A stretch of DNA of 64,000 nucleotides, taken from assembly GCA_963809895.1 (NCBI GenBank), contig CAWELD010000003.1:992001-1056000 (forward strand). Reading direction: 5' to 3'. The notes under the pieces are model-generated. The model made no database searches, had not been told where the DNA came from, and was given only the letters and a program-made list of their open reading frames with translations. Position numbers and translations under genes: made by a program. Below, piece by piece: positions 1-64,000 of this stretch; positions within the stretch are counted from its first letter, which is position 1, and each line of letters opens with the position of its first letter. The DNA comes from an uncultured Gemmatimonadales bacterium (GTDB lineage: Bacteria > Gemmatimonadota > Gemmatimonadetes > Longimicrobiales > Gaopeijiaceae).

Positions 1-638
1 GCTCGCGCAATGTGCAGCGGGTGCTCAACGTCGAGTACCTGATGTGGCCCGTGACACAGTACGGGCCCCTGGATCAGGTCGGGTTGCCGTGGGTGGATCA
101 GGCCGAGGCGGTCCGGGCGACCCAGATGAGCGGCCAGCTCCACGAGGTCGTCTACCGGCTGCCCACCCTCCCACGGGCCCGCCTGGTGAGCCAGGCCGAG
201 GTGGTGCCGGGGCTGGCAGCGGTGGACCGCATCATGGCAACGGACTTCGACCCGGCCACCACCGCCACCCTCGACGCGCCGTCCCCGTTGCAGCTGGGCG
301 GCGGCACGCCCCAGGGCGAGGTGCGCTGGCAGGAGCGCTCGGTGGACCACATGAGGCTCTCGGTGACCACGGACCGCAACGCGCTCCTGATCGTGGCCGA
401 CAACTGGTACCCGAACTGGCAGGCCGCCGTGGACGGAGCCCCGGCGCCGGTCCTGGAGGCGTACCACACGCTGCGGGCGATCCCCGTGCCCGCCGGCGAG
501 CACGAGGTGACGCTGGACTACACCTGGGGCGGCCCGGTGCGGGCCGGGCTCGGCCTCTCGATCGCCGCCTGGCTCCTGGTGGCGGGCGTGGCGGCCTTCT
601 CCTGGCTGCGGACGCGCAGGCGTGGCGCCGACGCCTGA
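1..638 (+). CDS. YfhO-family membrane protein, C-terminal part (5' truncated by window)
   Basis: C-terminal YfhO-like motif 'LLIVADNWYPNWQAAVDG...LRAIPVPAGEHEV' followed by a terminal TM helix. Confidence 0.75.
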   Translation, partial: SRNVQRVLNVEYLMWPVTQYGPLDQVGLPWVDQAEAVRATQMSGQLHEVVYRLPTLPRARLVSQAEVVPGLAAVDRIMATDFDPATTATLDAPSPLQLGGGTPQGEVRWQERSVDHMRLSVTTDRNALLIVADNWYPNWQAAVDGAPAPVLEAYHTLRAIPVPAGEHEVTLDYTWGGPVRAGLGLSIAAWLLVAGVAAFSWLRTRRRGADA

Positions 639-1626
639 CCGGGGGCGGCTGCCCCGACCCCTGGTCCGGGTGCTCCAGCTCGTCCTCACCGTCCTGGTCA
701 CCTGGTTCGTGGCGGACCGGGTCGGGTTGTCCTTCGGCGAGCTCGGGCGCCTGGACCTGACGCGTTGGCAGGTTCGGTGGCTACCCCTGGTGGGATCCTG
801 CGTCGTCCTGGCCGCGGGCTACGCCATGTCGTCGCTCCTGTGGGGGCGCATGGTCCACGAGCTCGGCGGCCCGCGCCTCCCGCCCTGGACCTCGGTGCGG
901 GTCTTCATGGTGGCCAACCTGGGGCGCTACGTACCGGGCAAGGTCCTGCAGATCGCCGGACTCACCTGGTTGGCCGGCAGGGAAGGGGTGCCACCGGCGG
1001 TGGCGGCCGTGGCCGCCGTCCTGGGACAGGCCGTGGCGCTCCTGGGCGCCACCGTGGTCGGGCTGGGCGCCTTCTTCGGCCCCAATGAGCGTTGGCGGCT
1101 GTGGGGATGGATCGGGTTGGGCCTCGTGGCCATCTTCATCGTGCTCACCAGCCTGCCGGCGACCACGGCGTGGCTCGAGCGCGGGTGGCTCCGCCTGGCC
1201 ACGAGGGGCAAGCCCGCCGACGATATGTCCGCTCCGTCGCTCGGCGGCGGCTTCGGGCTCCGTTGGACCGTGCTGTACGCCGTGAACTGGGGAATCTACG
1301 CCACCGCCTTCTGGCTCCTCTACATGGGGCTGGAGGGCTTCGTGCCCTTCCTGCAGGCGGGGCCGGCCTTCGCGGCGGGCTATGTGGCGGGCTACGTGGC
1401 GGTGTTCGCGCCTGCCGGCGTCGGGGTGCGCGAGGCTTCGCTGGTGGCCTTCCTGGCGCCCGTGCTGGCGCCGGAGCCGGCGTTGGCGCTGGCGGTGGTG
1501 GCCCGCCTGTGGACCACGGCGGTAGAGGTGGTGCCGGCTGCGCTGCTGGCGGCTCGAGGCCGTCGACCGGCGCCGGACGAGGCGCTGCCACGGGAGGGGA
1601 TCGAGACACCGGGAGGTTTGCCTTGA
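622..1626 (+). CDS. Lysylphosphatidylglycerol synthase TM / flippase-like membrane protein
   Basis: Multi-TM; 'NLGRYVPGK' and 'FAPAGVGVRE' motifs. Confidence 0.8.
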   Translation: MAPTPDRGRLPRPLVRVLQLVLTVLVTWFVADRVGLSFGELGRLDLTRWQVRWLPLVGSCVVLAAGYAMSSLLWGRMVHELGGPRLPPWTSVRVFMVANLGRYVPGKVLQIAGLTWLAGREGVPPAVAAVAAVLGQAVALLGATVVGLGAFFGPNERWRLWGWIGLGLVAIFIVLTSLPATTAWLERGWLRLATRGKPADDMSAPSLGGGFGLRWTVLYAVNWGIYATAFWLLYMGLEGFVPFLQAGPAFAAGYVAGYVAVFAPAGVGVREASLVAFLAPVLAPEPALALAVVARLWTTAVEVVPAALLAARGRRPAPDEALPREGIETPGGLP

Positions 1627-1631
1627 AGCTC

Positions 1632-2357
1632 ATGGACGACGACCGCTTCCTGGTGGTCATGCCCACCTACAACGAACGGGAGAACGTCGCCCGCATCGTG
1701 CCCGAGGTGCTGGCGGTGGACCCCCGCTTCGAGATCCTGGTCGTGGACGACAGCTCACCCGACGGCACCGGCGAGGTCGCCGACCAGCTCGCCGCCGCCG
1801 ACCCGCGAGTCCATGTGCTCCACCGCGCTGACAAGGAAGGCCTCGGGAAAGCCTACATCGCCGGGTTCGGGTGGGGCCTGGAGCGGTCGTATCGTCTCGT
1901 CTTCGAGATGGACGCCGACTTCTCGCACCGTCCCGCGGAGCTGCCCTCCTTCCTGGCGCGCGTCCAGGAGGCCGACGTGGTGGTCGGTTCCCGCTACGTC
2001 GACGGGCGCGTCACGGTCATGAACTGGCCGCTCAGCCGTCTGCTCATCTCGGTCTTCGGAAGCTGGTACGCCCGTACCATCACGCGGCTGCCGGTGCGCG
2101 ACGCCACGGGGGGATTCAACTGCTTCCGGCGCGAGGTCCTGGAGGCGCTGGACCTGTCGCGCATCCAGTCCAACGGCTACGCCTTCCAGATCGAGATCAA
2201 GCTGAGGGCCTGGCGCAAGGGATTCCGGCTCAAGGAGATCCCCATCGTGTTCACCGAGCGGGACACCGGTGAGTCCAAGATGTCGAAGCGAATCGTGCGG
2301 GAGGCGGTGTGGAGGGTGTGGAAGCTTCGGGTCCTGGATCTCTTCGGTCGCCTGTAG
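1632..2357 (+). CDS. Polyprenol monophosphomannose synthase (GT2, Dpm1-like)
   Basis: 'PTYNERENV', 'VDDSSPDGT', 'EMDADFSH', 'SNGYAFQIE'; ATG at 1632 within the longer ORF. Confidence 0.9.
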   Translation: MDDDRFLVVMPTYNERENVARIVPEVLAVDPRFEILVVDDSSPDGTGEVADQLAAADPRVHVLHRADKEGLGKAYIAGFGWGLERSYRLVFEMDADFSHRPAELPSFLARVQEADVVVGSRYVDGRVTVMNWPLSRLLISVFGSWYARTITRLPVRDATGGFNCFRREVLEALDLSRIQSNGYAFQIEIKLRAWRKGFRLKEIPIVFTERDTGESKMSKRIVREAVWRVWKLRVLDLFGRL

Positions 2358-2369
2358 CGGGGCGCCCGC

Positions 2370-3011
2370 ATGCCCCTCTGGCACCTCCTGTACCGCTGTC
2401 CGCTGTGCGGATACGACGGCCCCCGTGGGCGGCGGGACAGGGCGAGCTGTCCGGGCTGTGGCGCGCGCTTCCGGCGTCGACCCGGCGCGCGAATCGAGCT
2501 GCGTCCCCCCGGAGCGCCGGTGCGCACGGTGGAGGCCGCCGAGGCACTCCGGCTCCTGGGCACCCTGGGCGGGGCCGAGACCGATCCTCCCGGGCAGCCG
2601 TTGGCCACCCGGGCGCTGACGGCGTCGCTGGAGCGGGAAGATGCGGTGCGACAGCGCGGGTCCGTGATGGGATTCGTGGAACGTCCGCCGCGCGGGGTGC
2701 CGGGTCTGCTGACGCTGGAGTGGGAGGCGCTCACCTTCGCCCCCGACGACGGGGGGGAAGGGGCGCCGGCACGCTGGCCGCTGGCCGAGATCCGTGGCCT
2801 TCAGGTGGCCTCGGGGGCACTTCAGGTCCAGGTCGGCAAGTATCTGCCCCACATGGAGTTCCAGCTCGTGGACGCGTCCCCGCTTCGCTGGGAGACCCTC
2901 CTGCAGAGACGCATCTCGCGGCTGTGGCGGGAGCTGGGGTGGGGCAGGGTCGTGGAGTTCCAGCCCAGGGTGCTCGTCGACATGGGCCCGGCGGGTGGAT
3001 GGGATCCATGA
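2370..3011 (+). CDS. Hypothetical protein with N-terminal CxxC...CxxC zinc ribbon
   Basis: 'LYRCPLCG...CPGCG'; sits in the operon and overlaps the next start. Confidence 0.6.
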   Translation: MPLWHLLYRCPLCGYDGPRGRRDRASCPGCGARFRRRPGARIELRPPGAPVRTVEAAEALRLLGTLGGAETDPPGQPLATRALTASLEREDAVRQRGSVMGFVERPPRGVPGLLTLEWEALTFAPDDGGEGAPARWPLAEIRGLQVASGALQVQVGKYLPHMEFQLVDASPLRWETLLQRRISRLWRELGWGRVVEFQPRVLVDMGPAGGWDP

Positions 3012-3640
3012 CCGCGTACGGAGCCGCGCGAGCCCTGGCGCGTCTGGTCCTGCCCCTTCGGGTACGGCTGGCGGTGCGCGGCGCCCGTCACGTGCCGGTC
3101 ACGGGCCCGGCGCTCCTGGTCATCAACCACCGCAGCCTCATGGATGCCGTGGTCTCGCAGGTGGCGTGCCCACGCCCGGTGCGGGCCATGGCCAAGAGCA
3201 CCCAGTTCCGTCGCGGCTCCATGGCCAGACTTCTGCTGGCCCTGGGCGCCTTTCCGGTGCGTCGTTACCGGGTGGATCCCCAGGCCGTGCGCACGACGCT
3301 GAGGCTCCTGGACGCCGGCGAGATGGTCGCCGTCTACCCCGAGGGCGAACGCTCGTGGGACGGGCGGCTGCAGCCCTTCCGCCTCGGCACGCTGCGCCTC
3401 CTCCTGGCCGCCGACGTGCCGGTGGTGCCCTGCGTGGTGTCGGGGAGCTACGAGCTGTGGCCCCGCTGGAGCCGGCGAATCGGTCGCGGGCCGGTCACCG
3501 TGCGCTTCGGACGGCCCCTCCGTTTCGGACCGCATCCGGACCGCGCCAGCCGGGACCGAGCACTGCCGGGCGCCCGTCGGCGCCTGCTGGCGACCTTTCA
3601 CGAGCTGGGTGCGCCCGGCGCATCGACGGTGAGGGTATGA
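3008..3640 (+). CDS. 1-acyl-sn-glycerol-3-phosphate acyltransferase (PlsC family)
   Basis: 'NHRSLMD' (HxxxxD) and 'YPEGERS' motifs. Confidence 0.85.
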   Translation: MTAYGAARALARLVLPLRVRLAVRGARHVPVTGPALLVINHRSLMDAVVSQVACPRPVRAMAKSTQFRRGSMARLLLALGAFPVRRYRVDPQAVRTTLRLLDAGEMVAVYPEGERSWDGRLQPFRLGTLRLLLAADVPVVPCVVSGSYELWPRWSRRIGRGPVTVRFGRPLRFGPHPDRASRDRALPGARRRLLATFHELGAPGASTVRV

Positions 3641-4338
3641 GCGACGAGCGCATCGGCAAGGACTACTACGACTCCAGCTCGTACTTCGACGGTGACACCG
3701 GGCACCTGACCGACATGGACAGCCCGTTCCAGCAGTATCGGATCGGCAAGGTCCTGGGCATCTGGGAGCCCGGCAGGGAAGAGCGCATCGTGGACCTGGG
3801 CTGCGGCTGGGGCACCTTCGAGTTCGCCCTGGCGCACCGCGTGGCCGAGGTGGTGGGCGTCGATTTCTCGGAGAAGAGCGTCGAGCTGTGCCGGGCGCGG
3901 CTCGAGCGGGATCCCCGACCCAACGTGCGCTTCGTGTGCGCGGACGCGGGCGATACCGGCCTGGAGGGCGGCGCCTGGGACCTGGTCATCGCGGCCGACC
4001 TCTTCGAGCACCTCTATCCCGAGGACTCGGAGCGCGTGGTGCGCGAAGCCTTCCGCCTCCTGCGTCCGGGGGGCCGGTTCAGCGTGTGGACGCCTCACCG
4101 GGGCCACTTCCTCGAGATCCTCAAGAACAACCACGTCCTCCTGAAGCCCGATCCCACCCACGTGGACTACAAGTCGCTTCCGCGCATGAAGGGCATGCTG
4201 CAGGACGCCGGCTTCGTGGTGGAGAAGGCCTACTACGCCGAGTCCCACCTTCCGGTGCTGCAGGGGCTCGAGCGCATGCTCCTGCCGTACATGCCGCTGC
4301 TCCGCCGCCGGGTCGCCGTGCTGGGGCGGAAGCCGTAG
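3637..4338 (+). CDS. Class I SAM-dependent methyltransferase
   Basis: 'VDLGCGWG' motif I, 'DLFEHL', 'LLRPGG'; ATGA overlap with the upstream gene. Confidence 0.85.
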   Translation: MSDERIGKDYYDSSSYFDGDTGHLTDMDSPFQQYRIGKVLGIWEPGREERIVDLGCGWGTFEFALAHRVAEVVGVDFSEKSVELCRARLERDPRPNVRFVCADAGDTGLEGGAWDLVIAADLFEHLYPEDSERVVREAFRLLRPGGRFSVWTPHRGHFLEILKNNHVLLKPDPTHVDYKSLPRMKGMLQDAGFVVEKAYYAESHLPVLQGLERMLLPYMPLLRRRVAVLGRKP

Positions 4339-4430
4339 GACGACCGGACAAGGGATCCCCCCGCGGAGCCCGTGGTATCTTGCAGTGTCCCGGCCCTCCC
4401 GCCCCGGATCCCCCCCCGCGCCGCCTGCCC

Positions 4431-6080
4431 ATGCGATTCCCCCGGTCCCTCCGCACCCTCGCCCCCGTCCTGATCGGTCTCGCCGTCACAGGAGCGTCCT
4501 CGGCCCGCGCGCCCGCTCCCGGGTCAGCGCCGGCCCGTGGCGACGCCCCACCCGGCCGTCAGGTGACGCAGCCCCCGCGACTGCTGGTGTTCATGGTCGT
4601 GGACCAGCTCCCGGCGTACCTGCTGGAGCGCTACGACGACCTCTTCACCGGAGGGCTCCGGCGTCTCCTGGACCGCGGCCGTGTCTTCACGCAGACGACC
4701 CACGACCACGCGGTCACCGAAACCACCCCGGGCCACGCCACGCTGTCCACCGGGACCTTCCCGTCGCACAGCGGCATGGTCTCGAACCAGTGGTGGGAAC
4801 AGGAAGGGACGGGGGGGCAGTGGACCGCCGTCCTCAACGTGGTGGATACCGATACCCGCATCGTCGGAGCGCCCACCGTGGCCGGGGCGTCGCCTGGAAA
4901 GCTGCTGCGCTCCGGGTTGGCCGAGTGGCTGACCACGGCCCTCCCGGACGCCAGGATCGTCTCGGTGAGCGCCAAGGACCGTGCGGCGGTCCTCCTGGCC
5001 GCCAGGAGCCCGGCGCAGGTGGCGTGGTTCGAGCCGGAGCTGGGCCGCTTCGCCACCTCGACCTTCTACGGCGACCGTGACCCTGATTGGCTCGCCACCT
5101 TCAACCACGACGAGCTCCCGGCCCTGGCCGGCGATTCGGTGTGGCGCAGCACGGTGCCCCGGGAGCTGGCCGCTCGCTCACGGCCCGACACCGCCGCCTA
5201 CGAAGGCGACGGCGTGCTCACCAGCTTTCCACACCGCTACCTCGACGCCGTGGGCCGGGTAGCGGACCTTGAGTTCTGGCCGTGGTGGGCGGGCACGCCC
5301 ATGCTCGACGAGGCGACGCTGGCGTTGGCGCAGCGTGCCGTCACGGCGCGTCAGCTCGGGCAGGACGAGGTGCCGGACATGCTGGCGGTCTCGCTCAGCC
5401 AGACGGACCGGGTGGGTCACGCCTACGGGCCCTACAGCCGCGAACAGCTCGACAACCTGCTGCGCCTGGACCGGGAGCTGGGCGCCTTCTTCGACTGGCT
5501 GGACACCGAAGTGGGGCAGGACCGCTGGCTCGTGTCGTTCTCGTCGGACCACGGTGTGTCCCCGGACCCGGAGGCCCTCACCGCCGAAGGGACGCAGGCG
5601 ACCCGGCTCACCACCGCCGACGGCGCCGCGTTGCAGCAGGCGCTGGACCGGTCGGCCCGTGTCGCGAACGGAAACCGAGCGCTGCTCGCCGACAGCCTCG
5701 CCGCGGCGGTGCGGCAGATTCCGTGGGTCGCGCGCGCCTGGACCGACCGGGACCTCACGGAGACCGCCCCCGCGGACTCCTTCGCGGTGCTCGAGCGCCA
5801 CTCCTTCTACCCGGGGCGTCCCCAGGGGCTGCTCAGCCGACTCGGGGTGGAGATGCAGCTCCAGCCCCACGTCCTCACCTGGGGATACCAGCACGGCACG
5901 GGGCACGGCTCACCCTACTACTACGACCGTCACGTGCCCTTCATCGTCATGGGTCCCGGCGTGGTCTCCGGCAAGGATCCCGCCCGGGTGTCCACCACCG
6001 ACGTGGCGCCGACCCTGGCGCTGATCCTGGGGATTCCCGCGCCCGCCGATCTGGACGGGGTGGGGCGGCCCGTCCGCTAG
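4431..6080 (+). CDS. Alkaline phosphatase family protein (PafA/nucleotide pyrophosphatase-like), secreted
   Basis: Signal peptide; 'VVDQ', 'TETTPGHATLSTG', 'DRVGHAYGP', 'SDHG', 'HGSPYYYDRHVP'. Confidence 0.85.
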   Translation: MRFPRSLRTLAPVLIGLAVTGASSARAPAPGSAPARGDAPPGRQVTQPPRLLVFMVVDQLPAYLLERYDDLFTGGLRRLLDRGRVFTQTTHDHAVTETTPGHATLSTGTFPSHSGMVSNQWWEQEGTGGQWTAVLNVVDTDTRIVGAPTVAGASPGKLLRSGLAEWLTTALPDARIVSVSAKDRAAVLLAARSPAQVAWFEPELGRFATSTFYGDRDPDWLATFNHDELPALAGDSVWRSTVPRELAARSRPDTAAYEGDGVLTSFPHRYLDAVGRVADLEFWPWWAGTPMLDEATLALAQRAVTARQLGQDEVPDMLAVSLSQTDRVGHAYGPYSREQLDNLLRLDRELGAFFDWLDTEVGQDRWLVSFSSDHGVSPDPEALTAEGTQATRLTTADGAALQQALDRSARVANGNRALLADSLAAAVRQIPWVARAWTDRDLTETAPADSFAVLERHSFYPGRPQGLLSRLGVEMQLQPHVLTWGYQHGTGHGSPYYYDRHVPFIVMGPGVVSGKDPARVSTTDVAPTLALILGIPAPADLDGVGRPVR

Positions 6081-6106
6081 CGCCGGGTCGCCGGGCCCGA
6101 CGGACC

Positions 6107-7177
6107 TCAAGTCCCCTTCTTGGCCAGCCCGCGCAGGGAGCGGAGCTCGGCGGCCCGCACCAGTGCGCCCGCTTCGGCCCGGATGGCGTCGAGAATGGCG
6201 CCCGCGGGCACCTCGTCGGGCACGCGCACCAGATATTCCAGGATCGAGACTCCGTCGTGGCCGGGAATGACCTCGGCCAGGCTCCAGCGCAGGGCCATGC
6301 GCTCCAGGATGGGCTCCACGGCAGCCTGCGCTCCGCCCGCCTCGGCCGTGTAGATCATGAGCACGGAGTAGCGCTTCCGCTCCTTTCTGGACGAGCTCTC
6401 CGCCTCGAGGTAGCGGCGCGTGCGCGCCATGCGGTCGGCCACCTCCGTCACCTCGGTGGGGGACATGGCGGCGACCAGCCGGGAATCGCCGATGGCCATG
6501 GCGGTGCGGGCCGACTCGGGGCCCGCCACGGCGTCCCCCAGGCGGATCTTGCCTCCGTGGCGGAACTGGTCGGCGTAGATGTTGCCGAAGTTCATGCGCC
6601 ACAGGATCAGGTTGACCCCGTTGAACACCAGGGAGAGCACCGCGGCCACGCCCAGCGCCTGCACGCCCGACGCCAGGCCCACGCCGATGGCCAGGAAGAC
6701 GTAGACCGCGTCCTTGGTGTCGTCCAGCGTGGTTCGGAAGCGCACCGCCGCCACGATCCCGGCCAGACTGAACGCGAGGGGCAGGCTGCCGCGCACGATG
6801 AGGACGATGCCGGTGACCGCGATGGGGAGAATCAGCAGCGTGTGCACCACCGACTCGTCGTAGCCCGAGCGCCGCTTGATGATGGTGTAGGTCCACGCAA
6901 CCGGGATCATGATCACCAGCGCCCCGAGCAGCGACAGACCGGCGATGACCACACCGGCCCATCCCAGATGGATCGTCCCCTCGGGAACCTGGCCTGCCAG
7001 GGTACGGGTGATCTCGCCGCCTGCATCGACGAGACGGCCCAGCGTCAGGAACTGGTTGAAGGCCGGAAGGCGCCACACGAGTGCGGCCACGACCAGGCCC
7101 ACGGCGACGTAGTAGCCGACGATCCGCCCCAGGGTAGGGCGGCGGAGCACCGCGGCGGCCTGATCGTCTCCGCTCAT
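6107..7177 (-). CDS. DUF4956-type membrane protein
   Basis: 'SLPLAFSLAGIVAAVRFRTTLDDTKDAVYVF' signature. Confidence 0.7.
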   Translation of the reverse strand: MSGDDQAAAVLRRPTLGRIVGYYVAVGLVVAALVWRLPAFNQFLTLGRLVDAGGEITRTLAGQVPEGTIHLGWAGVVIAGLSLLGALVIMIPVAWTYTIIKRRSGYDESVVHTLLILPIAVTGIVLIVRGSLPLAFSLAGIVAAVRFRTTLDDTKDAVYVFLAIGVGLASGVQALGVAAVLSLVFNGVNLILWRMNFGNIYADQFRHGGKIRLGDAVAGPESARTAMAIGDSRLVAAMSPTEVTEVADRMARTRRYLEAESSSRKERKRYSVLMIYTAEAGGAQAAVEPILERMALRWSLAEVIPGHDGVSILEYLVRVPDEVPAGAILDAIRAEAGALVRAAELRSLRGLAKKGT

Positions 7178-7593
7178 GGGTCTCCGAATTCCGCCAGCAG
7201 GCGATCGTCGTGGAAATCCGCCTGCTCGGAGGTCCACAACAGCAGGTCCACCACCTCACCCGGATCCAGATCCTCCAGGGGCCGACCCGACGTCAACCAG
7301 ACCACGCCGACCTCGTCGGCCGAGAACGATGCCCGCCCGCGGAAGTCGTGATTCAGCGCGAGAAGCCTGGAGAAGAGGGCACCGCGCCGTGACGGATCGT
7401 CGGGAACGTCCATGATGCGCAGCCGCACGACCAGGAGCAGCTCGTTCGGATCGTCCTCGTTGGGCTCGACCGAGACGAAGCCCTCGGCGGAGCCGCGCTG
7501 GATGGGCTCGTGCAGCCCTGTGGCTGCCGTTCCGTCGTCGAGCCGCTCGGTGATGAGCGCCACCAGATCGAGAAGGGCGTGGATTCCGGCCAT
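7174..7593 (-). CDS. YbjN/CesT-like chaperone-fold protein
   Basis: Small acidic protein; 'QRGSA', 'LFSRLLALNH', 'LEDLDPGE' resemble the YbjN/T3SS-chaperone family. Confidence 0.55.
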   Translation of the reverse strand: MAGIHALLDLVALITERLDDGTAATGLHEPIQRGSAEGFVSVEPNEDDPNELLLVVRLRIMDVPDDPSRRGALFSRLLALNHDFRGRASFSADEVGVVWLTSGRPLEDLDPGEVVDLLLWTSEQADFHDDRLLAEFGDP

Positions 7594-7703
7594 GGCGCGC
7601 AAGATCGGACCCAGCCACGCGCGAAACAAGGGTGATGCCGGGGCAGTGAGGGGCCGTCGCCGGTCCACGACCTCCTCCCGAGAAGCCATCCCGGTCTTTC
7701 CCC

Positions 7704-7731
7704 ACTTTACATAATGTGTATTATACGTACC
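7704..7731 (-). other. dif: dif site (XerC/XerD chromosome dimer resolution)
   Basis: Minus strand GGTACGTATAA-TACACA-TTATGTAAAGT, 11-6-11 layout closely matching E. coli dif GGTGCGCATAA-TGTATA-TTATGTTAAAT; intergenic AT-rich patch. Confidence 0.85.
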
Positions 7732-7760
7732 TGGGGAGAACTGTGGACAAGTGTGGAAAG
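7732..7760 (-). promoter_or_regulatory. Tandem DnaA-box-like 9-mers beside dif
   Basis: Minus strand TTCTCCCCA (7732-7740), TTGTCCACA (7742-7750), CTTTCCACA (7752-7760) at 10-bp period; consensus TTATCCACA. Confidence 0.5.
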
Positions 7761-7820
7761 GCCCTCAGATCCCCTCAGAGCGGTTTTCTCCGGTCGCCCC
7801 CGGGTGTCACACCCCCAATG

Positions 7821-8072
7821 TCAGACCCGTCGATCGACCGGATCGCGGCGCACCTTCCCGGCACGACCGAGAAACGCGACGGTGAGCGCCACGACCAGCA
7901 CGAGCGCGGCGAACGAGATCACCATCAGATGGAACGGACTCGTCAGCACGTGGTGCACCGCCTCGCCCAGCGAACCGTAGTGACCGTGATGCCCAGGATG
8001 GGCCCACACGGGCCGGGCCATGGCCAGGATCGCCAGGAGCGCCATCGAAAAGCCTCGCCTCAGGTACCGCAT
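7821..8072 (-). CDS. Small His-rich membrane protein resembling the HupE/UreJ N-terminus
   Basis: Signal peptide, 'AHPGHHGH', 'HHVLTSPFHL', one TM helix; directly downstream of hypE with a GGAGGA RBS. Confidence 0.6.
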   Translation of the reverse strand: MRYLRRGFSMALLAILAMARPVWAHPGHHGHYGSLGEAVHHVLTSPFHLMVISFAALVLVVALTVAFLGRAGKVRRDPVDRRV

Positions 8073-8099
8073 GGGTTCCTCCTGTGAGAAGTGCGACGG

Positions 8100-9176
8100 T
8101 CAGCAGATTCGTGGGAGCTGATCGCCCGACAACAGATCCACGACGCGAGAGCCGCCGAGTCCGGTGCGCAGCACGACCATTCCCGGGTGCTCCGCCACCA
8201 CGCGGCCGATGCGCGCCGCACCGCTGCCCAGCGGATGGCTCTGCAAGAGATCCAGGGCGAGATCGGCCGCCTCGGGCGCCACCACTGCGGTGAGAATGCC
8301 CTCGTTCGCCACGTACAGCGGATCCAGCCCCAGGATGTCGGCCGCCGCCTGCACCGTGGACGGCACGGGCACCGCCCCGTCCTCGAGCTCCACGCCGACC
8401 CCGCTGGAGGCGGCGATCTCGTTGAGGGCGCTGGCGAGCCCGCCGCGGGTCGGATCCCGCAACGTACGCACGCTCGCGCCCAGCTCCTGGCGCAGCACGG
8501 CCACCAACGGCGCCAGATTGGCCGTATCGCTGGTGATCTCCGACTCGAAGGCGAATCCCTCGCGCACGGCCATGATCGCCATGCCGTGGCGGCCCAGTGG
8601 ACCGCTCACGAGCACGGTGTCTCCGGGCCGGGCCGCCGTGGGATCGGGCCGGAAGCCGTCGTGGAGAATCCCCACCCCGGTGGTGTTGATGAACATCCCG
8701 TCGGCCTTGCCCCGCTCCACCACCTTGGTGTCACCCGTGACCAACTCCACGCCGGCGCGCCGGGCGGCCTCCGCCATGGCGTCCAACACGCGCTCCAGCA
8801 CGTCCATGGGCAGGCCTTCCTCGAGGATGAAGCCCGCCGACAGGTACCGCGGCGTGGCGCCCATCATGGCCAGGTCGTTCAACGTGCCGTGCACGGCCAG
8901 GTGCCCGATGTTGCCACCCGGGAACTCCAGCGGGCTCACCACGAAGCTGTCGGTGGACATGACGATCTCGCTGCCGGTCACCGGGATCACCGCACCGTCT
9001 CCGAGGCGGTCCAGCAACGGGTTGCCGAAGCGCGGCAGGAAGTGGTCGCGCAGGAGCTGGCCACTCATCTTGCCACCGGAGCCGTGGCCCAGTTGTACAC
9101 GGTCGTAAGTGCCACGCGGGACAGGACATACGGGACCGCCATTCAGAGACGGCTTCACGTCTGTTCCGTGACCCAT
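8100..9176 (-). CDS. hypE: Hydrogenase maturation protein HypE
   Basis: 'GHGSGG', 'STDSFVV', 'GDTKVV', 'RDPTRGG', C-terminal 'QLPRIC'. Confidence 0.97.
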   Translation of the reverse strand: MGHGTDVKPSLNGGPVCPVPRGTYDRVQLGHGSGGKMSGQLLRDHFLPRFGNPLLDRLGDGAVIPVTGSEIVMSTDSFVVSPLEFPGGNIGHLAVHGTLNDLAMMGATPRYLSAGFILEEGLPMDVLERVLDAMAEAARRAGVELVTGDTKVVERGKADGMFINTTGVGILHDGFRPDPTAARPGDTVLVSGPLGRHGMAIMAVREGFAFESEITSDTANLAPLVAVLRQELGASVRTLRDPTRGGLASALNEIAASSGVGVELEDGAVPVPSTVQAAADILGLDPLYVANEGILTAVVAPEAADLALDLLQSHPLGSGAARIGRVVAEHPGMVVLRTGLGGSRVVDLLSGDQLPRIC

Positions 9177-9180
9177 GGCC

Positions 9181-10293
9181 TCAGGCCTCCCCGACCGCGG
9201 CGCTCTCGCGGAAGCGGCCGAAGTTGTAGTAGGCGGCGCAGGCGCCTTCCGACGACACCATGGGCGCTCCCAGGGGGGATTCGGGGGTGCAGGCGGTGCC
9301 GAAGGCGGCACACTGGAAGGGCTTGATGCGCCCCCGGAGCACGTCCCCTGCCCTGCACTCCGCCGGCTCGTCGGCGCGTATGCCCTCCAACCCGAACTTC
9401 TTCTCGGCGTCGAAGGCCTCGAAGTCCGGCCGCAGGCCCAATCCCGACGCCGGGATGACCCCGATTCCCCGCCAACCCCGGTCCACGACCCGGAAGACCC
9501 GGCTCACCAGCTCCTGGGCCGGCTCGTTCCCGGTCCGGCGCACCGAGCGCACGTACTGGTTCTCCACCTCGTGCCGGCCCTCTTCGAGCTGCCTCACCGT
9601 CATCCAGATGCCCTCCAGGATGTCCAGGGGCTCGAAGCCGGTCACCACGATGGGTACCCGGTAGTGGGAGGCCAGCGGCTCGTACTCGGTCCAGCCCATG
9701 ACCGTGCACACGTGGCCGGCGGCCAGGAAGCCCTGGACCCGGTTGTCGGGCGCATCGAGGATCGCCGTCATGGCCGGCGGCACGGTCACGTGCGACACCA
9801 GGACGCTGAAGTTGTCGAGCCCCAGTTCCCGGGCCCGCCACACCGCCATGGCGTTGGCCGGTGCCGTGGTCTCGAAACCCACCGCGAAGAACACGACCTC
9901 GCGTTCGGGATTTTTTCGGGCCAGCTCCACGGCGTCCAACGGCGAGTAGACGATGCGCACGTTGCCGCCCCGCGCCTTCACCTGAAGCAGGTCGCACTCA
10001 CTCCCGGGCACCCGCAGCATGTCGCCGAACGAGGTGAAGATGACGTCGGGCCGCGAGGCCAGGTGCAGCGCCCGGTCGATCTGCTCCAGCGGGGTCACGC
10101 ACACCGGACATCCGGGCCCGTGGATCATCTCCACGGCATCGGCCAGCACCTCGTGGATGCCCTGCTTGACGATGGTGTGGGTCTGCCCCCCGCACACCTC
10201 CATGAGCGTCCAGCGCCGGGTGGCGAGAGCGAGGATGCGCTCCACCAGGGCGCGGGCCAGGGCCGGATCCCGGTACTCGCTCAGGTACTTCAT
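9181..10293 (-). CDS. hypD: Hydrogenase maturation protein HypD
   Basis: 'MEVCGGQTH', 'GPGCPVCV', 'GFETTAP', '[13 protein letters not shown]'. Confidence 0.97.
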
Positions 10294-10574
10294 GGCTCGA
10301 CGGCGTCGGCGGCGTCGGCCACCTCCCGCATCCAGCGGAGCTCCTCCAGCTCGCCCATCTCGCGCAGCACGTCGTAGGTCCGTCTGGCTTCGTCTTCGTC
10401 CACCCTGGAGATGGCGAAGCCGACGTGGACGATGGCGTAGTCGCCCACCTCCACCTCGTCGGCCACGTAGGCCAGGCAGACCTGGCGGCGTACGCCGCCG
10501 AAGTCCACGACGCCCACCGCCAGGCCGGCGTCGTCGTTCATGGAGATGATGCGTCCGGGAATGCCGAGGCACAT
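10290..10574 (-). CDS. hypC: Hydrogenase assembly chaperone HypC
   Basis: 'MCLGIPG', 'IVHVGFAI'. Confidence 0.97.
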
Positions 10575-10589
10575 GGGAGGGTCTCCGGT

Positions 10590-11270
10590 TCAGGGCGTGG
10601 GAGCCGGGTGGGGCGCGGGCAGCTGCGCTCGCAGGAAGTCGTACCAGGCGTCCAGCCCCTCGCCGGTGAGGGCCGAGGTCATGAGGAACTGGAGCTCGGG
10701 GTTGATCTCGCGGGCGTACGCCACGGCCTGGTCGACGTCGAAGGGCACGTGGGGCAGCAGGTCGATCTTGTTGAGCACAGCGTAGCGGGCCATGCGGAAC
10801 ATCTTGGGATACTTGAGGGGCTTGTCCTCGCCCTCGGTGACGCTGAAGACCACCACCTTGGCACGCTCTCCCAGGTCCCAGGACGCGGGGCACACCAGGT
10901 TGCCCACGTTCTCGACGAAGAGCAGGTCCAGATCGTCCAGATCCAGGTCGGCGAGGGCCGCCCCCACCTGACTCGCGTCCAGGTGGCAGGCACCGCCGGT
11001 GACCACGGCGTGCACGAGGCGATCGGTCCAGCGGGCCAACCGGTCGGCGTCGTTCTGGGTCTGCACGTCGCCGGTGACCACCGCCATGCGGAGCTCGTCG
11101 CCCAGGTCCCGGAGCGTGCGCTCCAGAAGGAGCGTCTTCCCGGAGCCCGGTGAGGACACCAGGTTCAACGCCGTGACCCCAGCGGCTTCCAGCCGCCCAC
11201 GCACCTCCGCCGCCAGCTCGTCGTTGCGCGCCATGACGCGCTCGCGCAGCTCGATCCTCCGAATCGTCAT
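10590..11270 (-). CDS. hypB: Hydrogenase nickel-insertion GTPase HypB
   Basis: 'SSPGSGKT', 'CHLDA', '[10 protein letters not shown]', '[10 protein letters not shown]', 'NKIDL'. Confidence 0.97.
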
Positions 11271-11527
11271 CCCTCGATCTCCGGGTCGTCGATGTCCAGC
11301 CAGGCGACCCTCAGGTCGTCACCCTGGCACCGGTCCAGCACGGTGACGGCTCGCCCGAACGGCGGCCGCGACAGGAGCGCATCCAGGCAGAACACGAGGT
11401 TGTCGGGCTCCACGCCGGCGTCGTCGCCCACCTCGAGCCCCACCTCGCGCACCCGCGGCAGCGCCTCCAGCCCGACCTGCGCCTCCGTGATGCGGCACAC
11501 CTCCAGCGCCAGGCTCATCTCATGCAC
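11267..11527 (-). CDS. hypA: HypA/HybF nickel chaperone, short form lacking the Zn finger
   Basis: N-terminal 'MHEMSL', 'GVEPDNL.FC' and C-terminal 'GDDLRV' strand; position between protease and hypB. Confidence 0.85.
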
Positions 11528-12026
11528 GGGATCCCCCCGGGACCGCCGCCGGCGTCTCGTGACCCCATTCGGCGAGTTGCGTCAGGATGGCCTCCAGCAG
11601 CGCCGGCACGGCCGCCTCGACGGTCTCCGACAGGCCGTCTCTCAGCTCCACCACCGCCGGCTCCAGCCCAAGCGCCACGGCTTCGTCCGGAAAGGTCCCG
11701 CGCAGCTCGGCCACGGCGAAGACCTCCTGCAGGTCGATCTGGTGGGGCGAGATCTTCTGACTGAGCAGCCGTGGCAGCTCGTGCTTCTGCAACCGCACCA
11801 GGGCCCCCGGAGGCGCGCCGTGGCGGATCACGTCCACGAGGATCAACCGCCGCGCCTCCTCGATGGCGGGCAGCAGCTGCATGCCCCAGGTGCCGCCGTC
11901 CAGGAACGCCACGCCGTCCATGTCGCCCACGGCGTCGCGCAGACGGGCCACGGCCGCCACACCGAGCCCGTCGTCGCCCATGAGCGGGCTGCCCACGCCC
12001 AGAACCACCGTCCCGGGCTCAGTCAT
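11520..12026 (-). CDS. hyaD: Hydrogenase maturation endopeptidase (HyaD/HupD family)
   Basis: 'VLGVGSPLMGDDGLG', 'DGGT', 'SPHQ'. Confidence 0.92.
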   Translation of the reverse strand: MTEPGTVVLGVGSPLMGDDGLGVAAVARLRDAVGDMDGVAFLDGGTWGMQLLPAIEEARRLILVDVIRHGAPPGALVRLQKHELPRLLSQKISPHQIDLQEVFAVAELRGTFPDEAVALGLEPAVVELRDGLSETVEAAVPALLEAILTQLAEWGHETPAAVPGGSRA

Positions 12027-12741
12027 CGACGAAATCGATGTCGGCCCGCACGTAGCGGCCGCCGCTCACCATGGACGAGATGCGGCTCTCCTGATGCACC
12101 ACGTCGGCCCGCACCGTCAGGTAGACGTGCACCGGGATGAAGACGCCCCACGCCCAGGTGAGCACGTGGTGGGCGAAGCGGACCACCTGCGCCCCACCCA
12201 ACAGGCTCCCCACCCAGGCGAAGCTCGTGAAGAACAGGCCCCCGGGGTTGGACAGGCCGTACAGATAGAACCCGGTGCACACCTGCACGAGGGCCACGAA
12301 GTAGATGAAGGAGTAGGTGATCTGCTGCAGCGGGTTGTGGCCCATGTAGTGGGGCGCCCGCCACGGCTGGATGAAGAGGTACTTCTTCAGGACCAGCCAC
12401 AGGTTCTTCCAGTCCTCCGCGTGGTACGGAAAGAGCGCCGTCCAGCGCTCGAATTTGTTGCCCACGAAGAGGTAGTAGAATCGCAGTATGGCCGTGGACA
12501 CCAGCACCCCCGCCGCCGCGAAGTGCACGAAGCGGAAACGAGCCATCATGAAGTGCGCGCTGGGCTCGCCGCTGGTGAGAAAGTAGGGGCGTCCGATGTA
12601 GAAGCCCGTCACCGCCAGCGTGAGGATGCACAGCACCGCGATCCAGTGCATGGCCCGGATCGCCCAGTGCCACAGGTAGACCCGCTTGTACTGGATCGGC
12701 AGGTCCCGCGACAGGCTCGGCGCGGCGGTGTGGGCGCTCAT
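12019..12741 (-). CDS. hyaC: [NiFe]-hydrogenase b-type cytochrome subunit
   Basis: 'RAMHW', 'TGFYIG', 'RFVHF', 'GHNPLQ', 'HH...HVY' heme ligands. Confidence 0.92.
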   Translation of the reverse strand: MSAHTAAPSLSRDLPIQYKRVYLWHWAIRAMHWIAVLCILTLAVTGFYIGRPYFLTSGEPSAHFMMARFRFVHFAAAGVLVSTAILRFYYLFVGNKFERWTALFPYHAEDWKNLWLVLKKYLFIQPWRAPHYMGHNPLQQITYSFIYFVALVQVCTGFYLYGLSNPGGLFFTSFAWVGSLLGGAQVVRFAHHVLTWAWGVFIPVHVYLTVRADVVHQESRISSMVSGGRYVRADIDFVDD

Positions 12742-14453
12742 TCGCCCACCCTCACCCGCGTCACTTCCCTGCCCTCGGCGTCCAGCACGTGGACACCGCA
12801 CGCCATGCACGGGTCGAAGGAGTGGATGGTGCGGAGGATCTCCAGCGGCCGCGCCGGATCCACCAACGGGTGGTTGTCCTTGAGCGACGCCTCGTAGGGG
12901 CCGTTGGCGCCGTTCTGGTCCCGGGGAGAGCAGTTCCAGGTGCTGGGGACCACGCACTGATAGTGGCTGATGGCACCGTTCTCGATCTGGACCCAGTGCC
13001 CCAATGCGCCCCGAGCGGCCTCGAGATATCCGTAGCCCTGCGCGGAATCGGGCCAGCTGTCGGGGTGCCAACGCGAGCCGTTGAAGGTGTTGGTGTCTCC
13101 GGTGCGGATGCGGGAGACCAGCGAATCGAACCAGGTCTCCAGGCGTCGGGCCAGGAGCACCGTCTCGGCACCCCGGGCCGCCGTGCGGCCGAGGGTCGAG
13201 AAGAGCGCCTCCGGGCCGACCTCCAGCCGTCCCAGCGCCTCACCCACCACCTCCTGGGTGTCCTGGTGGCCCGATGCGTACGCCACCAGCATGCGGGCCA
13301 GCGGCCCGACCTCGGTGGGCCGGCCGTCGTAGCGCGGCGCCTTCATCCAGGTGTACTTGTCGTGATCCTGCAGATACGTCCAGGGTGGCTCGGGGCCCGT
13401 GTAGTGGGGCCGCGTCTCGCCCTGAGACGGGTGCAAGCCCACGTCCGGGCCCTCCTCGTAGTCGTACCAGGAGCTGGTGACGTACTCCTTGATCTTCTCC
13501 TGATCGTAGGGCTGCACGTCGGCCAGGTTGCGATCGAGGATCACCCCCCGTGGCAGGTAGAGGGAATCGAGGTCGCGCCACTGCCCGTTGTCCGGGTACT
13601 CGCCCACCGACAGGTAGTTGGTGACCCCACCGCCGATGGCCGCCCAGTCCTTGTAGAACGAGGCGATGGCCAACAGGTCGGGCCAGTACACCTGCTCGAC
13701 GAAGATCCGAGCCCGGTGGATCATGTCCTTGATCTTCGTCAGGCTCTCGGCGTTGATGGTGCCGGTGTCGTCCAGGTTGATGGCCGACGCCATGCCACCC
13801 ACCAGGAAGTTCGGGTGGGGATTCTTGCCACCGAAGATGGTGTGCACCCGGATGACGTCGCGCTGCCAGTCCAGCGCCTCCAGGTAGTGCGAGACCGCCA
13901 TCAGGTTGGCCTCCGGCGGCAGCTTGTACGCCGGATGGCCCCAGTAGCCGTTGGTGAAGATCCCGAGTTGCCCGGACTCCACGAAGCGGCGCACCCGGTC
14001 CTGCACCTCGCGGAAGCGGCTCTCGGAGTTGTTGGGCCAGGGGGACAGGCTGCGGGCCAGCCGCGCCGTGGCCGCCGGATCGGCGGACAGCGCGCTCACC
14101 ACGTCCACCCAGTCCAGCGCGTGCAGATGGTAGAAGTGGATGACGTGGTCCTGCACGGTCTGCATGCCGTGCACGAGGTTGCGGATCAGCCCGCCCGCCG
14201 GCGGCACCTCGATGCCCAGGGCATCCTCCACCGCGCGGCACGAAGCCAGCGCGTGCACGACGGTGCACACGCCACAGATCCGCTGCGTGAACGCCCAGGC
14301 ATCGCGGGGATCGCGGCCCTCCATGATGATCTCGATCCCCCGGAACTGGGTGCTGGAGGCCCAGGCATCGGCGATGCGCCCGCCTTCCTCCTGGACCTCG
14401 ATGCGCAGGTGCCCCTCGATGCGGGTGATGGGATCGACGACGACCTTAGCCAT
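12738..14453 (-). CDS. hyaB: Group 1 [NiFe]-hydrogenase large subunit
   Basis: 'DPITRIEGH', L1 'QRICGVCTVVH', L2 'SFDPCMACGVH' plus cleavable C-terminal tail. Confidence 0.97.
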   Translation of the reverse strand: MAKVVVDPITRIEGHLRIEVQEEGGRIADAWASSTQFRGIEIIMEGRDPRDAWAFTQRICGVCTVVHALASCRAVEDALGIEVPPAGGLIRNLVHGMQTVQDHVIHFYHLHALDWVDVVSALSADPAATARLARSLSPWPNNSESRFREVQDRVRRFVESGQLGIFTNGYWGHPAYKLPPEANLMAVSHYLEALDWQRDVIRVHTIFGGKNPHPNFLVGGMASAINLDDTGTINAESLTKIKDMIHRARIFVEQVYWPDLLAIASFYKDWAAIGGGVTNYLSVGEYPDNGQWRDLDSLYLPRGVILDRNLADVQPYDQEKIKEYVTSSWYDYEEGPDVGLHPSQGETRPHYTGPEPPWTYLQDHDKYTWMKAPRYDGRPTEVGPLARMLVAYASGHQDTQEVVGEALGRLEVGPEALFSTLGRTAARGAETVLLARRLETWFDSLVSRIRTGDTNTFNGSRWHPDSWPDSAQGYGYLEAARGALGHWVQIENGAISHYQCVVPSTWNCSPRDQNGANGPYEASLKDNHPLVDPARPLEILRTIHSFDPCMACGVHVLDAEGREVTRVRVGE

Positions 14454-15669
14454 TGGGATCCTCCTCCGACCCGTCGTCGGATGCGGGGGGCTCGGGTGAC
14501 GGCGCCGCCGACGGGGGCGGCGCCGGAACGATGGGCAGATCCCGGGCGGGATCGTGAGGCAAGCGCCGCTCGCGCATGCGGTTGACCCCCGTGGCCACCG
14601 CGTGGGCCGTGACGCCGGCGGCGGCGCCCACCGCCAGGGCGGCGCCGATGAGATCGGCATTCCGTTCCACACCGAAGCCCGCGATCCCGGGCAGTCGATC
14701 GTAGAAGGGCGTCATGGTGTCCCAGAAGTGACGCTCGGTGCAGCCCAGGCAGGGGTGGCCGGCACCGATGGGCCAATCGGTGTGACCGTTCCACTGGAAG
14801 ATCGGGCACGGCGAGAAGGTCGCCGGGCCCTTGCAGCCCACCTCGTACAGACACCAGGCCTTGCGGGCGCCTTCGTCGTCGAACGCCTGCACGTATTGGC
14901 CGGCGTCGAAGTGTGCACGGCGGGGGCACTGATCGTGGATGCGCGCCCCGTAGGCGAACATGGGACGCCCGTCGGAGTCCAGATCCGGAAGCCGATTGAA
15001 GGTCAGGTAGTGCACCAGGGTGGCGGTAACCACGTCAGCGATGGGCGGGCAGCCGGCGATGTTCACCACCGGCTTGTCGCGCACGATCTCGGCCACCCCC
15101 ACCGCTCCGGTGGGATTGGGCCGGGCCGACTGCACCGACCCGAAGTGGGCGCAGGCCCCGATGGCCACCACCGCCGCGGCACCGTCCGCCGCTTCCACCA
15201 GGATGTCGTGGGCCGTGCGTCCGCCGATGGTGGTGTAGATGCCGTTCTCCTCCATGGGCACCGAGCCGGTGACGAGGAGGACGTAGCTGCCGCGGTTCTC
15301 TTCCATGGCGCTCTGGAGCGCCGATTCCACCGCGTCGCCCGCCGCCGCCATCAGGGTGTGCTGATAGTCCAGGGAGATGAGATCCAGGATGAGATCCCCG
15401 ATGGTGGGATCCGAGCTCCGCAGCACGCTCTCCACGCACCCGGTGCACTCCTGGAGCTGGAGCCAGATCACCGAGGGCCGGCGCACCTGCTGCAGGGCCC
15501 GTGCGATCTCCGGACCCATGGCCTGGCCGAGGCCGAGAATGACGGCCATCTCGCCGCAGTACTTGAGGAAGTCTCGCCGGCTGACGCCACGCCGCTCCAG
15601 GTGTTCACCCAGGGTCTCGGCGTCCGTCCAGGCATGGGACGTAGGAAAGAACATGCGCGCGCCTCCCAT
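14446..15669 (-). CDS. hyaA: Group 1 [NiFe]-hydrogenase small subunit (Tat-exported, membrane-anchored)
   Basis: 'SRRDFLK' Tat motif, 'ECTGC', 'GCPP', 'HDQCPRR', 'GHPCLGC', C-terminal TM; start may be 15654. Confidence 0.95.
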   Translation of the reverse strand: MGGARMFFPTSHAWTDAETLGEHLERRGVSRRDFLKYCGEMAVILGLGQAMGPEIARALQQVRRPSVIWLQLQECTGCVESVLRSSDPTIGDLILDLISLDYQHTLMAAAGDAVESALQSAMEENRGSYVLLVTGSVPMEENGIYTTIGGRTAHDILVEAADGAAAVVAIGACAHFGSVQSARPNPTGAVGVAEIVRDKPVVNIAGCPPIADVVTATLVHYLTFNRLPDLDSDGRPMFAYGARIHDQCPRRAHFDAGQYVQAFDDEGARKAWCLYEVGCKGPATFSPCPIFQWNGHTDWPIGAGHPCLGCTERHFWDTMTPFYDRLPGIAGFGVERNADLIGAALAVGAAAGVTAHAVATGVNRMRERRLPHDPARDLPIVPAPPPSAAPSPEPPASDDGSEEDPNG

Positions 15670-15850
15670 GAGGGATCACAGGGTCCTGCTCTATCGCAAA
15701 CCCGCGCAGGGCGGGAAGGGCCGGACTGGGTGGCGCTGCGGGGGCCGACGGTCGGGAGTACCTATTCAATCCGGCACCCCACGGCGGCTATAGGGACAAG
15801 CCAGGCAATCCCTGTGGGGAAAACCCCTTCAGAGGCTCACGGGGCGCACG

Positions 15851-15884
15851 AGAAAGGCCCCGCCACCAGGAGGTGACGGGGCCT
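15851..15884 (-). terminator. Intrinsic terminator after the TPR gene
   Basis: Stem AGGCCCCGTCACC/GGTGGCGGGGCCT with 4-nt loop, followed by TTCT on the minus strand. Confidence 0.6.
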
Positions 15885-15911
15885 CGAGCCTCGCGACGAC
15901 CGGCGCCGGGA

Positions 15912-16613
15912 TCAGCCCTCGGCTGCGGTCTTCGCCTCGGCCAGGCGCATCTCCATGCGTCCCCGATCCGGATCGTTGGGTTCGAGCCGGTCCAGCACCC
16001 GCTGGTACAGCTCGGCGGCGCCCTGGGGATTGCCCTGCTCCATGCGGATGCGCGCGGCGTCCTGCAGCGCGTCGATCTTCTGGAAGTCGAGGCGGGCGCG
16101 GTCGGCCACGCGCAGATAGAGCTCCTCGGCTTGCTGAGGCTGGCCCTGAGCCTCGTAGGCCCGGGCCAGGAGCACCGCCACCTGCGGACCCAGGGGCTCG
16201 GTCACCGGCACGTCCGCCGCCTCCAGCACCTGCACCGCCTCGCCGGCCTGTCCGTCCTGGAGATCGAGCTGGGCCAGCACCAGGCGCGCTTCGGCGGCGT
16301 GGGGCGTGCTGCTGAAGCGCTGGATGTACTGCGACAGCCGCACCTTGGCGTCGGTCTGCTCACCCGCGCTCAGCGACTGCTGGATGCTCTCCAGCTCCTG
16401 GACCGCCATGGTCTGCAGACGCGAGCGGTAGCTCACGTAGTACAGGACTCCGGCGATGACCAGCCCCAGCGCGACCCCGAAGAGGATCAGCACCTGACTG
16501 TTCTTGCGGGCCCAGGTCGAGAGCTCGAAGACCTTGGCTACGAATACGTCTTCGGCCTCGTCTTCGCGCTGGTGCGGGCGGCGCCGGGAACCGGGGTGGC
16601 GCTTCTTCGCCAT
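15912..16613 (-). CDS. YfgM-like tetratricopeptide-repeat membrane protein
   Basis: Single N-terminal TM followed by TPR-like helices ('AEARLVLA', 'AEELY'). Confidence 0.7.
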   Translation of the reverse strand: MAKKRHPGSRRRPHQREDEAEDVFVAKVFELSTWARKNSQVLILFGVALGLVIAGVLYYVSYRSRLQTMAVQELESIQQSLSAGEQTDAKVRLSQYIQRFSSTPHAAEARLVLAQLDLQDGQAGEAVQVLEAADVPVTEPLGPQVAVLLARAYEAQGQPQQAEELYLRVADRARLDFQKIDALQDAARIRMEQGNPQGAAELYQRVLDRLEPNDPDRGRMEMRLAEAKTAAEG

Positions 16614-16673
16614 AGCGTCCTTCAACTGTGCGGTGTACAGGGACGAAATGCCCAGGGGGCAGAACGAAAAAAG

Positions 16674-17315
16674 CTATGTACGCGCGGCTTCCAGCGCCAG
16701 CCCGTCAGGGTCCGCCACACGCAGCCGACGCCCGTCCTGTTCCAGGAGATCACGGTAGATCCAATCGTTGAGCTGCGTCGTCACCGTGGAGCGGTGCAGA
16801 CCACACAGCTCGCCGAGGATCCGGTGGGGCACACCGACGGGTAACCAGCCCGCCTCCTCGCCGACGCGCTCGACCAGGGCCAGGAGGGTGCGCGCCAGAC
16901 GAGCCGCCGCCGAGCCCCGGCCGGATCCGGCTGCCGTGGCCCGGGCCAGGGCGAGCTCGTCGCCCCGGGAATCCAGCAGCAGCGGCAGTGTGTGGCGACC
17001 GCGCCGGAGCGCCGCCAGCAGCGACGACCCCGCGGTCTCGGTCACCACCGCATCGGTGAGAGCTTCCGCGCCCGTGCGCCGGCGCCGCGCCTCACCCAGC
17101 GCGCTCAGCCCCGTCAGGTCGCCGGCGCCCGCCACGTCCACGGCGCAGCCCCCGGGCCGCGTGAGAAGAACGAGCCCCTGGCGGACCCAGAGGCAGGTGG
17201 AGCCGTCATCACCCGGCTCCCACAGTGACTCACCGGCCCATACCCGGCGGTCTTCGCCGCGCCCCAGCGCACGGTAGAGGGTCCGGTCCCGGGAGGGCAC
17301 GACGCGGAACGGCAT
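16674..17315 (-). CDS. Crp/Fnr family transcriptional regulator
   Basis: cNMP-binding-like N-terminus; HTH 'HRILGELCGLHRSTVTTQLNDW'. Confidence 0.75.
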   Translation of the reverse strand: MPFRVVPSRDRTLYRALGRGEDRRVWAGESLWEPGDDGSTCLWVRQGLVLLTRPGGCAVDVAGAGDLTGLSALGEARRRRTGAEALTDAVVTETAGSSLLAALRRGRHTLPLLLDSRGDELALARATAAGSGRGSAAARLARTLLALVERVGEEAGWLPVGVPHRILGELCGLHRSTVTTQLNDWIYRDLLEQDGRRLRVADPDGLALEAART

Positions 17316-17316
17316 G

Positions 17317-18534
17317 TTACGCCTGTTCCCGCATGCGCCCGTGGGGCCGGAGCGCCGGATGGAGCGTCAACGCCGTGGCGATCAGCAGCGCCGGCAGCGT
17401 GGCCAGCGCGGCGGTGCGGGCCCCCGCGGCGTCTCCGAGAGCCCCCGCCGCGGGCAACAGCATGGACGCCGTGGCCCAGGCCATCCCCATGACCACCGAC
17501 GACGCCACCGCGGCCCCTTCCGGGAGCAGCTCCTGGGCGAGGATCACCACCGGCGGCAGGATGGCCATGTTGAGGAAGCCCGCGGCGGCCGCCGCCGCGA
17601 GTCCCGCGGGGTGTCCCGCGGGAAGCCCCAATGCCAGCGCGTGCACCGGGAGCGCCAGCGCCGTCAGGGTCGCCAGCAGTCGGATCCGGTGGACGCGATC
17701 GGTCAGGAGTCCCCCCACCAGCGTGCCCGCGGCCTGTCCAGCCAGGTAGATGCTCAGCGCCAGCGCGCCCACCGCCTCGGAGCGTCCGTCGGCAGCGGCG
17801 ATGATGGGCATCATGGTGAGGTAGACGCGCTGCACGAAGGCGGTGAGGGCGCTCACGCCGAAGACCAGCCCCAGGGGACCGGCGAGGAGTCGCAGCACGG
17901 CCCGCGGCCCGGGCGGCAGCGCGGCTGGCCGCTCGCTTCGCCCCGACGGCAGCCGCCGCCACAGCACGGGGATCAGGAGGAGCGCCGGGATCATGGCCAC
18001 CCAGAGCCCCGCGAGCCCCAGCCAGCCCACGATCCCCACCGCCACCAGGGGACCCACCGTGTAGCCCGCGGCGCCCCCGAAGGAGAAGAAGGAAAAGCGG
18101 AGCCCGCTTCCCCGCCCTTCACGGATGCGGGCGGCGAAGGACGCGCCCGGCGGGTGGAAGGCGGCGCTGCCCAGACCACCGAACAGGAGGAGGGCCAGAA
18201 GGAGCTCGAACGACGGCGCCCAGCCGATGAGCGAGAGGAAGATCGCGGACACGGCCGGTCCCACCATGACGAAGACCCGGCGTCCGAAGCGGTCGGCCAG
18301 ATATCCCGCGAGAGGCTGCAGCAGCGACGAGGCGAGCCCGAAGACCGTGGCCGCGGTGGCCGCCATGGCGATGGTGAGCCCCAGCTTGTCCATGATCCGG
18401 GGCAGGAGCGGTGCCAGGAATCCCGCGTAGGCATCGTTGAGGCCGTGCGCCAACGCCACCACGAGGGCGATGCGCGCCGGCGAGCGCACCCGCTCCAGCG
18501 GGGATCGGGGAACGGTGGCGGTGGCTCGGTTCAC
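17317..18534 (-). CDS. MFS transporter (Fsr-like)
   Basis: 'AHGLNDAY', 'QPLAGYLADRFGRR', 'GSAAFHP'; start codon approximate. Confidence 0.85.
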   Translation of the reverse strand: MNRATATVPRSPLERVRSPARIALVVALAHGLNDAYAGFLAPLLPRIMDKLGLTIAMAATAATVFGLASSLLQPLAGYLADRFGRRVFVMVGPAVSAIFLSLIGWAPSFELLLALLLFGGLGSAAFHPPGASFAARIREGRGSGLRFSFFSFGGAAGYTVGPLVAVGIVGWLGLAGLWVAMIPALLLIPVLWRRLPSGRSERPAALPPGPRAVLRLLAGPLGLVFGVSALTAFVQRVYLTMMPIIAAADGRSEAVGALALSIYLAGQAAGTLVGGLLTDRVHRIRLLATLTALALPVHALALGLPAGHPAGLAAAAAAGFLNMAILPPVVILAQELLPEGAAVASSVVMGMAWATASMLLPAAGALGDAAGARTAALATLPALLIATALTLHPALRPHGRMREQA

Positions 18535-18682
18535 GAGGGGGCCGTGGACGAATTCGGGACGGCACGCGGGAGCCCACATGGTATCGCCACGGGCGGTCCC
18601 GTGCCACGGCACGAGGGGTGGCGCGGGCCGCGCCCGGAAGCCATCCTCAGGGACCCCTCGCCACGCTGAACCGGAAGGCCCC

Positions 18683-20464
18683 ATGCATCGTCCGCTCCGC
18701 CGGAGGCTCCTGCCCGTCGTAGCCCTCGTCTTCGCTGCGTGCGGCACGCCCCAGCCCTCTCCGCAAGCACCGGCTCCCGAGGCGCCCGTGAACCCCGAGC
18801 CCGTGGCGGAGCCGGCGCCGGCCGAGCCGGCGGGCCCCGAGTTCCCGGCCCAGAACCGCCCCGACGTCCGGGGCACGCACGGCGCCGTATCCTCCGACCA
18901 TCCATTGGCTTCGGCCGTGGGATACCAGGTGTTGCGTGAGGGCGGGAACGCCATGGACGCCGCCATCGCCATGGCCGGCGTGCTGGCGGTGGTCCGCCCG
19001 CACATGAACGGCGTGGGCGGCGACGCCTTCGCGCTGTACTACGAGGCCTCGAGCGGAAAGGTCTTCGCCCTCAACGGCTCCGGACGGGCCGGTGCGCTGG
19101 CGACTCCCGGGTTCTTCGCGGCCGCGGGCCAGGACCAGGTACCTGCCGTGGGCGCGCTCACCGTGACGGTACCGGGCGCCGTGGCGGCCTGGGCCGACGC
19201 GCTGGAGCGCTTCGGGACCCGCACGCTGGCCGAGACCTTGCAACCCGCCATCGGGTACGCGCGCAACGGCTTCCCGGTCTCGACCCGGCTGGCCCGTGAC
19301 TTCGCCGAGGAGGGGGGAAACCTGGCCCCGGAGGCGCGGGCGGTCTACATGCCCGGCGGCCGCCCACCCCGTGTGGGCAGCCTGCTGCGCAACCCGCCAC
19401 TGGCGGCCACCCTGGAGGGCATCGCCGCCGAGGGCAAAGACGGATTCTACCGGGGGCCGGTGGCCGAGGCGCTGAGCGGATTCCTGGCCGAGCATGGCGG
19501 GTATCTGCGCGCCGAGGACTTCGCGGCCCACACCTCGACCTGGGTCGAACCCCTCTCCGCCGACTATCTGGGACACACCTTCCTGGTGCTCCCGCCCAAC
19601 TCCCAGGGGTTCGCACAGCTCCAGCAGATGGAGATGGCCAGCCACTTCGATCTCGCCGACATGGGATACGAGAGCGCCGACTATCTGCACACGCTCATCG
19701 AGATCAAGAAGCTGGCCTTCGCGGACCGGGACCGCTGGGTGGCGGATCCCGAGTTCGCGGACATCCCGTTGAACCGCTTGCTCGACCCGGCGTACCTGTC
19801 CGAGCGCGCCCGTCTCGTGGATCCCCGCCGCGCCGCGGGCGACCGTGAGCCCGGCGTGGGCGGTGCGGTGTCCGGCTCCGGCGGCGTCGGCGAGCTCGAC
19901 GACAGTGGCGACACCGTCTATCTGACGGTGGTGGACGATGAGGGCAACGCCGTGAGCTGGATCCAGAGCCTCTTCGCCGGATTCGGCTCGGGACTGCTGG
20001 AACCCACCACCGGCGTGTTGCTGCAGAACCGGGGCGCTCTCTTCACCCTGGAGGAGGGACATCCCAATCGAGTGGCGCCGGGCAAGCGGCCCTTCCACAC
20101 GCTGACGCCCATGATGGCGCTCCAGGACGGGGAGCTGGCCTTCACCATCGGCACCCCAGGCGGAGACTCCCAGACCCAGTCGCTCCTGCAGATCGTCAAC
20201 GCCATGCTGATCTTCGGCATGACACCCCAGGAGGCGGTGGAAGCGCCCCGCTTCCGGAGCTACGACGGCCGGGAGGTGGCGGTGGAGGACCGCATCCCCG
20301 CCGACGTGCGGGCCGAGCTGGAGGCCCGGGGCCACGAGCTCCGGGTGATCCACGGTTGGACCGCCACCTTCGGCGGCGCCCAGATGATCCGCATCGAGCC
20401 ACGGTCAGGCACCCTGACGGCCGCCGCCGACCCCCGACGCGAAGCCTACGCCATCGCCTACTGA
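18683..20464 (+). CDS. ggt: Gamma-glutamyltransferase (probable lipoprotein)
   Basis: 'GGNAMDAA', 'GVGGDAF', 'GDTVY' autoproteolysis Thr, 'PGKRPFHTL', 'DPRRE'; lipobox FAAC. Confidence 0.93.
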   Translation: MHRPLRRRLLPVVALVFAACGTPQPSPQAPAPEAPVNPEPVAEPAPAEPAGPEFPAQNRPDVRGTHGAVSSDHPLASAVGYQVLREGGNAMDAAIAMAGVLAVVRPHMNGVGGDAFALYYEASSGKVFALNGSGRAGALATPGFFAAAGQDQVPAVGALTVTVPGAVAAWADALERFGTRTLAETLQPAIGYARNGFPVSTRLARDFAEEGGNLAPEARAVYMPGGRPPRVGSLLRNPPLAATLEGIAAEGKDGFYRGPVAEALSGFLAEHGGYLRAEDFAAHTSTWVEPLSADYLGHTFLVLPPNSQGFAQLQQMEMASHFDLADMGYESADYLHTLIEIKKLAFADRDRWVADPEFADIPLNRLLDPAYLSERARLVDPRRAAGDREPGVGGAVSGSGGVGELDDSGDTVYLTVVDDEGNAVSWIQSLFAGFGSGLLEPTTGVLLQNRGALFTLEEGHPNRVAPGKRPFHTLTPMMALQDGELAFTIGTPGGDSQTQSLLQIVNAMLIFGMTPQEAVEAPRFRSYDGREVAVEDRIPADVRAELEARGHELRVIHGWTATFGGAQMIRIEPRSGTLTAAADPRREAYAIAY

Positions 20465-20482
20465 ACCGGGAATCACCGCACC

Positions 20483-20857
20483 ATGGACCGCACCTTCACT
20501 GCCGTGGCCGCACTGTTCGGATTCCTCGGCGTCGCCCTGGGCGCCTTCGGGGCGCACGCCCTGCGCGCCAGCCTGGATCCCCGCGACCTTGAAATCTTCG
20601 AGACCGCGGTACGGTATCAACTCGTGCACGCCGTGGCCCTCCTGGGGGTGGCGTGGGCGTGGACCCGCTGGCCCGGCACGGCCACGGTGACCGCCGGATG
20701 GCTCTTCGTGGCGGGCATCCTGATCTTCTCCGGCAGCCTGTACGCGCTGGTCCTCACCGGCCAGCGCTGGATGGGAGCGATCACGCCGGTGGGCGGCGTC
20801 GCCTTTCTCGCGGGCTGGTTGGCGCTGGGATGGGCCGCCGCCATGAGCCACGCCTGA
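20483..20857 (+). CDS. DUF423 (YgdD/TMEM256) membrane protein
   Basis: 'GAFGAH', 'FETAVRYQ..HA', 'FSGSLY', 'ITPVGG'. Confidence 0.92.
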   Translation: MDRTFTAVAALFGFLGVALGAFGAHALRASLDPRDLEIFETAVRYQLVHAVALLGVAWAWTRWPGTATVTAGWLFVAGILIFSGSLYALVLTGQRWMGAITPVGGVAFLAGWLALGWAAAMSHA

Positions 20858-20960
20858 TCCGGAACCCAGGAACCGGGCCTCGCGCCCGGGTGTTCAACTG
20901 TGCGGAAACGGGGCTCTCGGGCGCCGCTTCCGCCACCCCTCGCACACCAGGATCGACTGC

Positions 20961-23000
20961 ATGAAGCGCGCTGTGACACTCCTGCCGCTGGCCCTGTTCG
21001 GGCTTGCGGCCTGCAACGACTCGGGCACCAAGCCGCCGGACGTGGACCGGGTCGACGTGACTCCCGCCGAGTCGGCCCTCGGCAGCCTCGGCGCCACCGC
21101 GCAGTTCAGCGCCCAGGCCCGGGACCCCAGCGGTGCGCCGCTGAGCGGTCTGGACTACTCCTGGAGCTCCAGCGATCCCACCGTGGCCACCGTGGACGCC
21201 ACCGGTGAGGCCACCGCGGTATCGGCCGGCGAAACCAACATCGAGGCATCGACGGAAGGCGTGACCGGCTCGGCCCGTCTCGTGATCCGGGAGTGCGGCG
21301 CGCCGCTGTCGCTGGCGCCGGGCGAGTACACGGTGCTGGACATCAGCAGCCAGGACCTGTGTGGCTTCATCCTGCCGGCCGGCAACGCCGGTGACCGCTA
21401 CCGGGTCGGTGTGGTACGAACCGGGAGCGACGCCACCGCCACCGACGTTCCCACGGTGTCGGTGGAGGTCACGGGACTGGGCGTCACGGCGCAGGCACCC
21501 TACGTGGACGAGACCATCACCACGGCGCAGGCGGCCTCTGCCCTGCCCCGCATCGCCGATCCCCAGCTCGTCGCCGCGGCCCGCATGGACGAAGAAACCA
21601 GCCGTTTCCACATGCGCATGCGGGAGCAGGAGGCCCGCATGATCCAGGCCATGGGCACCAGGGGGCTCCTGCCCGACCGCCGCGCCACCGGGCCCCTGGC
21701 GTCCGCCCGGGTGGCGCCCGTCGACTCGCCGGACCGCATCATGATCGATCCGTCCACGCCGTCGTTCTGCACGCCGGCGGGCACGCCGACCCCGGCCTTC
21801 AAGATCGCCGAAAACGAGGATCTGGCCATCTACCAGGACAGTGCCCAGTCCGTGAACCTCCCGGTCACGGCCGACCAGGCTCAGCAGGTCCTGGACTTCT
21901 ACAGCACCTACGGTAAGCCCATCATCCAGGACTACTTCGAGGGCATCGGCGACATCGACGGCAACGGCAAGGTGGTGGTCATCATCCACCCCACCGTGCA
22001 GAGCGGCACCGCAGCCTTCGTGTGGAGCGGTGACTTCTTCTCCAAGGCCGACTGCCCGGCCTCCAACGAGATGGAGCTCATCTTCTTCAACGCCAGCCTC
22101 TTCCGGGGCCTGGACGACGGCAATTTCCAGGCGTTGACGACTTTGGTGCACGAGATGAAGCACGTGAGCTCCCTCTACAAGTCCATCGCCCGCAGCAACC
22201 GCCTCGGCCAGAGCTCGTATCATCCGAGCTGGATCGAGGAGGGAGCGGCGGAGATCGCCGGCAACATGGCGTCCCGGCGAGCCTGGGCGGCGGTGGGCGG
22301 CCCCGCGCCCAACGACAAGCTCGTCTCGGCCAACATCCGCAATCAGGGGGGCGCCGACGGCGGCGGCCTCAAGCCCGAGTTCTATGGCGTGGCCATCCGG
22401 ATGCTGCGCGTACAGGGCTACCTCGCGAGCCAGCCCAACGGGGTGGTGGTGGACCCGGTCGGGGCCAGCGACGATCACAGCATCTACGGGTCCGGGTGGA
22501 CCTTCCTGCGGTGGCTGGGCGACGCCTACGGGAACGGCGGCAGCGCGCCCTACGCCGACGCGCCCTTCTTCCGGGAACAGGTCGACTCGCTCAGCCCGGC
22601 TGGCGTGGCGGGATTGGAATCGCTCACCGGAAGGACGTTCGCGCAGCTCATGGAAGAGTACGCCGTGGCGGTCATGACCAACGGCACCCCGGCTCCGCAG
22701 CCGACCCGGGCCTTCAGCGAGTACGACTTCGTGTCGGCGGTGGAGACCTTCTGCTTCGCGGCGGACAACCCGCCCTGCGACGGCTCCGCCGCCGGCCCCG
22801 CAGGCACCTTCCCCTGGCCGGTGACCACGCAGTCCGACGGCATCATGTACCGCTTCTTCAACGACGCCACCTTCCAGGGCAAGATCGGCCCCACGGGGCT
22901 GCGCATCCACGAGCTCAGGAGCAACGGCACCGGTCAGGGTGCCGAGATCGTCGTCGACGGGCCGTCCGACGCCAAGGTGGTGGTGGTCAGGATCCTGTAG
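20961..23000 (+). CDS. Lipoprotein with Ig-like (Big_2) domain and zinc metallopeptidase domain
   Basis: Lipobox LAAC; 'WSSSDPTVATVDATG' Ig motif; 'HEMKH' plus 'WIEEGAAE' gluzincin motifs. Confidence 0.75.
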   Translation: MKRAVTLLPLALFGLAACNDSGTKPPDVDRVDVTPAESALGSLGATAQFSAQARDPSGAPLSGLDYSWSSSDPTVATVDATGEATAVSAGETNIEASTEGVTGSARLVIRECGAPLSLAPGEYTVLDISSQDLCGFILPAGNAGDRYRVGVVRTGSDATATDVPTVSVEVTGLGVTAQAPYVDETITTAQAASALPRIADPQLVAAARMDEETSRFHMRMREQEARMIQAMGTRGLLPDRRATGPLASARVAPVDSPDRIMIDPSTPSFCTPAGTPTPAFKIAENEDLAIYQDSAQSVNLPVTADQAQQVLDFYSTYGKPIIQDYFEGIGDIDGNGKVVVIIHPTVQSGTAAFVWSGDFFSKADCPASNEMELIFFNASLFRGLDDGNFQALTTLVHEMKHVSSLYKSIARSNRLGQSSYHPSWIEEGAAEIAGNMASRRAWAAVGGPAPNDKLVSANIRNQGGADGGGLKPEFYGVAIRMLRVQGYLASQPNGVVVDPVGASDDHSIYGSGWTFLRWLGDAYGNGGSAPYADAPFFREQVDSLSPAGVAGLESLTGRTFAQLMEEYAVAVMTNGTPAPQPTRAFSEYDFVSAVETFCFAADNPPCDGSAAGPAGTFPWPVTTQSDGIMYRFFNDATFQGKIGPTGLRIHELRSNGTGQGAEIVVDGPSDAKVVVVRIL

Positions 23001-24000
23001 CGGGCCCGCTCCCGGCGAGCACGCGCCGTAGCACGGAGAGGTCGAGGTTCCCGCCGCTGAGCACCACCGCCAGCGGACGGGGATCCGGCCTCTCCGCACG
23101 CAGATCCCCCTGGAGCAGCGCCGCCAGCGCCACGGCGCCCCCGCCTTCGAGGAGCAGGCCACGCCGGAAGCCGGCCGCGATGGCGCTTACGATGGCGTCT
23201 TCGTCCACCAGCAGGTGGCGATCGACGTACGCACGGACCAGCGCCAGCGTCACGCGGTTGTCCAGGCCGATGCCGCCGGCCAGGGCAGTCGCCAGCGTCT
23301 CCTCTTCCGGAAGCTCGACGGGTCGCCCGGCCTGCAGGCTCTCCCACATGACGCGGGCGGCGCGAGCCGACACCGCCGTCACCGCGACGTCACGTCCCCG
23401 CTGGGCCAGCGCACGGCCCATGCCCCCGGCCAGTCCTCCTCCCGAGAGCGGGATCGCCACCTCACCCACGTCCGGCAGCGCCTCCAGGATCTCCAGGGCG
23501 ACGGTCCCCTGCCCCGCGGCGATGTGCTCATCGTCGAAGGGTGGCACGAAGGTCAGCCCGCGCTCGCGGGCGACCTCGAGGGCGTGGGCCTCGGCCTCGT
23601 CGTAGGAATCCCCCACCAGCAGCGCTTCGGCCCCGTGATGCCGGATCGCCGCGAGCTTCACGGGATCCACCCAGGAAGGCACGCACACGGTGGCGGGAAT
23701 CCCCAGGCGCTCGGCCACGAACGCCACCGCGCGTCCGTGGTTGCCGCTGGAGCAGGTGACGACGCCCCGCGCCCGCAGCTCGGGGGTGAGGGCGGACAGG
23801 TGCGCCGCCGCGCCGCGCACCTTGAATGACCCCGTCTCCTGAAGCGATTCCAGCTTCAGCCACACGGGCCGCCCCGCCAACTCGTCCAGATCGGGAGCCC
23901 GCAGGAGCGGAGACGGCCCCACCACGGTACGAACCGCGCGCAGGGCCGCCTCCAGATCCAACGACGGGGCCTCGTCGGGCCCCGCGGAACGCTCGTTCAA
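22987..24000 (-). CDS. PLP-dependent threonine/serine dehydratase family protein
   Basis: 'ETGSFKVRG', 'SSGNHG', 'AGQGT', 'SGGN'. Confidence 0.9.
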   Translation of the reverse strand: MNERSAGPDEAPSLDLEAALRAVRTVVGPSPLLRAPDLDELAGRPVWLKLESLQETGSFKVRGAAAHLSALTPELRARGVVTCSSGNHGRAVAFVAERLGIPATVCVPSWVDPVKLAAIRHHGAEALLVGDSYDEAEAHALEVARERGLTFVPPFDDEHIAAGQGTVALEILEALPDVGEVAIPLSGGGLAGGMGRALAQRGRDVAVTAVSARAARVMWESLQAGRPVELPEEETLATALAGGIGLDNRVTLALVRAYVDRHLLVDEDAIVSAIAAGFRRGLLLEGGGAVALAALLQGDLRAERPDPRPLAVVLSGGNLDLSVLRRVLAGSGPATGS

Positions 24001-24197
24001 TCGGCGACCACGAAGGTCACCTTGGCGTTCACCCGGTACTTGGCGATGCTCCCGTCCTTGACGATGCCCTGGAAGTCGGTGATGTAGACCGTGCGGATGT
24101 TGCGCACCGACTTGGAAGCTTCGGCGACGGCGTTCTCAGCGGCGTGCTCGATGCTCTCGCCTTCAGCCAGGACTTCGATGACTTTTGCTACGGACAT
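23997..24197 (-). CDS. Dodecin family flavin-binding protein
   Basis: 'VAKVIEV', 'ASKSVRNI', 'YRVNAKVTF'. Confidence 0.9.
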   Translation of the reverse strand: MSVAKVIEVLAEGESIEHAAENAVAEASKSVRNIRTVYITDFQGIVKDGSIAKYRVNAKVTFVVAD

Positions 24198-24282
24198 GGT
24201 TCGTCCTCCTCTGGAGTAGCGGGCTCGTCCACGAAGGGTAACCTTGCCGCACCGCCGCTCTCAACTCGACGACCCCGCGCCC

Positions 24283-25095
24283 ATGCCCACGCTGCACCAC
24301 GACCGCATCACCGCCGACGGTGCCCACCCGGATCGCTGGATGCTCGTCCTGCACGGCATCTACGGCGCCGGTCGCAACTGGGGCTCGGTGGCCCGACGCT
24401 TCGTCGACCTCCGCCCCGGGTGGGGCGCCGTGCCTGTGGATCTCCGCCAGCACGGTCGCTCCCAGGGTTTCGAGTCGCCGCACACGCTGGCGGCCTGCGC
24501 CGACGACCTGGACGCGCTGCTGGCGGAGGAGGACCTCCCGGTGCGGGCCATCCTGGGCCACTCCTTCGGCGGCAAGGTGGCGCTGGTCTGGGCCCGCCGC
24601 ACGAGCGCCCCGCTGGAGCGCATCTGGGTCATCGACTCCACGCCCGAACGGCGGGAGCCCGAGGGCAGCGCCTGGGGCATGCTGCGCGTGCTGCGAGGCC
24701 ATCCCGGACCCTTCACCACCCGCGAAGCCGCGGTACAGGCCGTGGCCGACGAGGGCTACCCGGATGCGGTGGCGCAGTGGATGACCACCAACCTGAAGCG
24801 CGGCGTGGATGGCGCCTTCCACTGGCGCCTGGATCCCGACGACATGGAGGCGCTGCTCCGGGACTTCTTCGAGACCGATGCCTGGGACGTGCTCGAGGAT
24901 CCGCCCGAGGGGTGCGAGATCCACGTGGTGAAGGCGCGGGCGTCGGGCGTGCTGGGCCCGGAGGCCGTGGCGCGCATCGAGGCGGCCGGCCAGGCCAACG
25001 GTCAGGTCTTCCTGCACACCCTCGAGGGCGGCCACTGGCTCAACGCCGACAACCCCGAGGGGCTCCAGGCGCTGCTGCTGGAGCACATGCCCTAG
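24283..25095 (+). CDS. Alpha/beta hydrolase (YbfF-like esterase)
   Basis: 'LHGIYG..RNW', 'DLRQHGRS', 'GHSFGGK', 'GHWLNADNP'. Confidence 0.88.
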   Translation: MPTLHHDRITADGAHPDRWMLVLHGIYGAGRNWGSVARRFVDLRPGWGAVPVDLRQHGRSQGFESPHTLAACADDLDALLAEEDLPVRAILGHSFGGKVALVWARRTSAPLERIWVIDSTPERREPEGSAWGMLRVLRGHPGPFTTREAAVQAVADEGYPDAVAQWMTTNLKRGVDGAFHWRLDPDDMEALLRDFFETDAWDVLEDPPEGCEIHVVKARASGVLGPEAVARIEAAGQANGQVFLHTLEGGHWLNADNPEGLQALLLEHMP

Positions 25096-25107
25096 CAGCC
25101 CGCCTCG

Positions 25108-26160
25108 TCAGCGGAAACGGGCCTGGATCTCCTCCAGCGCGTCGGCCCCCGGGCACAGCTCGTCGAAGGGCAGATCGAAGAGCCGCCGGTCCACCGTGTC
25201 CAGCGTCTCGTGCATCTCTTCGGAACCCGTCTCGATGAAGAGCAGCCCCGTGGGGAGCTCCCCGGCCTTCTGCCGCTCGCGCAGATAGGCGTACACCGTG
25301 TCGCGGTCGGTGGGATCGTAGTCCTCGGGCACCTTGCGGAAGCGCACCACGCTGCCGTCGTGCATGGTCACGTCGCGGGCGGCGCCGCCTTCGTACGAGG
25401 CGGTGATCTCGGTCAGCGGGGGCACGAAGTCGGCGACCACCACCGGCCGGTTCTGCTCGCGCGTGTAGCGGTAGCTCTTGGTGGAGGCCTCGTGGTCGTT
25501 GAAGGTCACGCACGGCGACACCACGTCCACCAGCGAGAAGCCCTTGTGGCGGATGGCGCTCTCCAGGATCGGCACGAGCTGATTCTTGTCGCCGGAAAAG
25601 CTCCGGGCCACGAAGGTGGCGCCCAGGCTCAGCGCCAGGAACACGGGATCGATGGGGCGCTGACGGTTGGGCTCGCCTTTCTTGGACTTGGAGCCCAGAT
25701 CGGCCGAGGCCGAGAACTGACCCTTGGTGAGTCCGTAGACCCCGTTGTTCTCGAGGACGTAGGCCATGTTCACGTTGCGGCGAATGGCGTGGGCCAACTG
25801 CCCGAGGCCGATGGAGAGCGAATCGCCGTCTCCGGAGATGCCGATGCACACCAGGTCGCAGTTGGCGGCGGCCGCTCCGGTGGCCAGCGCAGGCATGCGC
25901 CCGTGCACCCCGTTGAAGCCGTGGGCCTGACCGAGGAAATACGTGGGCGTCTTGGCCGAGCAGCCGATCCCGCTGAGCTTCGCCACCTGATGCGGCGGGA
26001 TGTCCAGGCGGAAGAACGCTTCGATGATGGCCGCGGTGACGGAATCGTGGCCGCAGCCCGCGCACAGCGTGGACATGCTGCCCTCGTAGTCCCGGCGGGT
26101 GAGGCCGGCGGCGTTCACCTTGAGGCTGGGATGCCGGACCTTCGGCTTGGGGGTGCTCAC
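25108..26160 (-). CDS. 2-oxoacid:ferredoxin oxidoreductase beta subunit
   Basis: 'LCAGCG', 'SGIGCS', 'HGR', TPP motif 'GDGD...NNGVYGLTKGQ', 'SPCVTFN'. Confidence 0.93.
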   Translation of the reverse strand: MSTPKPKVRHPSLKVNAAGLTRRDYEGSMSTLCAGCGHDSVTAAIIEAFFRLDIPPHQVAKLSGIGCSAKTPTYFLGQAHGFNGVHGRMPALATGAAAANCDLVCIGISGDGDSLSIGLGQLAHAIRRNVNMAYVLENNGVYGLTKGQFSASADLGSKSKKGEPNRQRPIDPVFLALSLGATFVARSFSGDKNQLVPILESAIRHKGFSLVDVVSPCVTFNDHEASTKSYRYTREQNRPVVVADFVPPLTEITASYEGGAARDVTMHDGSVVRFRKVPEDYDPTDRDTVYAYLRERQKAGELPTGLLFIETGSEEMHETLDTVDRRLFDLPFDELCPGADALEEIQARFR

Positions 26161-28046
26161 GAGGCCTTCTCCGTGTCCAGGGACCTGACGTCGGGCGCGG
26201 GCTGCTGCAGGTGCGGCCGGATCTCGTCCGCCGCTTCACCCCCGGCCAGGGGCAATCCCCCGTAGCGACGCACGGACACGAGACGCCCCGGGTCGGCGCC
26301 GGCCTCGTTCACCAGGAGCTGCCGGAGCTGCGCGTCGCGATTCTGCTCGATGACGAACACCCGATCGTGCTCGGCCACGAAGGCCGCCACGTCGTCACCG
26401 AAGGGGAAGCCCCGCACACGCATGTAATCCAGGGCGTGCCCCTCGGCCTCCAGTCGGGCGCGGGCCTCCAGCACCCCCGCACGGCACCCGCCGATGGTGA
26501 GCAGGGCGTCGCGGGCTCCCGCCGTGCGCAGAACCTCGGGCGCCGGCACCTTGGACGCCGCCGAGCGCACCTTGCGGTCCAGCCGGTCCACGACCTCCAT
26601 GTACGGCCCCGCGTCTTCGGTGTAGCGGGCGTGGGAGTCGTGGCCCGAGCCCCGGGTGAAGTAGGCGCCCTTCTCCGAGATCCCCGGGAGCGTCCGGTAG
26701 GGGATCTCGTCGCCGTCCACGTCCAGGTAGCGCGAGAACGAGGTCACCCGCTCCAGCGCCTCGGCGTCCAGCACCTTGCCCCGGTCCGGCTGGTAGGCGT
26801 CGTCCCAGGCCAGCGCCGGCACGACCCAGTCGTTCATGCCGATGTCCAGGTCCGAGACCACGAACACGGGGGTCTGAAAGCGCTCGGCCAGGTCGAAGGC
26901 CTGGACCGCGAACTCGAAGCACTCCCTGGGATTTCCGGGAAAGAGCGCGATGTGGCGGGTGTCGCCGTGCGACGCGTACACCACGGTCATGAGGTCGCCC
27001 TGCTGCGTGCGCGTGGGCATCCCCGTCGACGGGCCCGTGCGCTGAATGTCGAAGAAGACGCTGGGGATCTCGGTGTAGTACGCCAGCCCGATGAACTCGC
27101 CCATGAGGCTGATGCCGGGCCCGCTGGTGGCCGTGAAGGACCGGGCCCCGGCCCAGGCGGCCCCGATGACCATGCCCGCGGCGGCCAGCTCGTCTTCGGC
27201 CTGCAGGATGGCGAAGCGGTTGCGACCGGTGTCGGGATCACGGCGGCGCGCCTTGCAGAAGGCCGAAAAGGCGTCCACCAGCGAGGTCGACGGGGTGATG
27301 GGGTACCAGGCGGCAACGGTGGCGCCGGCGTAGACGCAGCCCAGCGCGGCGGCCGTGTTGCCGTCGATGAGGATGGCGTCGCCCAGCGCGTCCAGCCGCT
27401 TCAGCCGGGCGGGCAGCGGACACTCGAAGTGCTCCAGGGCGTAGTCGTAGCCCATCTGGAACGCCTCGAAGTTGGAGTCCAGGAGCGCCTTCTTGCGTCC
27501 GAACATCTCCTGGAGGAGCGTCTCCACCACCTGGACCTCGACCTCGAGCAGCGCCGCCAGCGCCCCGAGATAGCCCACGTTCTTCATGAGGATGCGCTCG
27601 CGGGAGCGTTCGAAGCGCTCCACGCACATGCGCGCCAGCGGAATCCCCAGGAAGGTGACGTCGGGGCGCCGCAGCCCCGGCTTGAGCTCCCAGGACGAGT
27701 CGTGCAGCACCCACCCTCCGTGGCGCACCTCGGCGATGTCCCGCTCGTAGGTCTGCGGGTTCATGGCCACGAACAGATCGAAGGCATCGGCCCGGCCCGT
27801 GTGCCCGGCCCCGTTGGCCCGGATCTCGTACCAGGTGGGCAGACCCTGGATGTTGGACGGGAACAGGTTCTTGCCCGACACGGGGATCCCCATGCGGAAG
27901 ATGGCCTGCAGCAGGAGGGAGTTGGCGCTGGCGGAGCCCGTCCCGTTGACGGTCGCGATCTTGAGGGCGAAGTCGTTCAGGCCGGAGCGCGGCGCAGCGC
28001 CGTTCATGGCGGCGCCCGCCCCGGCCGCCATCTCAGGTTCTGGCAT
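26157..28046 (-). CDS. 2-oxoacid:ferredoxin oxidoreductase alpha subunit
   Basis: 'YPITPS', 'QAEDE', 'ATSGPG', 'QRTGPSTGMPT'. Confidence 0.93.
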   Translation of the reverse strand: MPEPEMAAGAGAAMNGAAPRSGLNDFALKIATVNGTGSASANSLLLQAIFRMGIPVSGKNLFPSNIQGLPTWYEIRANGAGHTGRADAFDLFVAMNPQTYERDIAEVRHGGWVLHDSSWELKPGLRRPDVTFLGIPLARMCVERFERSRERILMKNVGYLGALAALLEVEVQVVETLLQEMFGRKKALLDSNFEAFQMGYDYALEHFECPLPARLKRLDALGDAILIDGNTAAALGCVYAGATVAAWYPITPSTSLVDAFSAFCKARRRDPDTGRNRFAILQAEDELAAAGMVIGAAWAGARSFTATSGPGISLMGEFIGLAYYTEIPSVFFDIQRTGPSTGMPTRTQQGDLMTVVYASHGDTRHIALFPGNPRECFEFAVQAFDLAERFQTPVFVVSDLDIGMNDWVVPALAWDDAYQPDRGKVLDAEALERVTSFSRYLDVDGDEIPYRTLPGISEKGAYFTRGSGHDSHARYTEDAGPYMEVVDRLDRKVRSAASKVPAPEVLRTAGARDALLTIGGCRAGVLEARARLEAEGHALDYMRVRGFPFGDDVAAFVAEHDRVFVIEQNRDAQLRQLLVNEAGADPGRLVSVRRYGGLPLAGGEAADEIRPHLQQPAPDVRSLDTEKAS

Positions 28047-29862
28047 GTTGGGCTCGAGGGGGGTGAGTCTGCCCGGCATCCAGCCCGGCATAGGGAATCA
28101 GGAGCTCCGAGCGGCGCATGTCCCACGCGGCCGTGGGGCAGCGCTCGGCGCACAGGCCGCAGTGCACACACAGGTCCTCGTCCTTCACCATGACGCGGCC
28201 CGTCTGGCGCAGGTCTTCGGACACGAACAGCGGCTGCTGCAGGTTGTTGGCGGGCACCGTCAGGTCGCGTCGCAGGGCCGATTCCTCGGCCCGGGGCGTC
28301 ATGGTGAGGCAGCTCAGCGGACACACGTCGATGCAGGCGTCACACTCGATGCAAAGGCCTGGCGTGAAATAGGTTTGGATGTCGCAGTTCAGACAGCGCT
28401 CGACCTCCTGGAGCGTCTGCTGGATATCGAAGCCGAGCTCGGCTTCCACGTCCAGGTCCTGGAGGCGCTGCTCCAGGTCGGCCATGCGCATGTTGGCCCG
28501 CTGGGCCTCGTCGTAGGCGTTGGAGTAGGTCCACTCCTTCAGCCCCATCTTCTGGCTGACCAGATTCATGCCGTACGGCGGGCGCTCCGTGAGAGGGCGC
28601 CCCTCGCAGTGCAGATGGATGGAGATGGCCGCCTGATGGCCGTGCTCCACGGCCCAGATGATGTTCTCTGGCCCCCAGGCCGCATCGCCGCCGCAGAAGA
28701 CGTCGGGACGTGAGGTCTGGAAGGTGGTCTTGTCCACCACCGGCATGTCCCACTTGCCGAACTCGATGCCCAGATCGCGCTCGATCCAGGGAAAGGCGTT
28801 GTCCTGGCCGATGGCGAGAATCACGGCATCGCACGGGATCACGACGGTGTCGATGACCTCCTGGTGCAGGGTGCCGTCGTCGTCTTCCCACGAACGGTAG
28901 CGCTCGAACTCCATGCCCGTGAGCACGCCGTCCTCGACCACGTAGCGCGTGGGCGAGTGATCCTCGACGATCTCGATGCCCTCTCCCTCGGCGTCCTCGA
29001 GCTCCCAGGGCGAGGCCTTGAAGTAACCCCGGGGCTTGCGGGCCATGACCTTCACGTCGGTGCCGCCCAGACGCTTGGCCGTGCGGCAGCAGTCCATGGC
29101 CGTGTTGCCCACGCCGATGACCAGCACCCGGGGCTCGATGGAGTCTACGTGGCCGAAGGCCACCGATGCGAGCCAGTCGATGCCGATGTGGACTTGCTCG
29201 GTCTCCCAGCGACCCGGCAGGTCGAGCTCCTTGCCCTTGGGCGCGCCGGTGCCGATGAACACGGCGTCCCAGCCCTCGTCCAGGAGGGATCCCATGCTCT
29301 CCACCGGCGTGTTCAGGCGCAGGTCCAGGCCCATGTCCACGATGAGGCCGATCTCCTCCTCGAGGATCTTCGGCGGCAGGCGGAAGCGCGGGATGTTGCT
29401 CCACATGAGCCCACCGACGCGGTCCACCTTCTCGAAGACCGTGACCTCGTAGCCCAGCGGCAGGAGGTCGTTGGCCACGGTGAGCGAGGCGGGGCCGGCA
29501 CCGATGCACGCGATGCGGCGGCCGTTCTTTTCTTCGGGGATCGCGGGCAGGCGCGCCTTGACCTCGTCGTTGTCCCGGAGGTCGGCCGCCACCCGCTTGA
29601 GGCGACAGATCGCCACCGGCTCGTCCTCCACCCTTCCCCGCCGGCACGCCGGCTCGCAGGGCCGGTCGCACGTCCGTCCGAGGATCGCCGGAAAGACGTT
29701 GGACTCCCGGTTGAGCATGTAGGCGTCGGTGTAGCGGCCCTGGGCGATGAGGCGGATGTAGCCGGGAACGTCGGTGTGGGCGGGACACGCCCATTGGCAG
29801 TCGACGACCCGGTGGAAATACTGCGGATCGGACTGGTCCGTGGGAGGAACAGGTCCAGACAT
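28033..29862 (-). CDS. GltD/NfnB-like FAD-dependent oxidoreductase with C-terminal 2[4Fe-4S] domain
   Basis: 'CQWACP', 'GRTCDRPCE', 'GAGPA', 'GNTAMDC', 'CIECDACIDVCP', 'CVHCGLCAERCP'. Confidence 0.9.
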   Translation of the reverse strand: MSGPVPPTDQSDPQYFHRVVDCQWACPAHTDVPGYIRLIAQGRYTDAYMLNRESNVFPAILGRTCDRPCEPACRRGRVEDEPVAICRLKRVAADLRDNDEVKARLPAIPEEKNGRRIACIGAGPASLTVANDLLPLGYEVTVFEKVDRVGGLMWSNIPRFRLPPKILEEEIGLIVDMGLDLRLNTPVESMGSLLDEGWDAVFIGTGAPKGKELDLPGRWETEQVHIGIDWLASVAFGHVDSIEPRVLVIGVGNTAMDCCRTAKRLGGTDVKVMARKPRGYFKASPWELEDAEGEGIEIVEDHSPTRYVVEDGVLTGMEFERYRSWEDDDGTLHQEVIDTVVIPCDAVILAIGQDNAFPWIERDLGIEFGKWDMPVVDKTTFQTSRPDVFCGGDAAWGPENIIWAVEHGHQAAISIHLHCEGRPLTERPPYGMNLVSQKMGLKEWTYSNAYDEAQRANMRMADLEQRLQDLDVEAELGFDIQQTLQEVERCLNCDIQTYFTPGLCIECDACIDVCPLSCLTMTPRAEESALRRDLTVPANNLQQPLFVSEDLRQTGRVMVKDEDLCVHCGLCAERCPTAAWDMRRSELLIPYAGLDAGQTHPPRAQHART

Positions 29863-29891
29863 GGGCAAGCCGGAGGAGGTGGAAGGAGGGT

Positions 29892-30104
29892 TCAGTGGGC
29901 CCGAGCGTCGAGCTCGTCCGGGGGACGGACCTGGGGATCCACCGAGAAGAGGGGACACATGTTGCCGGTGCAGCGGACGCCGTAGTCGAGGCACACGAGG
30001 GCCTCGGCGTCCTTCGGAGACGGCTTTCTACCGCGCTCGACAGGTGCCCGCAAAACCACCGGAACATTGCGGTCGCACGCGGAGCAGTAGCCCAGGCGAG
30101 CCAT
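29892..30104 (-). CDS. Small Cys-rich hypothetical protein
   Basis: 70 aa, 'YCSACD...CLD...CTG.MCP'; GGAGG RBS upstream; co-oriented with the OFOR operon. Confidence 0.6.
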   Translation of the reverse strand: MARLGYCSACDRNVPVVLRAPVERGRKPSPKDAEALVCLDYGVRCTGNMCPLFSVDPQVRPPDELDARAH

Positions 30105-30328
30105 GGCTACCTCCCACGAAGAGAGTTGTGGCGCCCGCTCTCGGGCGCTCTCTGGCGACTCTATATGAAGCGGGTCCAGACCCGCGTCGTTTCCGATGCT
30201 CGGAGATGACCGAATCTAGGTTGAAGGCGGCGGTGTGGGAAAGGACCCGGGGGGAGGCTTGCGCATCCGTCGCGAGTGGGCGCATGCTGCCCGACGGGTT
30301 CATTTACAGGCGTAGAAGGGAGGCCGTT

Positions 30329-31564
30329 ATGAGGGCGATGACCTCGAGGACCACGGGGATCGTAGCCGTGGTGTCGCTCGTCGCGTGCGGGGGACCCCGC
30401 ACCGGTGACGAAGCGACGGAGCAGGTGCAGACCGAGCAGCACGGAGACACCACCATCGTCCGCACCATGGCCGGAAGCCGGTGGGACGCCCCCCGGCAAC
30501 TGGTGATCGACCTCGAGATCGGGACCCTGGACGGCCCGGAGGAGACCATGTTCGGGCGCGTAGGCGCCCTGGCGGTGGATGGCTCCGGGGGCGTGTACGT
30601 CTACGACGGTCAGGCGCCGGCGATCCGCTACTTCGACGCTCAGGGCGATTTCGTGCGGCAGGTGGGCGGCGAAGGCGAGGGCCCCGGCGAGTACAAGGAC
30701 GCGGTCCTGGGGATGGCAGTCCGCAGCGACGGACGCCTGGAGATCCGGGACGCGCGCAACGGGCGGGTGACGCTCTACGACCCCGACGGCTCCTTCTCCG
30801 ACCAGTGGCTCGTGGCCAGCGGCCTCTTCACGAGCCAGGCCATGTTCGTGGACCGTCACGACCACACCTACCTCAAGATCCTGCAGGAGCAGCCCAGGCA
30901 GGGAGAAAACTGGAAGATCGGACTCCTGCACTACGACCCCGACGGCAACCTCGTGGATACGGTGCCCGACCCCTGGGTGCCGGATCCGCCTCCGGCGAAC
31001 GGAGGTTCGCTCTCTCCCTCGAAGCAGTGGACCATGGGGCCCGACGGATCCATCATCGTCGGCGTCAACTCCAGCTATTCCTTCGAGGTCCGGCAGCCCG
31101 ATGGTACGGTGCTCCGCGTGGAGCGATCGGTCCCCCTCCAGCCGGTGAGCGACGCCGAGCACGCGGCGTACGAGGAGCTGCGAGAGTACCTCATCCGGGA
31201 GCAGGGCCAGTTCATGACGACTCTGCCCGGCCCCACGGCCCACACCAAGCCCGCCTACCGGGGCCTCTTCCCCGGCGAGGACGGCACCGTGTGGGTCCGG
31301 CTCTACGGCCCCGTCCATCCCAAGCCCGACTACGTGCCTGCGGAGGAGGGCGAGAGACCCGTGTGGCCGTTCATCGAGGAGAGCCGCTTCGACGTCTTCG
31401 CCAGCGACGGCTCGTATCTGGGCGAGGTCCGCGTGCCGGCGGGTGTCAGCATCGCGGTGTTCGGTCTGGACGACCTGTGGGGCACCCGCCGGGGAGATCT
31501 CAGCGAGAGCTACGTCGTGCGCATGCACCTGGAGCCGCTGACGACAGTGGCGGACGAGGGGTAG
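30329..31564 (+). CDS. 6-bladed beta-propeller (NHL-like) lipoprotein
   Basis: Lipobox LVAC; 'GGEGEGPGE', 'FDVFASDGSYLGEV'; GGGAGG RBS. Confidence 0.8.
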   Translation: MRAMTSRTTGIVAVVSLVACGGPRTGDEATEQVQTEQHGDTTIVRTMAGSRWDAPRQLVIDLEIGTLDGPEETMFGRVGALAVDGSGGVYVYDGQAPAIRYFDAQGDFVRQVGGEGEGPGEYKDAVLGMAVRSDGRLEIRDARNGRVTLYDPDGSFSDQWLVASGLFTSQAMFVDRHDHTYLKILQEQPRQGENWKIGLLHYDPDGNLVDTVPDPWVPDPPPANGGSLSPSKQWTMGPDGSIIVGVNSSYSFEVRQPDGTVLRVERSVPLQPVSDAEHAAYEELREYLIREQGQFMTTLPGPTAHTKPAYRGLFPGEDGTVWVRLYGPVHPKPDYVPAEEGERPVWPFIEESRFDVFASDGSYLGEVRVPAGVSIAVFGLDDLWGTRRGDLSESYVVRMHLEPLTTVADEG

Positions 31565-31666
31565 CGGCGGCCGCCCGGCCCCACGCCGGCGGCATGGCGT
31601 CGCCCGCCGCCATGGCGCCCAGGAGGTCGCCCGCCTCCGGCGGCTGATGGCGATGTCGCTACGGTT

Positions 31667-31817
31667 CCACTGGAGCCCCCTTCAGCGGCGATTGGCCAAT
31701 TCAACTCGCTCAGCGAGTCAACGTCGACAAAGGGCGCCGGATGCCAGCCTCGAATGGACGATTCAACTCGCTCAGCGAGTTCTATCGACCAACCGTTCCA
31801 AAACCACGCTCCAGTGG
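31667..31817. repeat. Composite repeat: 10-bp terminal inverted repeats enclosing two identical 20-bp palindromic repeats
   Basis: CCACTGGAGC (31667) / GCTCCAGTGG (31808); ATTCAACTCGCTCAGCGAGT at 31699-31718 and 31761-31780. Confidence 0.7.
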
Positions 31818-32255
31818 TAGGGTTTGACTCGGTGTCTCTCCCCGGCGCGCGGTTCACCCGCTCACGAGGACACAGATGGTCGCTGAGGCCGGAGTTCCCC
31901 GGTGCGGAGTAAGACCGGCGAGCCCTTCACCTTCAGGGTCTCGCCGCTACAGCCCGACGAAGTACGCGTCGTCGACTGGGTGATCGCTGACGCCGGACGT
32001 TTCAGGTGAAACGCGCGGATCGGACGAGGGGATGTCGTGATGGGCGTGGAGCGGCGACTCGTCGTTGGGACGGGGTGATGCGCGGCTGACGATCGCAGCT
32101 GCCGAGGGGGTGGCGTCCCGATCTCGGGACGGCCCGTGTGGGAAGAATCCCCACAGTGCACCACTCGGGTTACCCGACAGGGTCGAGGTTGTCGACAGAG
32201 AGAAACCCCATATACTCATGATGAACACCTAATTCATCCGACGGAGGGGCAGGAC

Positions 32256-32699
32256 ATGAACCTGGCAACGCGAGCACTCACGGTGGGGGCCCTGCTGTCG
32301 CTGAGCGCGCTGGCGGCGTGCGGCGGTGAGCAGAGCAACGCGGAGGGGGGCGGCACCACCGCCGGTGCCGCGACGGGGGCTGCGCAATCGGTCGAGATCA
32401 CGCCCGCGGCGCGTGAGGAAGCCCAGAACATCTTCTCGACCCGATGCGCGGTCTGCCACGGCGCGGAGGGTCGTGGGGACGGCCCGGGCGGCGCCGGTCT
32501 CGACCCGAAACCGCGCAATTATCACGACCAGGCCTGGCAGGACAGCGTCCCGGACGAGGAGATCGAGAGAGCGATCATCTACGGCGGTGCCGCCGTGGGC
32601 CGAAGCCCCGCCATGGTGGGCAACCCCGACCTGGCGAGCAAGCCGGCGGTCGTGGCGGCGCTGAGGGAGATCATCCGGAACTTCGGGAAGCAGAAGTAG
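32256..32699 (+). CDS. Monoheme cytochrome c lipoprotein (nos-associated electron donor)
   Basis: Lipobox LAAC; 'CAVCHG' CxxCH; distal Met in 'SPAM'. Confidence 0.88.
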   Translation: MNLATRALTVGALLSLSALAACGGEQSNAEGGGTTAGAATGAAQSVEITPAAREEAQNIFSTRCAVCHGAEGRGDGPGGAGLDPKPRNYHDQAWQDSVPDEEIERAIIYGGAAVGRSPAMVGNPDLASKPAVVAALREIIRNFGKQK

Positions 32700-32739
32700 C
32701 GTCGCGGCTGCGGCGAACCAACACACCAAGGAGAGACCC

Positions 32740-34704
32740 ATGATCGGGAATCACTGGACGAGCCGGACGGCCCGTCGGCTCCTGGCGGCGGCCGCGGCGG
32801 CGATGCTGGCCGCGTGCACCGGGCAGGGCGGCGACGGAGCCGGCGGTGCCTCGGTTCAAGACCTCATGAGGACCCGGAACCTCAGCGAAGCCGACGTCGT
32901 GGCGGCGCTCAAGACGTACACGCCGACCGGTCGCACCGACCCCTTCGTGATGTTCGCCTCGGGCGGCCACAGCGGTCAGGTGCTGGTGATCGGCGTCCCC
33001 TCGATGCGGATCCTCAAGTACATCGGCGTCTTCACGCCCGAGCCCTGGCAAGGCTACGGCTTCGACGACCAGACCCGGGAGCTCATGACCGCGAGCTCGC
33101 CGGCGGGCAAGTCCCTCACCTGGGGCGACAGCCACCATCCGGCGCTCAGCGAGACCAACGGCGACTACGACGGGCAGTTCCTCTTCATCAACGACAAGGC
33201 GAACGCCCGCATCGCGGTCGTCAGCCTGAAGGACTTCGTGACCACGCAGATCGTGCACTCACCGATCCTGGGCACGGACCACGGCGGCAGCTTCGTCACG
33301 CCCAACACCGAATACGTCATCGAGGGTGGGCAGTACCCGGTGCCGCTCGACGGCAGCTATCAACCCATCTCGAGCTTCGACGACACGTACCGCGGAGCGG
33401 TCATGTTCTGGAAGTTCGACCGCGACAGCGGCCGTATCGACCCTTCGCAGTCCTTTGCCCTGGAGCTGCCGCCCTACATGCAGGACCTCTCCGACGCGGG
33501 CAAGCTCGTGAGTGACGGCTGGGCGTTCATCAACTCGTTCGACACCGAGCGCGCGCACGGTGGCAACGCGGAGGGTCAGCCCCCGCTCGAGTCGGGCGCG
33601 TCGCAGAACGACATGGACTACCTGCACGTCATCAACTGGCGAAAGGCCGCCGACGTGGCCACCGAGCCCGGGAAGACGCGCACGATCCGCGGCGTGCGGG
33701 TGATCCCGCTCTCCACGGCGGTCGACGAGGGCCTGCTCTACTTCGTGCCCGAGCCCAAGAGCCCGCACGGTGTCGACGTGACCCCGGACGGACAGTACAT
33801 GGCCATCTCGGGCAAGCTCGACACGCACGAGACGGTCTACTCGTGGGCCAAGATCAAGCAGGCGATCGACGACGGCGACTTCGAGGGCAACGACCCCTAC
33901 GGCGTGCCGATCATCGGCTTCCAGACCGCGCTGCACGGCCAGGTCGAGCTCGGCCTGGGACCGCTCCACACCCAGTGGGACGACCAGGGCAACGGCTACA
34001 CGTCGCTCTTCATCGAGTCGAAGATCGCGAAGTGGTCGCTGCAGGACATGGCGCTCGTGGAGAAGATCCCGGTGCACTACAACATCGGCCACCTCGCCAC
34101 GCCCGAAGGCGACACCCAGCACCCGAAGGGCCAGTACGTGATCGCGCTCGACAAATGGTCGATCGACCGCTTCAACAACGTCGGGCCGCTCATGCCGCAG
34201 AACATGCAGCTAATCGACGCCAGCACATCGCCGATGCAAATGCTGTACGACCTGCCCATCGGCCTGGGTGAGCCGCACTACGCGCAGATCATCAGCGCGG
34301 ACAAGCTCGATCCCCAGCAGATGTACAGCCCGGTCGGCGAGAACCAGGTCACGCACCAGCACGACCCCAACGCCGTGACGTCCGAAGCGGACGCTCGGGT
34401 GGAGCGCCACGGGCGCTCGGTGGACGTCTACATGACGGCGGTGCGCAGCCACTTCACGCCGGACCGCGTGGAGGTGAACCGGGGCGACACGGTGCACTTC
34501 CATCTGACCAACCTCGAGCAGACGCCGGACGCCACGCACGGGTTCGGCCTGGGCGAGTACGACGTGAACCTGAGCCTCGAGCCCGGGAAGACCGCCGACG
34601 TCACGATCGTGGCCGACAAGACCGGTGTCTTCCCCTACTACTGCACCGAGTTCTGCTCGGCGCTGCACCTCGAGATGATGGGCTACATGCTCGTCAAGCC
34701 ATGA
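32740..34704 (+). CDS. nosZ: Nitrous-oxide reductase, clade II (Sec/lipoprotein type)
   Basis: CuZ His motifs DSHH, DHG, PHG, LHT, GHL, EPH; CuA 'CTEFCSALHLEM'; 'GVPSMRILKYI'. Confidence 0.97.
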   Translation: MIGNHWTSRTARRLLAAAAAAMLAACTGQGGDGAGGASVQDLMRTRNLSEADVVAALKTYTPTGRTDPFVMFASGGHSGQVLVIGVPSMRILKYIGVFTPEPWQGYGFDDQTRELMTASSPAGKSLTWGDSHHPALSETNGDYDGQFLFINDKANARIAVVSLKDFVTTQIVHSPILGTDHGGSFVTPNTEYVIEGGQYPVPLDGSYQPISSFDDTYRGAVMFWKFDRDSGRIDPSQSFALELPPYMQDLSDAGKLVSDGWAFINSFDTERAHGGNAEGQPPLESGASQNDMDYLHVINWRKAADVATEPGKTRTIRGVRVIPLSTAVDEGLLYFVPEPKSPHGVDVTPDGQYMAISGKLDTHETVYSWAKIKQAIDDGDFEGNDPYGVPIIGFQTALHGQVELGLGPLHTQWDDQGNGYTSLFIESKIAKWSLQDMALVEKIPVHYNIGHLATPEGDTQHPKGQYVIALDKWSIDRFNNVGPLMPQNMQLIDASTSPMQMLYDLPIGLGEPHYAQIISADKLDPQQMYSPVGENQVTHQHDPNAVTSEADARVERHGRSVDVYMTAVRSHFTPDRVEVNRGDTVHFHLTNLEQTPDATHGFGLGEYDVNLSLEPGKTADVTIVADKTGVFPYYCTEFCSALHLEMMGYMLVKP

Positions 34705-36053
34705 CCACCGCCGTGCCGAGAAGCCACAGGATCGCCAGGATCGGCGTGGCCCTCGCGGTCGCGTGTGTGCTGATCGCGGCACGGCGAACCGGTACGTCTC
34801 CGGCGGCGCCCGACCGGTCTCCGGTCGCGGCGCCTGCCGGCGGCCATGAAGCGGCCTGCCCTGCCGACGGCGTGCGGGTCCCGGCCGACACCCCCCTTCA
34901 ACCCCTCGTCGACTCCACGGCGGCCGGCACGGTGCTCTGCCTCGCGCCCGGCCACTACGAGGGCCCCCTCGAGATCCACAGGTCCCTCACGCTGCAGGGT
35001 CCGGCGACGGCGGTACTCGCCTCCGACGGCCAGGGCACCACGCTCCGCCTGCTGGCCGACAGCGCGGCGATCGAGGGATTCACGGTGGAAGGAAGCGGAC
35101 GGCGCTACGACAAGATGGACGCGGCCGTCTACCTGAAGGGACGAGCCCTCACGGTCCGGAACCTCACGGTGCGGGACGCATTGTTCGGCATCGTGGTCGA
35201 GCAATCGGAAGGCGTGACCATCGCCGCCAACCAGGTGTTCGGCCTGGCGGATCTGCCGGTGGGCGTGCGCGGAGACGGCATCCGCCTCTGGGAGGTGCGC
35301 CACTCCCTGATCGTCGGGAACCACCTGGAGGACTCGAGAGACATCCTGGTGTGGTACTCGCCGGGCAACCGGATCACCCACAACACGGTGGTCGGCAGCC
35401 GGTACGCCACCCACTTCATGTACTCGGACGACTGCGTGGTGGACAGCGCCGACTACCGGCAGAACATCGTGGGCGTGTTCGTGATGTACTCGCGCGGTGT
35501 CACCCTCGTCGGCAACACCATCGCGGACAACGCCGTGGCCGACGGCATGGGGCTGGGCGTGAAGGAATCCGGCAATCTGACGGTGGTGGACAACCGCTTC
35601 GTCCACGACCACGACTGCCTCTACCTCGATACCTCCCCGTTCCGTAAGGGCGACACCGTGCTGGTGCACGGCAACACCTTCGCGCGCTGCGACGCGGCCG
35701 TGACGTTCCACTCGAGCGAGCGGCACAACACCTTCACGGACAACGCCTTCCAGGACAACCAGATCCACGTGGCCGTGGAGGGCCGCGGCACGGCGCGCGA
35801 CGTGGTCTGGGAGGGCAACTACTTCGACGACTACCAGGGCTACGACCTGGACGGTGACGGGCGGGGTGACGTGGCCTACGAGCTACGCAGCCTCTCCGAG
35901 CAGCTCGTACAGGGCCATCCCCGCCTGGCGTTCTTCAGGGGGACCATCGCGCTCGCGTTGCTCGACGTGGCCGCGCGCGTGTTCCCCCTGCTTCAGCCCG
36001 AGACCCTTCTGGTGGACCCACAGCCTCGCATGGCCCCTCCGGGTGCCGTGTGA
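34701..36053 (+). CDS. nosD: Nitrous-oxide reductase maturation protein NosD
   Basis: Beta-helix; 'RGDGIRLW', 'RYATHFMYS', 'GNYFDDYQGYDLDGDG'. Confidence 0.93.
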   Translation: MTTAVPRSHRIARIGVALAVACVLIAARRTGTSPAAPDRSPVAAPAGGHEAACPADGVRVPADTPLQPLVDSTAAGTVLCLAPGHYEGPLEIHRSLTLQGPATAVLASDGQGTTLRLLADSAAIEGFTVEGSGRRYDKMDAAVYLKGRALTVRNLTVRDALFGIVVEQSEGVTIAANQVFGLADLPVGVRGDGIRLWEVRHSLIVGNHLEDSRDILVWYSPGNRITHNTVVGSRYATHFMYSDDCVVDSADYRQNIVGVFVMYSRGVTLVGNTIADNAVADGMGLGVKESGNLTVVDNRFVHDHDCLYLDTSPFRKGDTVLVHGNTFARCDAAVTFHSSERHNTFTDNAFQDNQIHVAVEGRGTARDVVWEGNYFDDYQGYDLDGDGRGDVAYELRSLSEQLVQGHPRLAFFRGTIALALLDVAARVFPLLQPETLLVDPQPRMAPPGAV

Positions 36054-36072
36054 GCGGAGGCGAGAGAGGACG

Positions 36073-36834
36073 ATGCGCGTAGAGCTGCGTGACGTGACCA
36101 AGCGCTTCGGGGGTGTGCGGGCGCTCGAGTCGGTCTCCCTGGACGTCGCCGCGGGCGACCGCGTCGCCCTGGTCGGCCCGAACGGGTCGGGCAAGTCGAC
36201 GCTCGTGCGCGCCATCATGGGCATCGTACACTGCGAGGGCACCGTTCGACTGGACGGGCTCGATCCCTTCGAGCACCGCACCCGACTCGCCGCGCGCCTC
36301 GCCTACGTGCCGCAGATCGCCCCGCAGCTCGGCGCCACCGTGGGTGAGGTGGCCCGGGCCGTGGCGACACTGCGCGGCCTCGACCCGGCCGACATCCGAA
36401 GCACGGCCGCGGAGATCGATCTGGACCTGGATGCGCTCGGGCGGAGGCCGGTCCGCACGCTCTCCGGGGGAATGAAGCAGAAGCTGCTCATCAGCCTGGC
36501 GTTCGCGGCTCCAGTGTCCCTGCTGATCCTGGACGAGCCCACGGCCAGTCTGGACAAACAGGCCCGGGAGGCGTTCTTCCGGCTCTTCGAGGAACGCGCC
36601 GAGGGCGCCACCCTCCTGCTCTGTTCGCACCGGCTCGACGAGGTGCGTCGGCTGGTGGGCCGCGTGGCCGCCGTCGAAGACGGACGCCTGGTGCTGGACG
36701 CATCGGTGTCGGCGCCGGAAGTGGCCGAACGGCTCCACCACGGAGCGTGGTGGCAGGAGGTGCGCGACGTGGCCCGCCGGGAGAAGCCGAGGTTCCCCGA
36801 CGAGCGGGCGCTGGCCGCCGGAGGGTACGCGTGA
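36073..36834 (+). CDS. nosF: ABC transporter ATPase NosF
   Basis: 'GPNGSGKST', 'LSGGMKQK', 'LDEPT'; position in nos operon. Confidence 0.88.
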   Translation: MRVELRDVTKRFGGVRALESVSLDVAAGDRVALVGPNGSGKSTLVRAIMGIVHCEGTVRLDGLDPFEHRTRLAARLAYVPQIAPQLGATVGEVARAVATLRGLDPADIRSTAAEIDLDLDALGRRPVRTLSGGMKQKLLISLAFAAPVSLLILDEPTASLDKQAREAFFRLFEERAEGATLLLCSHRLDEVRRLVGRVAAVEDGRLVLDASVSAPEVAERLHHGAWWQEVRDVARREKPRFPDERALAAGGYA

Positions 36835-37727
36835 GCGCCCGGACGGCGGCGGCCGGGACACCGCTGGATGGCGCGGCCGTGCCGATTCCCGAGCGCTGGC
36901 AGCGCCTGGCCGCACTGGCTCGCCTCGAGCTCGGCGAGGTGCTGCGCTCGCGGTGGCTCCTGTTCTGCGCGGGGCTGTACGCCGCGCTCGCGGCGCTCTT
37001 CATCGTGGTCGGGCTGCGCGAGTCCGGCGTGATGGGCTTCACGGGCATGTCGCGCGTGCTGCTCTCGCTCAGCCATGCGCTGGTGGTCCTCCTGCCCCTG
37101 CTGGCGCTGACCGGGACCGGGCAGGTGGTGAGTCGGGCGCGTCGGGACGGCACCCTGGAGCTTCTGTTCAGCCAGCCGGTCACGCGCGCGGACTACTTCG
37201 GCGCGGTCACCATGGTGCGCTACGGCGCCCTCTTCGTGCCGCTGCTCGTGCTGATGCCCACCCTGGCCGTCGTCGGATCGCTCGTGTTCGGGCAACCGGT
37301 GCCCTGGGCCTTCCTGGCCCGCGCGCTCACGGTCAGCGCCGCCCTGCTCTGGAGCTTCACGGGCATCGGGCTCGCCATCTCCACCCGGGTGAGCGAGCCC
37401 GATCGCGCCATGATGTACCTGCTCCTCGCATGGGTGCTGGGCGTGGCCCTGCTCGATTTCGGGCTCGTGGGGCTGATGCTGCAGTGGGACCTGCCGGCTG
37501 CCGCCGTGTTCGCGCTGGCCGGCCTCAACCCGGTGGAGATGGCCCGCCTGGCGCTGCTCTCGGGGGCCGAACCCTCGCTCGGTACGCTGGGACCGGTAGG
37601 ATTCTGGATGTCTGGCCGCCTCGGTTCAGCATGGCTCTTCGCGGCCGGTGTGCTCTGGCCGCTGCTGGTCGGCTCGGGCGCATGGTGGATGGCCCGGCGG
37701 CGGCTGTCGACGGGCGATCTGGTGTGA
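36831..37727 (+). CDS. nosY: ABC transporter permease NosY
   Basis: Multi-TM; 'LELLFSQPVTR', 'LNPVEMAR'. Confidence 0.85.
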   Translation: MSARTAAAGTPLDGAAVPIPERWQRLAALARLELGEVLRSRWLLFCAGLYAALAALFIVVGLRESGVMGFTGMSRVLLSLSHALVVLLPLLALTGTGQVVSRARRDGTLELLFSQPVTRADYFGAVTMVRYGALFVPLLVLMPTLAVVGSLVFGQPVPWAFLARALTVSAALLWSFTGIGLAISTRVSEPDRAMMYLLLAWVLGVALLDFGLVGLMLQWDLPAAAVFALAGLNPVEMARLALLSGAEPSLGTLGPVGFWMSGRLGSAWLFAAGVLWPLLVGSGAWWMARRRLSTGDLV

Positions 37728-37793
37728 CGACGAAGACCTGGACGGATGCGGCGAACGACGGGCCTCGATACGGGCCCATGGAGGGATAGAACG

Positions 37794-38450
37794 GTGACGC
37801 TGGAAAACAAACTGCGGCCCCTGGTGGACCGCTTCGAGGAGTTCCTGGACGAGCCGATCCGGTTTCGCAGCCGGATCCTGCTGGCGCTGTTGGTGATTCC
37901 GCTCGTGCTCAGCTTCACGCAGCCGCTCTGGCGCATCAGCATGGAGGCGCCACAGTACCCACAGGGGCTGCACATGGACGTGTACGCCTACAAGCTGAGC
38001 GGCGGGCACGACGGGCACGACATCGCCGAGATCAACGAGCTCAACCACTACATCGGGATGCGCAGGATCGAGCGGGCCCAGTTCCAGGACCTGGACTGGA
38101 TCCCGTTCGCGCTCGGGCTCCTGACCATCCTCACGCTGAGGGCCGCCGCCATCGGCAAGGTGCGCTCGCTCATCGACCTGAGCGTGATGACGCTCTACAT
38201 CGGCGCGTTCTCCATGGCCCGCTTCGTCTACAAGCTCTGGGTGTTCGGCCACGACCTCGATCCGCGCGCGCCCGTGAACATCAAGCCCTTCATGCCAGTG
38301 GTGGTGGGCACGAAACAGGTCGCCAACTTCACTACCCACTCCTGGCCGAACTGGGGCACGGCGCTCATGTCGACCTTTGCGGTGGGCGTCCTGGGGATCG
38401 CGGTCTGGCACTGCTGGGTGGGCTACCGGGAGGCCTGGGTAAAACGGTAG
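37794..38450 (+). CDS. nosB: NosB-like membrane protein of clade II nos clusters
   Basis: 'LWRISMEAPQYPQGL', 'INELNHYIGM', 'FGHDLDP.AP', 'GTKQVANF'. Confidence 0.8.
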   Translation: MTLENKLRPLVDRFEEFLDEPIRFRSRILLALLVIPLVLSFTQPLWRISMEAPQYPQGLHMDVYAYKLSGGHDGHDIAEINELNHYIGMRRIERAQFQDLDWIPFALGLLTILTLRAAAIGKVRSLIDLSVMTLYIGAFSMARFVYKLWVFGHDLDPRAPVNIKPFMPVVVGTKQVANFTTHSWPNWGTALMSTFAVGVLGIAVWHCWVGYREAWVKR

Positions 38451-38499
38451 CCCGAGCCACCGAGGCAGGCGCCGGCAGGGTGACCCGAGCGCCGCTCGC

Positions 38500-39267
38500 C
38501 TACGTGCGCCAGGCTATGGAGGCCACCGCGTAGTGCAGCCAGGCGAAGTTGTACACGGATTCGACATCGGCGCCACCTTCCACCGTGCGGTAGCCCGCTC
38601 GGACCGACCACCGACGGCCCAGGTCGTAGCCCAGCTTCAGTGACGCGTCGATGGCACGCCCCGGCCCACCCGCGAGGCCGTCGGCGTCGAGGGAGAGGCG
38701 CCATCGCGTGCCGAAGCGCCGATCCCCCGCCAGATGGAGCAGAGGCACGAAGCCGACATCGTCCTTTCGACTGCGCGTGGAGCTCTGAGCCAAGGCGATC
38801 GACGCGTCCCGCACCTTGGCCGTGAATCCGACCCAGGCCGCCGATCGCTCGCTCGAATGGAAGCGCCACCGGTACGACGCGCGGTAGGAGTTGAAGGTAT
38901 AGGTGGCTTCGACCGGCACGCTTCCGACGTACCTCTGCCCCGCGAAATCGACCGGCCGGGACAGCGTACCGCGCTCCGTCACCGACAGGGGCGCGTACAG
39001 CAGGCGCACCTCGTGGCGTTCCGACAGGTGCCACGTCAGGTAGATCCGGCCGACCGCCCACGGGCCGGCGCCCACGAGGTCCGAGAGCGAGAACCGGGTG
39101 GCAGTGCCGTCGTTGGGGATCTCGACGTCGTTGCGGGTCTGCCAGGCCAGCCCACCCTCCACCTCGAGCGACAACGAGAACGTCTGAGCGGCGACCACCC
39201 CCGGAAGGAACGCCCACATCAGGCCCAGCCCCACGGCACCGCGGAAGCCGCTCAGCCATGCTCTCAC
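38500..39267 (-). CDS. Hypothetical exported, probable outer-membrane beta-barrel protein
   Basis: Signal peptide; alternating aromatic beta-strands; 'GYRTVEGGAD..YNFAW'. Confidence 0.6.
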   Translation of the reverse strand: MRAWLSGFRGAVGLGLMWAFLPGVVAAQTFSLSLEVEGGLAWQTRNDVEIPNDGTATRFSLSDLVGAGPWAVGRIYLTWHLSERHEVRLLYAPLSVTERGTLSRPVDFAGQRYVGSVPVEATYTFNSYRASYRWRFHSSERSAAWVGFTAKVRDASIALAQSSTRSRKDDVGFVPLLHLAGDRRFGTRWRLSLDADGLAGGPGRAIDASLKLGYDLGRRWSVRAGYRTVEGGADVESVYNFAWLHYAVASIAWRT

Positions 39268-39311
39268 AAGGGCCTCCGGTTCCTTCGCAAGTTATTCGGA
39301 CAACAAGATAA

Positions 39312-39385
<74 letters not shown>

Positions 39386-40252
39386 GGATGCTATGAACAC
39401 GTCTAGCGCAATTACCTCGATTCCTGGCACGATTTGAGCTGTAGAACTCCGTGCGCTGCTGGGGCGCATATCGGGCACAAGCGCTGGCCAGCTTCACTCC
39501 GAGTCCCTCTCGACCTCGTCCACGAGGTCCCGCGATCTGACCGTGTAGCCCTCGACCACGCAGATCCTGATGTCCGGACGCACGTTCATCGGCGGGAGCT
39601 GATCGGAAGCCCATCGTACAAAGGCACCCGGCTCAAGTCCATTGGAGACGGCGGCCGGAACTCCGAGCGTCAGACGGTACCTGCGTAGCGGCACGGGTCG
39701 GACCTCCCCGTCCTGAGGGTCCACAGGGTCCTGAAGGGGAACGCGAGGGAATCTCTCATACCTTCCCCCCGTCGGGAACCCCCAGTGGCCTATTCCACTG
39801 CTCGCGACCGACCCCATCTCCTACTGACGCGCATCTGCAAGAACCCGAGGACGGCGAGGTCGCCTCTCGTCGAAGGGCAATCCGAGGACTGTGGGTGGTG
39901 GTCGGTCACCTGTTTCCCCTGCCCGAGGACTGCGAAAGCTCCGCCTTCCGCGCCGCCAAGCGGGTGACCGATGGATGTCGCGACCAAGACACTGTGGCGA
40001 TCGGCGCAGACCGGCCTGAGCGGCTCGAGGGCCCTGCGATGTGGAGGGTGCGAGGGACTAGCCAACGGGCAGATCCCGAGCCTCGAATGACACGAGCCTG
40101 GCAAGGCCGCAAAGCCTTGCGGGCTCGTCTCAATCCAGAGCGGGCGACCGCGCTCAAACCTGCGACCCGCAGCATATGCTTGCGGGAATCCTGCCTCGGC
40201 AGTAGATAGCGGATAGGCTGGCCTATCCCACGGTGGCGGCAGCGCACCCATC

Positions 40253-40825
40253 ATGATCGTACCCCACGACGGCGACGTGGACCTCTTCGAGCAGTTCTAC
40301 CGGGACTGGTGGGAGAAGGTGAGGAGCACGGCGAGGACCTTGCTCGGGTCGGATGACGAGGCGCAGAATGCGGCACAACGCGTATTCGCACGCGTCTGGC
40401 GCACCGGTGCATGGAGGACCATCGAACGGCCTGGGGACTTCTTCCACAGGGCGGCCGTGAACGAGGCCTTGAGCATACAGCGGCGGCAGACGCGAGCCGA
40501 CAAGTTCAGCCGTCAACTCGCCAGGGTGGATCCTCTCGTTCCCGAGAGTCCCGACGCGCCGCTGATCCGTCACGAGCGACGCGCGATACTCGAACAGATG
40601 ATCGAGCGATTGCCCCACCGCTGTGGTATCATCTGCCGACTCGTGTACCTGCACGAGTTGACGCACAGCGAGGCGGCGCGCGCGCTGGGGATATCTGTAG
40701 GCGCCGTCGAGAAACAAGTGGCTCGGGCCCGCCGCAGCCTTCGGAGCCTGGCCGGAGAACCGCGTGATGCTGTGTCACCTATTGAGGTCGGGGGGGGGGG
40801 TGGAGGGGGTTCGCACGTCTCATAG
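40253..40825 (+). CDS. ECF (sigma-70 group 4) sigma factor
   Basis: Region 2 'FEQFY...AQNAAQRVFARVW'; region 4 'LP.RC..I..L...ELTHSEAARALGISVGAVEKQVARA'. Confidence 0.85.
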   Translation: MIVPHDGDVDLFEQFYRDWWEKVRSTARTLLGSDDEAQNAAQRVFARVWRTGAWRTIERPGDFFHRAAVNEALSIQRRQTRADKFSRQLARVDPLVPESPDAPLIRHERRAILEQMIERLPHRCGIICRLVYLHELTHSEAARALGISVGAVEKQVARARRSLRSLAGEPRDAVSPIEVGGGGGGGSHVS

Positions 40826-40925
40826 GGTGAACTGCGGATCACGAATGTGTCCGCGCTTGGCCCCCATGGAGAGCGTGTGGGATCGTGGGGCGCCACCACC
40901 CTGTCCCTGTCGATGGAGGGATCCG

Positions 40926-41171
40926 ATGAACATCCTCAAGTCCGCTCGTGTGAGACTTCTCCTCGTCGCGAACGCGATCGCCTTTGCGTTCATGTTCGCC
41001 AGCGCCGCATCAGTGCGAGCCGACGGCGAAGGATGGGAGACCTTCTGTCCGCCGACGGTCGAGGGGTGCGACTGTGGCCCGGAGATACCCTTCTCCCCGG
41101 CTGGCTGTTACGACAACGGTGGGGATATCATCCTCTGCTCGTCGAACGCGTACTGCACCAACCCTGAATAG
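40926..41171 (+). CDS. Secreted small Cys-rich peptide (81 aa precursor, 6 Cys in mature part)
   Basis: GGAGGG RBS 5 nt before ATG; Sec signal ending 'SVRA'; mature 'DGEGWETFCPPTVEGCDCGPEIPFSPAGCYDNGGDIILCSSNAYCTNPE'. Confidence 0.75.
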   Translation: MNILKSARVRLLLVANAIAFAFMFASAASVRADGEGWETFCPPTVEGCDCGPEIPFSPAGCYDNGGDIILCSSNAYCTNPE

Positions 41172-41340
41172 CCGAGGAACGCGTGGCACCCCGCGAGAGT
41201 GGGGTGCCACGCACGGCAACCCGCCCATCTTCGCGCGGCGGGGAAGCGCGCGACCAGTCACCAGCCCCCGGTGTCCGATCGGCTCTGGCAAGTCCGAAGA
41301 GCACGTTGGACTCCGCAGTCGCTATCGGAGGCCATGCCCA

Positions 41341-42567
41341 ATGCCCGTCTCGAAATGCACCGTCTCGCTCGCGCTGCTGGGCTGTCTGGCCGGTGGCGTC
41401 ATGGGCGGGTGTGCGGACGTCGACCCACCGTCCGCGGCCATCGTGACAACAGACACGATCAACCGTGTCGTTCACGTGGCCAACCACGGGAGCGGGGCAT
41501 GGACTCCTGAGACGGCCTGGCGGGTGCGCGAGGTCTTCCGCCTGGGTGGCAGAGCGGAGCCGGCTGAACAGCTCTTCACGAGCCAACTCCTGGGCGCGGG
41601 TATCGGTCCTCGCGGAGATGTCTACGTGCTCGACCATCTGGCCGGCTTCATCTCGGTCTTTGGGGTAGATGGTCGGCTGATTCGAACCATCGGGCGGCGC
41701 GGCAGGGGGCCCTCCGACCTGGCCGCACCTACGGGTTTCACGTGGAGTGACGACGGGCATCTGTGGGTGTCCGATCCCGGAAACCGGAAGTACGCCGTGT
41801 TCGACACCACGGGAGCCCTGGTCGGCACCCACCTGCGCTCGGTTCAGGGATATCCCAGACGCCAGTACCCGTTGGTGTACGATTCGCAGGTTGGAATCAT
41901 CGATGAGGCTGCCTGGAGGGGGAGCCTGGTCCTCCTCCGGACCACCGTCGACGGGGAAGTCCACGACACGCTGATGATCATCGACCGCACCGGAAGCCCG
42001 TCTCAGGCGATGATGGATGCCTATGCACGGCTTCGCGGCCGTCCCGGGCCAGAGCTTGCGCGGGTAAATCAGTTCTACTCAAACCGAATGAAATGGGCGC
42101 TCGACCCCTCTGGAGGAATCTGGACAGGCTCACCAGCGGAACTCCGCTTCGTCAAGCGTGGCTGGAATGGTGACACGCTTCTGGTGGTCACGGCGGACCA
42201 TCGAGACGCAGAGCTCACGCCCGAAGATGAGCAGTTGATCTCGACTGCCATGCGCCAGGGCGACCTCACTCGTGACGAGATCAATCCGATCCGCCCACTC
42301 TTTCAGGCACTTCACGTGATCGAAGGCGGCTATCTGCTCGTGCAATTGGTGGATACGCCTGGCGTCGCTTCGCCTCGTTTTGACGTCTACGATCCGGCGG
42401 GCCGCTACCTTGGCGAATTGGACCTCGGATTCGCCCCCGACCGTTTGGGGACTCTGGGGGGTCGCGGCGACCTGATCGTCGCGCCGATGCTCGGAGACCT
42501 TGATGTGCCCTACGTCGTGGGCGTCGAAGTGATCCGTCCTTCTGCGGGGGCGTCCGGTCGCCCATGA
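41341..42567 (+). CDS. 6-bladed beta-propeller (NHL-like) lipoprotein
   Basis: Signal ending 'MGGC'; 'GRRGRGPSDL..P', 'FDVYDPAGRYLGEL'. Confidence 0.78.
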   Translation: MPVSKCTVSLALLGCLAGGVMGGCADVDPPSAAIVTTDTINRVVHVANHGSGAWTPETAWRVREVFRLGGRAEPAEQLFTSQLLGAGIGPRGDVYVLDHLAGFISVFGVDGRLIRTIGRRGRGPSDLAAPTGFTWSDDGHLWVSDPGNRKYAVFDTTGALVGTHLRSVQGYPRRQYPLVYDSQVGIIDEAAWRGSLVLLRTTVDGEVHDTLMIIDRTGSPSQAMMDAYARLRGRPGPELARVNQFYSNRMKWALDPSGGIWTGSPAELRFVKRGWNGDTLLVVTADHRDAELTPEDEQLISTAMRQGDLTRDEINPIRPLFQALHVIEGGYLLVQLVDTPGVASPRFDVYDPAGRYLGELDLGFAPDRLGTLGGRGDLIVAPMLGDLDVPYVVGVEVIRPSAGASGRP

Positions 42568-43229
42568 CTCACTCCACGAGGAGCCACCGCAACTGGACCG
42601 AACGGCTTACCACTGTTCTTCTGGGCGTCAGCCTCGTCGCGGTCGTAGCCGTGTGGGTCGCCCGCCGGCCGGTGCGACCGCGGGTCATCCCGCCGATGGC
42701 CGTGTACAGTTCTGCCGTTTCCGATAGCGTCTGGGACGCGCTTGTCCAAGGCGGCCATACGACTGGAGATCGGGATGCGAGCGACACCTTGGTCGTCTTC
42801 TCCGACTACGAATGTCCGATCTGCAGGGCGGTAGCTCCGCGGCTCGACAGCCTACTGCTTCTACGGCCTCACCTCGCCGTCCTGCATCGCCACTTTCCCC
42901 TTCCAACCCATCCTCATGCGTTCGAGGAAGCACTCGCTGTTGAGTGTGCCGGTCGATTGGGCAAGCTCGCTGAAGGCCAGAAGGCCATGTACGCCAGGGG
43001 CGGCACTGCGGTAGATCCGACGGATGTGGCCAGGCAGTTGGGGATTGCGTGGGCTAGCTTCGACGAGTGCTGGCAAGGGGCGGACGCGCGCTCAGCTGTG
43101 GAGGCTGACTTTGCTCTCGCCATCGACCTGGCGCTGCCCGGCACCCCAAGCGTCTTCTTCTCGGGGCAGCGCTGGAGTCACTTCCCGGATCTTCAGCAGC
43201 TCCTCCAGTTGACCGAACCGGCAGGATGA
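42564..43229 (+). CDS. Membrane-anchored DsbA/thioredoxin-like oxidoreductase
   Basis: 'FSDYECPIC', 'RHFPL', cis-Pro 'GTPS'; N-terminal TM; ATGA overlap with the propeller gene. Confidence 0.88.
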   Translation: MTHSTRSHRNWTERLTTVLLGVSLVAVVAVWVARRPVRPRVIPPMAVYSSAVSDSVWDALVQGGHTTGDRDASDTLVVFSDYECPICRAVAPRLDSLLLLRPHLAVLHRHFPLPTHPHAFEEALAVECAGRLGKLAEGQKAMYARGGTAVDPTDVARQLGIAWASFDECWQGADARSAVEADFALAIDLALPGTPSVFFSGQRWSHFPDLQQLLQLTEPAG

Positions 43230-43470
43230 GGGCAAGCGGGCTCGAGAGGATCCGCCGGCGCTCGCGTTGCGTGCTCTCCGCCGCCACGCAGGACCTCCTC
43301 GGCCAGGCTGAGGGCCGGGTGGCTTCCGAGCTTCTGGCGCCGGTGCGTGGGGGCACCGAATCTGTCGCAAGTTGTGAAACCGAACGAAACGCCCCGGAAC
43401 GACAATAGCCCCGGGACGTGGCTTGTTGCAGCGATGTCTTGGGATGTGGCGGAACGCCGGCGCCTCAGGC

Positions 43471-44106
43471 CTACAGCACCCACTTCACCACCAGGAATCC
43501 CAACACGAGCAGGATCCCGAAGGCGATGCTCAGCAGGTTGAACCAGCGATCGATGAAGGCCGCGATGGGCTTGCCGTAGCGGTGAATGAGCCCGGCCACG
43601 ACGAAGAAGCGCAGACCGCGGCTCACGATGCTCGCCACGAAGAACACCGGAAAGGAGATGGCGAACACGCCCGACGACAGCGTGAACACCTTGTACGGGA
43701 TCGGGGTGAGCCCGGCCAGGAAGACGGCCCAGAAATCGTACTTCGTGTAGAGGCTACCCACCGTGGCGAACGACTCCGGTGTCACGCCGGGCACATGGGC
43801 GAAGAACCATTCGCCCACGACGCTCCAGGCGCCCGCCCCGAGCCAGTAGCCCACGATGCCGCCCAGCACCGACGCGCCCGTGGCCACCGCGGCGAAACGG
43901 AACGACCGCTTGGGCTTGCCCAGGCACAGGGCCATGAGAAGCGGATCGGGCGGGATGGGAAAGACCGACGACTCGGCCACCGACAGCAGGAAGAGCGCCG
44001 GCGCTCCGTAGGGTGTATCGGCCCAGTGCAGGACCCAGTCGTAGAGCCGCCTCAGGAACCCTGGCCTGCGCTCCCGGGCGTGGGTGGTGGCCGCGGCGTC
44101 GGTCAC
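43471..44106 (-). CDS. DedA/YqaA family membrane protein
   Basis: 'AESSVFPIPPD', 'TPIPYK', 'RGLRF'. Confidence 0.9.
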   Translation of the reverse strand: MTDAAATTHARERRPGFLRRLYDWVLHWADTPYGAPALFLLSVAESSVFPIPPDPLLMALCLGKPKRSFRFAAVATGASVLGGIVGYWLGAGAWSVVGEWFFAHVPGVTPESFATVGSLYTKYDFWAVFLAGLTPIPYKVFTLSSGVFAISFPVFFVASIVSRGLRFFVVAGLIHRYGKPIAAFIDRWFNLLSIAFGILLVLGFLVVKWVL

Positions 44107-44783
44107 TCGCCGGGCTCCGGATGGAACGCGAATCGCCCCAGCAGGGGCACGAAGCGGCACTCGCCCTCGAGGGGCTCCTCGGTGACGATGCCCTCCTGCT
44201 TGCGCGCCAGGATCAGCTCCTGCCGCTCGCGGGTGCCCACGGGGATGAGGAGTCGCCCGCCCTCGGCGAGCTGATCGGTGAGCGCCGGTGGAATCGACGG
44301 CGACGCGGCGGACACCACGATGACATCGAAGGGCGCGTACTTGCGCCAGCCGATGGTCCCGTCCCCCACCATGAGCGCGGCGTTGCGGATCTCCAACTCG
44401 TCCAGCGCCTTGCGAGCGCGGGCCGACAGCTCGCGCACCCGCTCCACCGAGTACACGCGGTCGGCGGTGCGAGCGAGCAGCGCGGTCAGGAACCCGCTCC
44501 CGGTTCCGATCTCCAGCACCTTCTCGTCACGCTGGGGCTCGAGCACCGAGAGGTAGTACGCCTGCAGCGAGGGCTGCGACGCGGTCTGGCCGAAGCCGAT
44601 GGGCACGGGCGCGTCCTCGTACGCCCGGGGCCAGACGCCCTCGGGCAGGAAGAGGTGGCGCGGCACCTCGTCGAAGAGGCGCAGGATCTCGAGATCGTCG
44701 ATCCCCCGCTCGCGGATTTCCTCGATGAGCCGGCGGCGCTGGCCCACGAAGCGGTTGCCTCCGGGAATGTCCAGCGGCGTCAT
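44103..44783 (-). CDS. pcm: Protein-L-isoaspartate O-methyltransferase
   Basis: 'VPRHLF', 'AYED', 'GQTASQP', 'VLEIGTGSG', 'APFD'. Confidence 0.95.
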   Translation of the reverse strand: MTPLDIPGGNRFVGQRRRLIEEIRERGIDDLEILRLFDEVPRHLFLPEGVWPRAYEDAPVPIGFGQTASQPSLQAYYLSVLEPQRDEKVLEIGTGSGFLTALLARTADRVYSVERVRELSARARKALDELEIRNAALMVGDGTIGWRKYAPFDVIVVSAASPSIPPALTDQLAEGGRLLIPVGTRERQELILARKQEGIVTEEPLEGECRFVPLLGRFAFHPEPGE

Positions 44784-45532
44784 CCGAGGTCCAGCCCCCA
44801 GCCACGGATGCTCTCCATGAGCTGGTAGTTGGTGAGATCCAGATGCAGCGGGGTCACCGAGATGAAGCCCTCTTCCACAGCGCGGAAATCCGAGTCCGAG
44901 GGGCCGCTCCACGCCGTCGAGCCGCCGCCGATCCAGAAGTACTCGCGTCCCGAGGGATCCTTGGCCCGGGTCAACGAATCCCGATACCGCCGCCGACCCA
45001 GCGAAGTCACGCGCACCCCCTTCACGTCGCCCGCCGGCACCGCCGGCAGGTTCACGCTCAACAGCGTGTTCTCGGGGAATTCCCCCTGGTCCAGGAGCGA
45101 GCGCAGGAGGCTGGTGATCACCGGCTCCCAGCCCTCCAGCTCTTCGTGGTGATCCCCGGTGTAGGACAGGGCGATGGAGGGAATCCCCAGGACCGTGGCC
45201 TCCATGGCCGCGGCCACCGTGCCCGAATAGAGCACGTCCTCGCCCATGTTGGATCCATGGTTGATGCCCGACAGCACCACGTCGGGCCGGCCGTCGAGAA
45301 GCTCGCCCAGCGCCAGGATCACGCAGTCAGTGGGGGTGCCGTCGACGAACATGGTGCCGTCGGCGGCACGGCGCGCGCGTAGCGGATGATGCAGCGTCAG
45401 GGAATGACTCGTGGCGCTCTGTTCCCGGTCCGGCGCCACGATGGTCACGTCGCCCAGCTCGCGAGCCGCGCGCGCCAGCACGCTCAGCCCCTGGGCCAGG
45501 TAGCCGTCGTCGTTGGTACAGAGGATCTGCAT
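44780..45532 (-). CDS. surE: 5'/3'-nucleotidase SurE
   Basis: 'TNDDG', 'GTPTDCV', 'SGINHG.N', 'YSGTVAAA', 'SVTPL'. Confidence 0.96.
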   Translation of the reverse strand: MQILCTNDDGYLAQGLSVLARAARELGDVTIVAPDREQSATSHSLTLHHPLRARRAADGTMFVDGTPTDCVILALGELLDGRPDVVLSGINHGSNMGEDVLYSGTVAAAMEATVLGIPSIALSYTGDHHEELEGWEPVITSLLRSLLDQGEFPENTLLSVNLPAVPAGDVKGVRVTSLGRRRYRDSLTRAKDPSGREYFWIGGGSTAWSGPSDSDFRAVEEGFISVTPLHLDLTNYQLMESIRGWGLDLG

Positions 45533-45540
45533 GGGTGCGG

Positions 45541-45948
45541 CTAGTCGTCGTCTTCGGCGGGGGGCACGGTCAGCAGCTCCATGAGGGACTGCAATTCCGA
45601 CTTCATGGTGGCCAGGAACTCGGGCTCCAGCACCACCTGGCGCTCCTCTTCCAGGTCCCCCTCGCGGCGCAGGTCCAGGAGCCGCTGACGGGCGCCCTCG
45701 ATGGTGAATTTCTCGTCGTAGAGCAGGTGCTTCACCAGCAGCACGACCTCGATGTCCTTGGGTCGATACACCCGGTTGCCCGCCCGGTTCTTGTTGGGGT
45801 GCAGGACCTCGAACTGGGTCTCCCAGTAGCGCAGGACGTGAGGCTTGAGGCCCGTGAGATCGCACACCTCGCCGATGGAGTAGTAGGCCTTGCGTGCGAT
45901 GGGCTCAGCCAGGCCCGCGTCGTCCAGATCCATCTGCGTCATGACCAT
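45541..45948 (-). CDS. MerR family transcriptional regulator
   Basis: 'YSIGEV', 'HVLRYWETQF', 'FTIEGAR'. Confidence 0.9.
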   Translation of the reverse strand: MVMTQMDLDDAGLAEPIARKAYYSIGEVCDLTGLKPHVLRYWETQFEVLHPNKNRAGNRVYRPKDIEVVLLVKHLLYDEKFTIEGARQRLLDLRREGDLEEERQVVLEPEFLATMKSELQSLMELLTVPPAEDDD

Positions 45949-46949
45949 TCCTCCGGCTTGGGCTCCCGGGACATCAGGTTCTCCAGCGCCTCTCTGGGCC
46001 GTCGGCCCTCCGACAGCATGGCGTGGACCTCCGCGGTGATGGGCATCTCCACTCCGTGGCGGGCGGCGAGCTCGCGCACCGCCTGGGTCGTCTTCACGCC
46101 TTCGGCCACGGCCCGCATGTCGTGCAGGATCTCGTCCAGCGTCTCACCCTGGCCCAGCCGAAATCCCACGGTACGGTTGCGGCTCAATTCGCCGGTGCAG
46201 GTGAGCACCAGGTCGCCCATGCCCGCCAGCCCCGAGAAGGTCTCCCTGCGGGCGCCCATGGCGATGCCCAGACGGGTGATCTCCGCCAGGCCCCGTGTGA
46301 TGAGCGCAGCCCGGGTATTGTGGCCGAAGCCCAGGCCCGCCGCCACACCGGCGGCCAACGCGATCACGTTCTTGAGGGCTCCCCCCAGCTCCACGCCGAT
46401 CACGTCGGGGTTCGTGTAGACCCGGAAGAAGCGGTTCTGGAAGGCCGCTTGCACCTGACGGGCCGCGTCCGGATCGTGGCTGGCGGCCACCACGGCGGTG
46501 GGCAGCTCGCGCGCCACCTCCACGGCGAAGCTCGGCCCCGAGATGACGCTGAAGCGCGCCATCTGGTCCGGCGACAGGAACTCCTCCATGACCTGATCCA
46601 TGCGGCGGAGCGACCGGATCTCGATCCCCTTCGATGCGCTCAGCACCAGGGCGTCGTCACGCACATGGGGCATGGCCCGGGCCGCCACGTCGGCCACGAA
46701 CTGGGCCGGCACCACGGACACCACCAGCTCGGCGGGCGCCACGGCCTCGGCGAGATCGTCGGTAGCGTGCAGGTCCGGCAGGTCCACGTCGGGCAGATAG
46801 ATGTCGTTGCGGTGACGCGCGAGCACCGAGCGCACCACCTCCGCCTCCAATGCCCACAGCGTGACCTCGTGGCCGTTCTTGGCCAGGACGCTGGCCAGGG
46901 CCGTCCCCCAGCTTCCCGCTCCCACCACCGCCGTACGCATGCCGCTCAC
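45939..46949 (-). CDS. gpsA: NAD(P)H-dependent glycerol-3-phosphate dehydrogenase
   Basis: 'GAGSWGTALA', 'SKGIE', 'GPSFA', 'GALKN', 'GDLVLTC...SRN'. Confidence 0.96.
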   Translation of the reverse strand: MSGMRTAVVGAGSWGTALASVLAKNGHEVTLWALEAEVVRSVLARHRNDIYLPDVDLPDLHATDDLAEAVAPAELVVSVVPAQFVADVAARAMPHVRDDALVLSASKGIEIRSLRRMDQVMEEFLSPDQMARFSVISGPSFAVEVARELPTAVVAASHDPDAARQVQAAFQNRFFRVYTNPDVIGVELGGALKNVIALAAGVAAGLGFGHNTRAALITRGLAEITRLGIAMGARRETFSGLAGMGDLVLTCTGELSRNRTVGFRLGQGETLDEILHDMRAVAEGVKTTQAVRELAARHGVEMPITAEVHAMLSEGRRPREALENLMSREPKPEEWS

Positions 46950-47551
46950 GAGCTCGCCCTCCCGAATCGATTCTCCTCACCCCGCAGCAGACGTCTCACG
47001 TTGGCCCGGTGCGCCCAGACCACGAACAGCGCCAGCGCCACGGTGAACCAGATCAGCGCCCGCCCTCCCGCGTGGGGCGTGAAGATCACCGCCACCGGCA
47101 GTGCCACGGCCGCCGCGATGGAGCCCAGCGACACGATGCGCGTCGTGAGCACCAGCGCGACGAAGACCACGAATCCCACCAGCACGGCCCACGGCGCCAG
47201 CGCCAGGAAGACCCCGGCGCTCGTGGCCACGCCCTTGCCTCCCCGGAAGCGAACCCACACGGAGAACACGTGGCCGACGATGGCTGCGGTCCCGAAGGCC
47301 AGGGTCCATCCGAAGGTCGGCTTCACCAGGAGCGAGGCGAACAGCCAGGTGGGCAACCACCCTTTGAACACGTCGAAGAGCATGACGGGCAGCGCCGCCT
47401 TCCAGCCCAGCTCCCGGAAGGTGTTGGTGGCGCCCAGGTTGCCGCTCCCGCGGGTCCTCAGATCGACCCCGTAGACCCCCCTCCCCACCAGGTAGCTCGT
47501 GGGCACGGCGCCCAGGAGATACGACACGGCCAGGAGGAGGACCGGGTTCAC
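46946..47551 (-). CDS. plsY: Glycerol-3-phosphate acyltransferase PlsY
   Basis: 'GSGNLGATN', 'DVFKG', 'GH.FS', 'GGKGVAT', 'HRANV.RL..GEE'. Confidence 0.95.
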   Translation of the reverse strand: MNPVLLLAVSYLLGAVPTSYLVGRGVYGVDLRTRGSGNLGATNTFRELGWKAALPVMLFDVFKGWLPTWLFASLLVKPTFGWTLAFGTAAIVGHVFSVWVRFRGGKGVATSAGVFLALAPWAVLVGFVVFVALVLTTRIVSLGSIAAAVALPVAVIFTPHAGGRALIWFTVALALFVVWAHRANVRRLLRGEENRFGRASS

Positions 47552-48867
47552 GAAGAGCTCGACTCCCGCAGAAAGATCCGAAGCGGGGTCCCCGAGAAGC
47601 CCCACCGCTTCCGGAAGGTGTTGTGGATGTAGCGAATGTAGTGATCCGGCACCGCCTTCGGGAAGTTCGAGAACACCACGAAGGTGGGCGGCGCCACCGA
47701 GACCTGGGTCGCGTAGCGTAGCTTCACCTGCCGGCCACGCGAGTGGGGCGGCGGCTGGTGAGCCACCACCTCCGCCAAGGCCTCGTTGACCTCGTGGGTC
47801 TCCACCCGCCGATGCCGCTGATCCTGCACCTCGAGCACCAGGTCCAGCGCCTTGCGCACCCGCTGGCCGGTGAGCGCCGAGGCGAACAGGAAGGGCACCC
47901 ACTGCAGGAAGGGCGCCCGATCGACCGCGGCCCTCACGAAGGCCCCCGCCGTGGCTTCGTCCTTCTCCACCAGGTCCCACTTGTTGACCACCACCACGAG
48001 GCCCGCCCCGGCCTCCCAGGCGTGCTCCATGACGCGCAGGTCCTGCACGGTGATGCCCTCGGTGGCGTCCACGAGGGTCAGACACACGTCGGCCTCGCGC
48101 ACCACGCGATCGGTACGGAGCGCGCTGTAGTACTCCAGCGAGTCCTTCACCTTCGACTGCCGACGGAGGCCCGCCGTGTCCACGAAGACCAGCGAACGGC
48201 CGTGGTAGGTCATGAGCGAGTCCACCGGGTCGCGCGTGGTGCCCGCGATCTCGCTCACCACGACCCGCTCCTCGCCGAACAGCCGGTTCACCAGCGACGA
48301 CTTGCCCACGTTGGGCTTTCCCACGACCGCCACACGGATCGTCGACGGATCGGGCTCCTCCACCGGCCCCTCGGGCAGCTCCGCCACGATGCGGTCCAGC
48401 AGGTCGCCCGAGCCCTTGCCCGACGCCGCGCTCACCGGCTGCGGCTCGCCCAGGCCCAGCTCCCAGAACTCGTGGTGCGCGAGCTCCCGGGGCAGGTTGT
48501 CCTGCTTGTTCACCGCCAGCACCACGGGCTTGTCGGCCCGGCGCAGGATGTCGGCCAGGCGGGCGTCCAGCGGGTGGAGGCCCTGCTTGCCGTCCACCAC
48601 GAGCACCAGGACGTCGGCCTCCTGGATCGCCATGAGGGCCTGCTCGCGCACGGCCCGGTCCAGGGGCACGTCCGAGTCCTCGATGACGCCCCCGGTGTCC
48701 ACGATGAAGAACTGCCGCCCCGCCCAGTCGGCACGGGCGAAGTTGCGGTCGCGGGTCACGCCGGGACGGTCGTCGACGATGGCCACCCGGCTCCCGAGCA
48801 CGCGGTTGAACAGGGTGGACTTGCCCACGTTGGGGCGGCCTACCACGGCCACGACGGGTAGCGTCAC
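47548..48867 (-). CDS. der: Ribosome biogenesis GTPase Der (EngA)
   Basis: Two G domains 'GRPNVGKST' and 'GKPNVGKSS', 'GVTRD', 'GTTRD', KH-like C-terminus. Confidence 0.97.
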   Translation of the reverse strand: MTLPVVAVVGRPNVGKSTLFNRVLGSRVAIVDDRPGVTRDRNFARADWAGRQFFIVDTGGVIEDSDVPLDRAVREQALMAIQEADVLVLVVDGKQGLHPLDARLADILRRADKPVVLAVNKQDNLPRELAHHEFWELGLGEPQPVSAASGKGSGDLLDRIVAELPEGPVEEPDPSTIRVAVVGKPNVGKSSLVNRLFGEERVVVSEIAGTTRDPVDSLMTYHGRSLVFVDTAGLRRQSKVKDSLEYYSALRTDRVVREADVCLTLVDATEGITVQDLRVMEHAWEAGAGLVVVVNKWDLVEKDEATAGAFVRAAVDRAPFLQWVPFLFASALTGQRVRKALDLVLEVQDQRHRRVETHEVNEALAEVVAHQPPPHSRGRQVKLRYATQVSVAPPTFVVFSNFPKAVPDHYIRYIHNTFRKRWGFSGTPLRIFLRESSSS

Positions 48868-50138
48868 AGTTCCTCGAGGGCCGAGGCCACGGTGTAGCCG
48901 GGCAGCACGCGGGCCGGCGCCAACGACGCCACCACCTCGGCCAGCGGCATGGAGTCGATGAACATGTCGTCGGCGTTGAGCGCCTCCGCGGGCAGGAGCA
49001 CCACGTCACCCTCCCGCAGGTCCTCCGACAGCGCGCGCACGAAATCGGACCCGGCCAGTAGACCCGCCACCGACACGGTGTCGCCGAAGAATCCGTTGGC
49101 GACCTGAACCACGTCCACCCGGGCGCCCGTGGCCTCGGCCAGCGCCCCGGCACGCTCCCGGAAGAAGGGCGCCATGGACGAGCCGGTGGCCAGCCGGAGC
49201 CTGCGCCCGTGCAGCGCAGGCAGCTCCGGCAGCGTGGCGTCAAGATCGTCCAGCAGGGCCCGGACCGCTCCCACGCCGTTCTCCGTCAGGCTCCCGTCGT
49301 CGTAGTAGTCCGGCTGGGGCAGCTCACGCCCCGCGATCAGGAACATCTCGTCGGCGGCGTAGGCCCAGCCCTCGCCCCGCTCCTCCAGCGCCCGGGCTCG
49401 GGCCCGCTCCACCTGCGCGATGGCCTGCTCCGCCTCGGCGGGCGTCAGCAGACGCACCGGACGGTCCAGGTTGTAGCGGGTGAGCCCCACCGGCACCACG
49501 GACAGGCTCCGCACGGCGGATCCCACGCTCCACAGGTCGTCGATGGTGCGGTCCAGGTGCGGGCCGTCGTTCCATTCCGGGCACAGGACGATCTGCGTGT
49601 GCACGTCCATGCCGTGCTCGGCGAAGGTGCGCAGATGCTCCATGATCAGCCCCGCGCGCTCGTTCACCAGCAGGCGCCTGCGCACCTCGGGCTCGGTGGC
49701 GTGCACGCTCACGTACAGCGGCGAGATGCGCTGATCGATGAGGCGCTGGATCCCCTTGGGCCCCAGGTTGGTGAGGGTGACGTAGCTTCCGTAGGTGAAG
49801 GACAGCCGGAAGTCGTCGTCCCGGAGCCACAGCGACTGGCGCACGCCCTGGGGATTGCCGTCGATGAAGCAGAACACGCACTTGTTGGCGCATTCGCGGA
49901 TGGTGTCGGGGGCCGGTACGATGCCCAGGCCCTCTCCCGGATCCCGGGCGATGTCGTACACCACGGCATCGCCTTCGGGCGTCACGGTCTCGAGCTCGAG
50001 ATCGGGCTCGGCCAGAAGGAAGGTCAGATCGATATTGTCGCGCACGCGCTGGCCGTTGATACGGATGATGCGCGTGCCGATCTCGAGCTGCAGCTCTTCG
50101 GCGATGCTGCCGCCTTCGATCTCGGCGATGCGGACCAC
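48864..50138 (-). CDS. DUF512 / PDZ-containing radical-SAM-like Fe-S protein
   Basis: 'CANKCVFCFID', 'DDDFRLSF', 'SVHAT', 'ENGVG'; typically found upstream of der. Confidence 0.88.
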   Translation of the reverse strand: MVRIAEIEGGSIAEELQLEIGTRIIRINGQRVRDNIDLTFLLAEPDLELETVTPEGDAVVYDIARDPGEGLGIVPAPDTIRECANKCVFCFIDGNPQGVRQSLWLRDDDFRLSFTYGSYVTLTNLGPKGIQRLIDQRISPLYVSVHATEPEVRRRLLVNERAGLIMEHLRTFAEHGMDVHTQIVLCPEWNDGPHLDRTIDDLWSVGSAVRSLSVVPVGLTRYNLDRPVRLLTPAEAEQAIAQVERARARALEERGEGWAYAADEMFLIAGRELPQPDYYDDGSLTENGVGAVRALLDDLDATLPELPALHGRRLRLATGSSMAPFFRERAGALAEATGARVDVVQVANGFFGDTVSVAGLLAGSDFVRALSEDLREGDVVLLPAEALNADDMFIDSMPLAEVVASLAPARVLPGYTVASALEEL

Positions 50139-50276
50139 GAACCCTCCTTCGACGAACGTTCCTGCAGAGCTGATAAAGCTAACCGAACCGGGCATTTGCC
50201 TCAATTCATCGAGACACCGCTGGAACCCTCCCACCCCGCCTCGCGTAGATCGAACGGACGGACCGGGACACCCCCG

Positions 50277-51524
50277 GTGAGCACGACTCCAGGAGCGAGG
50301 AAGCCTGTGCGCGGACGGGCGGCCCTCACGGGCTTGGTAGGGGTTGCGGCGGTGGTGATGGTGGGGATGCTCGCGTCGTGCGAGGAGGTGGAGCAGTTCC
50401 GCGACCGACGCCGGCCCGCCACGCCCCACGAGGCCTATCTGCGGGGACTCCGGGACGCCGGTCTCGCATCCACCGCGCTGGCCCGCGCATGGATCGACCA
50501 GTCGGTGGCCGCCGTCCGTGATCCGCTCCCCGTGGAGCTCCCCTTCCAGGAGGAGGGGTTCATCCCTCCCGAGGATCCCACGGCCGTGGGCTACCGGTTC
50601 CACCTGCGGCGCGGGCAGATGCTCACCGTCGCCCTGGACGTGGAGAGCCCCGACTCGACCCGGGTGTTCCTGGACTTCTTTCGCCTGCCCGAGGATCCGG
50701 CGGATCCACCCCGGCCCGTGCCCGGCGTGGACACCACCGCCACCGGCATGACCTACGAGCCGCCCCGCGCCGGCGACTTCGTCGTGCGGGTGCAGCCCGA
50801 GCTCCTGCGCGGCGGCCGCTATCGGCTGAGCCTGTCCCTGGACCCGGCCATGGCGTTTCCGGTGCAGGGCCGGGACACCCGCGCGGTGGGGAGCGTCTTC
50901 GGCGACCCCCGCGACGCCGGCGCCCGCGCCCATCACGGCGTCGACATCTTCGCTCCCCGGGGGACCCCGGCGCTGGCCTCGGCGGCGGGGCGTGTGAATC
51001 GGGTGAACGTCACCAACCTGGGCGGCAAGGTGGTCTGGCTCCGGGATTCCCGACTCAACCGCAACATCTACTACGCGCACCTGGACTCGCAGGTGGTGCA
51101 CGACGGGCAGATGGTGGAGGTGGGCGATACCCTGGGATTCGTGGGCAACACCGGGAACGCCCGCACGACGCCGCCCCATCTCCACTACGGCATCTACATC
51201 CGACGCGAAGGTCCCGTGGATCCCCTTCCCTATCTGCGGCGCCCCTCGGGCCGCATGCCGTCGCTGCCGTCTGACCCTGCGGTACTGGGAGCCAGCCTGC
51301 GCACGCGCGCCGAGGTGGACGTGCATCGGGGCCCGGAGCGGGACAGCCCGTTGGTGGCGTCGCTGGGCGCCCACGCGCCGGTACGGGTGCTCGGCGGAAC
51401 GGGAGGACGCTTTCGGGTGCGGCTACCCGGCGGCGGATCGGGCTACCTGGACGCCCGTCTCACGGAGCCGGCGGAGTCGCCCGTGGACCGGGCCACCGCC
51501 GCCTCGGGGGGAATGCAGCGCTGA
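50277..51524 (+). CDS. M23 family peptidoglycan endopeptidase (probable lipoprotein)
   Basis: 'HHGVDIFA', 'YYAHL', 'GNTGNA', 'PHLH'; start approximate. Confidence 0.85.
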   Translation: MSTTPGARKPVRGRAALTGLVGVAAVVMVGMLASCEEVEQFRDRRRPATPHEAYLRGLRDAGLASTALARAWIDQSVAAVRDPLPVELPFQEEGFIPPEDPTAVGYRFHLRRGQMLTVALDVESPDSTRVFLDFFRLPEDPADPPRPVPGVDTTATGMTYEPPRAGDFVVRVQPELLRGGRYRLSLSLDPAMAFPVQGRDTRAVGSVFGDPRDAGARAHHGVDIFAPRGTPALASAAGRVNRVNVTNLGGKVVWLRDSRLNRNIYYAHLDSQVVHDGQMVEVGDTLGFVGNTGNARTTPPHLHYGIYIRREGPVDPLPYLRRPSGRMPSLPSDPAVLGASLRTRAEVDVHRGPERDSPLVASLGAHAPVRVLGGTGGRFRVRLPGGGSGYLDARLTEPAESPVDRATAASGGMQR

Positions 51525-51525
51525 T

Positions 51526-51714
51526 TCAGCCGGCTTGGCGCGGCGGGAACAGACCTTTCTGGAAGTGCGAGCCGTTCACCAGCCCCGGATAGGCGCGGGG
51601 GGCGCGACCGCTGGTGGTCTCCATGAAGGAGACCGCGACGACGAACGAAATCCCCAGGACGATGAAGAAGAGCACCAGCAGCTCGCCGGGGTGCTTTTCG
51701 GTCAGACGGCTCAT
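51526..51714 (-). CDS. Small single-TM hypothetical protein
   Basis: 62 aa with one hydrophobic helix; GGAG upstream. Confidence 0.4.
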   Translation of the reverse strand: MSRLTEKHPGELLVLFFIVLGISFVVAVSFMETTSGRAPRAYPGLVNGSHFQKGLFPPRQAG

Positions 51715-51775
51715 GCCTCGAACTCCGTGGTCGTGGTTCTTGCCGTTCCGACGCTAGCGACGCGACCGGCGGGGA

Positions 51776-53770
51776 TCAAGTCCGCAGCCGTTGGATGTCG
51801 TCCTCGCGGCCCAGCACGATGAGGCGGTCCCCCGCCTGAAGCACCGTGTCGGGACCCGGCACCACGTCGTGGGCCTTGGGTTCCCCGGCCTCGTGGGGCC
51901 GGCGAATGAGGAGCACCTGAACCCCGAAGCGGGCCCGCACCGCGAGCTTCTCCAGCGTCTGACCCAGGAAGCCCACCGGCGCGTCGATCTCCGCCATGCG
52001 GTAGTCGTCACCCAGGCTCATCTCCTGCGTGCGCGCGCCCCGGAGCCCGCTGCCGATGCCCGCCACCATGTCCCGCTTGGTGAGCTCACGGTTGTAGGCC
52101 TCGATCACCTTCCGCCGCGTCACCACGCCCAGGAGCTTGCTCGTGAGCGGGTCCACCACCGGCAGCTCCTCGGGATGCCGCTCGGCGAACAGCCGCATCA
52201 CCGAGTCCAGGCGCTGCTCGGGGGTCAGGGCCGTGGTATCCTCCCGCGTCAGCTCTGCGGCCACCAGGATCTGCGAGAGGGATTGGGCGTGGAGGATGGC
52301 CTCCTGCAGGTCCGCCAGGCCGATCACCCCCAGGAGCTCGCCTTCGCCGTCCACCACGTAGAAGAAGCCGTGGGGATTCCCGTGCAGCCGCTCCAGGAGC
52401 TGGCCCAGGTGCTCCGAGCCCTGGACCACCACCATGTCGTGGTCCATGACCTCCTCCACCTCGAGGGAGCGGAGGATGTTGTACTCGTGACCGCGGAAGA
52501 TGTCGATGCCCCGCCGCAGGAGCTTCTCGGTGTAGATCGTGGTACGCCGCGCCCGCGAAACCACCAGGGTCGCGATGATGCACGACGCCATCAACGGCAG
52601 GATGAGCTGGTAGTCGGAAGTCAGCTCGAAGATGATGAGAATGGCCGTGATCGGTGCCATGGTGGCTCCCGCAACCACGGCTCCCATCCCCACCAGGGCG
52701 TACGCTCCGCTGCCGGCGGTGGCCGTCGGGAAGAGCATGTGCGCCAATCCACCCACCATCCCGCCGGTCATGGCGCCCAGGAAAAGCGACGGCGCGAACA
52801 CGCCGCCGGATCCGCCGGTGCCCAGCGTGATGCTGGTAGCGACCAGCTTCGCCACCACCAGCAGGCCCAGCAGCCCCAGCCCGATCTCGCCAGCCAGGGC
52901 GGCGTTGGTGGCCTCGTAGCCGACCCCCAGCACGTGCGGAAAGCCCAGCGCCATGATCCCCACCAGCAAGCCGCCCAGCGTGGGCAGGAGCCATTCGGGA
53001 ATCGGGAGCGACTCGAAGAAGTCCTCGGACTTGTAGAGGAGTCCCACGAAGGCCAGCGCCACGAAGCCCGCCACCACACCCAGCACCCCGTAGACCAGGA
53101 ACTCCCACACGCTCACCATGTTGTGGGCCGGCACCAGGAAGGCCGGGAAGTCGCCGAGGAAGTGGCGCGACACGACGGTGGCCATCACCGACGAGATGAC
53201 GATGGGGCTGAACTCCGAGACGCCGAAATCGCCCAGGATGATCTCCACCGCGAACAGCGCGCCGGCCATGGGCGCGTTGAAGGTCGCGGCGATGCCCGCC
53301 GCCGCCCCGCACCCCACCAGCGTGCGGAGCTGCGTGGTGCTGACCTGGAACCACTGCCCCAGGGTGGAGCCCAACGCGGAGCCGATCTGGACGATGGGGC
53401 CCTCACGGCCCACCGAGCCGCCGGTGCCGATGGTGAGCGCCGACGCCAGGCTCTTCACCACCACCAGTCGCGGGCGGATGACGCCGCCGCGCACGGCCAC
53501 GGCCTCCATGACCTCGGGCACGCCGTGGCCCTTGGCCTCCTTGGCGCCGAAATACACCAGGGGGCCCACCAGGAGGGCGCCCAGGACCGGGATCAGGACG
53601 ATCCACCACCACGGGTGTCCGCGCACCAGGTCCAGGGTGTAGGTCCAGTCGCCCCAGGCACCGCGCTGCACCAGGCGAATCAGCCCCCGGAAGGCCACGG
53701 CGCCCAGCCCCCCGAGGAGTCCCAACAGCACGGCCACCAGCACCATGAAGGTGTGTTCGGCCATGCGCAT
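51776..53770 (-). CDS. ClC chloride channel/antiporter with CBS pair and TrkA-C (RCK) domain
   Basis: 'GHGVPEV', 'GREGP', 'FNAP', 'GGVFAP'; CBS repeats; C-terminal 'PGPDTVLQAGDRL'. Confidence 0.92.
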   Translation of the reverse strand: MRMAEHTFMVLVAVLLGLLGGLGAVAFRGLIRLVQRGAWGDWTYTLDLVRGHPWWWIVLIPVLGALLVGPLVYFGAKEAKGHGVPEVMEAVAVRGGVIRPRLVVVKSLASALTIGTGGSVGREGPIVQIGSALGSTLGQWFQVSTTQLRTLVGCGAAAGIAATFNAPMAGALFAVEIILGDFGVSEFSPIVISSVMATVVSRHFLGDFPAFLVPAHNMVSVWEFLVYGVLGVVAGFVALAFVGLLYKSEDFFESLPIPEWLLPTLGGLLVGIMALGFPHVLGVGYEATNAALAGEIGLGLLGLLVVAKLVATSITLGTGGSGGVFAPSLFLGAMTGGMVGGLAHMLFPTATAGSGAYALVGMGAVVAGATMAPITAILIIFELTSDYQLILPLMASCIIATLVVSRARRTTIYTEKLLRRGIDIFRGHEYNILRSLEVEEVMDHDMVVVQGSEHLGQLLERLHGNPHGFFYVVDGEGELLGVIGLADLQEAILHAQSLSQILVAAELTREDTTALTPEQRLDSVMRLFAERHPEELPVVDPLTSKLLGVVTRRKVIEAYNRELTKRDMVAGIGSGLRGARTQEMSLGDDYRMAEIDAPVGFLGQTLEKLAVRARFGVQVLLIRRPHEAGEPKAHDVVPGPDTVLQAGDRLIVLGREDDIQRLRT

Positions 53771-53981
53771 ACGCGTCAGGACGCGCTCCAGGAACGCGAT
53801 GGGATCTCCTCCGGACTTTGCGTGGGTCGTGCGAGGGGACCGGCTCAGCGGGCCCGAGATAGGATAACCCCGTCGGCCGCCGGCGTCAGCGGCGACCCCC
53901 CCTTGCACCACGTCCACGTCCCGTCCCATCCTGTGGTCGGCCCCCCCAACCCTTTGTCGCCCTGCGCAAAGGAGGGCCAGC

Positions 53982-54353
53982 ATGCCGTCGTCCACGTCCG
54001 GCCCCGACCGGAGCATCCTCCTCGTGGAGGACGAGCCAGCGCTGCAGCGCGTCCTGATCCGGTTGCTCGAGAAACTCGGGCGCCCGGTGACCGCGGTGTC
54101 TTCCGCCACGGAGGCCAAGGTCGCCCTCGATGACCTCGCGGGTCCGGTGTTGCTGGTCGCCGACCATTTCCTGGGTGAAGAGAGCGGCGTCGACCTCGCC
54201 GTGGCCGCCATCGAGGCGCGTCCGGACGTCGAGGTCGTCATGATGTCGGGATCCGGCCCCGAGATCCCCCTGGAGCGCATCCCGGCCGATCATCTCCGGG
54301 GCGTGCTCATGAAGCCCTTTCGGCTGGAGGAGCTTCAGGCGCTGTTGGACTGA
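53982..54353 (+). CDS. Single-domain response regulator (receiver)
   Basis: 'LLVEDE', Asp in 'VADH', 'MSG', 'KPF'; GGAGG RBS. Confidence 0.85.
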   Translation: MPSSTSGPDRSILLVEDEPALQRVLIRLLEKLGRPVTAVSSATEAKVALDDLAGPVLLVADHFLGEESGVDLAVAAIEARPDVEVVMMSGSGPEIPLERIPADHLRGVLMKPFRLEELQALLD

Positions 54354-54865
54354 TCGGGCGCGCGACGAAGCCCCAGCAGGAGCCCTACCAGCACCACGCA
54401 CGCCGCCGAGGCCAGCACCACCGCGGCCAGCCCCGTGGGGCCCGGGAGGCCTGCGGCCGCGCCGAGCACCGCGATGAAGGCGCCTGCGCCCACGAGTGCC
54501 GCCGTGGCTACTCCCTGGAGCACTCGGCGGGGCCTTCGCTCCACCGGCGAGTCCAGTCGCGCCACCACCGCGAGTAGCTCGGCGGCGGCCACCATCGCAC
54601 CGACGCCGAGCGCCAGCACCAGTGGCTCCACCCCACCCGCACCGGGCCCCAGCAGGAAGCTCCCCACCAGCGCCTGCCCGGCGAGGACCTGCACCGCGAT
54701 GGCCGCCGGATAGAAGAGCGCCATGCCGGTGAGCACGACGTAGGCGAGCGCCAGGTCGTCGCGCCATCCCGGGCCCGCGGGGACCATGGCCGACACCGCC
54801 ACCAGCCCCGCCACCAGGAGCGCCAGCAGCCCCAACCGCCGCCGGGCCGGCCACCAGGCCCTCAC
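54335..54865 (-). CDS. Hypothetical membrane protein in MoxR operon
   Basis: Hydrophobic multi-TM segment; GTGA overlap with the DUF58 gene. Confidence 0.6.
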   Translation of the reverse strand: MRAWWPARRRLGLLALLVAGLVAVSAMVPAGPGWRDDLALAYVVLTGMALFYPAAIAVQVLAGQALVGSFLLGPGAGGVEPLVLALGVGAMVAAAELLAVVARLDSPVERRPRRVLQGVATAALVGAGAFIAVLGAAAGLPGPTGLAAVVLASAACVVLVGLLLGLRRAPDQSNSA

Positions 54866-56163
54866 GAGGCCGCCGCTCCGGCGCGGGCGGGTTGCTCGAG
54901 GGCGGCCATGCGCCGCCGCAGCGTGAGGATCGCCGGGCCCACGCCCTCGTCGCCGGCCACCAGCGCCGTGGGCACCCCACCCCGCTCCAGCGCCTGGCGC
55001 TCGGCCTCGCGCTGGGCGAGCCAGATGCGGAGCGCCGCCTGATCGGCGCGGTCCTCGCCCACTGGAAGCACGTCGGAGGTGTCGATCACCAGGGCCACGG
55101 TGGTGTGCCCCGCGCGGCGGAAGCGGAGCAGCTCGGGCACGAAGGTCTCGGAGCGGAGGGTGGTGACCCCCACGATGAGCGCGTCGGCGGGCACCATGGC
55201 GCGGCCGCGCCAGATGCGGCGCCGGGTGCGGTCCTCGGCGGCCTGTCCCACGGCCAGGAGCTGGTCCAGGAGCATCCAGCGCGCCCGACGGCCCCCACGC
55301 GGCGGGAGCCAGGCCGCGGTGCGGCCCCGGGCCAGGAGGCCCACCCGGTCCTGGGCCCTCAGGTGCACCGACGCCACCGCCCACGCCGACCTGGCGCTCC
55401 GGGCCAGCGCCTCGGTGCTCCGCTCCTCCTCGCGCAGCGCCGCGTCCAGGACCAGCACCACCGTGCCGGTGCGCTCCGGGTGGTTCACCCGCACCCAGGG
55501 CTCGCCCAGTCGGGCCGAGGTGGCCCAGGACAGGTCCCGCAGGCGGTCCCCCGGCTGATAGGGGCGCAGCTCGGCCAGGTCGGTGCCGTGGCCCCGAAGC
55601 CGCGACACGTGCAGGCCCGCGATGGCCCGGGGCTCGGCGGGCTTGAGGAGCCGGCTGACGCGCAGCGCCGCCGGCAGCACCCTGAGCCCCGGCACCCGAC
55701 CCAGCTTGTGCTCGGTCATGACCAGGCTCCCGGGTCGCCGCGCCCGCACCCACAACGACCCCAGGTCGTGCACGCCCCAGGAGCGGGCCTCCAGGCTGAA
55801 CGGGAGCGTCACCGGGCCCTCGCCCAGCGGGAGCGCCCACCCCGTCACCGGCGCCGGATCCACGGCCGTGATGCCCCGGCCCCCGGCCAGGAGCACGTCG
55901 ACCTCGGCCTCACCGTCCCAGTCGACCGCGACCTCGCCCTCCACCCGGTCACCCTCCACGGCCACCTCGCCGTGCACCCGCACCGCACCCTGCACCTCCA
56001 CGGCGTCGGTCGAGGCCAGTCCCAGCGCCGCCAGGGCGATGAAGGGCGCGCCCAGCGCCGCCAGCACCGGCTCGCCGGTGGCCACGGCAGCCACCAGCGC
56101 CGCGAAGCCGGCCACCAGGTACGCCGGCAGCCGGGGGTCGGGACGACGACGTCCCCGGCTCAC
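54862..56163 (-). CDS. DUF58 domain protein
   Basis: 'ELRPYQPGDRLRDLSW..SAR', 'DRVGL'. Confidence 0.88.
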   Translation of the reverse strand: MSRGRRRPDPRLPAYLVAGFAALVAAVATGEPVLAALGAPFIALAALGLASTDAVEVQGAVRVHGEVAVEGDRVEGEVAVDWDGEAEVDVLLAGGRGITAVDPAPVTGWALPLGEGPVTLPFSLEARSWGVHDLGSLWVRARRPGSLVMTEHKLGRVPGLRVLPAALRVSRLLKPAEPRAIAGLHVSRLRGHGTDLAELRPYQPGDRLRDLSWATSARLGEPWVRVNHPERTGTVVLVLDAALREEERSTEALARSARSAWAVASVHLRAQDRVGLLARGRTAAWLPPRGGRRARWMLLDQLLAVGQAAEDRTRRRIWRGRAMVPADALIVGVTTLRSETFVPELLRFRRAGHTTVALVIDTSDVLPVGEDRADQAALRIWLAQREAERQALERGGVPTALVAGDEGVGPAILTLRRRMAALEQPARAGAAAS

Positions 56164-57185
56164 GTGCCCTGGGGCACCGGGACGCGGTCCACCGCCCGTC
56201 GCACCACGTCCTCGGGGTTGGCGCGCCGCGCCCAGGCGTCGTCGCTCAGCACCACGCGATGGGCCAGCGCCGGCACCGCCATCCCCCGGATGTCGTCGGG
56301 CCCCACGTACTCGCGGCCGGCCAGCAGCGCGGCGGCGCGCGCCAGCTTCACCAGCGCCAGCGTGCCCCGGGGGCTCGAGCCCACCGCGAGCTGCCGCTTC
56401 GGCTGCGCGTCGCCCGCACCAGCGCCACGCAGTATGCCATGAGGCGCCGGTCCACGTGGATGTGCTCCAGCGAGCGCTGGACCGCCGCGAAGGTGGCGGC
56501 GTCGCAGGTCTGGCGGATGGCCACCTCGTCGGTGCGGCGCTCCACCCGGTTCTCCAGCATGGCGATCTCGTCGTCCTCGGCCGGATAGCCCATGATCGTG
56601 CGGATCAGGAAGCGGTCGAGCTGGGCCTCCGGGCAGCGGATACGTGCCCTCCGACTCGATGGGATTCTGGGTGGCGATGACCAGGAACGGCCGCGGCAGC
56701 GGGTGGGTGGTGCCGTCGGCGGTGACCTGGCGCTCCTGCATGGCCTCCAACAGCGCGGCCTGGGTCTTGGCCGGCGCACGGTTCACCTCGTCGGCCAGGA
56801 GCAGGTTCGTGAAGACCGGCCCCGGCCGGAACTCGGGCCGGTGGGTGGCCAGGTCCAGCACCAGCGAGCCCGTGATGTCCGCCGGCAGCACGTCGGGCGT
56901 GAACTGAACCCGCGAGAACTCGAGTCCCGCCGCCGCGGCGATGGAGCGCGCCGTGAGCGTCTTGGCCACGCCGGGCACGTCGTCCAGGAGGATGTGTCCG
57001 TCGGCGAACAGCCCCGCCAGGATCAGGCGGATGACGTCGCGCTTGCCCACGACGGCGCGGCACACCTCGTCCAGGATGCCCTCGACGACGGCGGCGGCCT
57101 CCTCGAAGGGGAGCGCCCCGGGATCGTGGGCGGTCGTAGGTGTCGAGCCGCTCCCTGGCGGCGGCGGTGTGGAGGATGCGGTCAT
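56160..57185 (-). pseudogene. moxR: MoxR AAA+ ATPase with two compensating frameshifts (real lesion or assembly error)
   Basis: 'DVPGVAKT', 'QFTPDVLP', 'DEVNRA', 'ATQNP..EGTYPLP'; conserved 'EAQLDRF...GYP' lies in another frame between ~56632 and ~56400; 'SPRG' returns to the original frame. Confidence 0.8.
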
Positions 57186-57751
57186 GATCGCGTGTGGGTT
57201 GGGGGAGTGAGGCCTTCCAGCTCGTCCAGGACCCGGTGCACCGTCTCGGCCACCTGGCGCTCGTCGGTGCCCACGGTCTGGAACCACCAGGGCTGCTTGA
57301 GGGGCTCGCTGGCCAGGACGGCCCACGACAGCGGGGACAGGCGGGCCCGTGCCGCTCGCACGGCCCCCGCGTCGGCCGGATCCACCTCCAGCGCCGAGGC
57401 GATGAGCGGCTTCAGGCGCCTGAGGATCTCCGGGGGCATGGCCGGCGCGCCGTCCAGCGGCTGGCGGCGACCCCCGATGCGGGCACGGATGGCCTCGATT
57501 TCGGGGGATTCCTCGTCGGCTTCCTGCCACGCCGTACCCCCTCCGAACGGGGACATCCACTTGAAGGGGGACATCCACTCGGCGGGAGTCACGTTGCGGG
57601 CCAGCGCGTAGAGGGCTGCCGCCGCGCCCACGCTGAGCGCCACGACCTGGAGGGCGTTCCAGGCATGCTGCGGCCAGATCACGGCGACCAGGCCGCCGAT
57701 CAGGAGGGCGGCGGCGCCCACGTTGGCGGGTCGGAGCATGCGTCCGCTCAC
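57182..57751 (-). CDS. Hypothetical membrane protein in MoxR operon
   Basis: Two N-terminal TMs; overlapping operon junctions. Confidence 0.6.
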   Translation of the reverse strand: MSGRMLRPANVGAAALLIGGLVAVIWPQHAWNALQVVALSVGAAAALYALARNVTPAEWMSPFKWMSPFGGGTAWQEADEESPEIEAIRARIGGRRQPLDGAPAMPPEILRRLKPLIASALEVDPADAGAVRAARARLSPLSWAVLASEPLKQPWWFQTVGTDERQVAETVHRVLDELEGLTPPTHTRS

Positions 57752-58788
57752 GCGCTGGCCTCCGTGGGGATGGCGTGGGCGGCGCGCAGACTGTTCAGGC
57801 TCTGCTCCAGGGCCGCCGTGGCCTGCGCGCGGTGCGCGTCGGTCACCGGCCGGTCCGCGAACTGGGCCCGCACGTAGAGGTCGGCCAGGCGGTGGAGCGA
57901 CGCGGGGTGCACCCCCAGCGGCCCCAGCGAGCGCCGCAGGTGCTCGTGGGGCGCCTCGTAGGCCTGCCGCGGCGCCCCGGCGGCCGCCAGCGTGTGCAGG
58001 AGACTGCGGTAGGCCGCGGTGATGACGTCCCGAGGCTCACCCTCGCTCAGGGCCATTTCGGTGAGCGATGCCTCCAGTCCGGCCTCGGCGTCGTCCCGGG
58101 CCACCCCGGGCATCTCGAGGCGCAGTCCCCGGGGGCTGGGCCGGTTCTGGCGCCTCATGATGCGGTAGATCAGCCCCAGGATCAGGAGTCCCAGGATCAG
58201 CGGCAGCATGCGTCCCAACCGCTGGAGCAGGCTCTGGGGCGGCCCAGCCGGCGGGCCCACCGGTCCACCCAGCGGGCTGGTCAGCACACCGCCCCCTGCC
58301 CCGCCAGGCTGGCTGACTCCCATGCCGCCGCCGAGCCCGCCGGGTCGGGTTCCTCCCGGCTCCGCGCCGCTCTCGTCGGACGAGGGATCGAAGGACGACG
58401 AGCCCGCAGCGCTCCGGGACGGGGCGTCGCGGGGCGGCAGCGGATGGATGGTGAGCGCCAGGACCGTGAGGATGCCCATGAGGACGGCCGCGGTCCTGAG
58501 CGCGACGGCGGTGGGGTCCGGCTCCCGGCGGCTCGTCCGCGGCAGGCGCCGGCGCTGGATCAGGAGCCCCGCGAGACCGGCGAGCACGGCGAGCGCACCG
58601 ACGCCCCGCACCACACGCACCCAGGTCTCGCTCAGCGCCGCGGCCGGGAGGATCAGGCGCACGTCCCGGGCGGCCACCGCCACCAGCGCGCAGGCCACCA
58701 CGGCCGCCACCAGCGCCAGCAGCCGCGGGCTGGAGGGCGCCGCTGCGCCGGCCTCCGGGTCGTCCTGTGGCTGGAGGGTCTCCTGCAC
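57748..58788 (-). CDS. DUF4129 domain membrane protein
   Basis: C-terminal 'ITAAY..L...GAPRQAYEAPHEHL...LADLYVRAQF'. Confidence 0.7.
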   Translation of the reverse strand: MQETLQPQDDPEAGAAAPSSPRLLALVAAVVACALVAVAARDVRLILPAAALSETWVRVVRGVGALAVLAGLAGLLIQRRRLPRTSRREPDPTAVALRTAAVLMGILTVLALTIHPLPPRDAPSRSAAGSSSFDPSSDESGAEPGGTRPGGLGGGMGVSQPGGAGGGVLTSPLGGPVGPPAGPPQSLLQRLGRMLPLILGLLILGLIYRIMRRQNRPSPRGLRLEMPGVARDDAEAGLEASLTEMALSEGEPRDVITAAYRSLLHTLAAAGAPRQAYEAPHEHLRRSLGPLGVHPASLHRLADLYVRAQFADRPVTDAHRAQATAALEQSLNSLRAAHAIPTEASA

Positions 58789-58870
58789 CGTGCGCGAGTC
58801 CCGGTCTCCGAGGAAGGCGGCCCGGCGATCCGCAGCCGCCTCGTCAATGTACGCGCGGGGGGCGTGAAGG

Positions 58871-60082
58871 CTACGCGGGGGGGTGGAGCTGGTAGATGTC
58901 GACGAAGGTCACGCCGAGCTCGTCGTGGCGCTCGATGGCGAGCCTCCCGTAGCCGATGTCCTGGATGTAGCCCGAGATGCCGTCCGGCAGGATGAACCAA
59001 CCCAACCAGGTGCCGTCGCCGTCGAGAATCTCATACTCACGAGCTGCCCTATTGAAGAACGGAGGACGATGGCCCACCCAGAGGTAGCCATCCTCGTCCC
59101 AGAACAGTCTGCCGATGGCGGCGGAGCTATCCGGGTGCTCGAGCCGGTCGAATGCCTCGGTACGCTCTCGCAGCGCGAATCGTGACCGGCCGAGAAGAGA
59201 ATCCCTGGCGGCTCTCAGCCTCTCTCGCGTGACGGCGATGCGTGGGAGGTCCAGGCGGACCCGTCCAATGCGCTCGCCGGAGATACGGTGGACATCGATG
59301 GTCCAGGTATTGGGGTCGCTGACATAGACACGTGGAGGATTCCCGCCCACCGCGACGAGAGCACCACCGACGAAGGGAGACCTGTAGTCGTATACCGCCC
59401 TGTTCGGAAGGCGCGGCGTGCTGGTTCTCGGAGGGCTGGGGTAGTCCGCGTAGGTGACGAGCATGTCCAGACCCAGGATCCCAACGACGGAATCTCGGCC
59501 CGCGAACACGGCCTGACTCGAAAGCGCAATTGCGAGATCACCGTGGCTCGTCAATTCCCATTGGTCTGGAATGAAGACCCTCGGCACCCTTCCCAGGAGT
59601 CCGCCACGGACGGTTTCAACGTCCAAGAGCTCCCCGGAAGTCCTGAACCAGGTCAACCTTCCCACACTGGGATCCCAGGCCAGGATCGTATCCCGCCCCA
59701 CCTCGGTGATCGCTGGCTCCGTCTGGAACTCCCCGGGACCTTCTCCGTAGGCGCCGAGCGTCGCTACGTGTGCCCCTGATCGGGCGAAAACCTCGATGCG
59801 CGGCGGATTCCGGTCGACGACCGCCACCCCTCCATCGGCGAGAAGCAGGACCTGGTCCACCGCCTGGAAGAGCTCCGGACCGCTGTTGGCCACCGAGCCG
59901 AGGATCAGGTCGGGCGCATCCGCCAGGGTCCAGCGAGACGCGGCCGTGTGTGTCGGTCTGACCTCGATCGTGGCGGCGCTCGAATAGTGGGGCTGTCCCA
60001 ATCCGGAGGTCTCGCCGTCGCCGCAGCCGAGTGGGGCCGCCAGCACCAAGAGGATGGCAGTGCAGAGGCGAGCGCGGACCAT
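58871..60082 (-). CDS. 6-bladed beta-propeller-like lipoprotein
   Basis: Lipobox 'PLGC'; 'GAYGEGPGEF', 'YEILDGDGTWLG'. Confidence 0.72.
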   Translation of the reverse strand: MVRARLCTAILLVLAAPLGCGDGETSGLGQPHYSSAATIEVRPTHTAASRWTLADAPDLILGSVANSGPELFQAVDQVLLLADGGVAVVDRNPPRIEVFARSGAHVATLGAYGEGPGEFQTEPAITEVGRDTILAWDPSVGRLTWFRTSGELLDVETVRGGLLGRVPRVFIPDQWELTSHGDLAIALSSQAVFAGRDSVVGILGLDMLVTYADYPSPPRTSTPRLPNRAVYDYRSPFVGGALVAVGGNPPRVYVSDPNTWTIDVHRISGERIGRVRLDLPRIAVTRERLRAARDSLLGRSRFALRERTEAFDRLEHPDSSAAIGRLFWDEDGYLWVGHRPPFFNRAAREYEILDGDGTWLGWFILPDGISGYIQDIGYGRLAIERHDELGVTFVDIYQLHPPA

Positions 60083-60083
60083 G

Positions 60084-60992
60084 CTACCGCGACCTCCCTG
60101 CCGTCGTCCTCCGGAAAGCATCCAGCCACTCCTTGCCCGCCTCGAGGCTCACCGCCTTCGTCAGCGCGCCGTAGGCAAGTTCGGCATTCTCAGGCCAGTC
60201 CCCTGTGGAGACGACCGCGACCAGGACCCAACTCCCGTCGACTTCCCGGAACACCGCACCTCCGGAGTCGCCCTTGTAGGTGGTGAACTCGAGCGGCAGG
60301 AGGTCAGGAGAGCCGAGACGGTTGAGCTCCGAGAAGCCAATGCCATCGAAGTCGGCGATGAGGGTGGACCTCGGGTAGAGCCCCCCTCCGTTTGCGGGAG
60401 ATACCGGCGGACCGATGCTGTCGATCACATTCATTCCGCCCATGCGTCCACCCGGGAACTGGAAACCCGACGCCGAGCCGTCGGCCGGGCCTCCAAGTCC
60501 CCACCCGATCAGGGCGACCTCCGTGCCGAGCGGCACCGGCTCCGTCGAGACGGTGACTGGCGTCACACCCTCGACCGGGGCGTCGAGCCCAACCAGGGCG
60601 AGATCGATCTGCTGGAAGCTCCCGTTCGCCTCAGGATGGAGACGCACTTGGGAAACGGCCCGGGTGGTGCCATCGGCGAGGACGAAGCGCTCGTCGTCTC
60701 GCCCCTCCTCCGTGAACAACCGAGCGACGTGCGCGGCTGTGAGAACCCGATCCGCGGCCACGAGCGTCCCGCTGCCGCTGGGGCCATCCCCACGCGTGAA
60801 GGCTCCGACGGCCGCGAACTCGGGGCGACCGGCGAAGGCAGCGTACGCCTCGCGGGGGACGTCGTGCCGGTAGACACCGCTGGATGGTGTCTCCGCGACC
60901 TCGGGCTCGTCGCTACGACGCGACCCGTCATGCGACGGACCAGGAGCCGTCGCTGCGAGGAGCGCGAGCGCGAAGAAGCGTCGGGGGCGCAT
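60084..60992 (-). CDS. Secreted trypsin-like serine protease
   Basis: Catalytic triad motifs 'LTAAH', 'DLAL', 'GDSGG'; signal peptide. Confidence 0.85.
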   Translation of the reverse strand: MRPRRFFALALLAATAPGPSHDGSRRSDEPEVAETPSSGVYRHDVPREAYAAFAGRPEFAAVGAFTRGDGPSGSGTLVAADRVLTAAHVARLFTEEGRDDERFVLADGTTRAVSQVRLHPEANGSFQQIDLALVGLDAPVEGVTPVTVSTEPVPLGTEVALIGWGLGGPADGSASGFQFPGGRMGGMNVIDSIGPPVSPANGGGLYPRSTLIADFDGIGFSELNRLGSPDLLPLEFTTYKGDSGGAVFREVDGSWVLVAVVSTGDWPENAELAYGALTKAVSLEAGKEWLDAFRRTTAGRSR

Positions 60993-61164
60993 GACCTCTC
61001 CCGGACCTTGTCTGAGGGGGGCTGGTCCGCAGACAGGATCGCATCGATCGCATCTCGTCCGCAAGCACTGTGGCCTCCGAAACAGGTAGGCTCGTACTTT
61101 GTCTGAGCGGAGCTGAGTGGGACACGGCTCGCACACTCCTGAACAGGCGTCGGAGGCGCAACGG

Positions 61165-61650
61165 ATGAATGCCGAAGTGTCGGTCCCTGGAGTCGAGGAA
61201 GAAACAGCCCTGGAGGTCAGGGCGGCCCAGCCGAGCACGGGCACTCGCTCCAAGATCACGGGCACCCTCGCTGCCATCGGGGGGATCTGCGGAATTGGAG
61301 CAGGGGTGGCGCTCACCTACCTCGGCAACGTGATCTCCGGGTACCCGATACCGCCCACCCTGGGGATCTACGCGTGGAACGCCAGCATCATGGGGGCGAT
61401 CGGCGCGACACTGGGCCCGCCGCTGGCGTGGTCCATGCTCCGCCGCGTGCCGCTGTGGCGGACCCTGGTCGAGCCTGCCGCCGCGGCGGTCGGGGCGAGC
61501 GTGCTTGCGATGCTCTTCGCGCCGCCGGTCTTCCCGTTGGCAGTTCCGGCCGCGGTCACGGCGGCCGCTCTGAGACTCCGGTGGGAATACCGAGACGTGG
61601 AGGCCGAAAGATCGTCGCCTGAGTCGGACCCGCCTGTTCTCACCGAGTAG
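61165..61650 (+). CDS. Hypothetical membrane protein
   Basis: About four TM helices; 'LLRRVPLWR'-like motif; followed by a terminator. Confidence 0.6.
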   Translation: MNAEVSVPGVEEETALEVRAAQPSTGTRSKITGTLAAIGGICGIGAGVALTYLGNVISGYPIPPTLGIYAWNASIMGAIGATLGPPLAWSMLRRVPLWRTLVEPAAAAVGASVLAMLFAPPVFPLAVPAAVTAAALRLRWEYRDVEAERSSPESDPPVLTE

Positions 61651-61655
61651 GGGCC

Positions 61656-61709
61656 GAAAACGCCACGAGCCCGGCAAGGTCTCTCGACCTCACCGGGCTC
61701 GTCGTTTTC
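61656..61709. terminator. Bidirectional intrinsic terminator
   Basis: GAAAACG(cc)ACGAGCCCGG ... CCGGGCTCGTCGTTTTC inverted repeat. Confidence 0.75.
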
Positions 61710-61712
61710 CAG

Positions 61713-61756
61713 AGCGGGCGACCGGGCTCGAACCGGCGACCCTCAGCTTGGGAAGC
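61713..61756 (-). mobile_element. att site: 3' half of tRNA-Gly(CCC) marking the boundary of an integrated element
   Basis: Minus strand GCTTCCCAAGCTGAGGGTCGCCGGTTCGAGCCCGGTCGCCCGCT = anticodon loop, T arm and acceptor 3' strand; no D arm or 5' acceptor strand upstream. Confidence 0.85.
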
Positions 61757-62035
61757 GTCGGAAGCGCGACGGACCGCTGCAGGATTCCGCGCAGTTATGC
61801 CATTTCTGCCCCCGACGCCAGCGGTGGGCGGCGGTCGTCAGCGGTGGGCGTGGGCACTGATTCTGTCACTGCGGCCCACGTCCGCACCGGCCCCGGGTCG
61901 CCCTCAGCGGTGGGCCGGGCCCTTCAGTTCAGGAATGGCCCCGAGCGACCACCATCTGAACCTCCCTGGAAACGAGAACGGCCGCCCTGAACATCGGGCA
62001 ACCGCTGTCGTTTGGGGATGGCTGGATGGGACGAC

Positions 62036-62239
62036 CTATCGGCCGTTCTGTTTCGCCCGAAGTCCAGGAAGCATGAGGTCGTCGAAGGCGACATCCGACC
62101 AGCCCTCGGAGCCCGTGTCTCCCAAGGCAACAAAACTGAGGCCGCGGATCTGGTCATGGGGAAACGCCGTGAGCGTCGCAGATTGCGGACACTCTTCCGA
62201 TGGGTCGGGAATCGTCAGTTTGCCAATCACCACGTCCAT
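62036..62239 (-). CDS. Small acidic hypothetical protein (67 aa)
   Basis: AGGAG RBS before ATG, 16 nt after the stop of the Ntn-hydrolase gene. Confidence 0.45.
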   Translation of the reverse strand: MDVVIGKLTIPDPSEECPQSATLTAFPHDQIRGLSFVALGDTGSEGWSDVAFDDLMLPGLRAKQNGR

Positions 62240-62255
62240 CGCGCTCCTCGCTAAT

Positions 62256-63080
62256 CTAGGAAGGAAACAAGTGCGGCGTGCCATCGGGCACCTCACCTCG
62301 AATGCGCTTCTCCTGCACGAAACTAAGGCCCTCGGACCTTGTCAGTGTTGCTACGTCGATGGGGCCGCCACAGCCCCGCATTACCACCGAGAGCCGCTGT
62401 GCCGCAATCGTCGTACGGATAAAGAACAGGGCCAGATCCACGCAATCCTCCAAGGGGAGTGCCTGGACGGGCACTTTCATCTGAATAGCGGCGGCCTTGG
62501 CCTGGAAGGCGTCGATGTTCTCCTCGGCTATACCCGACTCCCTCATGAGCTCTACCACGCGATGGTCGTACCCGCGCACGAGCCGGTCGACATACTCACG
62601 CTGCCCTCCCCAGGTGAGTCCGAACTGGTTCGCATCATGCCTTGCGATGGGGTTTGCGGAATGGGGCAGGTTCAATTCGTATACCTCGCCGTACGCCTTC
62701 TTGTCGTCGTACCCAGCGATAATCATGGTCATCGGCTGGCCCACGTACTGCTGGTTTCCCAGCTGCTCGTTCCACCGCTCAACAAAGAAGTGCCCGATTC
62801 GCTCCGAGTATGCCTTGATGGACAAACGCTCGTCGGGTAGATGGGACTGCAGTTCCGGCAGATAGCTATGCGCGGTGCGAAGTCCGATCGCGGCCTGGCC
62901 CCACGTGACGATGCCCACATGCTGGTGGGGCTCGACGCCGAGGCCGAAGAGCTTCACCGCATTGTCGTAGCTGATGTACAGCGGGTGTCCCAGAATCGGC
63001 GAATCGGTTTGCAGGGTGACGCGCGATTCGGCCGCGAGCACGATTCCGCTCGGGGACTTGATGGCGATGCCAAGACTCAA
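62256..63080 (-). CDS. Proteasome-subunit-like Ntn-hydrolase
   Basis: TTG start giving '(M)SLGIAIKSPSGIVLAAESRVT', 'KLF', 'IIAGYD', 'CGGPIDVATL' typical of the proteasome beta fold. Confidence 0.7.
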   Translation of the reverse strand: MSLGIAIKSPSGIVLAAESRVTLQTDSPILGHPLYISYDNAVKLFGLGVEPHQHVGIVTWGQAAIGLRTAHSYLPELQSHLPDERLSIKAYSERIGHFFVERWNEQLGNQQYVGQPMTMIIAGYDDKKAYGEVYELNLPHSANPIARHDANQFGLTWGGQREYVDRLVRGYDHRVVELMRESGIAEENIDAFQAKAAAIQMKVPVQALPLEDCVDLALFFIRTTIAAQRLSVVMRGCGGPIDVATLTRSEGLSFVQEKRIRGEVPDGTPHLFPS

Positions 63081-63267
63081 TGTCGCCTGCTCCGGACCTT
63101 GCCTGGGGGAGCTGGATTCGGCAACAGGATTACGCCGATCGCACCTCGACCGCAAGGACACGCGCTCCTTACACGGGACGCGCGCCCCCATACTTGACAA
63201 AGTACCCGCATCAGGTTATTGATGTGATGAGGGCCCCCCCAGACCCCTCCCACTGGGTGGTCATGTC

Positions 63268-64000
63268 ATGGTGTCTCACCTCGTCTTCGGGGCTCTTCTT
63301 ACCGTCGCCCAGCAGCCGGTTCAGGTTGCACCCGCCACCGATTGTCCGGACCCAGGTTGCGGGTATTCGCTCGCCACAGAAGTGGAGCTCGAGCCTACGG
63401 GGCGGTCTATCAGCATCGGTCGCACTAATGATTCGGGAAGGACGTTCGCGGTAATCGGGAGCGCTGTCGACCAAGTCCTCGTGTTCACCCCGGACGGCAC
63501 TCGGACGAGTTCGGTCGCCTACCCTCCGGTGGGCTCGTACGTCAACATCTACTCGCTCGTCCCAGCCGCGGACTCGATGATCGCCTTTGACCGGGCTGGG
63601 CCGAGTCTCTCCGTGATTGATCGGAACCTCCGTGTTGCTCGCACGGAGCGATTCCCGATGCCGGTCTTTGACGCTGTGCGTCTTGGAGACGACGCCTTCC
63701 TCGTGAACGCTGAGATGAACACGCCGGAGCGGGTCGGGCTTCCCCTTCACGTCGTCCGGAATGGAGAGATCGTGCGCTCGTTTGGTTCTGCGCATGGGGT
63801 GTACCGACCTGACTTCTCGTATCTCACGCGGCGCGAAGTGGCCCTCGCATCCTCGGGCGAACTCTGGGCAGCCAGGAAGAGCGAGTATCGCCTTGAGTCA
63901 TGGGGGAACTCGGATGAGGCGCCCGACAAGGTGCTCGCGGTTGACCTCCCGGGCTTCGAGCCCTGGAGCAGCGGCCCCCGGAGCCCTAGCGATGGAAATG
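63268..64000 (+). CDS. Exported beta-propeller-like protein (3' truncated by window; not in ORF track)
   Basis: Open frame from ATG 63268: 'MVSHLVFGALLTVAQQPVQV...CPDPGC...VLVFTPDG...NAEMNTPERVGLPLHVVRNGEIVRSFG'. Confidence 0.65.
   Translation, partial: MVSHLVFGALLTVAQQPVQVAPATDCPDPGCGYSLATEVELEPTGRSISIGRTNDSGRTFAVIGSAVDQVLVFTPDGTRTSSVAYPPVGSYVNIYSLVPAADSMIAFDRAGPSLSVIDRNLRVARTERFPMPVFDAVRLGDDAFLVNAEMNTPERVGLPLHVVRNGEIVRSFGSAHGVYRPDFSYLTRREVALASSGELWAARKSEYRLESWGNSDEAPDKVLAVDLPGFEPWSSGPRSPSDGN

Follow-up and report, generated by a model that had tools for sequence, protein, structure and literature searches.

Why would a gene for a small exported protein with six cysteines lie among genes for an ECF sigma factor, a β-propeller lipoprotein and a DsbA-like protein, and what would such a block make? 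The question is posed by positions 40253-43229 of a 64,000-nucleotide stretch of DNA (the window) from an uncultured Gemmatimonadales bacterium. An earlier note had proposed a dedicated pathway in which a three-disulfide, knottin- or defensin-like signal or toxin is folded by its own DsbA, with the propeller as receptor, immunity or carrier protein and the sigma factor as activator. We tentatively favor a bacteriocin-like mini-protein that would be folded by the DsbA-like enzyme and bound by the propeller as an immunity protein, a reading to which we give somewhat less than an even chance.

The locus and its six-cysteine protein

The four co-oriented genes were found on the forward strand as the earlier note had placed them. 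They encode a 190-residue ECF sigma factor of a small subfamily (40253-40825), an 81-residue six-Cys precursor (40926-41171), a 408-residue predicted lipoprotein with an NHL-type six-bladed, DUF5128-like propeller (41341-42567) and a 221-residue membrane-anchored DsbA-like thioredoxin-fold protein (42564-43229), the last two genes overlapping through ATGA as described. The atypical composition was also borne out, with a block GC of 0.63-0.66 versus about 0.70 and a cassette GC3 of 0.70-0.77 versus 0.89 for the median of the genome, in which 5% of genes have values of 0.77 or less. The neighboring tRNA-Arg(CCT) gene (39312-39385, reverse strand) is indeed present, but the block is situated to its 5' side, and no repeat resembling an att site turned up. 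Integration directed by the tRNA gene was considered and set aside, given the missing att repeat and the occurrence of tRNA genes in just 1 of 53 scanned cassette or ECF loci. The yqaA locus was obtained from 5 of 19 same-genus genomes. In one relative (G011) yqaA is followed about 0.9 kb on by tRNA-Arg(CCT), with the cassette absent in between; three of the other four loci run out at a contig edge or close to one, and the fourth has different genes. From the one informative locus we read the block as a putative strain-level insertion. The relatives of the DsbA-like protein and the propeller point to Gemmatimonadota. Neither a sigma-70 promoter nor a U-tailed terminator was found above chance at the locus.

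The 81-residue reading frame has the strong ribosome-binding site that had been claimed for it (GGAGG, 40915-40919). It encodes an exported precursor, as proposed, with a hydrophobic N-terminus ending in V-R-A (predicted Sec signal, residues 1-32; cleavage site assigned by the A-x-A rule). The 49-residue mature part is acidic (nine D/E, zero K/R, net charge -9) and has the reported Cys spacing of x6, x1, x10, x9 and x5. The knottin/defensin-like wording found no support, as the protein has no match in Pfam, NCBIfam or PDB and is acidic. The hallmarks of knottins and defensins are a cystine-knot or CSαβ fold and connectivity, and most defensins are cationic. A homologue search of 5.8 billion proteins returned the peptide itself alone, and all of its atlas matches fell below 0.8. 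An apparent homologue in another genome (G012), based on a common short motif, was rejected since its score of 48 compared with 49 and 47 for unrelated peptides; that motif score was reached by only 18 of 5000 Cys-fixed shuffles. Downstream of the stop codon lies a 14-bp GC-rich hairpin lacking a U tail (41181-41212; -35.9 kcal/mol for a 50-nt fragment), which is likely an mRNA stabilizer or attenuator.

The absence of homologues among so many proteins would fit a spurious small ORF, or four genes assembled by chance. A first metagenome scan for the locus gave no match. A variant metagenome contig of low depth covers 41005-41155 with 10 differences, and the listed changes are mostly synonymous (4 of 6, one in a Cys codon), which argues against a spurious ORF. 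Recurrence of the layout in other genomes also bears on this explanation.

Linkage of the cassette genes across the phylum

Because the peptide is an orphan, the DsbA-like gene was chosen as the search handle. Its product scores above the cut-offs of PF01323 (49.8 bits) and PF13462 (44.9 bits) and has a CPIC motif, a second Cys pair, a T-P (cis-Pro) motif and an N-terminal membrane segment; in an alignment of 15 rows CPxC is invariant and TP is present in at least 90%. DsbA-like thioredoxin-fold oxidoreductases are marked by CxxC, a helical insertion and this T-P motif. Of 250 class genomes, 14 yielded a total of 15 homologous loci, and 10 of these loci had a Cys-rich signal-peptide gene within 1.5 kb. 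A profile built from 14 of those loci plus the window gene matched 97 of 401 sampled phylum genomes, with at most seven copies in each. The best 60 of 172 profile matches, none of them in the profile and together from 44 genomes, served as a held-out set, and one locus returned as a 100-base fetch (L104) was excluded from every count. With a custom gene caller that rewards ribosome-binding sites and Cys-rich ORFs, making absolute counts approximate, a gene of up to 120 residues passing the peptide filter (hydrophobic N-terminus, at least four Cys) was found at 50/60 held-out loci (51/60 at up to 170 residues), a propeller at 42/60, and both together at 39/60. When one locus per genome was taken, 38 of 44 had a peptide-like gene. 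Among fourteen weaker DsbA loci there were six peptide-like genes and three cases with propellers. DsbA loci from records labelled as other phyla contained a filter-passing gene in 7/70 cases and a propeller in 0/70, and by eye just L111 looks cassette-like. Kin have cassettes in common, and the counts therefore overstate independence.

The window genome itself tells a similar story, in that 15 of its 27 filter-passing ORFs have a propeller no more than two genes away, versus 6.8% of genes overall and 38 of 356 small genes with a signal but no Cys. The search that the earlier note had suggested, for small Cys-rich ORFs beside propeller and DsbA genes elsewhere, thus gave recurrent linkage in the held-out loci. 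The layout is not due to chance, and the linkage recurs across the phylum. The linkage counts largely refute the spurious-ORF or chance-assembly explanation, which we consider barely credible.

The peptides of these cassettes are mostly unrelated. Mature Cys counts are even in 64/64 short peptides (four in 11, six in 21, eight in 30 and ten in 2, with none having 5, 7 or 9), although the threshold of at least four Cys itself favors even counts in spurious ORFs (raw candidates: 28 even, 12 odd). The even count holds at any of four cleavage rules and is stable under three fixed cleavage positions. There are 59 Cys spacing patterns among the 64 peptides, so only the even Cys count is constant across cassettes. 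The median net charge is -5, and +2 or more is reached in 1/64. For none of 65 peptides was there a Pfam or NCBIfam match better than E 0.003, and 62 of 63 peptide genes are on the DsbA strand. A ribosome-binding site precedes 55/64 peptide genes, versus 31/62 DsbA and 18/59 propeller genes, and a strong hairpin follows 21% of peptide genes versus 2% (DsbA) and 4% (propellers).

An even Cys count with variable spacing would be expected of exported products with disulfide bonds, and very probably the anchored DsbA-like enzyme oxidizes the window peptide, to three disulfides. What stands of the proposed dedicated pathway is the conserved link that ties an exported even-Cys peptide to a propeller and a DsbA-like enzyme, the knottin- or defensin-like description of the product being unsupported. 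The enzyme could be reoxidized by the VKOR or DsbB proteins of the window genome, which has two genes for each and a single DsbA of this subfamily.

An acidic, Cys-rich peptide might instead bind metal through reduced Cys and acidic residues as a stress buffer, kept reduced by the thioredoxin-fold protein, and ScsC-type copper-resistance proteins are among the solved relatives of the DsbA. The strictly even Cys counts, the lack of a common spacing motif and the scarcity of His (1.5%) speak against such a buffer, as do the 84 scanned neighbors, among which no metal transporter or modifying enzyme recurs. We regard metal binding as quite improbable.

The ECF sigma factor, its DNA motif and an alternative cargo

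The sigma factor scores above the TIGR02937 cut-off (70 bits) and matches PF08281 and PF04542 (regions 2 and 4 only). It does not belong to the FecI/ECF240 type with a FecR-like anti-sigma factor, as the adjacent gene encodes the peptide and TIGR02985 gave 85.8 against a cut-off of 126.4. No anti-sigma, kinase or sensor gene is present in the cassette. The subfamily has few members (at E 1e-18, 4 of 251 genomes), and the ECF gene is a non-constant part of the layout, other cassettes having AraC-type or other regulators.

The 3' end of the ECF gene contains a promoter-like motif (40773-40825; promoter function predicted) composed of an imperfect dyad (40773-40789), a run of 11 G (40790-40800), a 16-nt spacer and a -10-like element (40817-40825). 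Its consensus is the dyad, 6-11 G, 14-16 variable nucleotides and a GTCTAT-like element. A search of 161 family genomes with the dyad plus the G run as pattern gave 14 matches in seven genomes, and the reversed control gave 0. The G run (6-11 G) is present in 13 of the 14 matches, and in 11 of those 13 the motif lies at the end of an ECF gene from this subfamily. That the motif is a conserved protein tail was rejected, since it is read in two ECF frames (4 versus 7 loci); the constraint therefore acts on the DNA. Most copies have 14-16 bases between the end of the G run and the downstream element, regardless of run length, and this constant spacing would fit the -35 and -10 elements of a promoter. 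Seven matches lay outside the set from which the pattern was built: four intact cassettes of ECF gene, motif, propeller and Cys-rich gene, two decayed ones and one orphan motif. ECF groups often have common promoter motifs and neighborhoods, according to PMC7826278. The sigma factor probably controls the predicted promoter. Its proposed role as activator is indirectly supported by the promoter-like motif, which accompanies this ECF subfamily.

One locus (L062), whose ECF protein (42% identical) was the best homologue among the loci collected up to then, has the window's gene order of ECF gene, motif, cargo, propeller and DsbA with a fulvocin C-related NF033852 protein as cargo (79.8 bits versus a cut-off of 35). 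Fulvocins are cited as myxobacterial RiPPs/bacteriocins in PMC8708641. NF033852 was found in 12 of 301 phylum genomes, and 9 of the 13 matches above the cut-off have a propeller within 1.5 kb. Seven propellers linked to NF033852 genes cluster in a tree (2 changes versus 6.8 when shuffled), four of them being from one genus. A bacteriocin-related protein in the cargo slot, and propellers beside most of its relatives, favor the bacteriocin reading, but the window peptide itself is not NF033852: it gave no match and, unlike those proteins, is without an N-terminal pro-domain, and the window genome has no member of the family. The NF033852 link is the sole functional lead, and it is one by annotation.

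The propeller and the possible roles of the cassette

The propeller has a lipobox-like Cys, a DUF5128 (PF17170) score of 21.2 bits, just below the 22.9 cut-off, and an atlas match of 0.97 to DUF5128/NHL clusters. A structure search with its model (pLDDT 87.5, pTM 0.85, built on 19 sequences) ranked NHL six-bladed folds first. Across 53 propeller rows, the columns that reach 60% conservation or more are mostly Gly, Pro and blade residues, with a few Asp, Glu or Arg and zero His or Cys. Conserved metal-binding or catalytic residues are the mark of the catalytic six-bladed propellers PAL, SMP-30 and Vgb. Cassette propellers have a median identity of 25% and are roughly as divergent as the peptides. 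Both this divergence and the mostly structural conservation favor a binder that confers immunity, as does the finding that related peptides accompany related propellers in the three closest pairs. Over 741 locus pairs, most of them at noise level, peptide and propeller identity gave a rho of 0.01.

In the mechanism we favor, the sigma factor would drive the predicted promoter in the 3' end of its own gene, the strong ribosome-binding site and the hairpin would favor the peptide over the downstream genes, and the peptide would leave by the predicted Sec route, be oxidized, and be bound by the propeller lipoprotein, which would shield the producer. Its binding, toxicity and immunity steps are our inference. 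The bacteriocin reading also draws on the linkage of peptide, DsbA and propeller (50/60 and 42/60 versus 7/70 and 0/70), the even Cys counts in 59 spacing patterns, the enrichment of peptide genes in ribosome-binding sites and hairpins, and the absence from the cassette of a sensor or anti-sigma factor to relay a signal. Against it, the peptides are acidic, unlike cationic antimicrobial peptides, the cassette has no outer-membrane export gene, and 12 of 51 peptide-bearing loci have no propeller within about 4 kb, where immunity should be obligatory. Moreover, of the five propellers in relatives that are nearest to this one, 0/5 have a peptide within 1.5 kb, and at L190/L191, on short contigs, a 65%-identical propeller keeps its DsbA (53%) with another gene, not a peptide gene, directly upstream. 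A prediction of the peptide-propeller complex scored 0.02 with controls that did not fold, and counts neither way.

The window genome has about 100 propeller paralogues versus about 16 peptide genes. The GC3 of its propellers is 0.67 (n=14) beside a peptide and 0.83 (n=77) where there is none, and both kinds are scattered among each other in a FastTree tree (88 rows, many of the branches weak). The GC3 split and the mixing fit immunity binders retained after peptide loss. The excess of propellers would also suit a diffusible signal or kin-identity tag for which the propeller is the cognate receptor, peptide-less propellers sensing the peptides of other strains. The hypervariable acidic peptides with their variable partners, and the PDZ, CarboxypepD_reg/TonB-like and regulator genes beside some cassettes, point the same way, but with no anti-sigma factor, kinase or other output in the cassette, and a cargo slot that can take a bacteriocin-related protein, we think a signal rather unlikely.

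Alternatively, the propeller may be a folding or export chaperone working with the DsbA-like enzyme, the mini-protein being, for example, an enzyme inhibitor or surface ligand. The two genes overlap and stay adjacent in L190, and redox and propeller domains are joined elsewhere. SOQ1 and NHLRC2, which have thioredoxin-like and NHL-propeller domains in one protein, are among the PDB sequence matches for the propeller. In DsbI of Epsilonproteobacteria, a propeller is joined with a DsbB-like domain (PMC4460558). All three are fusions, and neither a peptide gene nor an ECF accompanies them. Many cassettes carry DsbA and peptide without a propeller, and about 100 propellers share a genome with one DsbA of the subfamily, which makes a chaperone unlikely.

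Several characterized systems come close to the cassette. As described in PMC6391423 and PMC6606811, the sublancin 168 operon comprises sunA, sunT, bdbA, sunS, bdbB and, in addition, sunI, and sublancin 168 and enterocin F4-9 likewise have, on mobile DNA, a bacteriocin gene accompanied by a thiol-disulfide oxidoreductase of its own and by a distinct gene for immunity. The glycosyltransferase and leader-cleaving ABC exporter of sublancin and the glycocins are missing from the cassette and the 84 scanned neighbors, and unlike those systems the present one combines hypervariable acidic peptides that have a Sec-type signal with a propeller as partner and an ECF sigma factor. EntV of Enterococcus faecalis is also a Sec-exported, DsbA-oxidized antimicrobial peptide (PMC6606811), but it differs in having one disulfide, a dsbA unlinked to entV and no propeller. 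The cassette appears to belong to no named family among those compared, and likely represents an undescribed bacteriocin-like family that resembles a bacteriocin operon encoding a dedicated oxidase. A literature search with little subscription coverage found no description of it, nor any paper mentioning NVEALA. In Bacteroidota, NVEALA (PF14055) is a small Cys-containing protein beside a six-bladed DUF5128 propeller, a likeness to which the near-cut-off DUF5128 score of the window propeller adds; PF14055 matched 0/65 cassette peptides, and a search of the window genome gave no match, the search control being silent too. The Bacteroidota system seems uncharacterized as well.

Multi-disulfide mini-proteins are known mainly from animals, plants and fungi. 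Most loci sampled here encode unrelated candidates with two to five disulfides that family libraries miss (0/65 confident matches), in an abundant and barely cultured phylum in which 97 of 401 sampled genomes have the DsbA subfamily. They would offer new stable scaffolds, a folding enzyme tolerant of very different Cys patterns, and an initial clue to the function of the DUF5128-like propellers, whose expansion is very large. It is conceivable, though doubtful, that the phylum as a whole maintains a library of venom-like mini-proteins with disulfides that can be swapped and that each have a dedicated oxidase and a matched propeller binder. In this view orphan propellers would be a memory of rivals' peptides, and the G run, prone to slippage and placed between an operator formed by the dyad and the ECF promoter, would tune or switch cassettes. 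New here are the ECF-associated promoter-like motif and the fulvocin C-related cargo in the same gene order. The DsbA profile and the motif are handles for mining such mini-proteins, and intact cassettes can be recovered by motif search alone, which found four more.

Upstream region, motif and ECF paralogues

The ~870 bases upstream of the window ECF sigma gene (39386-40252), part of which is covered by metagenome contigs, contain no convincing gene, and it is probably from this region that the ECF gene itself is controlled. The promoter-like motif at the 3' end of the gene includes a run of eleven G residues (40790-40800). G or C runs with a length of at least 10 number only 11 in the genome, and this one is a possible slippage site. 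The same motif accompanies two paralogous ECF loci on contig C3 of this genome. At the first (3675723-3676958), the ECF gene is accompanied by an additional fragment of region 4 and by a gene for a 5-Cys peptide, which abuts an IS, and the second (2056800-2057400) is frameshifted and lies upstream of S8-like fragments. One sub-lineage of these ECF cassettes (loci L226, L231, and L233) has a small conserved Cys-poor ORF after the motif.

Decayed and variant cassettes

Decayed cassettes were found past the motif in the relative G011 (locus L108, 1640-2150) and in another genome, G274 (L107, 4480-5000). One of the pair has a short start and, after it, the C-terminal fragment of a DsbA-like protein, and the other has a frameshifted Cys-rich ORF. 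Cassettes L240, L109, L040, L043, and L073 encode membrane-anchored proteins of 150-200 aa, those of L240 and L109 lying at 4905-5516 and 2625-3104, respectively. The L240 protein gave a weak match to Redoxin (E 0.003) and may stand in for DsbA. At three loci from Myxococcus/Archangiaceae records (L152, L155, and L157), a gene encoding an 8-Cys membrane-anchored protein of ~114 aa is immediately 5' of the DsbA-like gene, and the propeller is absent from these loci.

Propellers and longer Cys-rich proteins elsewhere in the genome

Upstream of the tRNA, the window has a second, peptide-less propeller gene (30329-31564; DUF5128, 34.4 bits) and, at 32740-38450, a putative nosZ/nosD-like cluster. 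About 24 propeller genes lacking a peptide are densely arrayed at C3:3160000-3360000, one of them adjoined by a VKOR gene (C3:3319861). At C3:658771-668395, a peptide and propeller pair is found amid IS elements, an ABC-exporter-like fragment and an S8-like gene (named by eye).

The genome also encodes a longer class of Cys-rich signal-peptide proteins of 120-170 aa (C3:661338, 934502, 1056402, 1569122, 2226362, and 2644518; C8:20811; C10:521146, 1008328, and 1009723). The usual layout is six Cys residues in the front half plus one C-terminal Cys, the latter within a similar hairpin-like stretch. Nearly all members are adjoined by a propeller and lack a DsbA of the cassette subfamily.
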